From NCBI GenBank assembly GCA_965218625.1, contig CBDCLG010000014.1:30188-94187 (forward strand): 64,000 bases of DNA. The letters run 5' to 3'. The notes below the pieces were generated by a model that ran no database searches, was not told the DNA's origin, and saw only the letters and a program-made list of their open reading frames with translations. This stretch comes from Caldilineaceae bacterium. GTDB taxonomy: Bacteria; Chloroflexota; Anaerolineae; Caldilineales; Caldilineaceae. Made by a program: the position numbers and the translations under genes. Below are positions 1-64,000 of this stretch, in pieces. Within the stretch, counting starts at the first letter, position 1, and each line of letters begins with the position of its first letter.

Positions 1-594
1 GCAGATGCGAGGGACGCGATTGACATCAACGCATCGGTGGATGTCAACATCAAGAACGTCGCGGATGCCAAGGGACGAAAGGCGGAGACGATGACCGTCG
101 TCGTCCTGGACAGGCCCAGGCACGAGCAGCTGTTGGAATCAGTCCGCGCCGCCGGGGCCAGAATCAAACTCATTACCGACGGAGATGTTGCAGCTGGAAT
201 TCAAGCGGCGTTGCCGGGAAGCGGAGTGGACATGCTCATGGGCATCGGCGGCGCTCCTGAAGGGGTGCTGGCCGCCGCGGCAATCAGATGCCTCGGTGGA
301 GCGATTCAGTGTAAGGCTTGGCCCCGAGATTCCAAGGAGCGGACGGCTGCAGAGGCGGCCGGAGTGGATGTCGAAAAGGTCTACTGTACGGAAGAACTGG
401 TGGGCGGAGAAGATGTGTATTTCGCCGCCACTGGGGCGAGTTCCAGTGAGCTGCTTAAAGGAGTGAAACTCACGACGGACGGCGCATCCACTCAATCGTT
501 GGTGATGTGCAACCGTTCCGGTACGGTCCGCTGGATAGACTCCTTTTACAATTTGGGAGGGTCGCGCCAAGTCATCTACCGGTCGTCTGGATGA
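1..594 (+). CDS. glpX: Fructose-1,6-bisphosphatase class II (GlpX family), C-terminal ~197 aa; 5' end lies outside the window
   Basis: Frame 1 is open from base 1 and runs into track ORF 37..594. Motifs VVVLDRPRH, IKLITDGDV and GIGGAPEGVLAAAA.RCLGG are recalled from GlpX-type FBPases. The next gene is an aldolase. Confidence 0.8.
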   Translation, partial: ADARDAIDINASVDVNIKNVADAKGRKAETMTVVVLDRPRHEQLLESVRAAGARIKLITDGDVAAGIQAALPGSGVDMLMGIGGAPEGVLAAAAIRCLGGAIQCKAWPRDSKERTAAEAAGVDVEKVYCTEELVGGEDVYFAATGASSSELLKGVKLTTDGASTQSLVMCNRSGTVRWIDSFYNLGGSRQVIYRSSG

Positions 595-843
595 CAGGCG
601 CTTTGGAGGCTTTTGATGACCCCGCTGCATGACGGAGGAGAGCCTTTGCAGACCAATGTGCGGCAGACAACTGTTCCCGCTACGGATTCGAGTCGTGGAG
701 CTTCATGGACGCTTCAACAGAATACGGTCAAGGCAGGCGCCTGGATAAGAGTCCTGTTGCGTCCTACACCGCGCCCGGATAATATACGACTGCGCCGCTG
801 CAAATCCCTGATCGAACCTTATGGAGGGTAAAGGAGACTGATT

Positions 844-1899
844 ATGGACATCAAAAAGCTGGCTGCCGCCGCCCGAGCCCTGGTCACACCGGGCAAGGGC
901 ATCTTAGCTGCGGACGAGAGTTCCGGCACCATCAAGCGTCGTTTCGATTCGATCGATGTCGGGAGCACAGAAGACAATAGGCGGACCTATCGGGAGATGC
1001 TTTTTCGCACGGATGATGTTGAAGCCTGGATCAGCGGGGTGATCCTCTACGACGAGACCGCCAGGCAGAAGGGAGTGGACGGCATCCCGCTTGTGAGGGT
1101 CCTCTCCAACCGCGGAATCGTTCCGGGAATCAAGGTGGACAAAGGAACGCAACCCCTGGCCGGTTCTCCCGGTGAGCTGATTACTGAAGGTCTGGACGGT
1201 CTGGGGCAGCGGCTGGCGGAATACTATGAGATGGGGCTTAGATTCGCCAAGTGGCGAGCGGTAATAACCGTCGGAGAGGGCATTCCCACGCACTACTGCA
1301 TTGAAGCGAACGCCCATGCGCTGGCCAGGTACGCAGCTGTCAGCCAACACGCGGGTCTTGTGCCCATCGTAGAGCCGGAGGTGTTGATGGACGGCGACCA
1401 CGGCATCGACGACTGCTATGCCGCCACTAAAGCCACCTTGCAGGAGACATTCGCTCAATTATCCCGGCAGAGAGTTGCGTTGGCAGGAATGCTGCTGAAG
1501 CCCAATATGGTGGTCTCCGGTTCGTCCGCATCGAATAGAGCGGATCCGGCAACGGTCGCTGCGATGACTGTCGAATGTTTCAAACAGACCATACCGGCAG
1601 CGATGCCGGGCGTCGTGTTTCTCTCTGGAGGGCAGACCGACAACGAAGCGACGGCAAACCTGAACGCAATCAACTTGGAGGCTGCCAAGGTGGGCGTTCC
1701 GTGGACGCTCAGCTTCTCGTTCGGCCGGGGCCTTCAGAGCGCCCCCTTGAAGGCATGGGGCGGAAAAGAAGAACACGCCCCTGCGGCCCAAGCTGCTTTC
1801 AAGTTGAGGGCCAGGCTGACCAGCGCCGCTCAGCTGGGCAAATACAGCTCCAGATATGGAGACCCAATCGGTCACAGTGTAATGGGTAACGGGAACTGA
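844..1899 (+). CDS. fba: Fructose-bisphosphate aldolase, class I
   Basis: 351 aa. The N-terminus (KGILAADESSGTIKRRF) and overall length match class I (Schiff-base) aldolases. GGAGG-type SD lies just upstream of the ATG. Confidence 0.85.
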   Translation: MDIKKLAAAARALVTPGKGILAADESSGTIKRRFDSIDVGSTEDNRRTYREMLFRTDDVEAWISGVILYDETARQKGVDGIPLVRVLSNRGIVPGIKVDKGTQPLAGSPGELITEGLDGLGQRLAEYYEMGLRFAKWRAVITVGEGIPTHYCIEANAHALARYAAVSQHAGLVPIVEPEVLMDGDHGIDDCYAATKATLQETFAQLSRQRVALAGMLLKPNMVVSGSSASNRADPATVAAMTVECFKQTIPAAMPGVVFLSGGQTDNEATANLNAINLEAAKVGVPWTLSFSFGRGLQSAPLKAWGGKEEHAPAAQAAFKLRARLTSAAQLGKYSSRYGDPIGHSVMGNGN

Positions 1900-2090
1900 C
1901 AGACGTTTGTAGACCGGCTTCCTTATATGGTGGGCGGCTGTGTCGTCATCAGCCGGTCAGCTGGATTCGCGCCCAAACCGTTTCGGTTTCAGACCAACGA
2001 TGCGGAAGAATGGGGGCGTTGGGATATGAACCTTTATGTTGTGGTTCAGTTTTTGGGGCCCACTTCACGGAGCCGGCCGCATTCGCCTAA

Positions 2091-2141
2091 ATGCGCCTTA
2101 TTTTCCCCATTTCGTGGTCTAACGATTGGGGTCAACCATAA
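2091..2141 (+). repeat. Copy A of a 51-bp repeat whose limits coincide with a 16-codon ORF (MRLIFPISWSNDWGQP*)
   Basis: ATGCGCCTTATTTTCCCCATTTCGTGGTCTAACGATTGGGGTCAACCATAA. An inverted, 86%-identical copy sits at 4770-4814 plus 6318-6331. Similarity ends at the start and stop codons. Confidence 0.6.
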
Positions 2142-2393
2142 TCGCGAGCGGTGTCGATGCGGCGTTTGGTTTCGGCGTCCAGCAAGGTTATTCCCCTGGA
2201 AGGCGAAAGTCAGGCGATTGGTTGATGCAAACGTGACTCTACAACGAACTCGACATGCTTGCGGAGGCGTGTCGAGCGGGGTTGGGGCAAGCGGTGATGC
2301 CGCTCAGATTCTCATGCCGGTCTCTCTTGGGAGCTGCTCGAATTCTCCAGGCAGGAATGCCTGTCCAAATGCGGGCTCGAACTCCTGTGGAAA

Positions 2394-2885
2394 TCAGGAT
2401 GGCGCGTCGTTTCCGCTGCTTGATGGACCCGCTGTGGGTCTTTGGAGGATAAGGACTGGTGTGCCGTAGATTCTCCCACCAACGTCTTCAAGGCTGATGT
2501 GTCGTATGTCGACCGATTTCCCCAGTTTGCTTGTCCAGGTACCGTCGCTCAGCTGGCGAGCGGCATGCGTGGGAACTCCATCGGGGCCGGCGAAAAGCGC
2601 CACTTTTTCTTTGCCCTCTTCCAAGTTGCAATCTGTGCAGATCTCAAAGCCAAGTTCCAGGAAGGCCTCCGCGTAGGCTTTTACTGTGTATTGTCTTTGC
2701 GCCCTTTCGGGCCAATAGTACTGGAAAAACGGGTCCGGTTCCCACCAGCGTGAATCATCTCCCGCTGCCCACGCGATACAGTTGTAGTCCGGCGCCGCTT
2801 CGCTCGTAATTCCGTAGGCCGTACCTGTGAGTCGCGGAAAATTCAGTTCCAACTTTACCACTTCATCCCAGACCTCTTCCCCCAC
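2394..2885 (-). CDS. Hypothetical protein, possible papain-fold (NlpC/P60- or CHAP-like) Cys-His hydrolase
   Basis: 163-aa ORF, last gene of a three-gene minus-strand operon. YNCIAWA (candidate nucleophile Cys) followed ~70 aa later by PTHAARQLSDGTWTSKLG (candidate His) resembles the Cys...His order of NlpC/P60/CHAP enzymes. Motif-level only. The start overlaps the upstream gene by 31 nt, so the true start is uncertain. Confidence 0.5.
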   Translation of the reverse strand: MGEEVWDEVVKLELNFPRLTGTAYGITSEAAPDYNCIAWAAGDDSRWWEPDPFFQYYWPERAQRQYTVKAYAEAFLELGFEICTDCNLEEGKEKVALFAGPDGVPTHAARQLSDGTWTSKLGKSVDIRHISLEDVGGRIYGTPVLILQRPTAGPSSSGNDAPS

Positions 2886-3307
2886 TCCAACCAGTCTTGA
2901 GCCATCGCTGTGATGTTGCCTCTATGTTCAGGAAGCACGGGGTTTTCCAGCGTGATTTCATTGAGTGCCCAAAACCAGTGGCTGGGTCTTTTCTCAAGGT
3001 CCCTCAGAATCAGAGGCAGAGCATGGGACCCCATTCTTACGATCTCACGGTATGCCGGATGTGCAGCGATTTCATGCATTGTCGAAAGAAAGGCGCATTC
3101 TTCATCTATGATCTCAGCGAGATCCTTGAAATACAGGGCGGCATTCTCTTCTAGCGCTATGTTCGAGGCTTCGGTAATAGAGGTAGAAAGCCCTTCATTT
3201 AGCCCCGCCTGCAGAAGGTTCCACATGGGCTGGCCAAACGCTCTTGACTCCGGGGACACATAAGCATCAACGGACAACTGATCTTCCAACAGGACCACGC
3301 CGGTCAT
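2855..3307 (-). CDS. Hypothetical protein (150 aa)
   Basis: ORF whose start (ATGA at 3304-3307) overlaps the stop of the upstream gene. Coding-like composition. No family recognised. Confidence 0.5.
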   Translation of the reverse strand: MTGVVLLEDQLSVDAYVSPESRAFGQPMWNLLQAGLNEGLSTSITEASNIALEENAALYFKDLAEIIDEECAFLSTMHEIAAHPAYREIVRMGSHALPLILRDLEKRPSHWFWALNEITLENPVLPEHRGNITAMAQDWLEWGKRSGMKW

Positions 3308-4113
3308 GTCCGTTCCTCCTCTCCAAGTAGCGCGCGGAGCCGAGCGGTAATGCTGTCTTCGAAGGCCATAACTACGTTGTCGTGGGCGATCTGAACTTCC
3401 TTCTTCAATGCGGTCGCGTCGGGCTCCAGGGGTCGGGCGTATCTGTCATAAAGGTCCAACATGAAGGCCTGTTTTCCTTCGGCCGCCTGGGGGGGAGAAG
3501 AGGTCCCGAAGGATATCAAAACGGTATGCCCCTGCTCGGCTTGAGGCGCCTCGACTCTGACGAGAAATGGGCCGTGTGTGTTTCCCAAGGAGTGCGGTAG
3601 TTTCGGATAGATAGTAAAGTAATCCTCCATTGAGACGATTTTTTCCGGAATTTCTATCCTGTTGATGTATCGTAATCCCAGCTTGACAATGCTCTTGGGT
3701 ACGGCGACTTCAACGTAAACGTTGAGTGCTTCATAAATGATCTTTTCCCAGTTCTCAAAGTGGCGATATGGCAGCAGTTGATTGACGACAATAAGATTCT
3801 CGGCCACCTGTATCATCAGGCTGCCCTCTTGTGTGAGGAACTGCATCCACGGCGGCAGTCGTTGTACGCCAGCTGACGCGGTATCCGGCCCCATTGTGAT
3901 CTGGGCCTCCTGAATCTCGCGCCTCTGCTTCCTGGGAAAATCGGATCTGACCCTTTCGTAAAACGCGCCGGGGACTGTATCGTCCCAATCTGATTCGGCG
4001 AAATAGATTTCACAGAGCGCTTCGACAACGGGAGCATTCCGATAACTGCGGTCGGGTATTCCTCGGTGGGCGTGACCGTCCGCGGTACGCGTAGATTTCG
4101 CTTCACTGCCCAT
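3304..4113 (-). CDS. TIGR04255-like uncharacterised protein
   Basis: 269 aa. The N-terminal Y.NAPVVEALCEIYF block and the size are as I recall for the TIGR04255 family. First gene of the operon. Confidence 0.6.
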   Translation of the reverse strand: MGSEAKSTRTADGHAHRGIPDRSYRNAPVVEALCEIYFAESDWDDTVPGAFYERVRSDFPRKQRREIQEAQITMGPDTASAGVQRLPPWMQFLTQEGSLMIQVAENLIVVNQLLPYRHFENWEKIIYEALNVYVEVAVPKSIVKLGLRYINRIEIPEKIVSMEDYFTIYPKLPHSLGNTHGPFLVRVEAPQAEQGHTVLISFGTSSPPQAAEGKQAFMLDLYDRYARPLEPDATALKKEVQIAHDNVVMAFEDSITARLRALLGEEERT

Positions 4114-4379
4114 GGATTCGCCTCCTTGTCAAAAGTCGGCACAAGCGTGGAAAGTCGAGGACTCTCTGCCTCAAATTAACAGGCGCCGACCCCCAAGGTA
4201 CCTCCTTTACCCTTTCGTTCATGAAGTCGATTCAGATTCCGTGGTTCTTCGTTACTTGGCGGTTGGTTTCAAATGACGTCAGTTGGCCCCATCTGGGGCG
4301 AAGTATACCACTCTCCGCTGGTTTGGTAGGAAGCCGGGGCTTTCCCGCGTGCTCCAGCAGTCCAGTCCAGACCCGCCGT

Positions 4380-4769
4380 TCACGCGGCGAACTGGTTCAA
4401 CGAAACGTAGTCTTTGATATATTCAGGCACAAGCACGCGGTATCGATTGGGTATGCGGGCGTAATCATCCAGCGAGAGGGCCGGGTTGGTCGCAAGTTGT
4501 GTCAGTTTGCGGCTGGCAACGATTTGACGGACCTCTTCGCTGGTCGCGTATGCCTTGAAGTAGGCCTTTATCATGGGGATGGCTTCGGTCTCTTGCGGTT
4601 CGTCTCCGTCAGGCTGATGATCGGCCACAAACTTGGCGAACTCCTCCTCCAGCAGCTCGTCCCTGGACTTGAAACGCGGGATTTTGTCGAAAACCTTTTT
4701 CAGAATTTCCCGCAGGCTCAGGCGGCGGTCCACGGCCGCGGCCTTCCGCAACTTTGCCAAGGTGTAATA
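4380..4769 (-). pseudogene. Orphan 3' gene fragment, possibly the C-terminal tail of a helicase-type restriction subunit (HsdR/Res-like)
   Basis: The frame is open only from the TAG at 4770-4772 and has no ATG (the track uses TTG at 4760). The translated tail ...IKAYFKAYATSEEVRQIV...YRVLVPEYIKDYVSLNQF resembles C-termini of restriction R subunits from memory. It is truncated exactly at the 51-bp repeat. Confidence 0.35.
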
Positions 4770-4814
4770 CTATGGTGAGCCCCAATCGTTAGACCACGAA
4801 ATGGGAAAAATAAG
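4770..4814 (-). repeat. Copy B (distal 45 bp) of the 51-bp repeat / 16-codon ORF, split by the IS66-family insertion
   Basis: Minus strand CTTATTTTTCCCATTTCGTGGTCTAACGATTGGGGCTCACCATAG. The first two codons, ATGTAC, lie at 6331-6326. Removing the IS and one TSD copy restores MYLIFPISWSNDWGSP*. Confidence 0.6.
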
Positions 4815-6317
4815 GTAACTACTAAGCCATTTCTCTTGGATGTAGTAGAGTTAAGAGATATGAGTGAATTGGTACAGTTAGACCGAGAGCAACTCAAGCG
4901 CTTAGACCAAGAGAGCCTGATCGAGCTGATTCTGCTTCTGCAGCAGCAGTTGGCAGCCCAGCAAGAGTTGATCCAGAAGTTGCAGGACCAACTGGCGAAA
5001 GACAGTCGCAATCGTGGCAAGCCGCCGAGCAGCGATGATCTGAAGAAAGGGAGACGAAAGAGCTTGCGCCGTTCTGGGCAGCGGCCACGTGGTGGACAAC
5101 GCGGGCACAAAGGGCGCACCTTGATGCAGGTGGCGGAGCCGGAGCATATCGTTGTTCATGGTCTGGCGGGTTGTCCGCACTGCCAGACAGCGTTGACAGA
5201 GGTAGCTGTTCAAAGGCATGTGAAACGGCAGGTCTTCGATATTCCACCGGCCAGCATCGAAGTGACAGAACATCAGGCGCAGGTGAAGCAGTGTCCTGGC
5301 TGCGGCGCCTGCGTGAAGGGAGCGTTTCCCTCCTGCGTGCGCCAACCCACGCAGTATGGTCCACGTCTGAAAGCAGTCGCTTGCTACCTGTACAGCCAAC
5401 AGTTCATCCCCTTGGCGCGCATCGGAGAGTTGCTGAGGGCGCTCTACGGTCATGCCCCCTCTGAGCCGGTCGTGCTCGCCGCCGCCCGCCAACTTGCCAC
5501 CCGCACGCACGCCAGCCTGGAACAGATTCGCCAACAACTGATCGCTGCTTCCTGTCGTCCATTTCGACGAGAGTGGCTTGCGTGTCGATGGTCGCTTGCA
5601 GTGGCTGCACGTGGCCAGCACCGAGAAGCTGACCCATTACCACGTCCACGACAAACGGGGGCATGTCGGTATGCGAGACGGAGGCATCTTGCCCCACTTC
5701 AAGGGCGTTGCTCTGCATGACCACTGGCGCTCCTACCTCAAGTTTACCGATTGTCAGCATAGTTTCTGCAATGTCCATCATCTGCGCGAACTGCGTTTTG
5801 TGGCCGAGCAATACGACCAGAGCATGGGCGGCGCAGATGGAACGTTTGTTGTTGGATATCAAAGCCGAAGTTGCATCGACTTCAGCACTGCACACTGCCT
5901 TGCCACCAGACCGCCTGGCCGACTACGAGACACAGTACGATGCGCTCATTGCTCAGGGCTTTGCCGCCAACCCCTCCGCAGCAAAGACCAAACCCAGGCC
6001 CATCGGCCGACCCAAACAGTCGCCGCCCAAAAACCTGCTCGACCGCTTGTACAGACAGAAAGCCGGCGTCTTAGCTTTCATGTATGACTTCCGCATCCCC
6101 TTCGACAACAATCTGGCCGAACGCGACGTGCGCATGATTAAAGTCCAACAGAAAGTCTCCGGCTGCTTCCGTACACCTGAAGGTGCCCATATCTACTGTG
6201 CGTTACGTTCCTATATCTCGACTGCACGCAAACATGGCCTCAACGCCATTGATGCCATCTACAACGCTTTCCTTGACCAACCCTTCTTCCCTCACACCTC
6301 TCAGGCTTAGTAGTTAC
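4815..6317 (+). mobile_element. IS66-family insertion sequence (single-ORF, ISBst12-like size, 1503 bp), degraded
   Basis: Perfect 14-bp terminal inverted repeats: GTAACTACTAAGCC (4815-4828) and GGCTTAGTAGTTAC (6304-6317). They are flanked by an 8-bp direct duplication AAAATAAG (4807-4814 and 6318-6325). An 8-bp TSD and GTAA termini are typical of IS66. Confidence 0.85.
4836..6310 (+). pseudogene. IS66-family transposase (TnpC-like) with two frame breaks
   Basis: Homology runs through three frames. Frame A reaches ...QLIAAS (~5552). Frame B continues VVHFDESGLRVDGRLQWLHVAS...HHLRELRFVAEQYDQ (~5554-5820). Frame C continues AWAAQMERLLLDIK...FDNNLAERDVRMIKVQQKVSGCFR to 6310. The breaks are near 5553 and 5821. 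Confidence 0.85.
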
Positions 6318-6331
6318 AAAATAAGGTACAT

Positions 6332-6532
6332 TCAAGATTCCCGCAGCGTGCCCGTCTCTTTGGCCTCCTGTGCCTCGGCGATCAGGGAATCCAACTTGCC
6401 CTTCACTGAATCGGCTTCGATTTGCTGGTCCCATCTGTCCCGGTCCAGCTGGCTGAACCACGCCCTGAATCGGGCGTAGTCCTCTTCTGGAAGCGCAAGG
6501 ACGGCCTCCTGAAGCGTGGCGATATTCGACAT
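6332..6532 (-). CDS. Small (66 aa) antitoxin-like / addiction-module-component-like protein, no partner gene present
   Basis: MSNIATLQEAVLALPEEDYARFRAWFSQLDRDRWDQQIEADSVKGKLDSLI... resembles small antitoxin-type proteins usually paired with RelE/ParE toxins (memory only). Its stop abuts the ATG of repeat copy B. Confidence 0.45.
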   Translation of the reverse strand: MSNIATLQEAVLALPEEDYARFRAWFSQLDRDRWDQQIEADSVKGKLDSLIAEAQEAKETGTLRES

Positions 6533-7057
6533 TTTCTTTCCTCCTCATTCTCGCGCTGGTGTGGGTGGGTGGAACCTCGCCCCATGGTCCAGCGGCTGCA
6601 TAACAGCGTTCGATCGTATTTCAATGTCTCTTGGTGGTCGATCCGCACGAATGTATGGGGATATCGTATCATACAGAACTCAACACACGCATCGCTGCGG
6701 TATCCCCCGCAAAGTCTGCCCTCTATCTCAAACCGACACATAGGACAGTCGCGGCCTGCTGCGCTTCGTTGGCGGCGTTTGCGCGCGGGAGCGCGGTGCG
6801 GTCGGGTGAATCTGGTGGGGGTGGGGATGGGGCGGTGCGCCGGTCAATCTGTTGTCAGGACGGGAGGCTTGGTTGGCCTCTGTCTATGTCGGTGCGGCCT
6901 GTGTTGCGAGTTCGCGCGGCCCTGAACAGCGGGTGTCTTTGATTACGGCGTACTCCGCGGGGCGGGGGAAGTCAATAGAAATGGGGATTTGCTAACGGAA
7001 CTCTTATGCAGGGGTGAGGGAACCGAGTACAACGACGAGGGTTGTCGCTACGTTTGG

Positions 7058-10000
7058 GGGCTATCCCCGCGTGTGCGGGGGTACCTGTATGCAGGGGTAG
7101 CGCAGCCCCGCGAGTGAGGGTCTATCCCCGCGTGTGCGGGGGAACCGATGGCGGTCATCGGGCGAAGATCTCCGCGTCGGGTCTATCCCCGCGTGTGCGG
7201 GGGAACCATTCCAACTGGCTATGACCCTGAACAGGAGGACGGTCTATCCCCGCGTGTGCGGGGGAACCCGCGCATCGGCCAATCGCAGCCGCACCAGCGA
7301 AGGTCTATCCCCGCGTGTGCGGGGGAACCTCTTAGAGGTGGCGCACTCGTTGGCATGGCGGGGGTCTATCCCCGCGTGTGCGGGGGAACCTTCAACCGCC
7401 GTCTTACATTCAGCACCGAACCCGGTCTATCCCCGCGTGTGCGGGGGAACCGACGTGGCGGGCAAGGCGAACTGGCACCTTTTCGGTCTATCCCCGCGTG
7501 TGCGGGGGAACCAACGAGAACTGACCAGGTGGCTGACAAAACCGCGGTCTATCCCCGCGTGTGCGGGGGAACCCTCGGAGAGTCGAACGAAACCACCAAG
7601 TATACCGGTCTATCCCCGCGTGTGCGGGGGAACCCGAGACTTCCGGGAAGGCAAGATAGATACGCTGGGTCTATCCCCGCGTGTGCGGGGAACCAGCTCG
7701 GGATGCAAGCGGGAAACGGACGGAGAAGGTCTATCCCCGCGTGTGCGGGGGAACCCGAGACTTCCGGGAAGGCAAGATAGATACGCTGGGTCTATCCCCG
7801 CGTGTGCGGGGGAACCAGCTCGGGATGCAAGCGGGAAACGGACGGAGAAGGTCTATCCCCGCGTGTGCGGGGGAACCTATAGGTATAATACGTATTATAC
7901 CTACTAACGAGGTCTATCCCCGCGTGTGCGGGGGAACCAAGTCGAGCTCGGGCGGTTCGTACCAGGATAGGGGTCTATCCCCGCGTGTGCGGGGGAACCT
8001 TACCGATCGCTCGCAGGATGCTCTCGCCAATCGGTCTATCCCCGCGTGTGCGGGGGAACCTCCTGCAGGAACACATACTCCATCGCCGGCCGGGGTCTAT
8101 CCCCGCGTGTGCGGGGGAACCAGCTCGCTCGCGTCGATGCCCCAGGCCGACATGGGTCTATCCCCGCGTGTGCGGGGGAACCCGACGGTGACGCTTGAGA
8201 ACGGCGGGAACCAGGGGTCTATCCCCGCGTGTGCGGGGGAACCGCCAGCAGGTCGCGCAGAATGTCGGTGGCCTCGGGTCTATCCCCGCGTGTGCGGGGG
8301 AACCTTAGCCGACCCAGGTTCGCATCCAGGAGGAAGAGGTCTATCCCCGCGTGTGCGGGGGAACCCTGTCAACTGGCAACCCATATCATATCTATACGAG
8401 GTCTATCCCCGCGTGTGCGGGGGAACCGATCACTTTCACCAGGAGGAGATCATAATGAAAGGTCTATCCCCGCGTGTGCGGGGGAACCAATTGCGGAGGA
8501 TCTCCCGGATGCCCAGTCCGCGGTCTATCCCCGCGTGTGCGGGGGAACCAATTGCGGAGGATCTCCCGGATGCCCAGTCCGCGGTCTATCCCCGCGTGTG
8601 CGGGGGAACCTCGCCGCGCTCAATTGACTTCGCCAAGCCGCGGGGTCTATCCCCGCGTGTGCGGGGGAACCAACGAGCACCCTGCAATGGCAATGCCCGC
8701 CAATGGTCTATCCCCGCGTGTGCGGGGGAACCGTCATCGCGGCGGCTGGGACGCTGGGGGACGAGGGTCTATCCCCGCGTGTGCGGGGGAACCCCGAACG
8801 CGCCGCTCGTGCTCCGGGACGGAGAGGGTCTATCCCCGCGTGTGCGGGGGAACCGCCGACAAGACCCGCCCCGGGCCGATCAAAATGGGTCTATCCCCGC
8901 GTGTGCGGGGGAACCAGCGCAACCGCATTCCCGGCCTCGAACGCAGCCGGTCTATCCCCGCGTGTGCGGGGAACCTCGGAGGCATGAACTCGGCGATGAC
9001 GGCGGATGGGTCTATCCCCGCGTGTGCGGGGGAACCTACGTATCAATGGCGCATCTCTGAGCTTGATGAGGTCTATCCCCGCGTGTGCGGGGGAACCAGA
9101 AAATGGCTAGATTACGGAGTAGAGAAGCGGGTCTATCCCCGCGTGTGCGGGGGAACCGGCGTGATACGAGACGCGCCCGCGCCGTGACGCGGTCTATCCC
9201 CGCGTGTGCGGGGGAACCGGCGGGGGTGGGGACTCAATCCTACGGTTTAACGGTCTATCCCCGCGTGTGCGGGGGAACCACAAAATTGAGCCGCGGCCCC
9301 AAGGCGGGACAGGGTCTATCCCCGCGTGTGCGGGGGAACCTCGCGCGTCTTGCGTAGCCTAGTACGGAGAAAGGGTCTATCCCCGCGTGTGCGGGGGAAC
9401 CACAAAATTGAGCCGCGGCCCCAAGGCGGGACAGGGTCTATCCCCGCGTGTGCGGGGAACCTCGCGCGTCTTGCGTAGCCTAGTACGGAGAAAGGGTCTA
9501 TCCCCGCGTGTGCGGGGGAACCGATTATGAAACATCTCAGCCTGCACGACGACAAGGTCTATCCCCGCGTGTGCGGGGGAACCAGTGGGCAGAAGACAAC
9601 GATTCTGCCATCCTCGGGTCTATCCCCGCGTGTGCGGGGGAACCCAAACCGGGACGCCAGGCGGCTTGTGACGGTGCGGTCTATCCCCGCGTGTGCGGGG
9701 GAACCGCACAGGGCCTGCAGCGGATGGCCGATGGCCGCGGTCTATCCCCGCGTGTGCGGGGGAACCGAGGGGCGGCGGGTGCTGCACTTGTACTGGTGAG
9801 GTCTATCCCCGCGTGTGCGGGGGAACCGCTCATCGGCCGTGTGCCAGGCACCCTCCACTGGGTCTATCCCCGCGTGTGCGGGGGAACCCTTGTGCTCGGC
9901 GCGCCGACGCGGGTGAGCTCAGGTCTATCCCCGCGTGTGCGGGGGAACCAACTGCGCGCGCTTTCTCCTGTTTTTGTTTGGAGGTCTATCCCCGCGTGTG

Positions 10001-13000
10001 CGGGGGAACCTACTGCGCCACCGTGTAGCCCGCTTGGGCAACAGGTCTATCCCCGCGTGTGCGGGGGAACCCCCGTTAAGACGGAGTGCAAACACCAGTA
10101 CATCGGTCTATCCCCGCGTGTGCGGGGGAACCGGTTGGCGTCCTCCTGCGTGGCCAGCCGCTAAGGGTCTATCCCCGCGTGTGCGGGGGAACCCCAGACA
10201 GTGCCTGCGCGCGCTCTGGTACTCGGGGTCTATCCCCGCGTGTGCGGGGGAACCCTAGACGATGTAAAACTCGCCTATGGGCCTGAAGGTCTATCCCCGC
10301 GTGTGCGGGGGAACCGAAAGCCTGCCAGGATCAGGGCAAACCCGCGGAGGTCTATCCCCGCGTGTGCGGGGGAACCAATACCCCAACGAAAACCCAGCCC
10401 CCCTGTCAGGGTCTATCCCCGCGTGTGCGGGGGAACCTACACGCTGGCGGGGCGCGAATCGTGGATGGACGGTCTATCCCCGCGTGTGCGGGGGAACCAT
10501 TGCCAGCCCGCGCAGCTGGCGGTAACGAACGGGTCTATCCCCGCGTGTGCGGGGGAACCGCAGGCATGATGGTCTCCTCGGAGTACGAACCCGGTCTATC
10601 CCCGCGTGTGCGGGGGAACCTCGACGCTGACGACGCAGTGGCTGGGGAGGACGGGTCTATCCCCGCGTGTGCGGGGGAACCGTGACCGGGTCGTTATATC
10701 CGCTTGGCTTGTCGGGTCTATCCCCGCGTGTGCGGGGGAACCCACGCCGCCGCGCCGTGGTACTCGGCGCCGACGGGTCTATCCCCGCGTGTGCGGGGGA
10801 ACCATCATCTCGGCGTAGTCCTCCGGCTCCTCGGTCGGTCTATCCCCGCGTGTGCGGGGGAACCGGCTCGGGCGTGCAGATGCGGCATTCGGCGACGGGT
10901 CTATCCCCGCGTGTGCGGGGGAACCCATCGCTGCCGGTTTTGACTGGCCGGATGAGCGGGTCTATCCCCGCGTGTGCGGGGGAACCTAGCCCGGATTATT
11001 GACTGGTGCATACCGAAAAGGTCTATCCCCGCGTGTGCGGGGGAACCTAGCCCGGATTATTGACTGGTGCATACCGAAAAGGTCTATCCCCGCGTGTGCG
11101 GGGGAACCTGCGCCTGGCCCGCATCCCGCCCCGCCGCCAAAGGTCTATCCCCGCGTGTGCGGGGGAACCTGCGCCTGGCCCGCATCCCGCCCCGCCGCCA
11201 AAGGTCTATCCCCGCGTGTGCGGGGGAACCGGTACCACATCGCGGACGCGTACAACATGACGAGGTCTATCCCCGCGTGTGCGGGGGAACCTGATCAAGC
11301 GACGCATATTGGTCACTGACCAAGGGTCTATCCCCGCGTGTGCGGGGGAACCCGCGGCGCAGTCGCTTGACAAGTGAGGTGAAAAGGTCTATCCCCGCGT
11401 GTGCGGGGGAACCGGAAAAGGAGTCTGTCGAAAATAATGCGGAAAAGGTCTATCCCCGCGTGTGCGGGGGAACCTCCGCCACAGCTTCGCCTCCCGCTCG
11501 TTCCCCGGGTCTATCCCCGCGTGTGCGGGGGAACCTCCGCCACAGCTTCGCCTCCCGCTCGTTCCCCGGGTCTATCCCCGCGTGTGCGGGGGAACCGGCC
11601 TTCACTGGCGCAGGTGATGGCTAGCCATGGGTCTATCCCCGCGTGTGCGGGGGAACCGACCGGCAGATCATCGGGGCGCTGACGGCGATGGGTCTATCCC
11701 CGCGTGTGCGGGGGAACCTGTCGGCATTGCTGGTCAGGGCTCGCTCGATAAGGTCTATCCCCGCGTGTGCGGGGGAACCAGGGCTGTCCATCCGTTCCTG
11801 TCGAAATTAGACGGTCTATCCCCGCGTGTGCGGGGGAACCCATACGATGGCGGTACGGGTGGCCGGAAGGCTGGGTCTATCCCCGCGTGTGCGGGGGAAC
11901 CCCGCTGAAAGCGATGTAGGGGCGGGCACATTGAGGTCTATCCCCGCGTGTGCGGGGGAACCTCCTCGCCCAAGACGAGCTTACCCTCGAATCCCGGTCT
12001 ATCCCCGCGTGTGCGGGGGAACCACATTCCCGGCCGGGTCCTGCGTCACAATCGCGGGTCTATCCCCGCGTGTGCGGGGGAACCATCGACAGCGCCACAA
12101 TGTGATCGCACTCCAGGGGTCTATCCCCGCGTGTGCGGGGGAACCGCCGCCCGGGGGGAAAGGAAAAATGCAGACACTGGTCTATCCCCGCGTGTGCGGG
12201 GGAACCGCTCATCGGAACTTCGACCGCCGCGCTCTCCTCGGTCTATCCCCGCGTGTGCGGGGGAACCAGGGTGGAATTTGGCGAGGATGCGCCGCCGGTG
12301 GGTCTATCCCCGCGTGTGCGGGGGAACCGGCGGCCCTGCGGGTGGAGACGATGCGCGACAGGGTCTATCCCCGCGTGTGCGGGGGAACCCCGCGGACGGG
12401 GGAGAGGGTGAGTATCGTGTACGGTCTATCCCCGCGTGTGCGGGGGAACCGAAGGAAAGAGCAACTGCCTAATGGGCACATCCGGTCTATCCCCGCGTGT
12501 GCGGGGGAACCTACCTGGCGGCGTGATGCTGGACGGGGACCAAAGGTCTATCCCCGCGTGTGCGGGGGAACCCCCGACGGGCAGCGGGTCGGGCTGGTGG
12601 CTCCACGGTCTATCCCCGCGTGTGCGGGGGAACCCTTGACGTGATGCCGCCCGTCATTCCTGGGGAAGGTCTATCCCCGCGTGTGCGGGGGAACCGTGGA
12701 CGTAAAGCGTGGTCAATTTCGATTGCGGGGTCTATCCCCGCGTGTGCGGGGGAACCAAGACTGTGACTACTGATATATGATTGTTAATGGGTCTATCCCC
12801 GCGTGTGCGGGGGAACCCCGATCTTCCCGGCTGTATATGTCCAGACTACAGGTCTATCCCCGCGTGTGCGGGGGAACCGGGCCCTGCGGTCGCAGTCGGT
12901 GTTGCGGTAGCGGTCTATCCCCGCGTGTGCGGGGGAACCGCCATCGCCGCCTCGACCTCGGCCTCCACGTCCGGTCTATCCCCGCGTGTGCGGGGGAACC

Positions 13001-13793
13001 ATCTGCAGGCCCTTCGGGAACAACCCCTCGGCGGGTCTATCCCCGCGTGTGCGGGGGAACCGGCGGCAGAGCAGATCGAGGACCTGAAGGACGCGGTCTA
13101 TCCCCGCGTGTGCGGGGGAACCGTTGGCATTGCCGACACCGACGAGGCGGTCAAGGGTCTATCCCCGCGTGTGCGGGGGAACCTCGCATTTTCGTTTCCT
13201 TTGGTGAAAATCGGTAGGTCTATCCCCGCGTGTGCGGGGGAACCGTGTGGTTAAAAACAAAGGCAGCAACGGACATAGGTCTATCCCCGCGTGTGCGGGG
13301 GAACCTGAACTGCATAAAGCGTGGAATTGGGGATACCGGGTCTATCCCCGCGTGTGCGGGGGAACCCGGGCGCAAGTGGCCGACTGTATCCCTGTCCTGG
13401 GTCTATCCCCGCGTGTGCGGGGGAACCACCTCGGCGGTCAGCGGATCCCACGACAGCCCCGGTCTATCCCCGCGTGTGCGGGGGAACCCATCACTGGAGG
13501 GAACACAATGAGCGACCGACAGGTCTATCCCCGCGTGTGCGGGGGAACCTGGGAGATGCCGGTTGAGGATGCGCACGCGATGGGTCTATCCCCGCGTGTG
13601 CGGGGGAACCAAGCTCAGAGCCAGAGACGCCGAACAAGACGGCGGTCTATCCCCGCGTGTGCGGGGGAACCGCGATAGTCGTGTGCGTTGCGTTGTCGAG
13701 AATCGGTCTATCCCCGCGTGTGCGGGGGAACCCCTGTGTCCGGCATCTCGCTCAAGTACCAGTACGGTCTATCCCCGCGTGTGCGGGGGAACC
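7058..13793 (-). CRISPR. Type I-E CRISPR array: 111 repeats (110 canonical/near-canonical plus 1 degenerate terminal) and 110 spacers
   Basis: 28-bp repeat GGTCTATCCCCGCGTGTGCGGGGGAACC on the + strand. The reverse complement, GGTTCCCCCGCACACGCGGGGATAGACC, has the E. coli I-E form (stem-loop plus ATAxACC handle), so the crRNA sense is the minus strand. I located every repeat start by hand: 61-bp period, spacers mostly 33 nt, a few 32 or 34. The degenerate repeat at 7058-7085 (2 mismatches) marks the leader-distal end. Three repeats lack one G (7668-7694, 8949-8975, 9435-9461). Confidence 0.98.
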
Positions 13794-13839
13794 CCTAAGC
13801 GCCTTTTAGTGGTTTCCTCCCTTTCTTGGACGTTAGGGC
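13794..13839 (-). promoter_or_regulatory. CRISPR leader remnant (only 46 bp between the cas2 stop and the first repeat)
   Basis: Position between the cas2 stop (13840-13842) and the leader-proximal repeat (13766-13793). Minus-strand sequence: GCCCTAACGTCCAAGAAAGGGAGGAAACCACTAAAAGGCGCTTAGG. No promoter hexamers recognised. Confidence 0.4.
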
Positions 13840-14127
13840 CTATCTATACTTTACCAAATAGGTCCCGTCGGCGTCGACTATCTCCTTCGGCGCCTCTCCC
13901 AAGACCCGGATCCGCTGGCCTCCCACGGCTGACGGCTCGCGCCAAGTCATAACTATTGATCCTTGCCGCATCTCGTCATACCACTTTGTAAGGACTTTCC
14001 AAACCCTTTCCCTTATGCCGCTCGTCATGTTTGGTGACGTATATACGCCCGGCGCGATCTCCAGCATAGCCGAAGCAAGAAATCCTCGATAACGGGCCGC
14101 TACATTGGTCGTGACGACAACTGTCAT
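13840..14127 (-). CDS. cas2: CRISPR-associated endoribonuclease Cas2 (I-E)
   Basis: MTVVVTTNVAARYRGFLASAMLEIAPGVYTS... parallels E. coli Cas2 (MSMLVVVTENVPPRLRGRL..LLEVRAGVYVG). ATG at 14127 is preceded by AAGGAG. The track ORF start at 14175 would overlap cas1. Confidence 0.9.
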   Translation of the reverse strand: MTVVVTTNVAARYRGFLASAMLEIAPGVYTSPNMTSGIRERVWKVLTKWYDEMRQGSIVMTWREPSAVGGQRIRVLGEAPKEIVDADGTYLVKYR

Positions 14128-14155
14128 CCCTGACTCCTTTCTTTCCGTTCCACCG

Positions 14156-15058
14156 TCATGTCGATGTTCCCTCAATGGGCTGAATATTCTCGAACAGCGT
14201 CTTTATGCAGTCGATCATTTTGGGGATGCTCCTTTGCGTTCGAAGCATTTCCCCCGTGGCCTTGCGCGTCTGCCTCTCAATGTCCAGGTGGGGCTCTGCC
14301 ATCACAGCCTTGGCAGATTTGAACGCGGCAGGAAGCAGAATGGTGTCGCGAAAGAGATCTGCAATGTCCAGAGCGAAGGCGTCGCCGCTGTGCTCGTGAA
14401 TGAATCCCAACTGAGGAATTGCGCCCACAGCCATGACCGCAATGACTGCTGCAGAGGTTACTGCGACCGAAGCGTGGTTGATGGCCTGATTCGGAATGTC
14501 CGCCGCCAATGGGTTCTTGCGGTCGTAGCGGCGCCCCCGCCACGGGATATCGTATTGTTGGGCAAGATTCTTGTAGGTCTGCCTCATGCGCGCGCCCTCA
14601 ATCCCCCGCAGTACGTCAATATCCGTATGCGGCACAATTTCGCCCAAACGCAGTGCGTACATCTTGCGCGCAACGGCAATGCGGCTACCGCCGGCGTCAC
14701 CCCAGGCGCGCATCTGCCTGCGGGCGATCTCGGACGTGTCCGGCATCAGCGGCGGCGCGGTGTAACAGCGGACCCCATCCTCGCCAACCGCTACAAGGGC
14801 CGTCCCGTGCCGCGCCATCAGCCGCAAGGCGTCATGGCTTACTGTGGAGCCCGGCCCAAGAAGAATCATCGAAAGGGTCTGAAACGGAATTCCATATTCG
14901 CCGCGCTCCAGCGGACTCTTCGAATCTGGCGAAGCATCGCGTTGGAATCGAAGGGTGCCATCATGTACCGTGAGGGCCCCCCGCGACAGCCACAGCAGGC
15001 CATGACGGTCAGCATGCGGTATCCGTGCGGTCTCAAGTCCCAGTCTTCCTCGTAGCAT
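14156..15058 (-). CDS. cas1: CRISPR-associated endonuclease Cas1 (I-E)
   Basis: From MLRGRLGLETARIPHADRHGLLWL..., collinear with E. coli Cas1 (GTRVSHAAVRL / LRGIEG.R.R..Y / NHA.. motifs). ATG at 15058 is preceded by GGGGGAGG. The longer track ORF (to 15601) overlaps cas6e and is rejected. Confidence 0.9.
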   Translation of the reverse strand: MLRGRLGLETARIPHADRHGLLWLSRGALTVHDGTLRFQRDASPDSKSPLERGEYGIPFQTLSMILLGPGSTVSHDALRLMARHGTALVAVGEDGVRCYTAPPLMPDTSEIARRQMRAWGDAGGSRIAVARKMYALRLGEIVPHTDIDVLRGIEGARMRQTYKNLAQQYDIPWRGRRYDRKNPLAADIPNQAINHASVAVTSAAVIAVMAVGAIPQLGFIHEHSGDAFALDIADLFRDTILLPAAFKSAKAVMAEPHLDIERQTRKATGEMLRTQRSIPKMIDCIKTLFENIQPIEGTST

Positions 15059-15129
15059 GTTCCTCCCCCTGAGATGCAACGACGATTCAGTTGTTAAGGT
15101 ACACTTTTCAAAAGGGCCACTCACTTGTG

Positions 15130-15939
15130 TCAGAGCGATTTTCCGAGCGGCCGCAACAGTAGCATGCCGTACCCGTAGGCTCGATGCCGTCCTACGCCCC
15201 GCGCCAGAAGCTCGGTGAAGGCTTCCGCGTCGGTGATAGTCAGAGCGCCTGTCATGACAGCGTCCGGGCCTTCGATGGGCGGGGCGCCGCGTCTGCGGAT
15301 CACGCGGGTTCTCCGAAAGGACTTGAGGCTTGCCTCTTCCAGTTGCGCTCCACCCCGCCGCTGGAGCTGTTGCCGCAGCCAGTCGGTATAGACTTCCTCT
15401 CGACTGCGGGCCATTTCTCCTTGTGGGTGCTGGATCGCTTCCCAAAGGAAAGCGTCCCACTCCGTACCCGGATGGCTTGCAGCCCGCTTGGAGCGGCGAA
15501 TGGTGGGTCGGACCAACAGTTCGAAGCCAAGCCGCTGTCCCGGTTTCCACGCGACAGGCATAGGCTTGCCTTTCAACCCGTCCACCTGCAGCACAGCGCA
15601 TTGCAGCGGGTCGGCGTATAGCGCGGATGCATCCCGCAGGGCGCCGGCGCCGGCAGAGCCGTAGCCGTAGAGGACGCCGCGCAATCGCCGTGAACCGGAT
15701 GGTCCACGTTTCCGGCCGCGCGGCGCGATCATGCGAAAAGGCCTAGGCGCCAGTTCTCCAAAGCTCTCGGTCAGGAGGCAGTGCATGGCGTAGCCTTCAT
15801 CAAAAGCGCTGCGGCTCATCATCCGCCTGGACCCGGCCCAACGGTGGAAGGAACGCATGTCTATGTCCGCGCGTATCATCTGCAAGGGCTGTGTGGCCAC
15901 GGTTTCCGTATCGACCGGTCTGTTTTCCTGTGTAGTCAT
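15130..15939 (-). CDS. cas6e: Cas6e (CasE/Cse3) crRNA endoribonuclease
   Basis: The C-terminus GVGRHRAYGYGMLLLRP matches the E. coli CasE tail GIGPAKSMGCGLLSLAP, and the operon position fits. The start at 15939 overlaps the cas5 stop (ATGA). An alternative start at 15879 (MIRADIDM...) is possible. Confidence 0.85.
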   Translation of the reverse strand: MTTQENRPVDTETVATQPLQMIRADIDMRSFHRWAGSRRMMSRSAFDEGYAMHCLLTESFGELAPRPFRMIAPRGRKRGPSGSRRLRGVLYGYGSAGAGALRDASALYADPLQCAVLQVDGLKGKPMPVAWKPGQRLGFELLVRPTIRRSKRAASHPGTEWDAFLWEAIQHPQGEMARSREEVYTDWLRQQLQRRGGAQLEEASLKSFRRTRVIRRRGAPPIEGPDAVMTGALTITDAEAFTELLARGVGRHRAYGYGMLLLRPLGKSL

Positions 15940-16700
15940 ATGGGTTGTTTCTCCTCCGGTTGCGGGTCTTCACTGTCGAACGCGGGGAAACGGTGGCGGG
16001 GAACGGCGGACTCGCAGACTCTGCGGCCGCCGCCGTGAAGGCCGGATATCCAGTTTCGCTGGTCAGTCAACATGTACGTCCGGTTGGGATGAATTTCTTC
16101 GGCGCCTTCACCTTCGGGCCAAAGTACGTGGATCGCTGTCGACCGATCGTCCGTTGTGGTGAAGGGCGCTGCCAGCAGCGCGGCCAGGGCCGTATCTCCG
16201 TCGCGAAAGCCCTGAAACAGCGGTGCAGAAGGCAGGCAGGGCTTACGCCCGATGAACAGAGGACGGAAAGGTTGCTCTAATGCCTCTGCCAGCCGCTCTG
16301 TTGTCGGTGGGAGTTCGGGGGGCTGAAGGCGCAGCGCCACCGTAACCCGCATGTCGGTCAGGTAGTCCCGGTAGCGCAGCCAGTTTGTGTAGGAGCCGCC
16401 CTCGCGTCCTTCCGGTGCGCCGCGCGTCGTCCATCCACTATCTCCTTTGGATATTGCGGCCGTCTGAAAGTCGGTCAGCCGCCCTCCGGCCGCTTCCCGG
16501 TCTATGCGGGCGGCGAAGATCAACCGGTCCTGCAAACGTTGATGTTTTTCAGTTTCTGTTCGACGCCATCCCAGGGCGTTGGCCAGCAGGCCGGTGATCA
16601 TCGAGGAGGACGGAAACCAGCGGACGACACCGTAGTTGTCGACCGTTTCCCCTCCGAAGGCCATCAGCGGCGCTTCGAGGGCCAGTATCAGGTGGTTCAT
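15936..16700 (-). CDS. cas5: Cas5e (CasD)
   Basis: MNHLILALEAPLMAFGG... parallels E. coli Cas5e (YLILRLAGPMQAWGQ). Operon position fits. Confidence 0.85.
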   Translation of the reverse strand: MNHLILALEAPLMAFGGETVDNYGVVRWFPSSSMITGLLANALGWRRTETEKHQRLQDRLIFAARIDREAAGGRLTDFQTAAISKGDSGWTTRGAPEGREGGSYTNWLRYRDYLTDMRVTVALRLQPPELPPTTERLAEALEQPFRPLFIGRKPCLPSAPLFQGFRDGDTALAALLAAPFTTTDDRSTAIHVLWPEGEGAEEIHPNRTYMLTDQRNWISGLHGGGRRVCESAVPRHRFPAFDSEDPQPEEKQPI

Positions 16701-16701
16701 G

Positions 16702-17877
16702 CTAGACCGCCTTTCCGGATTCGACAGCCCCTGCGGCCCAGGAGGCCAGGTCGTCCAGGCAAAGGCGGGGGGTGTTGGCGATGTCGCAGTCGGCGATGGA
16801 CATCAGCCGGCGAGCCTCACGCGTGCCATAGGCGTCATCGAGTTTGGTCAGGTACGAAGCCGTCGCCGCGACAGCCGCGGCCGTCTGGGCGTCGACAGGC
16901 TCGCGGAAGGAGTTGGCCAGGCTGCGCGGCTGTCGTGACCCGATCTCGACCAGCATCAGGTCGGCATAGGCGTAAGGAGCGGTTGACCCCAGCTTGGCGC
17001 CGGGAGAAACAGTGGCGATAAGGTGAATAAGGTGTTCGACGACCTTTGCGCCCAATGTTCTGTCTGTGTTGCCCCAAACCTCCGGGGCACATCCCTCCAG
17101 GTTCGAGACCAGGCCGGGCACGTCCACCACGACATAGCCGTAGAAGAGACCTGCTGTCAGCTCGGTATCGCCGATATGGGCTGCCCCGGCATCCTCTTCG
17201 TCGTGTTGCAGGTCGTCGACGACGGAGAAGTAGTCGCTCTCGCTTTCCTCGGCATGGACGGTGAAGGCGTGTGCCACATGGACGGCTGCGTCGATGTTGG
17301 CGGCAGGATCTGAAGTGACCATGCGACCAAAAAGCGCGCTTTCCAGTCCACCCGGTAGGGCGGCCTCCTGCCGGAAGGCTTTGAAATTACCGCGTTCCGC
17401 TTTGCCGAAGAGATCCTTCGCGCTCTGTCCAGCGGCCTTGGCGTCGCGCGCGTTAGCGCGCCCGATGGCGGCGGCCCTTGCCCGCAGGTATTCCACTTCG
17501 GGCAGGCCGAGCAGAAGGGGCTGACGACCGCTCTCGCTGGTGCCGCTGCTGCCGTATACGCCTACGTTGAACTCATTCTCGATCGCGTCCAAAACGGCTT
17601 CGTCGAACTCGCCGTCCTCCCGCAGCGGCTGAATCACAGAGCGGTCAACGACATTGCGGGAACGGATTGCCTTGGCCCCGTCGGCGATGTTGTGGATGGC
17701 AAATTCATCGTCAGCCACGCGCCAGTGCCGCTTGAGGCACTGGGAGGATATGCGGGTGCGGACCGCGCCACCGAAGGGCATACGCTTTGCCAGACCGCTG
17801 TCGTCGCGATTGAGCAGGGCGGCCGGATAGGAGTGAAGGGTGTGAATCTGTACGAAACGTGAAACGGACATGTTCAT
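16702..17877 (-). CDS. cas7: Cas7e (CasC/Cse4)
   Basis: ...IHTLHSYPAALLNRDDSGLAKRMPFGGAVRTRISSQCLKRHWR parallels E. coli CasC (INIHVL...CLNRDD...FGG.RR.RISSQSLKR). Confidence 0.9.
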   Translation of the reverse strand: MNMSVSRFVQIHTLHSYPAALLNRDDSGLAKRMPFGGAVRTRISSQCLKRHWRVADDEFAIHNIADGAKAIRSRNVVDRSVIQPLREDGEFDEAVLDAIENEFNVGVYGSSGTSESGRQPLLLGLPEVEYLRARAAAIGRANARDAKAAGQSAKDLFGKAERGNFKAFRQEAALPGGLESALFGRMVTSDPAANIDAAVHVAHAFTVHAEESESDYFSVVDDLQHDEEDAGAAHIGDTELTAGLFYGYVVVDVPGLVSNLEGCAPEVWGNTDRTLGAKVVEHLIHLIATVSPGAKLGSTAPYAYADLMLVEIGSRQPRSLANSFREPVDAQTAAAVAATASYLTKLDDAYGTREARRLMSIADCDIANTPRLCLDDLASWAAGAVESGKAV

Positions 17878-17910
17878 AGTTCCTTTCGCAGTTAAGCGGT
17901 CAAAAGAGGT

Positions 17911-18507
17911 TCATTCTGAGGGTGTGTTTTGCCGTTCAGTCCTGAAGTACTCGCGGGCGATGCGGCGCCGCGCCCGTTCGGCGGCCTCTTCGTTGTAGCC
18001 ATCGTTGAGAATAAAGGAAGCCATCTCCCGCCAGTTGAAAGGCTGGCCAGCGGCAGCCAGCATTCGAAAGAGTCGCGCAAGCAGCGAACGCAGGATCGGC
18101 CCGCGAGCGGTCAACAGGCGATTCAGGCGTGACTCGCTGTAGTAGGCGGCGGTGCGCTGACTATCGCCGCCGCAGTAGAGAGCCCGGCCGACTGGCATCT
18201 CAAAGTCATGTGCTGTGCGGCCGTCGCCCGAGCCGGTCGGAGTCATCACTGCAATGCCATGCAGGATGAGCGCCCACTTGTCCTCAATCTTCTGGCTGCC
18301 CAGCAACTCGTGCTGGGCCAGCAGGCGCCAGACAACCGCCGCGTCGGGCGCGTTGGGGTCCATGCGCCGAAGTTCGGCCAGGTCCCGGCGAAGAAAGTTT
18401 TCGTTGGCCATTTCATGGGCAAGAGAGACAGCGATCACTCCCCAACTCGCGGGCCGGCGCTTGCGTGTTGGCGGGCTGCCGCTGTCAACAGTATCAGTTG
18501 TCATCAT
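17911..18507 (-). CDS. cse2: Cse2 (CasB, Cas11e small subunit)
   Basis: 198-aa, Arg-rich helical protein between cse1 and cas7. Its start overlaps the cse1 stop (ATGA at 18504-18507). Confidence 0.8.
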   Translation of the reverse strand: MMTTDTVDSGSPPTRKRRPASWGVIAVSLAHEMANENFLRRDLAELRRMDPNAPDAAVVWRLLAQHELLGSQKIEDKWALILHGIAVMTPTGSGDGRTAHDFEMPVGRALYCGGDSQRTAAYYSESRLNRLLTARGPILRSLLARLFRMLAAAGQPFNWREMASFILNDGYNEEAAERARRRIAREYFRTERQNTPSE

Positions 18508-20093
18508 TCCTCATCTCCTTCATCTGGATTGTCAAAAAGGAAGGGCAATCCCTGCGCCCCCCGGATTCTTCCTTCGAAGAGACTTTCGGCGTTGGCGCGG
18601 GCGCGATAGCGGTGGATGGCGGGACAGGGCAGCGCCTCCTGGGCCTCCTGCAGGATTCTGCGCGCCCGGCTGATGGTGCCGTTCTCGTCATTCAGCAGCC
18701 ACTCTCGGCGGATGCGGCGGCGCGCTCCGCTGTCCTCGCTTTCAAACTCGGCCTGTAAGCCCTCGAAGAAGCGGGCATCAACGAACTCGTCGAGCCTGTT
18801 GAGCCAGGGGCGGGCAAGGACGCGATGTTCAGGGCTGACATTGGTGCTATCGCCCCGGGCCGCGAAGACCTGAATCGCGTGGCTGAGGATGCGCTGGAGC
18901 GTGCCGATGTTTTCGATGCGCTCCCGCGCTACGCGGCCCAGTTCATCCATGCTCTCGCGCCGCATCAGCGCCCTCTTGGCTTTGGCGCCGATTGGGATGA
19001 TGCGTTCGTAATAGCCTTCGGTCTTGCCCTGCCCCCTCACCAACGCACGCGCAAGAAGCAGGGTCGGCGCGGACGAGGTTTTTTCGGAGTTGGTTGGTCG
19101 CAAGAGAGCGGGCTGCTCCCAGTTCGCGGAAGTGAGGTATTCGATCACTCTCCTGTAGGTAAATCCTCCGCTGGCAAGAGTCAGAGCTTTATTCTCCTTT
19201 GTGTTGACGGGCATCCAGGGGTCGCCGGTGACGCCGTTCAGGTTTTTTGCTTCGATCCGGGCTGCTTTCGAGCTCGTTCTGAGAGCATACAGACGGCCGG
19301 CAGGGTCAAGACATAAGCGAATGCGCCGGCAGATCTCGATATAGTACGGATTTAACTGGTCTGAGAGCAATGACTCGCTCTTGGTCCCGTCCCATGGGCG
19401 GGTCCACAGGAGCGAGATGCCATCCTCGATCATGGGATAGTCGGCGACCAAGGAGGCGTGCGTCTCGAACAGCCTGGCTATGTCACGGCGCAAATGGGCT
19501 CCGGGTCTTGTGGAAGGTGTGAGCGAGAAGGCTGCCCGGCTGCCCAACCCGCCGTTCATCTTCGAGATCCCGTAGTTGCCGGCGCCACTGAAGCCCTCCA
19601 TCGTCTGCAGCGTGATCAGGGCGAAGATCCAGTCGTCCGCTTCAGCCTGTGCGGCCACAGCTGACTTGATGTCGTGATTCTTGGAAAGAACCAGCATATC
19701 CAAAGCATCGGGAGTTGGGACAGGGGTCTTGTAATCCTTCAGCTTATCGTCCGACCTTGCCGGCGGCTGCATAAAGGCGGGGCGGGTGATTTCTTCAATC
19801 ACCAGGCGCCATGGCTCGTCATCCGGGAATTCCGGGGTCAGGCCGCGGATCAACTCCAGCCACTGCCCTGGATCTTTCGGCGGCTCGCTCATCCCTGCCT
19901 TGTGCAGTGCCATTACGCCCAGCTGGACGAGGAAAGCGTGCCAGGCGTGGCGCTGGTGGGGCCTGAGCGCGGGGAATGCGGTTACCTGATCCTGAATCAT
20001 CAAGGCAAAGGTTTCCGGCAAAGTCGCGTGGGCTAGCGACCCACCTGATGTAGTGATTCTTATGATAGGATCCATCAGGATGTTATCAACCAC
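18504..20093 (-). CDS. cse1: Cse1 (CasA, Cas8e large subunit)
   Basis: 529 aa, first gene of the Cascade operon. GTG start at 20093 with AAGGAGG ~10 nt upstream. Size and position fit Cas8e. Confidence 0.85.
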   Translation of the reverse strand: MVDNILMDPIIRITTSGGSLAHATLPETFALMIQDQVTAFPALRPHQRHAWHAFLVQLGVMALHKAGMSEPPKDPGQWLELIRGLTPEFPDDEPWRLVIEEITRPAFMQPPARSDDKLKDYKTPVPTPDALDMLVLSKNHDIKSAVAAQAEADDWIFALITLQTMEGFSGAGNYGISKMNGGLGSRAAFSLTPSTRPGAHLRRDIARLFETHASLVADYPMIEDGISLLWTRPWDGTKSESLLSDQLNPYYIEICRRIRLCLDPAGRLYALRTSSKAARIEAKNLNGVTGDPWMPVNTKENKALTLASGGFTYRRVIEYLTSANWEQPALLRPTNSEKTSSAPTLLLARALVRGQGKTEGYYERIIPIGAKAKRALMRRESMDELGRVARERIENIGTLQRILSHAIQVFAARGDSTNVSPEHRVLARPWLNRLDEFVDARFFEGLQAEFESEDSGARRRIRREWLLNDENGTISRARRILQEAQEALPCPAIHRYRARANAESLFEGRIRGAQGLPFLFDNPDEGDEE

Positions 20094-20122
20094 TTGACAT
20101 TGACCTCCTTACTGCGATACTC

Positions 20123-20333
20123 TGCCTCCGAAAACGTAGAGACTTTGTAAATGAAGTATGGACAACTTCAGTCTCTATCGAAGAGTGGCTGCTATTGTAC
20201 GTCATACCAATGTCGAATTGTGACCCTGCAGGACAGAAGTGCCTCCGACACTGCCTGGACAAGGAGATTCGTGAAACTTCCTGGATCGTTTTTTCCCAGA
20301 CGAGAATCTGCTCCACAGTAGAATTGCCTCCGA
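20123..20333. repeat. Three dispersed copies of the 9-mer TGCCTCCGA (TCGGAGGCA on the cas-operon strand)
   Basis: Exact copies at 20123-20131, 20240-20248 and 20325-20333, all within the 250 bp between the mini-CRISPR target site and the cse1 start. Flanks are not similar. Confidence 0.6.
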
Positions 20334-20343
20334 GAGGATTAGG

Positions 20344-20379
20344 GGACATAAAGGGTTCGTTCCATTAGACTAAGTATTT
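20344..20379 (-). promoter_or_regulatory. Partial protospacer for the mini-CRISPR spacer, with AA(A) 5' flank; candidate Cascade operator
   Basis: The minus strand from 20376 down reads TACTTAGTCTAATGGAA... versus spacer GACTTACTCTAACGGAA.... Positions 2-17 match 14/16. The flank at 20377-20379 reads AAA on the minus strand. A TATAAT-like TCTAAT (20369-20364, minus) lies inside it. Confidence 0.55.
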
Positions 20380-20477
20380 AACAAACTTGATCGCTGAACA
20401 GGGTAGCATATTGGATGGTCAGCTGTCAACAGTAAACAAGCCTCAGTCGCCGATCGCTAACGAAACGCAAACAATAG

Positions 20478-20566
20478 TACTGCCCCGTACATGCGGGGAT
20501 AGACCGACTTACTCTAACGGAATCTCGAACAAGAGAAACATTTCCCCGCACACGCGGGGTTATATG
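20478..20566 (+). CRISPR. Degenerate one-spacer mini-CRISPR (psiR-psiS-psiR), inverted relative to the main array; CreR/CreA-like candidate
   Basis: psiR1 is at 20478-20505 (TACTGCCCCGTACATGCGGGGATAGACC; 22/28 to the crRNA-sense repeat, handle ATAGACC intact, hairpin kept through a G-U pair). The spacer is at 20506-20538/9. psiR2 is at 20540-20566 (ATTTCCCCGCACACGCGGGGTTATATG; hairpin perfect, handle lost). The repeat-to-repeat period of 61 nt equals that of the main array. Confidence 0.7.
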
Positions 20567-20613
20567 GGGTGCCAGCCCTGCGTGTCAAGAGTTACCTTAT
20601 ACAAGCTCCGCCA

Positions 20614-23340
20614 TTAGAGCCGCGATAACCCCAGGCGGTCGTAGCGGAAACGCCTGTCTCCAATCCTGAACTCTATTCCACCTTCGTTGGCCGTCCAGGG
20701 GACCGGATCCTCACCCGTAAGTCCATGCGCCATGCGGCCGGGGATCACGATCTGCTCAATTGTGTAGTCGTCGGCAAAGGGGCTGGGGGCTGCCGGCTCC
20801 AGGCCGATCTCTACGCCCTCATCCCCCAGCCTCGTGCGAATCCTCATCTCCGCATCGGGGAATACGACATCGCGATTGTCCTCGTAGAAGGATCTGTCCC
20901 AGCGCAAGATCACCTGCGTGGCGGTCAGGTTGTCAGCGATGAAGGCGCCCTCAATTCTATTAGCGTGCTCGGCCCAGTCCTCTCCCATTCCTGCAGAGAT
21001 GGCGTTGAGGACATCAGGATGTGTGGCGCGTTCAACCAGTTGCCGGTTCATCTGGGGGATAATCCAGGGCGAACCGGCGGCTGCATGTTCATCGATTAGC
21101 CGCCTCGTGGCCTCCAGGATGCGTAGGTCTTCGTAGACGAAGCCATTCGGACCGAGGCCGTTGGTATCTCGTCTGCGTGTAAGCAAGGGCGAGAGATCGG
21201 CATCAGTCGGTACCAGAACGAGGCAAGCAGGGCGGCGATAGTTTTCGGGGCGGTCGGTGCGTTGGTGCCGGTGGAGTCTGCCGATCCGCTGCAGCAGGAC
21301 ATCCATCGGGCAAAGATCCGTGATCAGCAGGTCGGCATCGATGTCCAGCGACTGTTCCAGCGTCTGCGTTCCGACGACTATGCGTCCTCCGGGTTTCCGC
21401 TTCCTGCCGATCTGTTCCTCCACCGCTTCGTCCAGGTGTCTGCGGTCCTCGGCTGCATACCTGCCGTGGTGGGTAGCGGGCACGCCGTTGCAGGTGAAGA
21501 GCAATCCGGATTCTGCTGAATCTTCCTGCACCGTCCGGGCCATCTCCTCCACGGCGTGCTGGGTCTGAACCGCGTGCCCCACGGTATTTCGGATGATGAG
21601 AATCTTGGCCCCAAGCCGCGCTGCCGCGACCGCGCGCTCCGCCACCGAGGCAAACTCCTCCATTTCTGCTATTGCTTCAACCTGAACCGTCTTGCTCCGG
21701 CCGCCCTCTCCCACCTTGATAAGCTGTTCTTGCTTCTCCCCACGCGTTGTGATGGCCGGGTAGCGGGCCGCGATTGCTTCGTCCAGCGAGATGCTGTCGC
21801 CAGCAGCAACCCGACCAGGCGCAGACAGTCGCTGCCGGGCAACCGAACCGAGGGTGGCCGACATAAGACAGGCGTAGCCGCCGGCGCCTAGATGGGCTTC
21901 CAGCAGGTGTTCAAGGATAGCGCGCATATATTGATCTGAAGCGTGGACCTCGTCGACCACCAACAGACTGCGGGCCAGGCAAGCTGCGCGCACATGCGCG
22001 TGACGCACCTGCAAGGCAGCCATCATCGCCTGGTCGATCGTTCCCACCGCGATCTGGGCCGCCAGGAAGCGCTTGGCGCTCTCTGCCGCCCAGCGGCGCT
22101 TGATAACCGCGTCGCCGGCACTGTGCTGGTCATCCCACAATACTTCGAACCGTGGAAGGCGTTGACCCGTGGCAGAGCCGACCTGCAGGTGGCCGGGAAC
22201 TGCCAAGACAACTTCAGGTGTGTTGCCATCTGGATACATATTGCGGACGAAATTCGTTACGCGCTTATGTATCTGTGTCGCTGCCGTGCGGGTCGGGAGG
22301 GCGAAGTAAAGGCCGTCGACGAGACCCGCCTGAAACATGCGGCCAAAGCGCCACAGAGCCGCCTCGGTCTTGCCCGACCCTGTCTCCGATTCAATGATGA
22401 TTAACTGTTCGTCCAATGGGAGATTCACGGTCTTCGTCTGCATGGCGTTGGGAACACCATCAATATCGAACAGCGCCGCAAAATCGGGCAACTCCTGTAA
22501 AGCGCTTCGCTGTTTCTCAAGATTCAAACCGATTTCTGAGACTGCCTTTCTGGCCCGCCCACGCGCCCTTTGGATGTAATCCTCCAGGGGCCGGTCACAG
22601 AATTCGAAGAGCCGGTCATCGGAGCCAAGCCAGTCTGCCAACGTGCACAGACCGAGGAACATGTGCTGAAAGGCAGGGGCAGACGGCAAAGGTGCGGCTC
22701 CAACTGCAAAGGCGGCAGGAAACCAGTTGCGTACCAGCCGGAAGATGTGTTTGAGACAGTGGCGCGGGTTGATGTTTCCTATGGGCCGCCAACCGGCTGG
22801 ATTGGCTGCGTAGTTGGCGGAGAGATTAAGCGGAGAGCCATGATGTGAAAGCGCTGCGACCAGCAGGCCGCTTGCAGTTGCCCCGCCTTCGTTGTCCCAT
22901 TCCAAAAGTCCTGCGGCTTCCAGCTCATCCGAAAACCACTCCGCCGTCTTGTCGTCTTTCCACTCCAGCACAGGCACGAGGTCCGTGATGTGTCCCATAC
23001 GCGGCGGTTTTCTGCTGTTCTGGGGGAAATCTTCGTTCCGCCAGATCTGCGTCTGAAAGCCGATATTCACCTTGCCAATATCATGCAGCGCGACGAGCAC
23101 ACACAGCCGCGCGACCGTCACCGCATCAAGGTCATCCAGATTGGCGGTTCGGGCAAGTCGTTTGCGGATTGTGGGCTGCTCCAGCAAGGCCTCGAAGCAG
23201 GCCGCCACATCGGCAAGATGGTGCTCGAGCAGGTGTATGCGCTCATTGTCCGTTCTGTCTGCCTTTCCCCAATGTCGCTGCGTGTAAACAGGAGGAGTCC
23301 TGGCTTTCATCTTTCTTTTGCCCCCGGCTAAGTTATACAA
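20614..23340 (-). CDS. cas3: Cas3 HD nuclease / SF2 helicase (I-E)
   Basis: 908 aa. N-terminal HD motifs (LLEHHL..., LHDIGKVN), Walker A (SETGSGKTEAAL), DEVH box (LLVVDEVHASD) and a C-terminal domain. Confidence 0.95.
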   Translation of the reverse strand: MYNLAGGKRKMKARTPPVYTQRHWGKADRTDNERIHLLEHHLADVAACFEALLEQPTIRKRLARTANLDDLDAVTVARLCVLVALHDIGKVNIGFQTQIWRNEDFPQNSRKPPRMGHITDLVPVLEWKDDKTAEWFSDELEAAGLLEWDNEGGATASGLLVAALSHHGSPLNLSANYAANPAGWRPIGNINPRHCLKHIFRLVRNWFPAAFAVGAAPLPSAPAFQHMFLGLCTLADWLGSDDRLFEFCDRPLEDYIQRARGRARKAVSEIGLNLEKQRSALQELPDFAALFDIDGVPNAMQTKTVNLPLDEQLIIIESETGSGKTEAALWRFGRMFQAGLVDGLYFALPTRTAATQIHKRVTNFVRNMYPDGNTPEVVLAVPGHLQVGSATGQRLPRFEVLWDDQHSAGDAVIKRRWAAESAKRFLAAQIAVGTIDQAMMAALQVRHAHVRAACLARSLLVVDEVHASDQYMRAILEHLLEAHLGAGGYACLMSATLGSVARQRLSAPGRVAAGDSISLDEAIAARYPAITTRGEKQEQLIKVGEGGRSKTVQVEAIAEMEEFASVAERAVAAARLGAKILIIRNTVGHAVQTQHAVEEMARTVQEDSAESGLLFTCNGVPATHHGRYAAEDRRHLDEAVEEQIGRKRKPGGRIVVGTQTLEQSLDIDADLLITDLCPMDVLLQRIGRLHRHQRTDRPENYRRPACLVLVPTDADLSPLLTRRRDTNGLGPNGFVYEDLRILEATRRLIDEHAAAGSPWIIPQMNRQLVERATHPDVLNAISAGMGEDWAEHANRIEGAFIADNLTATQVILRWDRSFYEDNRDVVFPDAEMRIRTRLGDEGVEIGLEPAAPSPFADDYTIEQIVIPGRMAHGLTGEDPVPWTANEGGIEFRIGDRRFRYDRLGLSRL

Positions 23341-23515
23341 GGATTTCAGGGTACTAAAGGACTTCTGCTGTGAGAAAAAGTGCCGAGGGCCGACCGAAGT
23401 AGAAATGACGCCACCTCCCCCACCTTGACACCGCCGCGCCGGGCGTGTACCGTATTCCGGCGGGGGTCAACTATGCGTCCGGCGGACGGGCTGGAGCGAC
23501 TGAGGGGGCGGCATT

Positions 23516-24505
23516 ATGTCACACAAGCGGAGGGTTTTCGTTCTGGCGGCGGGCGTGGCGCTGCTGTTGGCGCTGGGCGTTTCGCAGCTGCAGGCGCAGT
23601 CGCCGCTGACGCTGGAGGGGCTGTCGGAGCGGATCAGCGAGTTGGCGCGCACGGTGTCGACGCTGCGCAGGAACAGCGCGACGAAGAGCGAGGTCAGAGC
23701 GGTCACAAACCAGGTCGCGACACTGGAAGCGCGGCTGGACGAGACGCCCACGGCGACGCCGACCCCCGAAGCGCCGACGGCAACGGCAACGCCGACCGGG
23801 ACGCCGGCGGCAACCGCGACAGCAACATTGACGGCCACGCCGCTCGCGGCCAGGGAAAGGTCGACGCAGGATGTCGCCTTTGTTACGACGAGGGGCAGGA
23901 TGAATATCCGCAGCGGGCCGGGCACGAACTACGAGATCGCGGGCACGGTCGGGGCCGGCACGCGGCTGGCCATCACGGGCAAGAACGAAGCCGGCGGCTG
24001 GTGGCGCGTCGACTTCCAGGGCGAGCACGCCTGGATCTACGCGCCCTTTGTGGATGCAACCAACGGCGAGACGGTCGAGGTGGTGGTCACGCCGGCGCTG
24101 CCGACGCCGGCGCCGGCGCCGCAACCGACGGCAACGCCGTTCGTTGCGGGCAGCAACGATGACCTTGCGCTCTATCTGCTCGAAAAGGACAACGAGCCAA
24201 CGGCCAGCCTGCAGGAGGAGTGGAACGCCATGAGCCAGCAGGAGCGGGATGAGCTGGTGCAGACCGGCAGAGTCATGCTCGAGACAACGGCCGAATACTG
24301 CAACATGCCGGCGGCGGACACGGCGGAGATGATCGACCAATACGGGCAGCGCCTGGACGACGCCGGCTGGTCGGCCGGCCAGGGGACAAGGGCCAGGGCG
24401 GCGCTGATGCTGATGCTGAACTCGACTGGAGAGGCTGACAGTTCGCGCGCAGGCTGCGAGGCCTGGCTGAACGATGCAGTGAATACGCAGATCGCCAACC
24501 AGTAG
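23516..24505 (+). CDS. Secreted protein with bacterial SH3 (SH3b) domain and Thr/Pro/Ala-rich linkers
   Basis: Signal-peptide-like N-terminus (RRVFVLAAGVALLLALGVSQLQAQ). The SH3b-like block is MNIRSGPGTNYEIAGTV..G..L.I.G....GWWRV.F.G..AWIYAPFV. Confidence 0.7.
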   Translation: MSHKRRVFVLAAGVALLLALGVSQLQAQSPLTLEGLSERISELARTVSTLRRNSATKSEVRAVTNQVATLEARLDETPTATPTPEAPTATATPTGTPAATATATLTATPLAARERSTQDVAFVTTRGRMNIRSGPGTNYEIAGTVGAGTRLAITGKNEAGGWWRVDFQGEHAWIYAPFVDATNGETVEVVVTPALPTPAPAPQPTATPFVAGSNDDLALYLLEKDNEPTASLQEEWNAMSQQERDELVQTGRVMLETTAEYCNMPAADTAEMIDQYGQRLDDAGWSAGQGTRARAALMLMLNSTGEADSSRAGCEAWLNDAVNTQIANQ

Positions 24506-24576
24506 GGGACCGCCTCCCGCCTGGCGCGTGACGCTTTGCCGCGGCCGCGGGCCGGGCGGGGCAATGGCGGTGTGAT

Positions 24577-24610
24577 GCCGCTACCGCTACCGCTGCCGCT
24601 ACTGCTGCTG
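24577..24610. repeat. Imperfect hexanucleotide microsatellite (RCCGCT)x5-6 spanning the stop codon of the VOC gene
   Basis: GCCGCT ACCGCT ACCGCT GCCGCT ACTGCT GCTG. The minus strand reads CAG CAG CAG TAG CGG CAG CGG TAG CGG TAG. Confidence 0.7.
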
Positions 24611-25027
24611 GGGCTGCACGAACTCGATGAGGAGTCCGTCGGGGTCGCGGACGCAGACGACACCGGCGGCGTCGAGCGCGGCGTAGGGTTCGGCCAGCGG
24701 CTCGACGCCGTGGCGCTTCAGCTCCGCGACGGTCTCGTCAATATCCTCGACGAGCAGGGTAAGCCAGTTCACACCCGACGAAAACTCAGCGGAAAGCGGG
24801 GGCGGCGGCGACGCGATCTCGGCCAGCTTGATCAGCGTGTCGCCGGCCTTCACGCGCACCTGGCGGAACCCGCGCGGGGCCAGGCCGACGTTCTGGGCCA
24901 GCTCGTCGGAGATGTGGAGCTCGAAGGCGATCTCGAGGCCCAGGATTTCATGATAGAAGCGGAGCGATTTTTCGAAGTCGCTGCAGATGATGGCGATGTC
25001 GACGACCGGATGGATCAGTTTGACCAT
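24599..25027 (-). CDS. VOC (glyoxalase/bleomycin-resistance/dioxygenase) family protein
   Basis: 142 aa from MVKLIHPVVDIAIICSDFEKSLRFYHEILGL... The paired beta-alpha-beta-beta-beta pattern and the ...VCVRDPDGLLIEF tail are typical of VOC proteins. ATG at 25027. Confidence 0.75.
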   Translation of the reverse strand: MVKLIHPVVDIAIICSDFEKSLRFYHEILGLEIAFELHISDELAQNVGLAPRGFRQVRVKAGDTLIKLAEIASPPPPLSAEFSSGVNWLTLLVEDIDETVAELKRHGVEPLAEPYAALDAAGVVCVRDPDGLLIEFVQPQQQ

Positions 25028-25265
25028 GGCGATACCGTGTTCTGCCGCGATGGAGCAGACACGCCTCCTTTGCAGGTGAACGATCTTTGCTGGCTTGATG
25101 GGAAACTGTGCGCTGACGGCAAAGGCGGTGACTTTACAGGCGGCGACGTCATGGGCGGTGAATTCGTGGGCGCCGCCGGATACGACGGTTGACCGCTGCG
25201 GCGTTCTGGCCGGATTTTGGGGCGGATGCAGCTTTGTCGCGCCATGCCGCGGGCGTTCCTTGTGT

Positions 25266-26198
25266 TCAGATGAGAACGTTCTGCAAGACGCCGATTGCCA
25301 GCGCAAGACCTTTGGTGGCCTCTATGAGCGGGTCCTCCTGCTCGATTGAGAGGACATCGTCGTAGCCGGCCTGGCGCAGGGCGCTGACGAATGCGCGCCA
25401 GGTGAACTCGTCGTGTCCGAAGCCGACCGTGCGGAAGAGCCAGCTGCGGCCCTCCTGCTGCGGGAACAGCCCGTTGTCGAGAACGCCGTTTACGCGCACG
25501 TGCTGGGCGTCGAGACAGCTGTCCTTGACGTGGACGTGGTAGATGGCGTCGCCGAGGGCGCGCACGACCTCGCTGATATCCACACCCTGCCAGAAGAGAT
25601 GGGAGGGGTCAAGGTTGCAGCCGACGACCGGCCCGACCTCGGCGCGCAGGCGCAGCAGCGTTGCAGGGTTGTAGACCATGTCGCCGGCGAGCATCTCGAA
25701 GCAGAGGCGGACGCCGTGGTCGGCGGCGATCCGGCCGTGCTCCTGCCAGTAGGGGATGAGCCGTTCCTGCCACTGCCAGAGGTACATATCCCGGTTGCGG
25801 GCGGGGAAGGTGGAGAGAATCCAGTTGGGCGCGCGGTCGCCGGGGGTTGCTTCGGGCAGGCCGGCGATGAGGGTGATGCGGGTGACGCCGAGCTGCGCCG
25901 CCAGCGTACAGGCGTCGCGGAACTCGCGGTCGTAGTTTGCGGCGACGTTCGGATCGGGGTGGAGAGGCTCGCCGTGCATGGCAAAGGCGCTGATGGTCAG
26001 CCCGGATGCGGCCAGGGTTTTGCGAAACCGGTCGAGGGCGGACGGGTCGGCCAGCAGGAGAGCCGGGTCGCAATGGTTCCTGGAGAAGATGCCGCCAGCG
26101 CCGATCTCGACAGATTTCAGCCCCAGCTGTTCGATTGTGCGGGCGACTTCGGGCAGAGGCCGGTCGGTCAACCCGGTCAATACGGCTCCGAGGTGCAT
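25266..26198 (-). CDS. Sugar phosphate isomerase/epimerase (xylose isomerase-like TIM barrel)
   Basis: 310 aa, with ...GLKSVEIGAGG..., ...HVKD... and ...SIEQED motifs typical of the AP_endonuc_2/TIM-barrel family. Confidence 0.8.
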   Translation of the reverse strand: MHLGAVLTGLTDRPLPEVARTIEQLGLKSVEIGAGGIFSRNHCDPALLLADPSALDRFRKTLAASGLTISAFAMHGEPLHPDPNVAANYDREFRDACTLAAQLGVTRITLIAGLPEATPGDRAPNWILSTFPARNRDMYLWQWQERLIPYWQEHGRIAADHGVRLCFEMLAGDMVYNPATLLRLRAEVGPVVGCNLDPSHLFWQGVDISEVVRALGDAIYHVHVKDSCLDAQHVRVNGVLDNGLFPQQEGRSWLFRTVGFGHDEFTWRAFVSALRQAGYDDVLSIEQEDPLIEATKGLALAIGVLQNVLI

Positions 26199-26282
26199 TT
26201 TTCATTCCTCCTTGGGCAACGCGGTTGCGCTGCGTCCTATCCGCCGGCGGGCGGGTGTCGGGCCCGGCATGCGCGGCCGGCT

Positions 26283-28130
26283 TTACCAGTAGAGCTGCTC
26301 TTGCGAGACGAACCGTTCGATCTCGCGCCAGCGCGTGTTGTTCTGGCGGTAGTGATCGCGCGCGTAGAGGGGGCAGTAGCGGCCGGGCGGGTCGATCGCC
26401 ACCACCTCGTTGCCTTTGCGCGTCAGCCGGTAGGTCTCCTTCTCGATGGAAACGGTGTCGGTGCGGTCAACCATGGGGAAGGTCATGGTGACGGCGTCGC
26501 CCGGTTGCACCGCTCCGACGCCGGCGTAGCGGCCGTCCCAGCGCAGAGGCCGGTCGGCGCCGTCCACTGTTACGCGCACCTGTGCGGGCGCGACCCATTC
26601 GGGGATGCGCATGGCCAGGTCGACCGGTTGCTTTATCTTGACATCGACCTGGCCGGCGTAGGGGATATGGCTGTCGACGTCGGCCCAGGGCGAGGCGCGG
26701 TTGAGGAGCAGGTTCAGGCGCAGCTTGCCGTCGTCGTGGGAGAGGATGTGTTCCCAGATGTAGTAGATGGCGCGCGTGCCGTTGCCGGTGCAGCAGTGCA
26801 TGATGCCGCGGCCATAGAAGTGGTCGGCGTCGAACCAGTCGTTCGCCTTCGGCCAGGAGGCGAATGCGCCCAGGTTGCGTTCGGCCACCAGCTCGGTGGT
26901 CTGGCAGGACTCGTCGATCTCCGAAGGGGGCAGATCGGCCGCGGCCCGCTCTATCCAGTCGATGCGCTGCAGCTGCCCCTCGGCGAACATGTTGCGCACC
27001 CAGCGGTCGACGTCGTCCCAGTAGTCGCCCGTCCCTGCCGCGGACAGTTTCAGGCCCAGGGCGATCATGTCGGCCACCTCGCACAGCTCGGAGGTCTGCA
27101 GCTCGTCGTTGCGCAACAGCTCGGGGAAGTAGCCGAGCAGACTGTCGCCATGGGCGATGCCATATTCGAAGCCGCGTTGGACCTGTTCCAGCCACGCGGA
27201 GTCGCCCGTGACGCGTTCATATTCCAGGATCGCCAGCAGAGCGTAGGTATGCATGTGGAAGTGGGCCTGCTGCGACGCGCTGGGACGGTCCGAGGCGAAA
27301 CGGCCGTCGGCTTCGATGTATTTTATCTCCTCGAGGGTGTAGCGGATGAGCTTTTCGGCCAGTCTTATGGCCGGCTCGTAGCCGGTCTCGCGGTAGACGT
27401 GCGCCATGCCCAGGGCCACGAACGAGACGTGCGCCCCCATCAGGGGATGCTCTCTGCCATAGTCATAGGCGCTTCCCTTCTCGACCCAGTGTGAGGAGGG
27501 GGCATAGAAGGCATAGCCGCCGCGGTCGACCGCGACCTGGGCCAGTCCGTCGACCAGCCGCTCGGCCGCGTCGCGCCACAGCGGACTGCCGTCGCGCCGG
27601 TAGTAGACCATCATCGCCGACAGGAGCCTGCCGCAGTAGAAGGGGATGATCTGGTGGCCGGTCTCGGTCTGCGAGCCTTCGGGGATGAAGTGGCTGCGCA
27701 CGTAGGTCCAGGGCCGGCCGCCGTTGGGGGCGTAGGCGAGACCATCCGGCCCCAGCTGGTGCAGGGCCACCTCCATCCACCTGCGGTCGACCTCGGTATT
27801 GAGGTCCGACCCGCTGATGATGCGCATCAGGGGCAGGGCCTCCATGAACTTGGACTGGCACGAGTCGCTGAAGTTGTGCTCCATGCGCGGCGGCCTGGCT
27901 TTGAAGAATACGTCGAAGTACATTTCATAGTCGGCCAGCGGGTCGGTGGCCCTGGTGAGGACGTTGACCGCGAGCGCGGCCCGCTCCTGGAGGTCAAGGG
28001 TGTCGGGCGCCAGCGCGCGGTAGCGTTCACCCTGATAGGCGGGGACCGAAAACTCGGGTATCTGCTGGCGGATATAGTTGATCGGATCGCCGCGTTTCCA
28101 GTTGGAACCCTGTTCGTTGCCCATGATCAC
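26283..28130 (-). CDS. Hypothetical glycoside-hydrolase-like protein, distantly DUF1680/GH127-like
   Basis: 615 aa. H.H.YALLAILEYERVTGD and ELCEVADMI blocks resemble those of the GH127-like protein at 41789..43429. Function uncertain. Confidence 0.6.
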   Translation of the reverse strand: MIMGNEQGSNWKRGDPINYIRQQIPEFSVPAYQGERYRALAPDTLDLQERAALAVNVLTRATDPLADYEMYFDVFFKARPPRMEHNFSDSCQSKFMEALPLMRIISGSDLNTEVDRRWMEVALHQLGPDGLAYAPNGGRPWTYVRSHFIPEGSQTETGHQIIPFYCGRLLSAMMVYYRRDGSPLWRDAAERLVDGLAQVAVDRGGYAFYAPSSHWVEKGSAYDYGREHPLMGAHVSFVALGMAHVYRETGYEPAIRLAEKLIRYTLEEIKYIEADGRFASDRPSASQQAHFHMHTYALLAILEYERVTGDSAWLEQVQRGFEYGIAHGDSLLGYFPELLRNDELQTSELCEVADMIALGLKLSAAGTGDYWDDVDRWVRNMFAEGQLQRIDWIERAAADLPPSEIDESCQTTELVAERNLGAFASWPKANDWFDADHFYGRGIMHCCTGNGTRAIYYIWEHILSHDDGKLRLNLLLNRASPWADVDSHIPYAGQVDVKIKQPVDLAMRIPEWVAPAQVRVTVDGADRPLRWDGRYAGVGAVQPGDAVTMTFPMVDRTDTVSIEKETYRLTRKGNEVVAIDPPGRYCPLYARDHYRQNNTRWREIERFVSQEQLYW

Positions 28131-28176
28131 TCCTTGGAAAGTCAGACCTCAGCGGACGCGGCCGCTTGCGGGGCGC

Positions 28177-29172
28177 TCATTCGACCAACCCGGTACGGTC
28201 GATGCTCTGCGTGAAGTAGCGCTGCGTAAAGGTGTAGATGATCAGCAGGGGAAGAATGCCCAACAGGGTGACGGACATGAGCACGTTTTCGCCGATCTCG
28301 CCGCTGGTCGACCATGTTTTGGCCGAGGAATGCCGGGCCTGCGTGAACAGCTGCGCGTAGTTTTCCATGCGCTGGCCGAGGGTGTAGGCGGCGGTGTCGT
28401 TGATGACCAGGCCGGGGAGGAGGGTGTCGTTCCAGGTCCAGACCAGGGTGAAGAGCATGACGACGAGGATGGCCGGTTTTGCCAGCGGCAGCATGATCTG
28501 CCAGAAGACGCGAAAGGGGCTGGCGCCGTCGACGTAGGCGGCGTCTTCCAGCTCGGAGGGCAAGCCGCGGAAGAACTGGCGGAAGACGATCAGGATCATG
28601 CCGCCGCGCACGCCCCAACCGAGGAAGGGCGGCACGATGAGCGGCACGAAGGTATTGATCAGGTCCAGTTTGGAATAGAACAGGTAGAGAGGCACGGCCA
28701 GCGTGGGCAGCGGCACGATGATGGTGAAGAGGAGGACCCAAAACAGGGGCTCGCGGCCGGGAAAGCGGGGGCGGGCGAAGCCATATCCGACCATGGCGCC
28801 GACGCAGGTCTGGCCCAGCACGGCGGCGGCGCTGACGGAGGTGCTGATCCCCAGGCCGCGGAAGTAGTCGATGATTGAGGAGGCAAAACGGAATGCCTGC
28901 AGGCTCGGCTCGCGCGAGATCCAGACAATCGATGGATTGTTGATCTCGGTCAGCGTTTTGACCGAGGTTGCCATCATGTAGAGCAGCGGGAAGAGAAAGA
29001 CGTAGGTGAAGTTGATCAGCACCACCCACAGCAGTATCTTTCCGAGGACGCGCGTCGCGTTGCGCCGCAGGCGGTAGGGGCTGATGCGCCGCGGGCGCGA
29101 CGGCGCCGGGGCGCTTTCGGCGCCGGCGGGAGCGGGAAGCCCGGTTGCGGTTTGGTTCACTGTTGCGCTCAT
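28177..29172 (-). CDS. Carbohydrate ABC transporter permease (MalG-like)
   Basis: Multi-pass membrane protein with an EAA-loop-like region (...DAAYVDGASPFRVFWQIMLPLAKP). The start overlaps the upstream permease stop (ATGA). Confidence 0.85.
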   Translation of the reverse strand: MSATVNQTATGLPAPAGAESAPAPSRPRRISPYRLRRNATRVLGKILLWVVLINFTYVFLFPLLYMMATSVKTLTEINNPSIVWISREPSLQAFRFASSIIDYFRGLGISTSVSAAAVLGQTCVGAMVGYGFARPRFPGREPLFWVLLFTIIVPLPTLAVPLYLFYSKLDLINTFVPLIVPPFLGWGVRGGMILIVFRQFFRGLPSELEDAAYVDGASPFRVFWQIMLPLAKPAILVVMLFTLVWTWNDTLLPGLVINDTAAYTLGQRMENYAQLFTQARHSSAKTWSTSGEIGENVLMSVTLLGILPLLIIYTFTQRYFTQSIDRTGLVE

Positions 29173-30038
29173 TGTTTCTCACCTGCGTAGAAGACGAACT
29201 TCGACATGATTCTCACGACCAGTGCGATCTGCAGAAAGACGACGATGAAGTAGGCCATACCCAGCGCCGATGCATACTCCAGCTGCTGGCCGCGCACGCC
29301 GACCTGCATGATGTATTTGATCATCGGGTTTTCGGGAAAGGTAAGCTGGTCGATCATGGCGTAGATGGTCACCAGCAGGATGACCGGCGACAGCATCGGC
29401 AGGGTGATTTTCCAGAAGGACTCCCAGGGTGAGGCGCCATCGACGCGTGCGGCCTCGTAGAGGCTGGTCGGAATGCTGTTCAGACCGGCGATGAAGAAGA
29501 GGATCTCGACGCCGCTGAACCAGATGATTGCGGTGAGACGGGTGACTATCCACTGGATCGGCGTTCCTTCGACGACGGAATCGACCTCGGCGCCCAAGCC
29601 CTGCATGAGGGGTTCCAGCGTAGACATCAGCAGCTGATCGCCGACCCCAACCGAGAGCATGTGTTGAATCACGCCGGCGCTGCCGATCACAACCGGCAGA
29701 AAGAAGACGGCGCGCAGGAAGGTCTGGCCGCGCCCGACACCGGTCAGCAGGAGCGCCAGCAGCAGTGAGAAGACGAGGATAAGAGGCACGTCGATGGCGA
29801 CGTTTTCCAGGGTATCGAGCAGCACCGGGGTGAAGACGATGTCCTCGGTAAAGATCTGGCGGTAGTGGTCGAGGCCGACCCACTCGGTCTGCCATTGGAA
29901 GAGGTCGGTCACTCTCTGAAAGCTGAGCATGAGGGAGCGTCCCAGCGGCCAGGCGAACAGCAGCGCCAGGCCCAGGACCCAGGGGCTGATGAAAATATAG
30001 CCCCACAGGCTCTGCTGCTGTTTCAATGTCAGTTTCAT
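29169..30038 (-). CDS. Carbohydrate ABC transporter permease (MalF-like)
   Basis: 289 aa with the EAA loop ...YEAARVDGASPWESFWKITLPMLSP. Confidence 0.85.
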   Translation of the reverse strand: MKLTLKQQQSLWGYIFISPWVLGLALLFAWPLGRSLMLSFQRVTDLFQWQTEWVGLDHYRQIFTEDIVFTPVLLDTLENVAIDVPLILVFSLLLALLLTGVGRGQTFLRAVFFLPVVIGSAGVIQHMLSVGVGDQLLMSTLEPLMQGLGAEVDSVVEGTPIQWIVTRLTAIIWFSGVEILFFIAGLNSIPTSLYEAARVDGASPWESFWKITLPMLSPVILLVTIYAMIDQLTFPENPMIKYIMQVGVRGQQLEYASALGMAYFIVVFLQIALVVRIMSKFVFYAGEKQ

Positions 30039-30111
30039 CGGATATTCCCTTCAACGGGTGGACGGGGAAATGGCGCCGGTCCCGTCTTTGCCCGCTGTCC
30101 GCTGTCTACTG

Positions 30112-32409
30112 TCATTTGCCTACTGCTATGTGAAAACCCAGGCTTTCGACGCGCAGGCCGTCCTCCGCGTAGGCGCGGTCGCCGTAGTTGACGATGACGC
30201 GGGTGCCGTCCTCGTAGCGCGTTTCGAAGACCTGGGGGGCCAGCTGTCTGTGGCCGACGATAAACTGGTCGACGGTATGGCCCAGCTGGTTGATGATGAC
30301 TTCGTATTCGGCCGCGGCGCGCGGCAGCCAGTCGAGGTAGTGGGAGCTGTAGAGCTTGGGATAGGTCGTGCGCGCGAGCACGAGCGGATCGCGATAGGTA
30401 AGCTCATAGACCGGCAACATGCCATATTCCAGCTGTTTCAAAAAGGCTGTTTCAAGATTTGTGTGCAGGTTGGCCGGCTCGGGATAGATGCGAACGAGGC
30501 CGTGGGTCGCCAGGGGGTAGAAGGGCACGGTCACGTCGCCGAAGGTGTGATCGTGGTGGTAGAGCGGGAAGCGGGTAACGGCCTCGGCCACGCCGAGCAC
30601 ATACTCGTTGCCTCCCTGGGCGGCCGCTGCCCCCATTTCAGCGGCGACCGTCTGCAACATCTGCCGCCAGGCGGCGGCGAATTCGCTGCGCTGCAGTGGG
30701 TGCCGCAGGTTGGCGTCCTGCAGGACAAGCTCGCCGGCCCAGCGCAGTTCCAGGCCGTCTACGCCGAGGGCGGCCAGGCGCGGCAGGTCCTGCTGCAGGT
30801 AGCTTTCCATGGCGAAGACCGGGTTGAGGAAGAACCTGCCCCTTTGCAGTGTTCCGGGGATCCTCTCCACCTTATGGGCCGGGACCATGTCGCTGACCGG
30901 CAGCAGATTGGACTGGATCACAACGTCGGTCAGGGGAAAGAAGCCGCCATTGCGCAGAAAGGCGAGCGTATAGTCGTCCTCCAGAAACAGTCGATTGTCC
31001 AGGGCATGCACGCGCTCGGCGAGGCGTTCCAATCCGCGGGCGCCGCCCAGATGGCGGTCGGGCGGCCAGCGTTTGGGCAGGTTCCCCTCATATCCGTCGG
31101 CTTGCCAGCCGACCAGGACGACGTCGAGGGCGGTCATTCCCGCCGCGTGAAAGGTGTCCATAATCTCGCCGGCCTCGGCGAAGGAGGTCGCGCTGACGAA
31201 GCGGCGTCTGAAGAGGCCGGGTTTCTCGGCGCCCATGACCAGGCGCAGGCGCATCGCCGGCCTGTTCGGGGGGGAGAGGCTGAGACGCGGCACACCGCGG
31301 TCCTCCATCAGGTGCCGGCGCAGCCGCTGCGCCATTCCGACCCAGCTGGCTTCTTCGTCAGCCAGGAAAAAGTAGCGCATGGCACGGTCGCCGGCGATAC
31401 GCTCGGTCTGATAGATCTCTGTAAATCTGCCTCGGTTTGTCGGCACCAGGCTCGGGCTGCGGTAGTTGAAGCGCACGTTGGCGAAGCTGAACGAAAGGGG
31501 CGAAGTGCCTATTCCCGCCTCGATGGAAGAGTCGCCCGCGCCCGCGGTCACGACGCCCAGGACGGCCATTCCTCCCGTGCTCTCTCCCTGCGGGGCGGGG
31601 TGGACGATGCCAAAGGAGGCCAGGGGGGTGCGCTGCTGGGACGGCCTGGCGAACGAGTAGCGGTCCGCCCCGTAGCTGTTGACGCTGACAACCTGGCGGT
31701 AGCTGGGCTGACTGCCGCCGACGTAGGTCAACGAGCCGGGGCCGTCCGGCAGGACCAGGTAGGCCGATGTCTCGGCGCGATAAGGCGTTGCGCCGAGGTA
31801 GGGCAAAATGTCGAGCGCCACCAGCCGGCTTTCGTCCGATTCCGCCAAGCCGGTCTCTTCCACGGCGACGTCCAGGTAGTCCGGCCCCAATTCGTAGCGC
31901 AGGTCGAAGGCGAGCGTGTCGCCTTTCATTGTGTAGCGGACGGTTGCGCCGCGGGCGGCCGGCTCAATCTTTATCTCGCTGACTTCGTTCGCGGTGTCCA
32001 TGCGGCGGGCATGCAGGCCGGTGCTGGTCGTGGTGAGCACAAACAGCACCGAGTCGAAAATGCCGCGCAGGTTTTCGGCGATCTGCTCTCGGTCGGGCAG
32101 GACGGGATTGCTCAACCAGACGCGCGACACGCGCAGGTCATGCACGCCGATCTGGCCAGTGCGGGGCTGAATATAGAGCTCCAGATGGGCGCTCTTCGCC
32201 AGCAGATCGTACTCTGCCGGGACGGCATCGACGATGGCCTGGGCGCCGCGCAACGGTTCCTCGTCCTGCGCCGCCACGGGGACAACCGCGGCAAGGAGCA
32301 GGAGGCAGACGAGGCTGGCGCGCGCTGCGTAACGCCGGCAACGGGCGATAGGCGACCGGCGGCAGGCGCTAGAAGGAGACGATGCGGACGATCTCATAGA
32401 GTACCTCAC
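30112..32409 (-). CDS. DUF5696-like secreted protein (glycan-active TIM-barrel-like C-terminal half)
   Basis: 765-aa ORF with a signal-like N-terminus. I recall the neighbourhood (SBP, two permeases, DUF5696, Yip1 protein) as a conserved module. The start is uncertain: it overlaps the upstream stop by 41 nt. Confidence 0.6.
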   Translation of the reverse strand: MRYSMRSSASSPSSACRRSPIARCRRYAARASLVCLLLLAAVVPVAAQDEEPLRGAQAIVDAVPAEYDLLAKSAHLELYIQPRTGQIGVHDLRVSRVWLSNPVLPDREQIAENLRGIFDSVLFVLTTTSTGLHARRMDTANEVSEIKIEPAARGATVRYTMKGDTLAFDLRYELGPDYLDVAVEETGLAESDESRLVALDILPYLGATPYRAETSAYLVLPDGPGSLTYVGGSQPSYRQVVSVNSYGADRYSFARPSQQRTPLASFGIVHPAPQGESTGGMAVLGVVTAGAGDSSIEAGIGTSPLSFSFANVRFNYRSPSLVPTNRGRFTEIYQTERIAGDRAMRYFFLADEEASWVGMAQRLRRHLMEDRGVPRLSLSPPNRPAMRLRLVMGAEKPGLFRRRFVSATSFAEAGEIMDTFHAAGMTALDVVLVGWQADGYEGNLPKRWPPDRHLGGARGLERLAERVHALDNRLFLEDDYTLAFLRNGGFFPLTDVVIQSNLLPVSDMVPAHKVERIPGTLQRGRFFLNPVFAMESYLQQDLPRLAALGVDGLELRWAGELVLQDANLRHPLQRSEFAAAWRQMLQTVAAEMGAAAAQGGNEYVLGVAEAVTRFPLYHHDHTFGDVTVPFYPLATHGLVRIYPEPANLHTNLETAFLKQLEYGMLPVYELTYRDPLVLARTTYPKLYSSHYLDWLPRAAAEYEVIINQLGHTVDQFIVGHRQLAPQVFETRYEDGTRVIVNYGDRAYAEDGLRVESLGFHIAVGK

Positions 32410-34522
32410 CGGCGAAATTCACGACTTCGTTGCTGAGCAGACCGACCGCCAGGATGCTGCCGCCCAGCACCAAGAGACCGAATACCATCACCAGGCCGAC
32501 ACCCACCGTTCTGCGGGCCAGGTAGTCATGGACCGTTCGGATCTCGAGCAGGAGCAGGAGGAGTACCCAGAGGTAGACCAGGCTCCAGAGGCTCTCGTAC
32601 AGCCCGCGCTCCTGCGCGGTCATCAGATGGCTCAGCAGCGCGACCGGCACGGCAAACAGGATATAGGGTACGAGGCAGTAGGCGGTGGTGCGGGCCACGC
32701 CGCGAAAGGTGCCGGAGCCCTCGAAGAGCGCGGATACGCCGTAGTTGGCTATCGTCCATAGGGTCCAGGGCAGGACGACGCGCAGGATCTCGAGGAAGAG
32801 GTTGGCGTCTTCCCAGCGCAGCTCGGGCAGCAGGTAGACGGCCACGGGACGGTAGATACGAAACCAGTCGAGAAAGGAGCCGACGGTGGGCGTGGCGCGC
32901 ATGTGGAACGCGATCAGGGCCAGGCTGACCAGCCGCGCGGTCGCGGCGAGGGCGAGCAGGACCACGACCGGCCACAGCGATCGTCCCTGCGCCAGCCGCT
33001 CGAACGTCTGGACGGGACGCAGCAGAACGTCCAGGAAGTGGGTGCGGAGATGAATACGCCTCTGCGCGCCCGCCGCCCGGTCGCGGGACGGCCTGAAGCG
33101 GGAGATGGCCGGCCAGACGACGATGCCCATCATGGCGGTAAAAGCGCCGGAGACCAGCCAGCCGATTATGCCGCGCATCTGTTCCTGCCGGTACTCTTTG
33201 AAGGCCAGTGAATAGCCCAATTGGTCATGCCCCACCGTGTATTCATGCATGGCGTCGCGCCAGCGGCCGGCATGGTAGTGGGCCGCGCCGATGCCGCTGT
33301 GGGCCAGCTCATAGTTCGAGGCCAGGTCCAGGACCTGTTGCCAGGCGGCGGCGGCTTCGTCATAGCGGCCATCGAACTGCAGCGCGCTGGCCTGGTGCAG
33401 CAGCTGCGCGAAGCGGGTCGGGCGCAGAACGTAGACGGCTGCGCGGGCGACGTCCAGGACATAGAGTTGGCCGCGGCTGTCCACGTCTACTTCACTGGGA
33501 AGCTGGTACTCGCCGCGCCCGACGCCGCGGCGGCCAAATACGAGCAGGAGGTTGCGGTCCTGGTCATATTGATAGATCCGGCCTGTACTCTGGTCGACGG
33601 CGGTGACTGTGCCGTTGTCGTGAACTGTGACCGACACAAAGCGCGTCGGTTGCTCCCAGGAGCGCCGGCGCTCACCGAAAATTTTGTTTTTGTAGAGCTT
33701 TTGCTCGAGGCTCTTGTCGACGAAGATATTGGCGCCAACGGGGCTGAGCTTCTGGATCTGGCGCGATGTGGCGCCGCTGACGGCCGAATAGATGAAGCCA
33801 TCAGCGCCCAGGAACATGTCGGTGTGGGCGGTGGGATTGGCCAGGAACACCTGCTGGGCCTGCTCGTCGGTGTAGAGGAAGCGGACGAAGAGCCACCAGA
33901 GGCTGAAGGCGGTGCGGGTTGTGCCAAAGAAGCCGCGGAACTGGTTCTGCCGGTCCATGACGATCATACCGGCGCCGGAGCCTTCGAGGTAGTAGATGTA
34001 GCCGCGCTTATCTACCAGGACCTTGTTGGGGGCGGCGGACTGGATTTCAGCCAGCAGATCGCTCTGCGGGGGGCCATACTCCTGCAGCAGCTTTCCAGCG
34101 GAGTCGATCTGCACGATACGCCCGTTGCCGGTATCGGCGATCCAGAGCGTGTCATCGCGGCTGTCGCGGTAGAGGCCCTGCGGGGCGCTCAGATTCAACT
34201 CCGCCCCGAACTGGCGGATGACCTCTCCGCGGTCATCGAGCTCGACGATACGGTCGTTGCCGGTGTCGACGATATAGAGGTGGTCGTTGCTGCGATTGAC
34301 CAGGATGTCGCCCGGCGTTTTCAGGTCGCCGATTCCCAGGGAGACGCCGTGGATGATATGGTCCAGCTCGTAGGGATCCGGCAGGGGGACGGGGCGACCT
34401 GTGCTGTCGATCGTGTAGCTGTCGTAAGGTTGGAACAGGCCCTGCGCCCCGACGGCTGACGCGGCGGCCAGCAAAAGGATGCCCGCAGCCAGCGCCGCCA
34501 AGATCCGATGGGATCGCTTCAT
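32369..34522 (-). CDS. Signal peptide + NHL-repeat beta-propeller + TPR-like segment + C-terminal Yip1-type membrane domain
   Basis: Repeated ...LYIVDTGNDRIVELD / LWIADTGNGRIVQID / LYVLDVARAAVYVL motifs (NHL-like). The C-terminal ~220 aa is a multi-pass hydrophobic region resembling the Yip1 domain. Confidence 0.65.
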   Translation of the reverse strand: MKRSHRILAALAAGILLLAAASAVGAQGLFQPYDSYTIDSTGRPVPLPDPYELDHIIHGVSLGIGDLKTPGDILVNRSNDHLYIVDTGNDRIVELDDRGEVIRQFGAELNLSAPQGLYRDSRDDTLWIADTGNGRIVQIDSAGKLLQEYGPPQSDLLAEIQSAAPNKVLVDKRGYIYYLEGSGAGMIVMDRQNQFRGFFGTTRTAFSLWWLFVRFLYTDEQAQQVFLANPTAHTDMFLGADGFIYSAVSGATSRQIQKLSPVGANIFVDKSLEQKLYKNKIFGERRRSWEQPTRFVSVTVHDNGTVTAVDQSTGRIYQYDQDRNLLLVFGRRGVGRGEYQLPSEVDVDSRGQLYVLDVARAAVYVLRPTRFAQLLHQASALQFDGRYDEAAAAWQQVLDLASNYELAHSGIGAAHYHAGRWRDAMHEYTVGHDQLGYSLAFKEYRQEQMRGIIGWLVSGAFTAMMGIVVWPAISRFRPSRDRAAGAQRRIHLRTHFLDVLLRPVQTFERLAQGRSLWPVVVLLALAATARLVSLALIAFHMRATPTVGSFLDWFRIYRPVAVYLLPELRWEDANLFLEILRVVLPWTLWTIANYGVSALFEGSGTFRGVARTTAYCLVPYILFAVPVALLSHLMTAQERGLYESLWSLVYLWVLLLLLLEIRTVHDYLARRTVGVGLVMVFGLLVLGGSILAVGLLSNEVVNFAGEVLYEIVRIVSF

Positions 34523-34597
34523 CTGTCCCTGTCTTTCCGCCAGGTGTCATCGGTATGACGCCATGCAGCGCCATCGCACGCGTGCGACGCGACGAGC

Positions 34598-34620
34598 AGT
34601 GTGACGCGTAGTGTGACGCG
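34598..34620. promoter_or_regulatory. Tandem direct repeat AGTGTGACGCG x2 (12-bp period) upstream of the NHL/Yip1 gene; candidate operator
   Basis: 34598-34608 and 34610-34620 are identical, and a partial third unit (GATGTGAG) follows. They lie 76-98 bp upstream of the start at 34522. Confidence 0.25.
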
Positions 34621-34810
34621 CGATGTGAGAAGGAGCGGTTTCACGCATCACAGGGGCAGAATCCCCGCCGCGCGCAACGCTTGCTGAGGAACAGCCCGGC
34701 CGGGGACAGGCGCGCCAGCGGCCTGCCCCCGGGCCGGTCCGTCACGAAATGCGGTGTATCGAGCTCACCTCGCGCGGCCCATGCCGCGGGGTCGAGATGT
34801 TGAGGATGGG

Positions 34811-36268
34811 TTAAGCCGCATCCGGGTCGATGCCGATGTTCTTGTAGTACTGCCGGCGGTAGGTTGTCGCCACCTCCTGCCACTCTTCGGCAAGCTGCTC
34901 GGGCGTGATATTGCCCGACAGCATTGTCCCCGACCTTTCGCAGAAGGACGCGGCGATTTCATCGGGGATCGTGACAAACCGATTCGAGCAGCGGATCATC
35001 ACGTAGGTGGCAAGACCCAGGTCGCCCCACTCCCAGCCTACCCAGGTATGCTCGTCGTTGACGGCGCGTTTGTAGTCGGCGAAGGAGATGCCGAAGTTGC
35101 CGGCCGACTCGGCATCGGCGACCGCAATCGGATTGTTGACGAACTCCTTGAGCCCGGAGACGTGGGCGAAGGCCTTCCAGGCGTAGATCTGCGGCTCCGG
35201 CCGGAACTGGTTGATGCAGAACTCTTTGGCCATCTCGTGGTTCTCTTTCGGGGCCGCTGCCACTGCGCCGATCGACTGGGTCTCGTAGTAGACCATATTG
35301 TGTTTGCCCTCGACCAGGCCCGGCATTTCGGTGAAGCCCATCAGGGGAATCGCCTCCGGCCTGCCGGCGCCGCCGGCATGCTGCAGCGCCGGCTCGGCGG
35401 CTGAGGTAGCGTAGCCCTGGTCGAAGGTCTGCCAGCCGGAGCCCTCGGGCCTGTTGCCGTCGGCCGGCGAGCAGCCGTACTCGAAGACGGGGTCAAAGTG
35501 GATCGTCTTGATGGCCTGGACCGTTTCGTCGGTCGTGAGGGTGAACTCTTTCTTCTGGTCGTCCCACCAGTGGCCGCCCAGGTCGAGAATACCACCCAGC
35601 AAACGGGCGGCGCTCCAGTGCACGAAGTTGTCGTATCCCCAGCGGACGGTGTTGCCGCTGGCATCGGTCTGGTTGAGATTGGTCAACTCCGAGTAAAAGT
35701 CGGAGTAGTTCTCTAACCATTTCCCTTCGGGGGGATAGGGGATGCGCGCTTCATCGAAATAGGGCTTCCAGTAGGTGAGGAACTGGCCGTAAGTCGAGTT
35801 GTGGAAGACGGGCGCAAAGTAGAATTTGCCGTTCCAGCTTCCGCCTTCGACGTCGGACTGAATGATGTCATCGATATCCCAATCCGAGGCCTCGATGGTG
35901 TCGTCAAGCGGCAGGAAGACGCCGCGGGCTATCTCGCCGAAGATCTTGTTGCCCAAGTCCTGGTGGATGTCGGGCGGGTTGCCGGCGGCCAGCCTGGAAA
36001 GCAGGTCCAGCCGTGCACCGGCTGCGGAGGCTTGTGTCAGCTTGATTGTGACTTCGGTCCTTGCTTCGAAGTCATCGATGCTGCCCTTGAGAATGTTCTG
36101 CCAGTTGCCCTTGTGCAGATACTCGACTTCCATCGGCTCTTCCATCGCCATATCGGCCGGCCCCTGGACTGCTGTCGGGGCGACGCAGGCGGCAGCGAGG
36201 ACGCCGGCGGCGCCAACCGCTGAAAGGCGCAGAAAATCGCGTCGGCTCATCATGTTCTTCGCTTGCAT
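34811..36268 (-). CDS. ABC transporter extracellular solute-binding protein (family 1) with Tat-type signal
   Basis: Starts MQAKNMMSRRDFLRLSAVGAAGVLAAACVAP (twin-arginine motif). AAGGAGAG SD precedes the ATG at 36268. Confidence 0.85.
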   Translation of the reverse strand: MQAKNMMSRRDFLRLSAVGAAGVLAAACVAPTAVQGPADMAMEEPMEVEYLHKGNWQNILKGSIDDFEARTEVTIKLTQASAAGARLDLLSRLAAGNPPDIHQDLGNKIFGEIARGVFLPLDDTIEASDWDIDDIIQSDVEGGSWNGKFYFAPVFHNSTYGQFLTYWKPYFDEARIPYPPEGKWLENYSDFYSELTNLNQTDASGNTVRWGYDNFVHWSAARLLGGILDLGGHWWDDQKKEFTLTTDETVQAIKTIHFDPVFEYGCSPADGNRPEGSGWQTFDQGYATSAAEPALQHAGGAGRPEAIPLMGFTEMPGLVEGKHNMVYYETQSIGAVAAAPKENHEMAKEFCINQFRPEPQIYAWKAFAHVSGLKEFVNNPIAVADAESAGNFGISFADYKRAVNDEHTWVGWEWGDLGLATYVMIRCSNRFVTIPDEIAASFCERSGTMLSGNITPEQLAEEWQEVATTYRRQYYKNIGIDPDAA

Positions 36269-36542
36269 GACTCTTCTCTCCTTTGGATGCGTGCGAATGC
36301 CGCACGCCTGGACGCTCGCCGCCAAGGCGAGCAGTACCCATCGACACACCGGAGTCGCAACGCGTTCGTTTATGCTTTGAAAGGCATCACCCCCTTATGC
36401 GGAAGATGCCAGGTCTGACCTGGACCATCTCTTCTGATGCAGCGGGGCCGTTCGAGCCGGTCCCGGTCTATTGAATCCGGCCGGCAGACAGTTGACGGGC
36501 GCAAACACGGTGGTTACACCGCGATGGTTGCACCGCGGTCGT

Positions 36543-37352
36543 CTACTCAAATCTATACCCTGTGTCACGCTCTGCGTCGGCGATGATATCGTACATTTTG
36601 GCGATTTTCCGTCTGCGCCGCGGTCCGGCCGTGGCCAGCAGGCGTTCGCTGAAGACCATCTTGTTGAGAATGTCCCGCCTGTAGTAGCGATAACCGCCCA
36701 GGAAGGTTTCCTCCCAGCCGGGCTGCGGATGGGCGGCCCAGTCGAGGGCAAAGATGCGGCAGCCCTCGCCCGCTGCCCCCCACGACGATTTCCAGAGCCG
36801 CTGGTCGACTGCGATGACGTCACCCGGGGTTGAAGCGATATCCACCCTGCCGGGGAGGTCGGGCGAGTTGATGTCGAGGACGCCGTCTCTTACCGCCTGG
36901 TTGAGGTCACGGCTGTACTCGGGCGTGTGGCTGGTGGCGACAATGCTCAGACAGCCCTCGCTTGCAGCGACCGGATCGCAGTAGAAGACCGTCTTCAATG
37001 TGCTGAATGTGTGCAGAATTCCGTCGACGTCGGTATGCCAGGAACTGTTTCCCGCGACCAGGCCGCCGCCGTTGCCGATGTAGAGGCTATCGGCGCCCAG
37101 CAGGCCATCCACGACGTCGAGCAGGCGGTCATCGTCGAGCAGCGGATAGAAGACGTCGGGGTCCTGCTCGATGAACGATTCCAGATACTGGCCGCCGGTT
37201 CGATTGGCGCCGGCGCGGCTCTGCAGATGGCCGACGACGCGCATGAGCGCGCGGGCGTACCGTTCAACCTCGTCCGGTGTGAACAGTTGAGGGAAAACGG
37301 CGTACCCGAATGTCTGGAAAAAGAGTCGCTCTTCAGCAAACGGTGATGTCAT
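36543..37352 (-). CDS. PhyH-family Fe(II)/2-oxoglutarate dioxygenase paralogue 1 (distal His not conserved)
   Basis: MTSPFAEERLFFQTFGYAVFPQLF... and WHTDVDG (HxD). The distal motif reads DQRLWKSSWG where paralogue 2 has DHRLWHSSWG. ATG at 37352. Confidence 0.7.
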   Translation of the reverse strand: MTSPFAEERLFFQTFGYAVFPQLFTPDEVERYARALMRVVGHLQSRAGANRTGGQYLESFIEQDPDVFYPLLDDDRLLDVVDGLLGADSLYIGNGGGLVAGNSSWHTDVDGILHTFSTLKTVFYCDPVAASEGCLSIVATSHTPEYSRDLNQAVRDGVLDINSPDLPGRVDIASTPGDVIAVDQRLWKSSWGAAGEGCRIFALDWAAHPQPGWEETFLGGYRYYRRDILNKMVFSERLLATAGPRRRRKIAKMYDIIADAERDTGYRFE

Positions 37353-37360
37353 CTGCCCGT

Positions 37361-38161
37361 TCACGACCGGTCCTTCTCCTGAATCCTGGCGGCCAGTTTG
37401 GCGATCTTCTGTCTGCGGCGCGGTCCTGCCGTCTCCAGCAGATGCTGGCTGTAGCCGGTGCTGTAGGGCACCACGCGCTCTTCCCATGCCTGCCTGGGAC
37501 AGGAGGCCCAGTTGAAGGTGAACATGCGCCGGCCGACCTTGCCGCCCCATGACGAGTGCCACAGGCGGTGGTCGAAGGCCATCACGTCGCCCGGCATCGA
37601 TGGCAACGGCGTGCCGCCGGGCACATCGGGCGAGTTGATGTCGAAGACGCCGGTCTGAGTGGCCTTGTAGAGCTGGCGGCAGACTTCGGGATGGTGGCTT
37701 CCGGGGATGACACTCAGGCAGCCATGGCCGGCGGGGACCGGATCGCAGTAGAAGGCGGTCTTCATCGTGGGGAGAGCGTGCACGTTGGGCGAAACGCCGT
37801 TGACGTCGGTATGCCACGGCGTAGAACCGACGTACAAATTGCCGTCGTTTCCGCCGGTAAAGAGGCTGTCTTCGCCCAGCAGGCCGTCGACGATGCCCAG
37901 CAGACGTTCATCATCGAGCAGCGGGAAGAAGAGATCGGGGTCGTGCTCGATAAATGGACTCACAACATCGCGTTTTTTGCCATCGAAATCGGCGCCGCCC
38001 CGATTGCGGCGCAGCAGGCGCACAAGCCCCTGGCCGTAGCGCTCAATTTCGTCGGGGGCGAAGAGCTGGGGGAAGGCGACAAAGCCGAAGGTGCGAAACT
38101 GGAGCCGCTGCGCGTCTGTCACGACAGGGCATTGCGTGTTACCGACCTGGTTCATCGTCAT
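37361..38161 (-). CDS. PhyH-family dioxygenase paralogue 2
   Basis: FRTFGFVAFPQLF, WHTDVNG (HxD), FDHRLWHSSWGGKVGRRMF (distal His and Arg). Start taken at MTMNQVG (38161). Confidence 0.75.
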   Translation of the reverse strand: MTMNQVGNTQCPVVTDAQRLQFRTFGFVAFPQLFAPDEIERYGQGLVRLLRRNRGGADFDGKKRDVVSPFIEHDPDLFFPLLDDERLLGIVDGLLGEDSLFTGGNDGNLYVGSTPWHTDVNGVSPNVHALPTMKTAFYCDPVPAGHGCLSVIPGSHHPEVCRQLYKATQTGVFDINSPDVPGGTPLPSMPGDVMAFDHRLWHSSWGGKVGRRMFTFNWASCPRQAWEERVVPYSTGYSQHLLETAGPRRRQKIAKLAARIQEKDRS

Positions 38162-38563
38162 GATTGGCACCCTTTTGCACTCTGATGCGCCCTGATGCGC
38201 CTGCTTGTCCCCTTCAGGCTCCCTCTGAAATGTCATTATATCAGCGCGGCAATCTCATCGTCAATTGACTTTAATTCGTCATTTATTGGCAATTTCGCGC
38301 TGTGCGGCCGGACAGAGTGCAAGGTGTAACGGATGCGATCGTCAACAGATCGGGCCCGGCGGTTTTCATTGCGGCGGAAGCGGGTCGTATCGCCGGCGGG
38401 GCCGAGAGGAGGGTAGTCGTTGGGCGCAAAGGAGGGCGCCGGGAAGCGAATGGCCGTTGCGCGTGCCGCTATTGCAGGGGCGTTTGCGGTCTTTTGCCTG
38501 CTGTCAGAGCAGGGGTGTCCTCAAGAAGGGGAGGAGGCAGCGCTCAGAGGCTACGCTCATATG

Positions 38564-39329
38564 TCAATCTTCGACCACATGCCTGCTCATCTTCCGGACC
38601 TGGGGCGGCATCCGGTCGCGCACGCTGCGTTTCATCAGGCGCCAATGTCCGGCGGCCGGGTCCATCCAGTGCGCGTGATAGGGGACCGACAGGCCGACGC
38701 GCTGCTGGTCGTGCGTAAGGTTGGCCCCGCCGCGGTGCCAGATACTGCCATGAAAGATGACTACGGATCCTGCCGGCCCCTCGGCCGAGACGCGATGTTC
38801 GTAGTCGACGTCGGGTCGAGGCGCCCGGCGCGAGTGGTGGCTGAAGGGGATGAGCTGGGTGCCGCCATTCTCACGGCTGAAGTCGGTCAGCATCCAGAGG
38901 CTGTTGGTGATGAAGCAGGCGTCGGGCACGGGCAGGCCGGATTGGGGAAACCAACCGACGGGCACATCGGCGTGGAAGCTCGGCGCCGGCGCGCCCGGTT
39001 TGATCCAGAGTCCGCCCACCTCGGCCAGCTGAAAGTCTGGGCCCAAGCAGGTGACGCGCCAGCTCGAGATAGACCGGGTTGGTGACGAGCGGCACGAATA
39101 TATCCTGATCGTCGTTGTTCAATACGTTGCGCAGGTTCTGGACCAGTTCGTCTGCATTCGCCTGCCGGCGCATGATCTCCATCAGTCGTTTTGCCATGCG
39201 GCCCGCTTCAGCAGGAGAGATCAGGTTGTGAATGATGACGAAGCCATACTCATCCAGCTCCCTCTTCAGCTCCTCGATGTTCACAGGGGCCTCCTTGTGC
39301 GGTTCGCGTCTCACGCGCCAGGTTGACAC
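38564..39329 (-). pseudogene. PhyH-family dioxygenase paralogue 3, frame-broken near 39035-39045
   Basis: The N-terminal part is in ORF 38871..39329 (...LARHLLGP). The remainder is in ORF 38564..39046 (LGPDFQLAEVGGLWIKPGAPAPSFHADVP...IFHGSIWHRGGAN). The two frames share CTTGGGCCC, so this is a 1-nt indel in a GGG/CCC run. Confidence 0.65.
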
Positions 39330-39386
39330 CGGGCCGATTGCGGTAATGCTGCCGTACGCTGTTTCAGCGCAGCGCAGGACCCGGAT

Positions 39387-40187
39387 CTAGGCCGGCTCGG
39401 CAGCATCATCGGGAATGTGCTCCCACAGCTGTTCCAGATGACGTTTGCGACTGGGCGCGGCCGTGCCGAGGAGCGGACCGCCTTGTTCGCCGAACACATC
39501 GCGTTTCGAGTAGCCATGGTTGCGAACGACTTTGAGGAAATGTTGAATCGAGTCACCCGTGTGCCGTTCGGTGAAGACCATGGTGAACATGCGGCGCCGG
39601 TCACTGCCGCCCCAGGCGCTGTGCTTGGTCGCGTGGTTAAAAACGGCCACGTCGCCGGGTTGCGTCTCCAGCGCCAGCGCCGGCACATCGCTGCCATGGA
39701 TGCCGCCCCAGGGGCTATCGCCGGTCAACTCGCGATGGATGACTTCGGCATAGGGCTCGCCGGCGCGGTGGCTGCCGGGAATGACGCGCAGCGCGCCGCC
39801 GTCGCGCGTCATCGGGTCAAGGTAGATGGCAAGCTTGTAGAAGGGAATCGGCGGCGGCCATGCGGTATCGGAATGCCAGCGTGTGTCGCCCGAATAGTAG
39901 TTGGCGTCGCTGTTCCAGTACTGATAGTCGTCTCCCAGAAGGCTGGTTGCGATTCCGGCGATGCGGTCGTCGTCCAGCAGCGTACAGAGGTAGGCGTTGT
40001 GGTTGAGTCCCGGAACGACGCAGAACCTGCTTGAGCCGTCGTGTTCGGCGCCGCCGCGGCTGGTCATCAGCTCCTCGAAGGCTGCGGTGACGCGGTCGAT
40101 GCGGTCGTCGAGCAGACCGGGCAGGTGCAGGTAGCCGAATGTGTCCATAAAGGCGAGTTGGTGTTGGCTAAGTTTGATAGCGGGCAT
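39387..40187 (-). CDS. PhyH-family dioxygenase paralogue 4
   Basis: MPAIKLSQHQLAFMDTFGYLHLPGLL, WHSDTAW (HxD), FNHATKHSAWGGSDRRRMF. The ATG at 40187 was verified in frame with the track ORF. Confidence 0.75.
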   Translation of the reverse strand: MPAIKLSQHQLAFMDTFGYLHLPGLLDDRIDRVTAAFEELMTSRGGAEHDGSSRFCVVPGLNHNAYLCTLLDDDRIAGIATSLLGDDYQYWNSDANYYSGDTRWHSDTAWPPPIPFYKLAIYLDPMTRDGGALRVIPGSHRAGEPYAEVIHRELTGDSPWGGIHGSDVPALALETQPGDVAVFNHATKHSAWGGSDRRRMFTMVFTERHTGDSIQHFLKVVRNHGYSKRDVFGEQGGPLLGTAAPSRKRHLEQLWEHIPDDAAEPA

Positions 40188-40212
40188 GATGGCGACTCCT
40201 GTGCGTTTTTGG

Positions 40213-41415
40213 TCAGCCCCAGCTGGCGATAAACTCTTCGACGTCAAGATCGGCCGGCATTGCGTAATAGAGGTAGCGTGAGCGTCGTTGCGGCCGTCCG
40301 GGGACCTCCTGCAGTGTATCCGCCTGGAGCCTGTCGTCCAACGCCGCAAACCGTTGCCAGAGCGCGCCGGCCTCTGATGCAGTGAAACGACGCGCCAGGT
40401 CATCGTAGAAGCAGCACATCGGCACATTGGCCGGGATGGCGCGTGCGCGCGCTTCCAGGGGCAGACCGGCCACGTCGGGTCGGTGCAGGGTGCGGATATT
40501 CCTGGCCAGCTTGGAGAGCAGGATCACACAGACGATGCGGCCCTTTGCGCCGGGATGCAGCTCGGCCAGCCTGGCGCGAAAGGCGGCCGCGTCGCGGTCC
40601 AGCACTGTGCGGAGCGTCGCTTCCACCAGGCTTCGCTCCTGCGCCAGCTGTTCGGCCCAGCCTTCGAACGTCTGCCGGGCGGCCGGCGAAAGGTACTGGC
40701 AGAAGCCCATTTCGCGGTCGAGGTCCCAGTTGCAGCTCTGCGGATTGTAGGGATAGAGCGGGCCGCCGATCGAGCGGAAGCCGCCGTGAATCGTGCGCCG
40801 CAGCCTGGCGCCGTAGTTGCTGCCCCAGTGGTGGTTCAGATTGATATAGACGACGCCGTCGCCGGCGTTGAGCTCGACCGGGATGCCGCCCGGCAGTGGC
40901 TTGCGCGGGTCGGCGTGCAGCTGGCGGTCTTCTTCTTCGGTGTTGGGCCGGCGAAAGCTGCCGGGCACCAGCCACAGCACGTTGTCGTCATAGAGGGGGA
41001 TGTTCCATTGCACATAGGCGGGGCCGTTCTCAAGCAGGTCCATCTGCAGACCTTGCAGGGGCGCCATGTTGGGCGAATCGAAATCGCGGTGCCACTCGGC
41101 GGGCCCGTGGTCGCGGGTCGGACTGCACATCACCCACATCTCCGTGACGGCCGCTTCCGGCCCGCGCATCAGCTGTCTGCTGACATCCAGCGTGTTTTCG
41201 TGCAGCCAGAATTCGATCGTATTGGCGGTGGCGGCGTCAACGGTATGGTTGGCCGTCAAGCGCGGCTGCCTTCCGCCCGACAGCCAAGCTTGCCCTCCCT
41301 GGCGTTCTATGAGGGCGTCGTAGCCGGCACGCAGGTCAGGCAGCAGCTCCGGCGGGATCACTTCGCGCAGGACGATGTAGCCGTCATCCATCAGCTGTTG
41401 CGGATCGACTTTCAT
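40213..41415 (-). CDS. PhyH-like dioxygenase paralogue 5 with ~150-aa C-terminal extension
   Basis: DDGYIVLREVIP, WHRDFD (HxD), INLNHHWGSNYGARLRRTIH. 400 aa. Confidence 0.7.
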   Translation of the reverse strand: MKVDPQQLMDDGYIVLREVIPPELLPDLRAGYDALIERQGGQAWLSGGRQPRLTANHTVDAATANTIEFWLHENTLDVSRQLMRGPEAAVTEMWVMCSPTRDHGPAEWHRDFDSPNMAPLQGLQMDLLENGPAYVQWNIPLYDDNVLWLVPGSFRRPNTEEEDRQLHADPRKPLPGGIPVELNAGDGVVYINLNHHWGSNYGARLRRTIHGGFRSIGGPLYPYNPQSCNWDLDREMGFCQYLSPAARQTFEGWAEQLAQERSLVEATLRTVLDRDAAAFRARLAELHPGAKGRIVCVILLSKLARNIRTLHRPDVAGLPLEARARAIPANVPMCCFYDDLARRFTASEAGALWQRFAALDDRLQADTLQEVPGRPQRRSRYLYYAMPADLDVEEFIASWG

Positions 41416-41589
41416 GGGCAGTTTCTCCTTTGCGTCGCCCTGGCAGCGGGCCGGTGTACAGGTGATGACCGGGCGCCTGGCCGTTCATCGCGCCGGGCGC
41501 GGCGCGCGATCCGGGGGCGCATCTGTCTCTCTGTCACAGGAGCAACCGGATCGCGAGTCCGGCGCTGACAGGGTGAATGTGAACGCGGT

Positions 41590-41841
41590 TCAAACTGTGT
41601 CCCCGCTCCTTTCACGCGCAAAAGAGCCGAGCAGCGTTTGCACGCGCGCCAGGTAATTCCCGGTCTGCGCGTGATCCAGGATCCAGGCATCGTTACGCAC
41701 TTCGTAGGGGACATTTCTGACCCTGGACGGCGTCCAGCGGTCGGTGATTTCGGAGATGGGCACGAGGAAAGCAATCTGCCACAGTTCGTCATCGGGGGCG
41801 GCCGGTTTTGCTCCTTCCTGCCACTGCCTTGCCAGCGTCAT
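41590..41841 (-). other. Coding-like frame continuing past the GH127-like stop: probable displaced C-terminus (frame break), or a small overlapping ORF
   Basis: Frame of ORF 41590..41961. High GC3 and protein-like sequence (DELWQIAFLVPISEITDRWTPSRVRNVPYEVRNDAWILDHAQ...) fill what would otherwise be 200 bp of intergenic DNA. The GH127-like ORF is ~60-100 aa shorter than typical. Confidence 0.4.
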
Positions 41842-43429
41842 AAAACAGACACCGGGAACCGAGAGTTCTTTCCGTCCCGGAATCTGAAACCTGGGCTTTG
41901 GGAAGGAACAGCTCTCCATTCTCCCGCTGAGGAACGACCAGTTCGGCCCTGTGCCACTCATACATCTGATGGATGGTAAGCGCAGGGTCGAGCATCAGCA
42001 CGAGCGGACCGTAGAGGAGCGCGGCGAGCTCCACCTTGCCGGCAGCGGCGGGCGCATGTGTCATGGCCGGCGCGGAGAAGCCGTTCTGATCGGCGGGCAC
42101 GAGTCGGAGATAGGGGTCGAAACCGATTTCCACCACATCCCCGGGCTGCCAGCGGCGTTGGATCGATGCGTAGCCCTGCGCCGGTGTGACGGCATGGGGT
42201 TGACCATTGAGGGTCATTTGGAAGGAGCGCGTCCAGTGGGGAACTCTTATGCTCAGGCCAAAGGAACGCTCGTCTTTCGGCTGGAGCTCCAGGCGCGAGG
42301 CAGGCTCTGAAGGGTATGTCGTAATCTGACGCAGGCGGACCTCTCCATCTTTGAGGGGGACCACAGCGTCGGAAGGCGTAAAGAGGTTGACGTCTATGCC
42401 GTTATCGTCGTGTGTGTAGATGAACTTGACGGCTTCCAAGAGCGTTCGGGGGCCGTGCATGGAGCAGCACCACCAGGCTACGTCATCACGCGACAGGTCT
42501 GTTGGATCGGCGCGAATCGAGCGGTAGGTGCAGAATCCTCCGCTGTGCTCTTGGTCGAAGTAGAGGTGATTGAGCAGCGTATGCTCGGCCACATCCATAT
42601 ATTTGGGCTCTCGCGTTGCCTGCCACAGACTCAACGAGAGGCGGAACCAATCGGCGATCGAACAGGTCTCATCCCTGGTCTCAAATGGATAGGTAGAGCC
42701 TTCGCTGATACCGCCCGAGACCCACATATTGCGCTGCAGGACCCGGTCCCAGACATTCTGGGCGTGCTCAAGGAATTCCGGTTTCGCGGTGGCCGCGAAC
42801 AGGTCGACAAACCCGCGCATTGCCAGGAGATATGAATGCGTGTGATAGCTGTGCTCCTCGCCGCCGGGGTCGCCGAACTCCGGGTCGACGTCGACCCGTT
42901 GCGGGAGCTCTTCGGCGAACTTGAGGTAATCCCGGTTGCCGGTGGCCTTCGAAAGCGCAACCAGGCCCTCCAAAGGGGTCAACATCCAGTTCCAGGTCGT
43001 GTCCTGGGGCAGGTTGGCGCGATAGAAGTCGCCCAGTCTTTTGGCCGAATCAAGGGTTTCAGGCTCCTGGGTGGCTTCCCAATAGGCCAGCAGGCCCAGC
43101 AGGGCGCGGCTGCCGCCAAACCATGTGCCGGAAGCGAGCCGCGTGCTGAAAAAGCTGTCCGGCTGCTGGGAAAGCAAAAGCAGCCGGGCCGTCTCTTCGA
43201 GAATTGGCATGTGATCTTTCCCGTACATCGTCGCTGCCGCAACGGTATCGACCCAGCGGCCCAGGCCGTCAACGCCCCAGGTCTGGGTATGGCCTTCGCC
43301 GCTCAGGATTCGATCCCTCACGGCCAGGAGATGACTGAGGCTCAGTTCGATACGCGCGTCCAGCTGTCCGGAGACGTTTACCGAACGAAGGTCGACGGGA
43401 AATGGATGCCGATCAGTCCTGGCCGTCAC
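41789..43429 (-). CDS. DUF1680 / GH127-like glycoside hydrolase (beta-L-arabinofuranosidase family), C-terminus possibly frame-shifted
   Basis: 546 aa. Contains ...HTHSYLLAMRGFVDLF..., ...ETCSIADWFRLSLSLWQATREPKYMDVAEHTLLNHLY..., ...GGFCTY, as recalled for DUF1680. Confidence 0.7.
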   Translation of the reverse strand: MTARTDRHPFPVDLRSVNVSGQLDARIELSLSHLLAVRDRILSGEGHTQTWGVDGLGRWVDTVAAATMYGKDHMPILEETARLLLLSQQPDSFFSTRLASGTWFGGSRALLGLLAYWEATQEPETLDSAKRLGDFYRANLPQDTTWNWMLTPLEGLVALSKATGNRDYLKFAEELPQRVDVDPEFGDPGGEEHSYHTHSYLLAMRGFVDLFAATAKPEFLEHAQNVWDRVLQRNMWVSGGISEGSTYPFETRDETCSIADWFRLSLSLWQATREPKYMDVAEHTLLNHLYFDQEHSGGFCTYRSIRADPTDLSRDDVAWWCCSMHGPRTLLEAVKFIYTHDDNGIDVNLFTPSDAVVPLKDGEVRLRQITTYPSEPASRLELQPKDERSFGLSIRVPHWTRSFQMTLNGQPHAVTPAQGYASIQRRWQPGDVVEIGFDPYLRLVPADQNGFSAPAMTHAPAAAGKVELAALLYGPLVLMLDPALTIHQMYEWHRAELVVPQRENGELFLPKAQVSDSGTERTLGSRCLFYDAGKAVAGRSKTGRPR

Positions 43430-43896
43430 TGTGCCCTCCTTTGGATGTCGCGGAGATCCGGCGCCGCTCGTTGCTGCCGGGAACAGCTGCTGGCGATGGG
43501 GTAGATGGACTGCCGGAATTCAGACATGGCATAGACGGCAAACCTGAAGTGCGGCGCCTGAAGGGGTGGTCCACCTGCCGTCCTCGACTGGAATCGAAGT
43601 GGCGAAAAACGACTCACAGAGAGGGGTGAGACTGACGGATCGATGCAATTATATCATCTTTGATTGTTGATTGATAGCTGTGCGCTTTGACCGGGTCGCG
43701 GGCGGTCGCCGGTCGTGCGCGCTGACCCGGCGGGGTCTGGGGAGATGTTGAAGGTGAGCAGCGTGGCTTTGGAGAAGGAGGGGGATGCCGCCGTTCCACC
43801 CTGAAGTGGACTCGACCCGGGTTGCTAGACTTGGCGTTGACAGAATGGGAAAGGAAGGCCTTGGGTTGACTTCCTACACGCCTGCCATGTAATATC

Positions 43897-44949
43897 ATGC
43901 TCGTATCCCCTTCCCCACGACTGTACATGTACCAGGAAGGCGCTACCTGGCCGATGAACCCTATGCGTGAACACTTGATCCGATCCGGCGCTCCCGCCAA
44001 TGCTGGCCGCGATCTGGAAGATCTTGTTCCGGATCATCTCATGTCGTTGGCCCGCAGCGACGAAAAGAGATCGATTCCGGCGATAGCCAGGGACTCGGAA
44101 GCCACAGCCGGAATCGGGCGGCTGCTGAAAGAGATGCCGACCGCCCACCGGCTCCTTCTGGGCGATTCCAGACAGGCCGTAGCCGAGCTGCCGGATGCGT
44201 CTGTCCACCTTGCAATCACGTCTCCCCCGTACTGGACGTTGAAGGAGTATGAGGAACATCCGGACCAGTTGGGACACGTTGAAGACTACGACTCGTTCCT
44301 GGACGCCATAGATACCGTCTGGAAAGGGGTACACAGAGCCCTTGCGCCGGGGGGTCGCCTGGTGATCGTGGTTGGCGATGTCTGCCTGTCTCGGCGCAAG
44401 TTCGGACGTCATGTTGTTGTCCCGCTGCACGCCAGCATCCAGGAGCGTTGCCGCGCGCTGGGATATGACAATCTGGCGCCAATCATCTGGCACAAGATCG
44501 CCAATGCCACTTTGGAAGCAGCCAATGGTTCCAGTTTTCTCGGAAAACCCTACGAGCCAAACGCCGTGATCAAGAATGACATCGAGTTCATACTCTTCCA
44601 GCGAAAGCCAGGCGGCTATCGCAAGCCAACGCTGGCCGCGAGGGTGATGTCGGTCATCCCGGAAAACCTGCACCGCCAGTACTTCCAGCAGATTTGGACA
44701 CTGGGAGGCGCATCGACCAGGAGACATCCAGCACCTTTCCCGCGTAAGCTCGCCGAAAGAGTGATACGAATGTTCTCGTTTGTGGGCGATACAGTTCTGG
44801 ACCCGTTTATGGGGACCGGCACCAGCTGTGTCGCCGCAGCCATGCTGGGACGGAACAGCATCGGGATCGAAGTGGAACCATCCTACTTCGACATAGCCGT
44901 CTCTGCATTTGATGAGGTACAGCGTTCACAGATGCATCTGGGTGTATGA
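43897..44949 (+). CDS. DNA methyltransferase, N4/N6 (PF01555-like, beta-class order: SPPY before FxGxG)
   Basis: HLAITSPPYW (motif IV), then ...VLDPFMGTGTSCVAAAMLGRNSIGIE (motif I). Lower GC than its surroundings. The exact start is uncertain. Confidence 0.85.
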   Translation: MLVSPSPRLYMYQEGATWPMNPMREHLIRSGAPANAGRDLEDLVPDHLMSLARSDEKRSIPAIARDSEATAGIGRLLKEMPTAHRLLLGDSRQAVAELPDASVHLAITSPPYWTLKEYEEHPDQLGHVEDYDSFLDAIDTVWKGVHRALAPGGRLVIVVGDVCLSRRKFGRHVVVPLHASIQERCRALGYDNLAPIIWHKIANATLEAANGSSFLGKPYEPNAVIKNDIEFILFQRKPGGYRKPTLAARVMSVIPENLHRQYFQQIWTLGGASTRRHPAPFPRKLAERVIRMFSFVGDTVLDPFMGTGTSCVAAAMLGRNSIGIEVEPSYFDIAVSAFDEVQRSQMHLGV

Positions 44950-45780
44950 CGGAGGGAATTGTGTCGTCAGCGCCAGGCGGCTTCAGGATCCCGCCAGCCG
45001 TCTTTGCCGACGCGATCCGCTATTTCTGGAGGCAGAGGGATAGGCAGGCCGCCACAGCCCGCGGGGGCGAAGGACAGGGGCGAAACGTCCGGCGGAGGAA
45101 TGCATCTGGACGAAATGCAGGCTTCGATAGTCACTCTGATGATCAACCATGGCGTGCCTCGCCGAGAGATTTTTTCAAACTGTGCATTGCACAAGACGGG
45201 GAAATTGGAGCTGCCCGGCTTTTACCGCCCTGCCAAACAGTGGGACCTGCTGGTCGTGCGCGATGGGCGCCTGCTGGCAGCGATGGAACTCAAGGCCCAG
45301 GTCGGCCCCTCCTTTGGAAACAATTTCAACAACAGAACCGAAGAGGCGATTGGCAGCGCTACAGATTTCTGGACCGCCTACCGCGAAAACGTCTTTCGCC
45401 ACTCACCGCAGCCATGGCTTGGCTATCTGTTTCTCCTGGAGGACGATGCGAAGTCGAAGGTCTCTGTGCGTAATGCGCAACCGCACTTCGATGTTCTGCC
45501 AGAATTCGATGGCGCCTCGTATGCCAAACGATATGAGCTGTTCTGCAGGAAGCTGGTCCTCGAGAGAAAGTACAGTTCGGCCTGCTTTCTGATGGCAAAA
45601 CGCCCTCAACCCGAGGCGGCTTCAGAGGACACAAACCCCCCCGGGTCGCGTAACGACCGTCCAGTTGCCGCGCCGCCCGGTGTTGGCAACGGGGAAGGCA
45701 CGGTCTACGGCGAACCCTCCGACGACTTGAATGCCCGCCAATTTCTCAGCCACCTGTTGAGAGCGGTTGTTCCCGTGTAG
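44946..45780 (+). pseudogene. XhoI/PaeR7I-family type II restriction endonuclease, frame-broken at a G5 run (45063-45067)
   Basis: ATG at 44946 overlaps the methylase stop (ATGA). The N-terminus MTEGIV...AIRYFWRQRDRQAATARG is in one frame. The rest (GAKDRGETSGGGMHLDEM...ELKAQVGPSFGNNFNNRTEEAIGSATDFWTAYRE) is in the +1 frame. GPSFGNNFNNR.EEA.G is the XhoI-family signature as I recall it. Confidence 0.6.
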
Positions 45781-46106
45781 GCTCGTCCACACCGTTCCAC
45801 GTTTCCCTCCCTTTCTGCCGCGCAATCTAACGTCAAGAAACAAGCAATCCTCTTTCCTGCGGCCTGCCAGCCGCGAACAGGAGGCGCCAGGCGGCGCCAG
45901 GCGGCCGCCGGCCCGAAATCGGTGCCGAAGTTGACCGATTTTGGGACTTTTCTATTGCCTGCTTCCCCCAATCCATCCAGCCCACCCGCCGCTCTTTTTC
46001 CTTCACGCTCCAGAGTGGTTGCCCTTCTCCCGGGGCGCGCGGCCAGCCAGCCAAAAGTTGCCAACGGAACAGTTCGGCCTGCTTGTCGTTCGCGGCAAAA
46101 TAAAGT

Positions 46107-47288
46107 ATGATAGAATTAAGAGGTACTGTTATTTTAGAGGAGAATGCCCATTTGTCGTTTCGGCCTTTTTTCCTAGGCGACGCGCTATTGCTGCAACGGC
46201 TGCGCAAGTATTCGACGCCCCTCCAGATCGAGCGCATCCTGCTGGAATCAGTCTCCCCGGTGCGGACTGCACTGCGCTCCGGCTTTCCCTGGTACCGCCA
46301 CAGCTCGTTCACCTATGTTCTGCGCCAGGAAGAGAACGGCCTGGCCAGCGAAGGGCTGATCCAGCTGCGTGTGCGCCCGCATTCGCACGAGGCCGACGTG
46401 ACGCTGCTCTCGCCAGCGCTGGACGCCCCCCAGGGCCATCCCGCGATCTGGCAGAAGCTGCTGACGTACAGCGCGCAGCAGATTGTGCGCCAGAAGGTCG
46501 GCCGGCTGTTCAGCGATCTGCCGGACCAGCCGCTGCCGGTGAATACCTTCAGGCAGGCCGGCTTCGTGGTGCTGACGCGGGTCACGGTGTGGCGCGTGGG
46601 TACACGGCGGACGGCGGGCGAGAATGCGGCGCCGGAGAGGCTGCGCAAGCAGAATGCGAGCGACGCGCTCGAGCTGGAGCGGCTGTACGGCCGGATCACG
46701 CCGGCGGGCGTGCAGCAGCTGGAGATGGGGCCGGCGCCGGTCCACCCGGAGAACGACGAGCGGGTGGCGCCGATTTTGTCGAACCCGCAGCAGGCGCCGA
46801 TGAGCAGCTATGTCCTCGAGGATGCGAGCGGGGAGGGGCTGGCGGGCTGTGTGCAGATTCTGTGGGGCAAGCGGGGGGCATGGATCCGTCTGTGGGTGGA
46901 TACGAACGACCCGGACACGGGGAATGCGCGGCGGCTGCTGGGCTATGCCCTGCAGCGTGTGCGCGAGGCGCCGGACGCGCGGCGGGCGTACATCGGGGTG
47001 CGGGCGTATGAGGGCGGGCTGAACGCGCTGCTGGGCGATTTTCGCTTCGCGCCCTTCACCGACCGCGTGCTGATGGTGCGCAATATACTGCAGTGGCAGC
47101 GGCAAGCGGCTCACCGTCGGCTGCCGGCGCTGGAGGGGGTGCAGGAGGCTGTGCCGGGCTCACTGGCGGTCCCGAAGGCAACGGTCTCGCCGCCGGCGGA
47201 GTTGTGCGCTTGCCCGGCTCCGTTCGCCGATCGGGCCGGCTGCAGCGTCGACGGCGAGCAAACTGAGGAACCGATCGGACAACGATGA
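46107..47288 (+). CDS. Hypothetical protein (possible GNAT-like fold), translationally coupled to the downstream ATPase
   Basis: 393-aa ORF with coding-like composition. Its stop overlaps the next start (ATGA at 47285-47288). Family not recognised with confidence. Confidence 0.5.
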
Positions 47289-48898
47289 GTCTACGTATAG
47301 CGGACGACCTGGACCTGCTGCTGGCTGTTCTGCCCGACCGCATCCGCGGCTCGCTGCGGCAGCTGGGCCGCGCCGGCGACCTGATCGAGATCGTGATGGA
47401 CCTCGGCCGCCTGCCCGAGGCGCGTTTCCCCGACGCGGAGCTTTCGCTCAGCCCGGATGAGACGACGCGCGACGACCTGCAGCAAGTGATCGGCAACATC
47501 GGCGACTTCGGCGCCGACAACCGGGCGGGTATCGAGCGGACGCTGCACCGCATCTCGGCGATCCGCAACCGCAAGGGCGCGGTGATCGGGCTGACCTGCC
47601 GCGTGGGACGGGCGGTGTACGGCGTGATCGACATTATCCAGGACATCATCATGAGCGGCAGCAGTCTGCTGCTGCTGGGGCGGCCCGGCGTCGGCAAGAC
47701 GACGCTGCTGCGCGAGGCGTCGCGGGTGCTGAGCGACAAGAAGCGGGTGGTGATCGTGGATACGAGCAACGAGATTGCGGGCGACGGCGACATTCCGCAC
47801 CCGTCGATCGGCCGGGCGCGGCGCATGCAGGTGGCGACGCCTACTCTGCAGCACGAGGTGATGATCGAAGCGGTTGAAAACCACATGCCCGAGGCGATCA
47901 TCATCGACGAGATCGGGCGCGAGCTGGAGGCGGTGGCCGCACGCACGATCGCGGAGCGCGGCGTGCAGCTGATCGGCACCGCGCACGGCAATACGCTCGA
48001 AAACCTGTTGATGAACCCGACCCTCTCCGACCTTGTGGGCGGCATCGACACGGTCACGCTCTCCGACGAGGAGGCGCGGCGGCGGGGCACGCAGAAGACG
48101 GTGCTGGAGCGCAAGGCGCCGCCGACCTTCGACGTGTTGATCGAGATCCAGGACCGGCAGCGCATGATCGTTCACCACAAGGTGGCCGAGGCGGTCGATT
48201 CGCTGCTGCGCGGCTGGACGCTCTCGCCTGAGATCCGCTACGTCAACAGCGAGAACGAAGTCCACATTGAAGCGGTCGAGAACAGGGAACGGGCCGGGCG
48301 CATCGGCCAGAGCCGCCAGGGGCAGGATGGGAGCCGCCGCCGCCAGAGCGGCCGCAGGCGCGACGAGCGCGCCGCGGCGCTGGCGGAAGCGGTCGACGGC
48401 AGCGCGCAGAGCGGCAACGGCGAGGCCAAACCGAGGGCCGTGCGCGTTTTCCCCTACGGCATCGGCCAGAACCGGCTGCGTACCGCCGCCCAGAACCTGA
48501 ACGTATCGGTCGAGGTGGTCAAAGAGCTGCGCGACGCCGATATCGTCATGACCTTGAAGAACTATTTCCGCCAGAAGCCGCAGCCGATCGCCGACGCGGA
48601 GCGCCGCAACGTGCCGGTCTACGTTTTGCGCAGCAACACGGTCACGCAAATGGAGCAGTATCTGCTCGACGTTTTCCATCTGCGCCGCGACGATCCCGAT
48701 GTCGTCTTTGATACGGCGATGCGGGAGACGCAGAACGCGATTCAACGGCTGCAGAAGGGCGAAAAGTCGGTAGAGCTGAGTCCGCAGGCGGCGTCGATTC
48801 GCAGCCAGCAGCACCAGCTGGCGCGCACGGCGAATCTCATCAGTCACAGCTACGGGCGGGAACCGCACCGCCGCGTGCGCATCTTCAGCCCCCCCTAG
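47285..48898 (+). CDS. AAA-type ATPase with C-terminal R3H domain (Ycf45/SpoIIIAA-like)
   Basis: Walker A ([17 protein letters not shown]), Walker B (AIIIDEIG), ...GTAHG... and an R3H-like tail ([30 protein letters not shown]). Confidence 0.8.
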
Positions 48899-48918
48899 GC
48901 GCCGGTGGCGCAAAGCCT

Positions 48919-49554
48919 ATGTTTATCACTTTAGAAGGTTCAGACGGCAGCGGCAAGACAACGCAGGTCCATCTGCTGGCGGAATATCTACGCCGGGCCG
49001 GCCGGTCTGTGCTGACGACGCGCGAGCCGGGCGGCACGCGTATCAGCGATGGTGTCCGTCAGCTGCTGCTCGACCTGGCCCATACCGAGATGCACGCCCG
49101 TGCGGAGACGCTGCTCTTCAACGCCGCGCGCGCGCAGCTGGTCGCCGAGGTGATCCGCCCGGCGCTGGCGGAGGGCGGGATCGTTCTGTGCGACCGCTTC
49201 GCCGACAGCACGCTCGCCTACCAGGGTTACGGCCATCAGCAGGAGATCGCCGAGATGGCGCGCATGATCGAGTATGCGACCGGAGGGTTGCGGCCCGATC
49301 TGACCGTTTTCCTGGACCTGCCGCCATGGGAGGGGCTCAGGCGCAACCGGAGCCAGGGCGACGGCAAGTGGAACCGGCTCGACGCGCAGGAGTTGTCGTT
49401 CCATCAGCGCGTCGTGGCCGGCTATCGGAAACTGATCACGCGCGAGCCGCAGCGTTGGGCCGTCATAGACGCCTCGCAGCCGCGCGAGCAGGTCCATGAG
49501 GACATCGTGCGCGCGGTGGAAAAAAGGCTGGCCGTGTTTGCGCCCGCTCCCTGA
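48919..49554 (+). CDS. tmk: Thymidylate kinase
   Basis: MFITLEGSDGSGKTTQ...TREPGGT... is the classic dTMP kinase P-loop and LID pattern. Confidence 0.9.
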   Translation: MFITLEGSDGSGKTTQVHLLAEYLRRAGRSVLTTREPGGTRISDGVRQLLLDLAHTEMHARAETLLFNAARAQLVAEVIRPALAEGGIVLCDRFADSTLAYQGYGHQQEIAEMARMIEYATGGLRPDLTVFLDLPPWEGLRRNRSQGDGKWNRLDAQELSFHQRVVAGYRKLITREPQRWAVIDASQPREQVHEDIVRAVEKRLAVFAPAP

Positions 49555-49597
49555 AGAGGCACTGCCTGACACGAGCGGCTGCCGTCCGGAGCTGTGT

Positions 49598-49927
49598 ATG
49601 AAACTGGTCATCGCGATCGTAAACGAGGAAGACAGCCCCAATCTGCTGGACCGTCTGGGCCGGCGCGGCTATGCGGCGACGATCACCGGCACGCGCGGCG
49701 GCTTTTTGCGCATCGGCAACGCGACGATTTTCTGCGGGGTGGAGGACGGGCAGGTCGAGGATGTGCTGACCGTTTTTCGCGAGAGCTGCACCAGCCGCAT
49801 CCAGTACGTCACGCCCCTGCCGCCGGTGATGGAGCCGGGTGAGATGCACATCCCCGCGCCGGTGGAGAAGCAGGTGGGCGGCGCGACGATTTTTGTTGTG
49901 CCGGTGGACCATTTCGAGAAGATATAG
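49598..49927 (+). CDS. darA: PII-like cyclic-di-AMP receptor (DarA/YaaQ, DUF970)
   Basis: MKLVIAIVNEEDSPNLLDRL...TGTRGGFLRIGNATIFCGVED...VGGATIFVVPVDHFEKI is collinear with B. subtilis YaaQ as I recall it. tmk-yaaQ synteny is conserved. Confidence 0.85.
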   Translation: MKLVIAIVNEEDSPNLLDRLGRRGYAATITGTRGGFLRIGNATIFCGVEDGQVEDVLTVFRESCTSRIQYVTPLPPVMEPGEMHIPAPVEKQVGGATIFVVPVDHFEKI

Positions 49928-49953
49928 GCGCGCCTGCCGGGCGCGGCTGCCCG

Positions 49954-50358
49954 CTACAGCCCTCCCAGCCCCGGCATGCCGCCGTCGTCCCCCTCCGGCG
50001 GATCCGGCATCGATTCCTCGATCGATTCGGGGCTTTCGCCCGCATCGAGGCGGTCGATCACCTCGTTCATCTCCTCGTCGAGCGGCTCGCCGGCCTCGTC
50101 GCTCATCTTGCGCATGAAATGGGCCAGCGCGCGCGGGTCCTCCTGTTGGAGCCCGGCCATGAGCGAGGGATCGTCGGCCATCGATTCGACGCTGTTCTCC
50201 TCGGAACGCAGCACGCGCAGCCGGCTCATGAGCCGTTGCAGCCGCTCCCCCGCGCACTCCGGGCAGGCGGCCGCGCCGGCGTCGGCCTCCGCCATCGTGC
50301 GGAAGAGCACGCTTACGCGTCTTTTGCAGTCGTAGCAGTAGTATTCGTAGATCGGCAT
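49954..50358 (-). CDS. FmdB-family zinc-ribbon putative regulatory protein with acidic C-terminal tail
   Basis: MPIYEYYCYDCKRR...CPECAG (CxxC...CxxC). Confidence 0.75.
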   Translation of the reverse strand: MPIYEYYCYDCKRRVSVLFRTMAEADAGAAACPECAGERLQRLMSRLRVLRSEENSVESMADDPSLMAGLQQEDPRALAHFMRKMSDEAGEPLDEEMNEVIDRLDAGESPESIEESMPDPPEGDDGGMPGLGGL

Positions 50359-50520
50359 TGGCTCCCCTGCGCGCCTCCCGTTCCACCCCGCGGCCGCGTC
50401 CGTTCCGGTTCAATTTTTTCCCGCTATGTCAATTGATCTATACTGACAGAACGGCCTGCCGCCGGCGCGGAATTTTTCGCTGCGCGCTATTATATCCAGT
50501 CAAGGGTCTTCATCAAAGCA

Positions 50521-51222
50521 ATGGTGACGAAAGAGGTCTCGGTAGGGAGCAGCAGCCAGTTCAGCGAGGATGGGTTCGGAATGACGGAAGGTCAGGACGA
50601 CGTGACCGGCATCTTCGATGAGCAGAACAGGCCGCGCCCGATTCTGGTCGTGCTGTCGGGGCCGAGCGGCGTCGGCAAAGACACGATTTTGGCGCTGATG
50701 AAGGGGCGCAATCTTCCTTTTCACTTTGTGGTTACTGCGACGACGCGGCCGATGCGACCGGACGAGATAGAAGGCGTCGATTATCATTTTGTGTCGGTGG
50801 GCGAGTTCGCGGAGATGATCGACGCCGATGAGCTGTTGGAGTATGCGGTCGTCTACGGCGATTACAAGGGGATTCCCAAGACCCACGTGCGCGAGGCGCT
50901 GGCGAGCGGCAAGGATGTGATCCTGCGCATCGACGTGCAGGGCGCGGCCACGATCCGCCGCCTGATCCCGGAGGCGGTGACGATCTTCCTGGTGGCGGAA
51001 AGTGAGGAGGAGCAGATGCGCCGGCTGCGAGAACGCAAGACGGAGAGCAGCGACAGGTTCAAGATGCGTATCGCGACGGCGCGCAAGGAGATGCAGCAGC
51101 TCCGGAACTTCCATTACGTGGTCGTCAACCGCGACGACCGCCAGGAAGAGACGGTGGACAAGGTGATCGGCATCATTCAGGCGGAAAAGTGTCGCGTCGA
51201 CTGGTCGCCTGTAGAGTTGTAA
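50521..51222 (+). CDS. gmk: Guanylate kinase
   Basis: LSGPSGVGKDT...TTRPMRPDEIEGVDYHFVS..EF......LLEYA.VYG.YKG. The start may instead be the internal ATG at 50581. Confidence 0.9.
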   Translation: MVTKEVSVGSSSQFSEDGFGMTEGQDDVTGIFDEQNRPRPILVVLSGPSGVGKDTILALMKGRNLPFHFVVTATTRPMRPDEIEGVDYHFVSVGEFAEMIDADELLEYAVVYGDYKGIPKTHVREALASGKDVILRIDVQGAATIRRLIPEAVTIFLVAESEEEQMRRLRERKTESSDRFKMRIATARKEMQQLRNFHYVVVNRDDRQEETVDKVIGIIQAEKCRVDWSPVEL

Positions 51223-51232
51223 CGGCGCGGTC

Positions 51233-52023
51233 ATGAGGATCTTCGGCGCCCGCGGCCCGTTCGCCAGCCTGCTGCCGTCCACTTTTTATATCCCACTCGT
51301 GCCCCCGCTGGTCAGCCGGGCGCTGATCGGAATCAACCTTCTCGTTTTTGCCGCGACATTCGTCTACGGGTTGCTGGAGTACGGGGTCTGGAACGGCCCC
51401 AACAACCTGCACGTGCTCTTTGATTTGGGCATGAAATCGAACTTTCATGTCTATCATGGGCAGAGCTGGCGGCTCTTCACCGCCATGTTTCTGCACATCG
51501 GCCCGATCCATCTTATTTCCAACCTGATCGGCCTCTTCTGGCTCGGCCCGATCATCGAGGGCCATTTCGGCCACCTGCGTTTCGCGGCCATCTACCTGCT
51601 GGGCGGCCTCTTGGGCAGCATTGCCAGCTACGCCTTTTCGCCGGCGCTTTCGGCGGGCGCGTCGGGCGCGGTCTTTGCGCTGCTGGGCGCGACGGTTGTC
51701 TATTTCTATCGCTTTCGGGACAATATGGGCCGGCAGGGGCAGTCGATGCTGCAGTCGGCGCTGGTGATTCTGGTCCTCAACCTGGTTCTCGGCTTTTCGG
51801 TCACCAACGTGGACAATTGGGGGCACTTGGGCGGGCTTGCCGGCGGGGTCATCGTCGCGGCGGGCCTGTTGCCGCGCTACCGTCCGCCCAAGGTCGTGCG
51901 CTCCGGCGCGCAGCCGCTTGTACGCGAGGCGCGCGTCATCCGCACGCTGGCGTGGACGCTGGTATGCGCGCTGCTTCTCTACGCGGCTTTCCGGGCGGTC
52001 TCGTTCGCCGGCCCTCCTCTGCC

Positions 52024-52027
<4 letters not shown>
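51233..52027 (+). CDS. Rhomboid-family intramembrane serine protease
   Basis: WRLFTAMFLHIGPIHLISN and GASGAVFALLGA motifs. Multi-pass. Confidence 0.8.
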
Positions 52028-54075
<2,048 letters not shown>

Positions 54076-54335
54076 AGCTTTGGCGCCCGATCCGGTGTAT
54101 GGTTGTCGAAGCCGGTTTTCGCCAGGCGGCGCCCCTTCGGAACAAGGGCGACCTGCTTGCAACGTCCCCCTGGAGCAGGGGGTACTGCACAATTATACAC
54201 GTCCCCATGAAGTAGCGCAGGGGCGCGAACGGTCCTATACTTTTTCTGTTCGGCCTGTTTTTGTGACAGCCCCATGCCCGCCGCCGAAGTTCGGCAGGTT
54301 GCCGCCGCCGAGGGCAGGTTAGCACGGAATCCCCG

Positions 54336-55700
54336 ATGATCGGGACGACAATCGCAACCCGTAGATTCGCCGTTGCCCTGTTGCGCCGCATGCTGCAGGT
54401 CGATCTGCCCGCGTCCGAGCGGAGCGATGAGGACGTCGAGGCGGAGGCGCTGCAGAACTATCGCTGGAATTTCGGCGTCCATCTGGCTGACGGTGCGCTG
54501 TTCATGCTGGCGCAGAGCTTCATTTCGTCCACGACGATCCTGCCCTTTTTCGTCAGCAGGCTGACCGACAACCCCTTCTATATTGGCCTGCTGGCGGTCA
54601 TCGCCCATGGCGGTTGGTTGGTTCCGCAGCTGTTCAGCGCGGGGCCGATCGAGCGTACGGCGCGCAAGAAGGCGTGGCTGGTCAATCTCGGTTTTTTCCT
54701 CGAGCGGGTACCGTTGATGGTCCTGCCGGCGACCGCGCTGCTTGCGGTGCGTGCGCCGGAGTGGGCGTTAATTTCGTTTCTCCTTACTTTTGCAGTTTTC
54801 AACCTCGGCGCCGGCATCATCGCCCCGGCCTGGCAGGACCTGATTGCGGTCTGTTTTCCGCCGACGCGGCGGGGCCGCCTGCTGGGCATTTCGATGTTTG
54901 TCGGCACGATCGCGGGTGCGCTGGGCGCGAAAGGCAGCAGCCGGATTCTGGCTTCGCAGCCTTTTCCGCGCAATTTCACGATTCTGTTCGGGCTGGCCGC
55001 GATTCTGTTGATGTTGGGGTGGGTCGCGCTGGCGCTTACGCGCGAGCCGGTGCGGCGGGTGCGCCCTTCGGAAGAGAGCCGTCTGCGAATCTGGACAAGG
55101 CTGGGACGGATTGTGCGGCGGGACCACAACTTTCGCCGCTTTCTGATCGCACGCGGGTTGATGGCGGTCAGCGGGATGGGGATGGCGTTCGTCACCGCGG
55201 CTGCGATCAGCCGCTGGGACGTGCCGGGCGGGACGGTCGGCAACTACACGGTTGCGCTGCTGGTTGGCCAGGCGGCCGGCAATCTGCTGTTTGGGTTTCT
55301 GGCCGACCGCAAGGGGCACAAACTGTCGCTCGTTATCGGCGCGCTGGCCGTCACCCTGGCTTACGTCATGGCCGGGCTTGCCGCGTCACCGATACTCTAC
55401 TATGTCGTTTTTCTGCTTCTGGGCGCCTTTAACAGCGCCATGATCGTATCCGGGCTGATGATCGTGCTGGAGTTCGTCGGGTCGGAGCAGCGTCCCACCT
55501 ACGTGGGCATCACCAATTCGATCATCGGCGCGGTCAGTGTGGTCATTCCTTTGGTCGGCGGCGGACTGGCGACCATCAGCTACGACTATCTTTTCGCGAT
55601 CAGCGCTGCGGCCGCGCTGCTTTCGGCGCTGCTGATGGGGCTGTGGGTCGCTGATCCGCGCCATGCCGGCGGCGAAGGCCAACTTGCGCCCTCGGCCTGA
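54336..55700 (+). CDS. MFS transporter
   Basis: 454 aa, ~12 hydrophobic segments, typical MFS loop composition. Confidence 0.8.
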   Translation: MIGTTIATRRFAVALLRRMLQVDLPASERSDEDVEAEALQNYRWNFGVHLADGALFMLAQSFISSTTILPFFVSRLTDNPFYIGLLAVIAHGGWLVPQLFSAGPIERTARKKAWLVNLGFFLERVPLMVLPATALLAVRAPEWALISFLLTFAVFNLGAGIIAPAWQDLIAVCFPPTRRGRLLGISMFVGTIAGALGAKGSSRILASQPFPRNFTILFGLAAILLMLGWVALALTREPVRRVRPSEESRLRIWTRLGRIVRRDHNFRRFLIARGLMAVSGMGMAFVTAAAISRWDVPGGTVGNYTVALLVGQAAGNLLFGFLADRKGHKLSLVIGALAVTLAYVMAGLAASPILYYVVFLLLGAFNSAMIVSGLMIVLEFVGSEQRPTYVGITNSIIGAVSVVIPLVGGGLATISYDYLFAISAAAALLSALLMGLWVADPRHAGGEGQLAPSA

Positions 55701-55742
55701 ACGTGGTAGAAGTTTGGGAAAGCGCTTACTCCAGGGAGAGGA

Positions 55743-56681
55743 ATGATGACCCAAACAGAGTTCTGTTCACACCTTTCGCGCGGCGCAGGCGAGCAGATTT
55801 TCGGTACCGCCGGCAACGGCACCGATGTCTGGTTTGTGCTCGAATACCCCGGTGTGTGGGGGGGCAAGGCGATGGAGGAGAGCAGGCTGGACGATGCTCT
55901 CAAAGCCCACCTGCAGCGGGGGGTCGCGGAGACGCCCGGCTCACGCTTGCAGCTGATCAAGCGCGGGGAACAGCGTAACGGCAGCCTGAGCTTCTTCATC
56001 TGCCTATCCGGGGAGGATGAGGCTGCGCTCTACCGCTTCAAGCTGGCCGATTTCAGCGATTTGGCGGCGATGGAGCTGCCGGCGATGGTGGCGGAGATGC
56101 GCGCCGCGCCGGAGCGGTACGCGGCCAACAGGCACGACGAGCCGCTCTTTCTTGTCTGCACGAATGGCAGCCGCGATCGTTGCTGCGCCACATTCGGCGT
56201 GCCGGTCTACCTCTCGATGGCGGCGTACGCGGGTGAAGGGGTGTGGCAGACGACCCACACGGGCGGCCACCGCTTCGCGCCCACCATGATCTGTCTGCCG
56301 CACGGTCTTTTTTACGGACGTATCGGGGTGGAGGACGTCACGTCGATTGTGGACTCGTATGCGGCGGGCAATGTGTATGATCTGGACCGCTACCGGGGGC
56401 GCTCCTGCTTTCGGCAGCCGGTGCAGGCGGCGGATTACTATCTGCGCGCCGAAACACAACAGCAGGCGCTGGACGCTTTCTCGCTGCTCGGGGCCGAGCA
56501 GGAGGACGACGTATGGGCGTGCCGCTTCAGCTCAAATGGCGACGGTCTCGTGCATGAGCTTTTCCTGCAGATGCATGAGTCGGAGTTCGCCAATCCACTG
56601 AGCTGCCGCAAACCGGATACGGAACGGGTGCCCCAGTTCCGGCTGCTCTCCTACGCGGTGCGCGCGGCCGTTCCGGCCTGA
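55743..56681 (+). CDS. Sucrase/ferredoxin-like (thioredoxin-like [2Fe-2S]) family protein
   Basis: ...LFLVCTNGSRDRCCATFG... and ...HTGGHRFAP... motifs, as recalled for the Suc_Fer-like family. Confidence 0.7.
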   Translation: MMTQTEFCSHLSRGAGEQIFGTAGNGTDVWFVLEYPGVWGGKAMEESRLDDALKAHLQRGVAETPGSRLQLIKRGEQRNGSLSFFICLSGEDEAALYRFKLADFSDLAAMELPAMVAEMRAAPERYAANRHDEPLFLVCTNGSRDRCCATFGVPVYLSMAAYAGEGVWQTTHTGGHRFAPTMICLPHGLFYGRIGVEDVTSIVDSYAAGNVYDLDRYRGRSCFRQPVQAADYYLRAETQQQALDAFSLLGAEQEDDVWACRFSSNGDGLVHELFLQMHESEFANPLSCRKPDTERVPQFRLLSYAVRAAVPA

Positions 56682-56725
56682 CGGGCGGTCAATGAAGTAG
56701 GCGAATTCGAGTATAGCGGGCTACC

Positions 56726-56757
56726 TTCAATTGGATTCAGATGTGATTCCAATTGAA
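56726..56757. terminator. AT-rich hairpin between convergent genes (possible bidirectional terminator)
   Basis: TTCAATTGGATTC / GATTCCAATTGAA arms (13 bp, 1 mismatch), 6-nt loop, short T tract after. Lies between the stops at 56681 (+) and 56878 (-). Confidence 0.3.
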
Positions 56758-56877
56758 TTTGAAACGCTTAACACAGTAAGGGGCTTCTGAATTCATCCGC
56801 ATACCGCTGTCGACGACAAGCCTATGACCGGATGACTGAACGAATCGTCGCGTGAAAGTCACCTGACTGGGCTTTAC

Positions 56878-58515
56878 TTACCTTACAACCTCCAGCGCAT
56901 AAATGACACCGTCCGCATGGCCGGCAACATACAAGTTGCCGGCTTCGTCCCTGTTGATACTGCTGATGGGGACAGAACGGGCGATGATCGCTCTGGTTCC
57001 CCATCCCTCCTCTCCTCTTTGCAATTTCCAGATTCTACCCCGGCAAAAGTCGGCATAGAGGAAAACGCCCCGGGAAAATGCGCCACCTACGACGACACAT
57101 CCCTTTGAATGACTGTAGACAGCCACCGGCATCACCGTTTCAATTGCATCACAAGACAAGCTGGGTTCCTCGTGGCAGAGGTCTCCTTCCCATGCCGGCC
57201 AACCATAGTTTTCTCCACCTGAGCTGGACCCGGCCTGATAATTCACCTCTTCACGCTCTGACCTCCCTGCGTCAGGAATGTATAGGTCGCCGGTTGCTTC
57301 ATCAAATGCGAACCCCCAGGGATTGCGTAGCCCCAGCGCCCAAATCTCGCCTCGGTAGCCGTCAGCTTGTGCAAAGGGATTGCTTTCCGGAATTGCATAA
57401 GGTTCTGCGCCCGATTCCACATCAATTCGCAGGATTTTACCCAACAATGTGCCGGGTTCCTGAGAATTGAATCTGCTGCCTGCGATACCGCCATCCCCGC
57501 TTCCGATGTACAAATATCCATCTTTTGGGCTGAAAACCATGTGACCGCCGTTGTGGACCTTGTGTGGTTGCGGGATAACAAGCAGGATTTCCTCGCTGTC
57601 AGGATCGGATATATCGGGATTGGCGGTCGTTCGAAAGCGACTGATGACGGTGTCGCCATCAATATTCGTATAACTCACATAGAAATGTTGTCGGTCCGCG
57701 TAGTTTGGTGGGAAGGCGATATTATAGAACCCCTGCTCTCCTTCGCAACACCTTACTTGATTCTGGATGTCCAGAAACGGTTCTTCATTGATGCTGCCGT
57801 CGTGGACGATTCGGACGCGCCCTTTCTGTTCGGCCACAAATAACCGGCCGTTTTCTTCGCCTGCATGTGCCACCTGCACGGGCAACTCGAATCCCGACTC
57901 GAACTCCTTAAGCGTCCACATTTCAGAACCAACTGTCTTGAACACTCGCAGTTCCCGCCAGGCAACCCAACCCTCTCCTTTTGTCGTCAGGATCTGGACT
58001 CCATTTATGTTTTTCGGTGGGTCGACTATGACTTTCAAAGTGAGGCCGTCCTCGGTGTGGACATTAGCGAGCGTCTTGTATAGATACCTGTGGCCGTCAT
58101 CAAACGTCAGCCAAATCTCATGCGTTGTCGCTCCAGGAATACTTTGCGTGATGACCAATTCGATCTTGTCTACCAGGTAATAGCCGTCCAGTTCCACCGA
58201 AAGCCATTGCGGCGCAAAGTGCGTGGAGTTCCACATTGTTTCAGGATCGCCGTCAATCGCGAGATCAGCCAATGTGCCTTCCGTCGAAGAACTCGCCTTT
58301 CCGAAAACGGCTACATTTTCCCGGGCTTTCTGTGTCGCCCCCAAACTTGGCGCGCTGGTCTGTTCAGGTTGTGGCATGGGCACACAGCCGGCCATGTTTG
58401 CCAAAGCAAATAGTGAAATCAAGTATGCGTAGAGTTTCCCTGGCTTCATTTCTGGTGTTCGATTGTCAACTGGGAGGGCGTATGAATTTGTCCCGACAAC
58501 ACTTTCAGATCTCAC
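56878..58515 (-). CDS. Lipoprotein-like F5/8 type C (discoidin) domain + PQQ-dependent soluble sugar dehydrogenase (YliI/SGDH-like beta-propeller)
   Basis: ...AIDGDPETMWNS...WLSVEL... (discoidin). Then ...LFVAEQKGRVRIV..., HNGGHMVF..DGYLYIGSGDGG, GKILRIDV and LGLRNPWGFAFD (SGDH motifs). Confidence 0.8.
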   Translation of the reverse strand: MRSESVVGTNSYALPVDNRTPEMKPGKLYAYLISLFALANMAGCVPMPQPEQTSAPSLGATQKARENVAVFGKASSSTEGTLADLAIDGDPETMWNSTHFAPQWLSVELDGYYLVDKIELVITQSIPGATTHEIWLTFDDGHRYLYKTLANVHTEDGLTLKVIVDPPKNINGVQILTTKGEGWVAWRELRVFKTVGSEMWTLKEFESGFELPVQVAHAGEENGRLFVAEQKGRVRIVHDGSINEEPFLDIQNQVRCCEGEQGFYNIAFPPNYADRQHFYVSYTNIDGDTVISRFRTTANPDISDPDSEEILLVIPQPHKVHNGGHMVFSPKDGYLYIGSGDGGIAGSRFNSQEPGTLLGKILRIDVESGAEPYAIPESNPFAQADGYRGEIWALGLRNPWGFAFDEATGDLYIPDAGRSEREEVNYQAGSSSGGENYGWPAWEGDLCHEEPSLSCDAIETVMPVAVYSHSKGCVVVGGAFSRGVFLYADFCRGRIWKLQRGEEGWGTRAIIARSVPISSINRDEAGNLYVAGHADGVIYALEVVR

Positions 58516-58540
58516 GGGGTGGGCGACTCAGGGCCGCATA

Positions 58541-59319
58541 CTAGGGCTCGTTGACATTTCGTTCAAGCCATATGAGAGTAGCGGCAAAGTGCAGGAAAGC
58601 CATGAAGCGTCGAGCTAGCTTCTCATAGCGGGTGAAAATGCGTCGATACCACTTGATTCTGTTGATGAAGCGTTCGACGATGTTGCGTTTGCGGTAGCGG
58701 AGTCGGTCATAGTCATGCGGTTGCTTGCGATGGCGGCGAGAAGGGATGACCACCTCGACCTGTTTGGCTGTGAGCAGTTCTCGCAGCGGGTCGGAATCAT
58801 AGCCTTTATCGGCGATAACAGCGTCAAAATGGAAAGGTGCGAGCAACGATTCAGCTTGGGTGAGGTCATGGCGTTCCCCGCCAGTCAAGATGAACTGTAA
58901 GGGGAAGCCAAGCGCATCGACGAGGAGATGGATCTTGCTGCTGAAGCCACCCCGGCTCCGACCCAGGCCCTGTTCGTGCTGGCGCCCCCCTTTTTGGAAC
59001 CGCCCGCGGCGCACATATGGGCGCGTACAGCTGTGCTGTCGGGCATGACTTCTGCCATGTCTGGGTCTTGGGCGAACTGTTTGAAAATGTCGGCCCAAAT
59101 GCCGCTCTCTTCCCAGCGTGCGTAGCGCTTGAAAACGCTGTTCCACTTACCATGAGCGGCTGGCAGTTCACGCCACTGGGCGCCGGTGCGCAGTATCCAG
59201 TGAACTGCCTCAACGAAACGGCGACACTTTTCCTCTTGCCCCGCATAGGCACGAGGGTGTCCTTGCAAAAAGGCGTACAGCTTCTGCCACTGATCGTCGG
59301 CAATCCTATAGGTAGACAT
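58541..59319 (-). CDS. IS5-family transposase, two overlapping frames joined by a likely programmed -1 frameshift (CCAAAAAGG, ~58989-58997)
   Basis: OrfA starts MSTYRIADDQWQKLYAFLQ...HMCAAGGSKK. The -1 frame continues GGRQHEQGLGRSRGGFSSKIHLLVDALG...DKGYDSD...IVERFINRIKWYRRIFTRYEK. An A5G slippery run lies in the overlap, and the frame offset is consistent with -1. Confidence 0.75.
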
Positions 59320-59371
59320 CCTACGATTGTCGCCAATTTGACAGAATCCTTCAAACGTCAACGAGACCTAA
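58541..59371 (-). mobile_element. IS5-family (IS427-group-like) insertion sequence, apparently intact, 831 bp
   Basis: Imperfect ~19-bp terminal IRs: CTAGGGCTCGTTGACATTT at 58541-58559, and TTAGGTCTCGTTGACGTTT read inward from 59371. They are flanked by CATA at 58537-58540 and 59372-59375 (4-bp TSD). Confidence 0.8.
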
Positions 59372-59749
59372 CATAGTTGGAATTTCTGGCAAATCCTGAA
59401 AGCCAAACCGGACGTCGTCCATAGAGATTTCGGTTTTGCTTTATGCGCTTGCTCATCCTTATGCAACTGTGATTAACCCTAACGCGCAACAATTGTTAAC
59501 GCCTTTGTGAACCACGCTTTACGCATCACTAAACGGATACCGCAGAAATTTGCCCCAAATTTCGCCGTTTTTTCGCCTATTGCTGTGCTACACTTTTGTG
59601 GCGTTCGGCAAACCCATAGAGCAACGCCGGCGCACCTCTTTTGGCTGGGCTGTCCGCCGCTCTGTTCCGGACAGAGCGCGGACTGGCCCCGTTAAGCGGT
59701 TGCGGATTGGGGCTGATTCGTTTTCACACATAACCGGAGGAGTTTTCAC

Positions 59750-60799
59750 ATGTCTGCAAGGGTACAAAATCGGATTATGCAGGTGGTCCTGGCCGTGCTT
59801 GTCGGTGTGTTGGTGGCGGCGTGTGTGCCGATCCAGGCGCCGGCGGAGATGGAGAGCGCGCAGGGCGCTACGGAGTTGATGATCTATTCGGGCCGCAATG
59901 AGAACCTGGTCGGTCCTCTGCTTGAGCGTTACCAGGAAGTGAGCGGCGTCACCGTGAATGTGCGCTATGGCGGCACGGCCGAGCTGGCGGCTACGATACT
60001 GGAGGAGGGTCAGAATTCACCGGCTGACATCTTCTTCGGCCAGGACGCGGGTGCGCTGGGTGCGCTGGCGCAGGCGGGGCGGTTCGTACAGCTGCCGGCG
60101 GCGATCCTGGACAGTGTTGATCCTCGATTCCGCAGCGGGGACGGCAACTGGGTTGGTGCGAGCGGACGGGCGCGTGTTTTTGTATACAACACGGAGATGC
60201 TCAGCGAAGAAGACCTACCGGACGACATCTGGGCGCTGACCGATCCGAAGTGGAAGGGGAAGATTGGCTGGGCGCCGACGAATGGCAGTTTTCAGGCTTT
60301 TGTCACTGCGGTGCGCCATTTGGAAGGTGAGGAGCAGGCGCAGGCGTGGCTGGAGGCGATGATTGCGAACGATGTGCAGGTCTATCCCAAGAACACGCCG
60401 ATCGTCGAGGCCACGGGTCGCGGCGAGGTTGTTCTAGGCCTGGTGAACCATTACTATCTGTATCGATTCCTGGCCGAGGACCCCGATTTCCAGGCCAAGA
60501 ACCACCACCCGGCGGCGGGCGATGCCGGCGCGATGATCAACGTGGCCGGCGTGGGCATACTGGACACGGCCAAGGACCAGGCTGCGGCCGAGGCGTTCGT
60601 TGCGTTCCTGCTCTCGGAGGAGGCGCAGACCTATTTCTCCGAGGAGACGAATGAGTATCCGCTGGCGGCTGGGGTGGCGGCGACGGCTGAAGGTCTGCTG
60701 CCGCTGGCTGATGTAAACACGCCGGAACTGGACCTGTCGGACTTGGAGGACCTGCAGGGGACGCTGCAGCTGCTGCAAGAGGTGAACGCCCTGGAGTAG
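59750..60799 (+). CDS. Fe(3+)-type ABC transporter substrate-binding protein (FbpA/AfuA-like), no cognate permease or ATPase adjacent
   Basis: Signal/lipobox-like N-terminus (...VLVAACVP). IYSGRNENLVGPLLERYQE.SGV.VNVRYGGTAELA and ADIFFGQDAGALG motifs. Confidence 0.8.
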   Translation: MSARVQNRIMQVVLAVLVGVLVAACVPIQAPAEMESAQGATELMIYSGRNENLVGPLLERYQEVSGVTVNVRYGGTAELAATILEEGQNSPADIFFGQDAGALGALAQAGRFVQLPAAILDSVDPRFRSGDGNWVGASGRARVFVYNTEMLSEEDLPDDIWALTDPKWKGKIGWAPTNGSFQAFVTAVRHLEGEEQAQAWLEAMIANDVQVYPKNTPIVEATGRGEVVLGLVNHYYLYRFLAEDPDFQAKNHHPAAGDAGAMINVAGVGILDTAKDQAAAEAFVAFLLSEEAQTYFSEETNEYPLAAGVAATAEGLLPLADVNTPELDLSDLEDLQGTLQLLQEVNALE

Positions 60800-60894
60800 A
60801 GTTCGAATCACCCCTCATATATCCCCGGAACGCAACCGGCGGCTGTCACATCCTCGTGACGGCCGCCGGTATGTTTTTGTCTCTTCCGTTTTCG

Positions 60895-61725
60895 TCAAAC
60901 GATCTTCAGCTGCGGCTGATTGCCCCCTGAAACAGCGCGCAGCTGGGCGACGGTTTTCTGTGCGAGGGCGTGGAATGTGCGGGCGGCTTCGCTTTCCGGC
61001 CTGGCCGCGACGATGGGGACGCCCTGGTCGCCGGAGGCGCTGACGTCGGCGTCCAACCCGATAACGCCGAGCAGCGTGGATCCCAGTTCGCGGGCTGCGG
61101 TCTCGCCGCCGCCGCTGCCGAAGATCTCCCCGCTCATATTTTCGATTACACCCAGAATCGGGACTTCGAGTTGTTCGAAGGCGGCCGCGCCGCGGCGGGC
61201 GTCGGCGACCGACACCATCTGGGGCATGGTGACGATCAGTCCACCGCTGAGCGGCGCGATCTGGGCGAGGGAGAGCTGGGCGTCGCCGGTGCCGGGCGGC
61301 AGATCGACGACGAGGTAGTCGAGCTCGCCCCAGCGCACGTCGGTGAAGAGCTGCTGGATCGCTTTGTGCAGCATTGGCCCGCGCCAGATCAGGGCCTGTT
61401 CGGGCGGCAGCAGAAAGCCCATGCTCATAAAGCGGACGCCGTGCGCTTCGGCTGGAATCAGCTTGCCTTCCTCGACGGGCGGCATCTCGTCGACGCCCAT
61501 CATGATGGGGATGTTGGGGCCGTAGATGTCTGCGTCGAGCAGGCCGACCTGCGCCCCTGTGCGGGCGAGGCTCACGGCCAGATTGGCGCTGACAGTGCTC
61601 TTGCCGACGCCGCCCTTGCCGCTGGCGACGGCGATAATATTTTTGATCGGGACGCCCAATTTGGCCTCGATACGGGGATCGAACGGGGGCGTTTGGGGTT
61701 GTTCGTCGGTGCTTTGGGAGGCCAT
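60895..61725 (-). CDS. apbC: Mrp/NBP35 (ApbC) family Fe-S cluster carrier ATPase
   Basis: [21 protein letters not shown] (deviant Walker A), ...[11 protein letters not shown]..., ...VDLPPGTGD.... Confidence 0.9.
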
Positions 61726-61738
61726 GGTCTTTTCCTTG

Positions 61739-61848
61739 TAGTTTCTAGTTTTTAGTAGTCAGTTTTTAGTCTTTTGTGAGCCACGACGATATTTAGGAAC
61801 ACAGCGGCAACTGGCAACCGAAAACTAAGAACTAGAAACTAAAAACTG
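61739..61848 (-). promoter_or_regulatory. AT-rich, TAG-rich leader of the apbC-like gene with two mutually exclusive perfect inverted-repeat pairs
   Basis: X 61739-61750 (TAGTTTCTAGTT) pairs with X' 61830-61841. Y 61760-61770 (CAGTTTTTAGT) pairs with Y' 61838-61848. X' and Y' overlap by 4 nt, and the order X,Y,X',Y' is non-nested. X ends 2 nt from the SD (AAGGAAAAG on the minus strand). Confidence 0.35.
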
Positions 61849-61985
61849 CGGTTTCAAATTGAATGTCTGTCTGACACCTTACTTGCCCGCGGTGTGTCTG
61901 TCAAAAAGCGGCCATTTCGTATACGTTGGCCTGTTTTAGGGCCGGGTCGGCGCCAGCAGTGTTGGCCGGGAAGGGCGGTCGCGGC

Positions 61986-63338
61986 TTAGAGATGGTCCTC
62001 GGCGATCATCCTGGCCGCTTTTCTGCCGATTTCGACGGCATAGTTGGTGCCGCGGTCCCAGGGGTAGACCTGGCTCATCGAGGCGAAGTAGAGGCCGGGC
62101 AGCGGCGTCCGCAACTCGGGGATCGTGTCGGCGTAGCCTCGGACCGGGACCGGCTGCGCGTAGGAGGCGCGATGCATCCAGGCACCGGTGACCCAGTCGG
62201 GGTGGAAGTCGGGGTTGAAGCGGGGCAGGGCGGGCAGGAATTCGGCCAGCAACTCCTCCTGGGACATCGAAAAGTAGCGGTGGGACGGCTCGAGGTAGTC
62301 GCCGAGATAGAGGAGATGGTCGCCGCCGTAGCGGGCCGGGTCGATCATATTGGTGTGTTCGACCAGCACGAGGAAGGGCAGCCCTTCGGCCTTGGGCACG
62401 TTCACCCAGTAGGTATCTTTGAGCAGCGGGCGGTCGAGCGCGACGGTCATGACGAGGGCGCCCATGTGGCGCAGCGATGCCAGCTGCGAGAGATAGTTTG
62501 CGGGCAGGTCGGGGGCGAGGCGTTGCAAGAGGCCAGGGCTGACCGTGGCGAGGACGGCATCGAAACTGTGGGAACTGCGTCGCGCGCCGTTCTGCTCGCC
62601 ATGCTCTCCACTCTTTACGTTGAAGCCTCCAGCCTGCAGGGGTGTCAGCGAGCGGACGGCGGTACCGGTCTCGATGGCAACGCCGCGCTGCCGCGCTGCG
62701 TCTCCGAGCCGGTTGATAAACGCCTGAAATCCACCGCGGTAGTAGCCGAGGCGGGGTGTGCGCTTGTATACCCTGGCCCAGAACCAGGCCAGATTGACAT
62801 CCTGGAAATGGGGCCCGAATTTGCCCTCCAGCATCGGTTGCCAGATCTTGCCGTAGGCGGTCCTTCCCATCTTGCGGGTCAGCCATTCGTCGGCCAGAAT
62901 CCGGTCAAAGGCGCGCCAGGGCGGGCGGGGGTGATATTTCAGGTAGGCCAGGACCAAGCCCATGCGCAGCTTTTGGGCCAGCGACAGGTGGGGAAACTGG
63001 AGCAGGTTCAGCGCGCTGTCGAGCGGATAGTTGGCGCCCTGGTGGTGGATGACGGTCGAGGGGCGGTGGATCTGCAGCAGTTCGCCGGCGCCGAGCGTTT
63101 TCGTCAGCCCGATGATTTCGTCGTCGTTGGTGAAGAGATGGTGGTAGAACTTTTCCAGCGGCCAGTCCCAGCTTGCCCGCCCCCTGAAGCCGGCCGCCAG
63201 CCCGCCGAGGACCGGTCCGTTCTCGAACAGGTGGATCTCGACGTCGCCGACGCCGGCGAGCTCGTAGGCGGCAGCAAGCCCGGCGACCCCGCCTCCGATT
63301 ATGCCGACGCGAAGGGGCTGGTCGGTGTGTGTGCGCAT
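61986..63338 (-). CDS. FAD-dependent oxidoreductase (amine oxidase / phytoene desaturase-like fold)
   Basis: Starts MRTHTDQPLRVGIIGGGVAGLAAAYEL...E....LGG (Rossmann dinucleotide motif). ATG at 63338. The upstream part of the track ORF is Arg/Cys-rich and is rejected. Confidence 0.75.
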   Translation of the reverse strand: MRTHTDQPLRVGIIGGGVAGLAAAYELAGVGDVEIHLFENGPVLGGLAAGFRGRASWDWPLEKFYHHLFTNDDEIIGLTKTLGAGELLQIHRPSTVIHHQGANYPLDSALNLLQFPHLSLAQKLRMGLVLAYLKYHPRPPWRAFDRILADEWLTRKMGRTAYGKIWQPMLEGKFGPHFQDVNLAWFWARVYKRTPRLGYYRGGFQAFINRLGDAARQRGVAIETGTAVRSLTPLQAGGFNVKSGEHGEQNGARRSSHSFDAVLATVSPGLLQRLAPDLPANYLSQLASLRHMGALVMTVALDRPLLKDTYWVNVPKAEGLPFLVLVEHTNMIDPARYGGDHLLYLGDYLEPSHRYFSMSQEELLAEFLPALPRFNPDFHPDWVTGAWMHRASYAQPVPVRGYADTIPELRTPLPGLYFASMSQVYPWDRGTNYAVEIGRKAARMIAEDHL

Positions 63339-63539
63339 TGCCTTCCTGCCGGACTGTTGTGTGCCATTGCGGCGCGTATTGCTCGTTGTCTCACCGTCTG
63401 CCGCGGTCGCCGCCGCATGGCATTGGCGCGGGTAAAGGCAGAGCCGGCGGAAAGAAAAAACCAGCGCACACAAGGCGCTGGTTAGTGCACAGATGCGGAA
63501 CGCTGCCGTTGTCGACCAGCGGGGCCGTGGAGACGCGCC

Positions 63540-63905
63540 TCAGGCGGCGGCCAGCGAGAGCGTTCCGATGCCGCTCAACTGGCGGTCGATCTCCTCCTGG
63601 GCGTTGCTGTAGAGCCGCAGCAGGTCGGCGTCGGTCCCTTTGAAGGTGCGAATCGTCTGCAGCGAGCAGAAGGCGCAGCCGCGCAGGAACTTATAGTAGT
63701 TGCTATGGCACTTCATGCAGTCGCCCAGGTTGATCATCATCAGGACAAATGCCAGACTGTCGGGGTGCGTATCGGGCAACATCGAGACTCGATCGACCAG
63801 TTCGCGCCAGCTGTCTCCGCGCAGGTCCCGCAGCGACGGAATCAGGTAGGCAGGAAAAAACAGCTCCGCTTTTCCGTCGAGCACCGCGTCACTTATGTCA
63901 ACCAT
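63540..63905 (-). CDS. Hypothetical Cys-rich small protein
   Basis: ORF with ...LGDCMKCHSNYYKFLRGCAFCSLQT... (CxxC...CxxC). Start assumed at MVDISD. Family not recognised. Confidence 0.45.
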   Translation of the reverse strand: MVDISDAVLDGKAELFFPAYLIPSLRDLRGDSWRELVDRVSMLPDTHPDSLAFVLMMINLGDCMKCHSNYYKFLRGCAFCSLQTIRTFKGTDADLLRLYSNAQEEIDRQLSGIGTLSLAAA

Positions 63906-64000
63906 ACCTCCTCCCTTCACTCGTCAATCTCCACACACAGGCGCAGGAACCACGGTTGGGGCATCAGCAGCGGAAGGACGCTTGCTGCTGCACACGTCCA

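What the first reader, a model, noticed from the sequence alone, without database searches (positions are those of the whole stretch)
20344..20566. Degenerate one-spacer mini-CRISPR between cas3 and cse1 whose spacer pairs, with Cascade-like 6-nt periodicity, to a nearby site: CreR/CreA-like Cascade-guided regulator or addiction module
Seen in the sequence. The + strand at 20478-20505 and 20540-20566 carries two diverged copies of the array repeat in crRNA sense. They are 61 nt apart, the same period as the 111-repeat array, and enclose the spacer GACTTACTCTAACGGAATCTCGAACAAGAGAAA (20506-20538). Their decay is asymmetric in exactly the way a single functional crRNA would allow. Copy 1 keeps a perfect ATAGACC 5' handle and its hairpin: the two C-to-T changes give a G-U pair and a loop change. 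Copy 2 keeps a perfect hairpin (CCCCGCACACGCGGGG) but has lost the handle. The unit is inverted relative to the main array. Its sense transcript would therefore run divergently from the cse1 operon and convergently with cas3. Spacer positions 2-17 match the minus strand at 20375-20360 (ACTTAGTCTAATGGAA vs ACTTACTCTAACGGAA), 14 of 16. The two mismatches are exactly 6 nt apart. Counted after an 8-nt handle (AUAGACCG, as in E. coli AUAAACCG), they are positions 6 and 12, the bases that are flipped out and unpaired in I-E Cascade. Pairing stops after that, and the protospacer is preceded by AA(A). By my rough estimate, a 14-nt specified match is expected about 1e-5 to 1e-4 times in this ~0.5 kb region over both strands and all offsets. 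Established knowledge: PAM plus seed-proximal partial complementarity lets Cascade bind without Cas3 cleavage. Degenerate mini-CRISPRs inside cas loci that use this have been described as CreA (antitoxin RNA of CreTA, type I-B) and CreR (cas autorepressors in I-B, I-E and V-A). Inference: this RNA loads into Cascade and represses a promoter at about 20340-20390. That promoter could be the cse1-operon promoter (autoregulation, sensing crRNA load or anti-CRISPRs). It could also drive a toxic transcript in 20094-20343, which would make the cas operon addictive. I cannot tell which.
Basis: partly seen in the sequence, partly recalled or inferred. Interest (0 to 1): 0.85.

Follow-up and report, generated by a model that had tools for sequence, protein, structure and literature searches.

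The report
CreR-type regulatory mini-CRISPR in I-E locus
Between cas3 and cse1 sits a real, degenerate one-spacer CRISPR whose RNA most likely guides Cascade to sit on (not cut) a site upstream of a small unknown gene and the Cascade operon; this kind of self-regulator has been known since 2021-2023, so it is a good new example and not a new mechanism.

Summary
Two degenerate repeats lie on the + strand at 20478-20505 and 20539-20566, 61 nt apart and inverted relative to the 111-repeat array. Their spacer matches the - strand at 20375-20360 in 14 of 16 positions. The two mismatches are guide positions 6 and 12, and the PAM is AAT. No shuffled guide out of 5000 scores as well.

Related type I-E loci settle the interpretation. 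About 40 loci (Caldilineaceae, Dehalococcoidia and Binatia MAGs) carry a mini-array in the same place and orientation. Their guides differ, and each matches its own AAN-flanked site upstream of cse1. Match frequency is 0.86-1.0 at positions 1-5 and 7-11, 0.31 at position 6, 0.14 at position 12, and background from position 18. The psiR1 hairpin is kept by compensatory changes. In relatives the site abuts or overlaps the -10 box of a clear promoter.

This is a CreR/CreA-class Cascade guide, a known kind already validated in type I-E. The added detail is that the target controls a conserved 76-aa ORF of unknown function (20316-20086). That ORF overlaps the cse1 start. In relatives, unrelated small ORFs or ParE-type pairs fill the same slot. 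Whether the ORF is a toxin is untested. The window's own promoter is unclear.

The parts
20478..20505 (+). psiR1, the degenerate repeat upstream of the spacer. Its hairpin CCCCGU-ACAU-GCGGGG is kept and the 5' handle ATAGACC is intact.
   Evidence: 6 of 28 mismatches to the array repeat. Family-wide hairpin covariation.
20499..20559 (+). Predicted mature CreR-like RNA of 61 nt: handle AUAGACC+G, guide, and the psiR2 hairpin as 3' handle. The ends are inferred from the known Cas6e cleavage rule, not measured.
   Evidence: Geometry. Cas6e is present in the operon. Inference.
20506..20538 (+). psiS, a 33-nt spacer-like sequence. Bases 20507-20522 are guide positions 1-16.
20539..20566 (+). psiR2, the degenerate repeat downstream of the spacer. 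The hairpin CCCCGCACACGCGGGG is perfect and the handle part is lost (TTATATG).
   Evidence: 7 of 28 mismatches.
20360..20375 (-). Target (protospacer on the cse1-sense strand) ACTTAGTCTAATGGAA. It matches guide positions 1-5, 7-11 and 13-16. The crRNA would pair with the + strand.
   Evidence: Homologous covarying targets at the same distance (281-282 nt from cse1) in L001 and L058.
20376..20378 (-). PAM AAT (read on the - strand).
   Evidence: The family PAM is AAT 19, AAC 10, AAG 4, AAA 2. The first base of array spacers is rarely A.
20086..20316 (-). Conserved small ORF of 76 aa, unknown family. GTG start at 20316, GGAGG 10 nt upstream at 20331-20327, an alternative ATG at 20349, and a TGA stop at 20088-20086 that overlaps the cse1 GTG. 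Presumed first gene of the repressed operon.
   Evidence: No hit in Pfam, PADLOC, PHROGs or PDB.
18504..20093 (-). cse1/casA, the first Cascade gene and the downstream beneficiary of the regulation.
20614..23340 (-). cas3, upstream on the same strand and convergent with the mini-array.
20094..20121 (+). Sigma-70-like promoter match (TTGACA-16-GATACT, preceded by TG) that points toward the mini-array. It is a candidate creR promoter and is antisense to the small ORF.
   Evidence: The same site is found in relatives L083, L087 and L007. Its function is inferred.
20424..20429 (-). Perfect TTGACA on the cse1-sense strand, homologous to the -35 box of relatives. In the window it has no good -10 at 17 nt and lies 45 nt from the PAM.
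   Evidence: Not reported as a promoter.

Best explanation
The element is a CreR/CreA-class regulatory mini-CRISPR of a complete type I-E system.

Shown by sequence and comparison: two degenerate repeats flank a spacer-like guide. The first repeat keeps what is needed to make a 5' handle and the second keeps the Cas6e hairpin. Guide positions 1-16, except 6 and 12, are identical to an AAT-flanked site 130 nt away on the cse1-sense strand.

Inferred: the + strand is transcribed and Cas6e cuts out a 61-nt RNA (about 20499-20559). This RNA loads into Cascade, and Cascade binds the site. Pairing stops after about 16-17 nt, so the R-loop stays incomplete and Cas3 does not cut. The bound complex blocks transcription of the operon that starts with the 76-aa ORF (20316-20086) and continues into cse1. 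This gives negative feedback on Cascade level. The feedback should be relieved when Cascade is titrated by abundant crRNAs or inactivated by anti-CRISPRs, as shown experimentally for CreR in other hosts.
For: 1. The anatomy and the match are reproduced and are far beyond chance.

2. The system is complete: Cas3, Cse1, Cse2, Cas7, Cas5, Cas6e and Cas1e by NCBIfam; Cas2 is inferred only from a 111-aa ORF at 13840-14175 and was not family-scanned. It also has a 111-repeat array.

3. In 80 related loci, every repeat-like sequence within the cas3-cse1 gap lies on the strand opposite to cse1.

4. There are 35 distinct guide/target pairs, and targets covary with guides. Guide position 9, for example, is T:T in the window, A:A in L001 and G:G in L087. 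Position 1 is A:A in most loci and G:G in L083.

5. Match frequency by position is 0.89-1.0 at 1-5, 0.31 at 6, 0.86-1.0 at 7-11, 0.14 at 12, 0.66-0.97 at 13-17, 0.29 at 18, and background beyond. The PAM is always AAN.

6. A control with reversed guides gives 0 of 16 hits on the right strand with an AA PAM, against 35 of 44 observed.

7. All 6 pairs of the psiR1 stem show compensatory changes, 85.8% of cells are paired, and 0 of 500 shuffles reach this.

8. In relatives the site directly follows or overlaps the -10 box of a strong promoter. Examples are L083 TTGACT-17-TATAAT, where AAT is the PAM, L087 TTGACA-17-TATATT, and L007 TTGACA-17-TATGCT.

9. Loci without any cargo ORF (L003-L008) have the target 80-113 nt from cse1, so cse1 itself must be the regulated gene there.

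10. The mechanism has been demonstrated for a Salmonella type I-E CreR (10.1101/2023.03.10.532045). Mini-arrays were predicted in about 19% of type I-E loci (PMC10120712).
Against: There are no RNA, binding or reporter data for this organism.

In the window itself no sigma-70-like promoter is found on the cse1-sense strand near the target. The homologous -10 would be TTAAAT with a poor -35 (ACCCTG). The perfect TTGACA lies about 22 nt further from the PAM than in relatives. Repression here may therefore act as a roadblock, or on a weak or unknown promoter, or the circuit may be partly decayed.

The promoter of the mini-array is not established.

Close relatives lack the element altogether (L002, L031, L082; intergenic gaps of 24-89 nt), so it is dispensable.

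The 35 guide/target pairs are phylogenetically related, not independent.
Confidence: 0.8

Rival explanations
1. CreTA/CrePA-like addiction module. The main job of the guide is to keep the 76-aa ORF silent because its product is toxic. Loss or inhibition of Cascade would then kill or arrest the cell, which protects the cas operon and counters anti-CRISPRs. This can coexist with autoregulation.
For: - The target lies directly upstream of a conserved small ORF found only in this position. There are 12 homologues among 5.8 billion proteins and 7 representatives among 1.84 billion. All three further loci I fetched through these homologues (L083-L085) place it overlapping cse1.
- All eight intact-looking loci with the ORF (the window, L081, L001, L058, L083-85, L087) also have a mini-array and a matching target; the three JGI contigs L093/95/96 also carry a mini-array and target, but I did not check them for the ORF.
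- In related loci the same slot holds unrelated small ORF families and RHH+ParE pairs.
- Published work reports toxin-antitoxin enrichment between mini-arrays and cas genes (PMC10120712) and a protein toxin, CreP, in type I-F (10.1101/2024.01.05.574328).
Against: - There is no similarity to any known toxin or to KilAC.
- The structure model has low confidence (pLDDT 67, pTM 0.27).
- The ORF is co-oriented with cse1 and overlaps it, so derepression would raise toxin and Cascade together.
- Cargo-free loci show that the guide works without any toxin.
- Amino-acid conservation is modest. Codon-position differences are 4/9/15 and 22/19/34.
Confidence: 0.22
2. A decaying remnant. The element is a dead inverted array fragment or a self-targeting spacer that has drifted, and the nearby match is left over from a local duplication with no present function.
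For: - Both repeats are degenerate.
- The window's own promoter context is poor.
- Close relatives lack the element.
- One relative (L086) shows a truncated psiR1 with no matching target.
Against: - Drift would not keep the 5' handle, the psiR1 stem through compensatory changes and the psiR2 hairpin, while letting guide and target change together, across about 40 loci.
- The near-identical strain L081 keeps the unit almost unchanged.
- The window has the best guide-target match of its subgroup.
Confidence: 0.06
3. An RNA-RNA or DNA-structure element independent of Cascade. The 16-nt inverted repeat (psiS and target) would pair within a long transcript, as an antisense or attenuator element, or would serve as a protein-binding palindrome.
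For: - A promoter-like site at 20094-20121 could produce a + strand RNA that contains both the complement of the target and psiS.
- The region folds better than shuffles, z = -3.6.
Against: - An RNA duplex gives no reason for mismatches to fall at exactly every sixth position, for a conserved AAN next to the site, or for pairing to start exactly one base after the repeat handle.
- The fold is dominated by cross-pairing between the two repeats.
- The leader between the target and cse1 shows no supporting covariation (covariation term +0.76).
- There is no Rfam match.
Confidence: 0.03

Closest known systems
CreR of the Salmonella enterica type I-E system (Liu et al., bioRxiv 10.1101/2023.03.10.532045)
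   Same: - It is a degenerate two-repeat mini-CRISPR in the cas3-casA gap.
- psiR1 keeps the 5' handle and psiR2 keeps the 3' hairpin.
- About 15 nt of PAM-proximal identity link the guide to a PAM-flanked site upstream of casA.
- It is proposed to autorepress Cascade.
   Different: - There is no sequence relationship, and the host is from a different phylum (relatives are Caldilineaceae MAGs).
- The PAM is AAT and the family PAM is AAN, not AAG.
- The match is interrupted at positions 6 and 12 and is not 15 consecutive bases.
- The target lies 281 nt from cse1, not about 140, and a 76-aa ORF sits in between.
- Nothing has been tested experimentally here.
Predicted regulatory mini-arrays of type I-E loci (Shmakov et al. 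2023, PMC10120712)
   Same: - The location is the same: a long cas3-cas8e gap, transcribed opposite to cas3.
- The prediction logic is the same: a partial seed match plus a PAM in the cas8 promoter.
- The sporadic presence among relatives and the cargo genes between mini-array and cas genes also match.
   Different: I did not check whether this clade is in that survey (its supplementary lists were not opened). The small ORF families seen here have no Pfam match or are unannotated, whereas that survey emphasised annotated toxin-antitoxin genes.
CrePA of Acinetobacter baylyi type I-F (Shu et al., bioRxiv 10.1101/2024.01.05.574328) and CreTA of type I-B and I-F
   Same: The guide RNA gene, its PAM-flanked partial target and a small gene all lie in the cas3-to-large-subunit gap. 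The small gene lies downstream of the target.
   Different: - CreP is a 103-aa KilAC-domain protein with demonstrated toxicity. The ORF here has no KilAC or other domain and its toxicity is unknown.
- CreT toxins are small RNAs.
- The subtype is I-E, for which the papers I read report only CreR, not a validated toxin module (10.1101/2024.10.29.618823).

Membership tests
CreR (Cas-regulating RNA, mini-CRISPR) | Two degenerate CRISPR repeats flank one spacer-like sequence, inside or next to the cas operon. | tested here: met
   20478-20505 and 20539-20566, 61 nt apart, between cas3 and cse1.
CreR (Cas-regulating RNA, mini-CRISPR) | psiR1 keeps the 5'-handle bases and psiR2 keeps the 3' hairpin. 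| tested here: met
   The same asymmetry holds across the family. The psiR1 stem covaries.
CreR (Cas-regulating RNA, mini-CRISPR) | Partial, PAM-proximal complementarity of psiS to a PAM-flanked site. | tested here: met
   14 of 14 pairing positions within 1-16, PAM AAT. Family profile.
CreR (Cas-regulating RNA, mini-CRISPR) | The target lies in or next to the promoter of the effector cas genes. | tested here: inconclusive
   This is clear in relatives. In the window no sigma-70-like promoter is detected at the site. The site is 281 nt upstream of cse1 and 43 nt upstream of the small ORF start.
CreR (Cas-regulating RNA, mini-CRISPR) | The RNA is expressed, processed by Cas6 and loaded into the effector, and repression depends on complementarity. 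| not testable with these tools
   This needs small-RNA sequencing and reporter assays.
CreR (Cas-regulating RNA, mini-CRISPR) | No associated toxin gene. This is what separates CreR from CreA. | tested here: inconclusive
   A conserved 76-aa ORF of unknown function follows the target. Its toxicity is unknown.
CreTA / CrePA (CRISPR-repressed toxin-antitoxin) | A toxin (CreT RNA, or CreP KilAC protein) is transcribed from the promoter that the guide targets. | tested here: not met
   There is no KilAC or any other Pfam, PADLOC or PHROG match, so the ORF is not a member of the known CreP family. Whether the ORF is a new toxin was not tested.
CreTA / CrePA (CRISPR-repressed toxin-antitoxin) | Loss of the effector or of the guide is lethal or arrests growth (addiction). 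| not testable with these tools
   This needs genetics.
Type I-E CRISPR-Cas | Cse1, Cse2, Cas7, Cas5, Cas6e, Cas3 and Cas1e, with a 28-29-nt repeat that has a CCCCGC/GCGGGG stem. | tested here: met

The most novel reading that the evidence does not exclude
The 76-aa ORF may be a CRISPR-repressed protein toxin or another guard of the cas operon. So may the unrelated small ORFs that fill the same slot in sister loci: a coiled-coil family, a beta-rich family, a Cys-rich B-box-like family, and RHH+ParE pairs. The gap between target and cse1 in this type I-E clade would then be a swappable slot for such genes under CreA control. In the papers I read, validated CRISPR-repressed toxin modules are type I-B or I-F only, so this would be a type I-E module, with new toxin families. 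A second unexcluded twist concerns a conserved promoter at the cse1 start (20094-20121). It may drive the guide gene through its own target site, so that Cascade would throttle synthesis of its own guide as well.
Probability: 0.2. Interest if true: 0.65.

Novelty: new member of a known kind. Interest (0 to 1): 0.38.

Why it matters
This is a clean, statistically strong natural example of Cascade used as a transcription factor, in a little-studied group of uncultured bacteria. The family of about 40 co-evolving guide/target pairs reads out the binding rules of Cascade directly from genomes:
- a PAM of AAN;
- pairing over positions 1-17;
- every sixth base unconstrained;
- shortened 21-22-nt guides tolerated.

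It also points to several unannotated small proteins that are placed under CRISPR control. These are candidates for new toxins or regulators. It does not reveal a new mechanism.

Tried and rejected
- Rfam scan of 19900-20800 at E<=1: no match.
- Folding of the mini-array RNA: dominated by cross-pairing between the two repeats and not informative.
- Consensus RNA structure of the leader and small-ORF region in five loci: no supporting covariation. I therefore dropped the idea of a structured leader or RNA toxin.
- Small ORF against Pfam, PADLOC, PHROGs and PDB sequences: nothing.
- AlphaFold2 on 13 sequences: pLDDT 67, pTM 0.27. This is too weak for a fold search, so none was run.
- Profile search of 1.84 billion representatives: only 7 small relatives.
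- hhalign between small-ORF family D and the beta-rich family B: unrelated.
- Search for a phage copy of this guide (a viral mimic) in IMG/VR: none.
- Metagenome pattern scan: one further true relative on three contigs, the rest chance hits.
- Manual and tool searches for a cse1-sense promoter at the window's target: none convincing.
- I first thought target positions 9-14 were a -10 box. I rejected this because no -35 accompanies them, and a proper TTGACA-17-TAnnnT sits just upstream of the PAM in relatives.

Full report
**1. What is in the window**

The window holds a complete type I-E system on the - strand.
- cas3 is at 23340-20614 and cse1 at 20093-18504. They are followed by cse2, cas7, cas5, cas6e and cas1e, then a 111-aa ORF (13840-14175) read as cas2 (the cas2 call rests only).
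- A 111-repeat array lies at 13793-7058. Its crRNA sense is GGTTCCCCCGCACACGCGGGGATAGACC, and 104 of 110 spacers are 33 nt.
- The cas3-cse1 gap is 520 bp (20094-20613). Its G+C is 46-53%, against about 60-65% around it.

**2. Check of the observation**

A search with the repeat consensus allowing 9 mismatches finds exactly two hits on the + strand of the whole window. They are 20478-20505 (6 mismatches) and 20539-20566 (7 mismatches), 61 nt apart.
- Copy 1 keeps ATAGACC and a stem with one G-U pair.
- Copy 2 keeps the exact hairpin but not the handle.

The enclosed 33-mer aligns to the - strand at 20376-20344 as .|||||.|||||.||||. This is the best match anywhere in the 64 kb on either strand.

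The array's own spacers start with C, G or T but almost never A (48/30/30/2). As in E. coli, the first spacer base corresponds to the last PAM base (established knowledge of type I-E). In that register the guide pairs at positions 1-5, 7-11 and 13-16. The mismatches are at positions 6 and 12, and the PAM is AAT.

None of 5000 shuffled guides reaches this score in the gap. Real array spacers reach at most 11 of 15.

**3. Comparative evidence**

Cse1 homologues are abundant at 58-85% identity; the two with a source name are from Caldilineaceae MAGs.

I fetched 80 loci from the genome collection and several more through exact-protein look-ups and a DNA pattern scan. The genome loci come from Caldilineaceae, Dehalococcoidia, other Chloroflexota, Binatia, one Thermodesulfobacteriota and one Entotheonella MAG.

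Of 76 loci where the cas3 end could be placed, 20 have a gap under 150 bp and 56 have a longer one. In 47 loci the gap contains repeat-like sequence. Within the gap these copies are all on the strand opposite to cse1, as in the window.

Taking the 17 nt that start one base after psiR1 as the guide, 35 of the 44 loci that score 12 or more of 15 have their best match on the cse1-sense strand with an AA dinucleotide at PAM positions -3 and -2. Reversed-guide controls with the same number of trials give 0 of 16. Six more loci were recovered with a handle-motif search.

The guides differ widely (ACTTAC..., CTTTGC..., CCATTG..., TAGCGC..., TGGTAG..., GCCTGT...) and each target follows its own guide.

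Within the window's own subgroup the same holds:
- Guide position 9 is T:T (window), A:A (L001) and G:G (L087).
- Position 1 is A:A, but G:G in L083.
- Positions 15-16 are AA:AA (window), TT:TT (L001) and TA:TA (L058, L087).

Over 35 distinct pairs the match frequency by position is as follows:

| Guide position | Match frequency |
|---|---|
| 1-5 | 0.89-1.0 |
| 6 | 0.31 |
| 7-11 | 0.86-1.0 |
| 12 | 0.14 |
| 13-17 | 0.66-0.97 |
| 18 | 0.29 |
| 19 and beyond | background |

Positions 6, 12 and 18 and beyond were not used for selection, so their background level is an independent result. It is the known signature of type I Cascade, where every sixth base is flipped out. The pairs are related by descent, so the numbers count sequences, not events.

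**4. The repeats behave as a working guide gene would need**

Across 27 psiR1 copies the handle (G)GATAGACC is nearly invariant. The 5' half of the repeat has drifted, but it still pairs. All six stem pairs show changes on both sides, 85.8% of cells are paired, and no shuffle out of 500 reaches this. Slid registers drop to 35-56%.

psiR2 keeps the hairpin sequence and loses the handle.

This is the asymmetry described for CreA and CreR (10.1101/2023.03.10.532045).

**5. Where the target sits**

In most relatives a textbook promoter lies on the cse1-sense strand immediately before the PAM, or overlaps it:
- L083: TTGACT-17-TATAAT, with AAT as the PAM
- L087: TTGACA-17-TATATT, then G, then AAC
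- L007: TTGACA-17-TATGCT
- L093: TTGACT-17-TAGAAT

Cascade bound there would cover the start-site region.

In the window this is less clear. The homologous -10 would be TTAAAT (20381-20376), with a poor -35. The perfect TTGACA at 20429-20424 lies about 22 nt further from the PAM than in L087 and L001. The scan tool reports no cse1-sense promoter there.

I therefore treat promoter occlusion as shown by analogy only. For this locus, a roadblock on a weak or unrecognised promoter remains possible.

**6. What is regulated**

Loci L003-L008 have the target 80-113 nt from cse1 and no ORF in between, so there cse1 itself is the regulated gene.

In the window the target is 281 nt from cse1, and the space is filled by an ORF.
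- A GTG at 20316 has a GGAGG 10 nt upstream, conserved in all relatives. The longest reading starts at the ATG at 20349.
- The stop at 20088-20086 overlaps the cse1 GTG at 20093.

Homologues of 76-77 aa occur at the same place in L001, L058, L083-85 and L087. The frame is open in all of them, and third-position changes are in excess (22/19/34 and 4/9/15).

The family is tiny: 12 hits in 5.8 billion proteins and 7 representatives in 1.84 billion. It has no match in Pfam, PADLOC, PHROGs or PDB sequences. The AlphaFold model is weak.

Because the ORF overlaps cse1, it is most simply read as the first gene of the repressed operon.

In other loci the same slot holds unrelated small ORFs:
- a coiled-coil family of about 55 aa;
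- a beta-rich family of about 60 aa;
- a Cys-rich family with a sub-threshold B-box match;
- RHH+ParE pairs.

This fits the published picture of cargo genes and toxin-antitoxin enrichment between mini-arrays and cas genes (PMC10120712). It also recalls CrePA in type I-F (10.1101/2024.01.05.574328). Toxicity of any of these ORFs is untested.

**7. Mechanism, with status of each step**

*Shown:* the anatomy, the match, the PAM, the covariation, the hairpin conservation and the presence of Cas6e and Cascade genes.

*From established knowledge of type I-E:* Cas6e cuts at the 3' base of the repeat stem, which leaves an 8-nt handle. A PAM plus seed pairing allows binding. Incomplete R-loops do not recruit Cas3.

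*Inferred:*
- transcription of the + strand;
- a 61-nt product (20499-20559);
- binding at 20360-20378;
- repression of the ORF-cse1 operon;
- relief when Cascade is titrated or inhibited.

A sigma-70-like site at 20094-20121 on the + strand (10 of 12, with TG) recurs at the same place in L083, L087 and L007. It is the only promoter-like match in the guide's orientation. If it drives the mini-array, the precursor would run antisense through the small ORF and through the target site. This is a lead, not a result. The site also overlaps the cse1 ribosome-binding site, which could explain its conservation.

**8. Comparison with what is known, and verdict**

The element works like CreR (validated in type I-B, I-E and V-A) and like the mini-arrays predicted in about 19% of type I-E loci (10.1101/2023.03.10.532045; PMC10120712). 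It meets all the sequence-level criteria of that class. The expression and repression criteria cannot be tested here.

It is not a member of the known CreP or CreT toxin families.

It is a new member of a known kind. The mechanism is published, including for this subtype. What remains open is the nature of the small ORF, the cargo slot and the promoter wiring.

Noticed in passing
window 20086-20316 (-), alternative start 20349: Conserved 76-aa basic ORF of unknown family between the guide's target and cse1. Its stop codon overlaps the cse1 start. It has very few homologues. In every locus I examined it sits immediately upstream of cse1 and overlaps its start; the one exception, L086, is a low-coverage contig with an apparent frameshift.
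   Followed up: partly
L009, L016, L017, L020-L022, L026, L028, L030, L035, L039, L040, L042, L045, L051, L056, L060, L065, L071, L073, L076-L080 (region upstream of cse1): In sister loci, the slot between the mini-array target and cse1 holds unrelated small ORFs. These are a coiled-coil family (E..C..LR..RN.L...I), a beta-rich family, a Cys-rich B-box-like family, RHH+ParE pairs, and in L071 a further two-ORF cargo (76 and 122 aa) that I did not scan. The three small families are not recognised by Pfam.
   Followed up: partly
window 20094-20121 (+); L083 4223-4196; L087 1669-1640; L007 7000-6972: A sigma-70-like promoter match sits at the cse1 start and points away from cse1 toward the mini-array. 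It is conserved in position across relatives with and without the small ORF. It could be the guide's promoter, convergent with the cse1 promoter. It overlaps the cse1 ribosome-binding site.
   Followed up: partly
L001, L026, L051, L058, L077, L078, L080, L083-L085, L087, L093: Many mini-arrays have a 21-22-nt spacer instead of 33 nt, which is shorter by 11-12 nt or about two 6-nt Cas7 steps. The paired 17 nt are kept. The shortening appears in several different guide lineages.
   Followed up: no
L041, window-like positions 457-1215 upstream of cse1: Here the regulatory unit (degenerate psiR1, and a guide with 15 consecutive matches to an AAC-flanked site) is directly followed by 11 more near-canonical repeats at 61-nt spacing. 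The guide is therefore the first unit of a real secondary array in the cas3-cse1 gap. L078 has three repeat copies and L066 two canonical repeats plus a distant degenerate one.
   Followed up: no
window 20544-20559 (-): The antisense of the psiR2 hairpin followed by AAATGTTTCT scores as an intrinsic-terminator-like site on the cas3/cse1 strand, just after the cas3 stop. The T run is weak, and a similar T run is absent in L003, the one relative whose psiS 3' end I read for it.
   Followed up: no
window 7058-13793: In the main array, six spacers occur twice and three repeats carry a 1-nt deletion. The repeat farthest from cas2 is degenerate (GGGCTATCCCCGCGTGTGCGGGGGTACC). The first base of spacers is C48/G30/T30/A2. 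cas2 ends only about 46 nt from the first repeat, so the leader is very short or overlaps cas2.
   Followed up: no
L086 (ENA contig, about 6x coverage): A family-D small ORF lies next to an L003-type mini-array whose psiR1 lacks its 5' half. Its guide has no matching target, and the ORF's C-terminus and the cse1 start look frameshifted. This is either a recombinant or decaying locus or an assembly artefact.
   Followed up: no
L002, L031, L082: These close relatives (Cse1 75-85% identical) have a cas3-cse1 gap of only 24-89 nt and no mini-array. The element is therefore gained or lost on short evolutionary time scales.
   Followed up: partly
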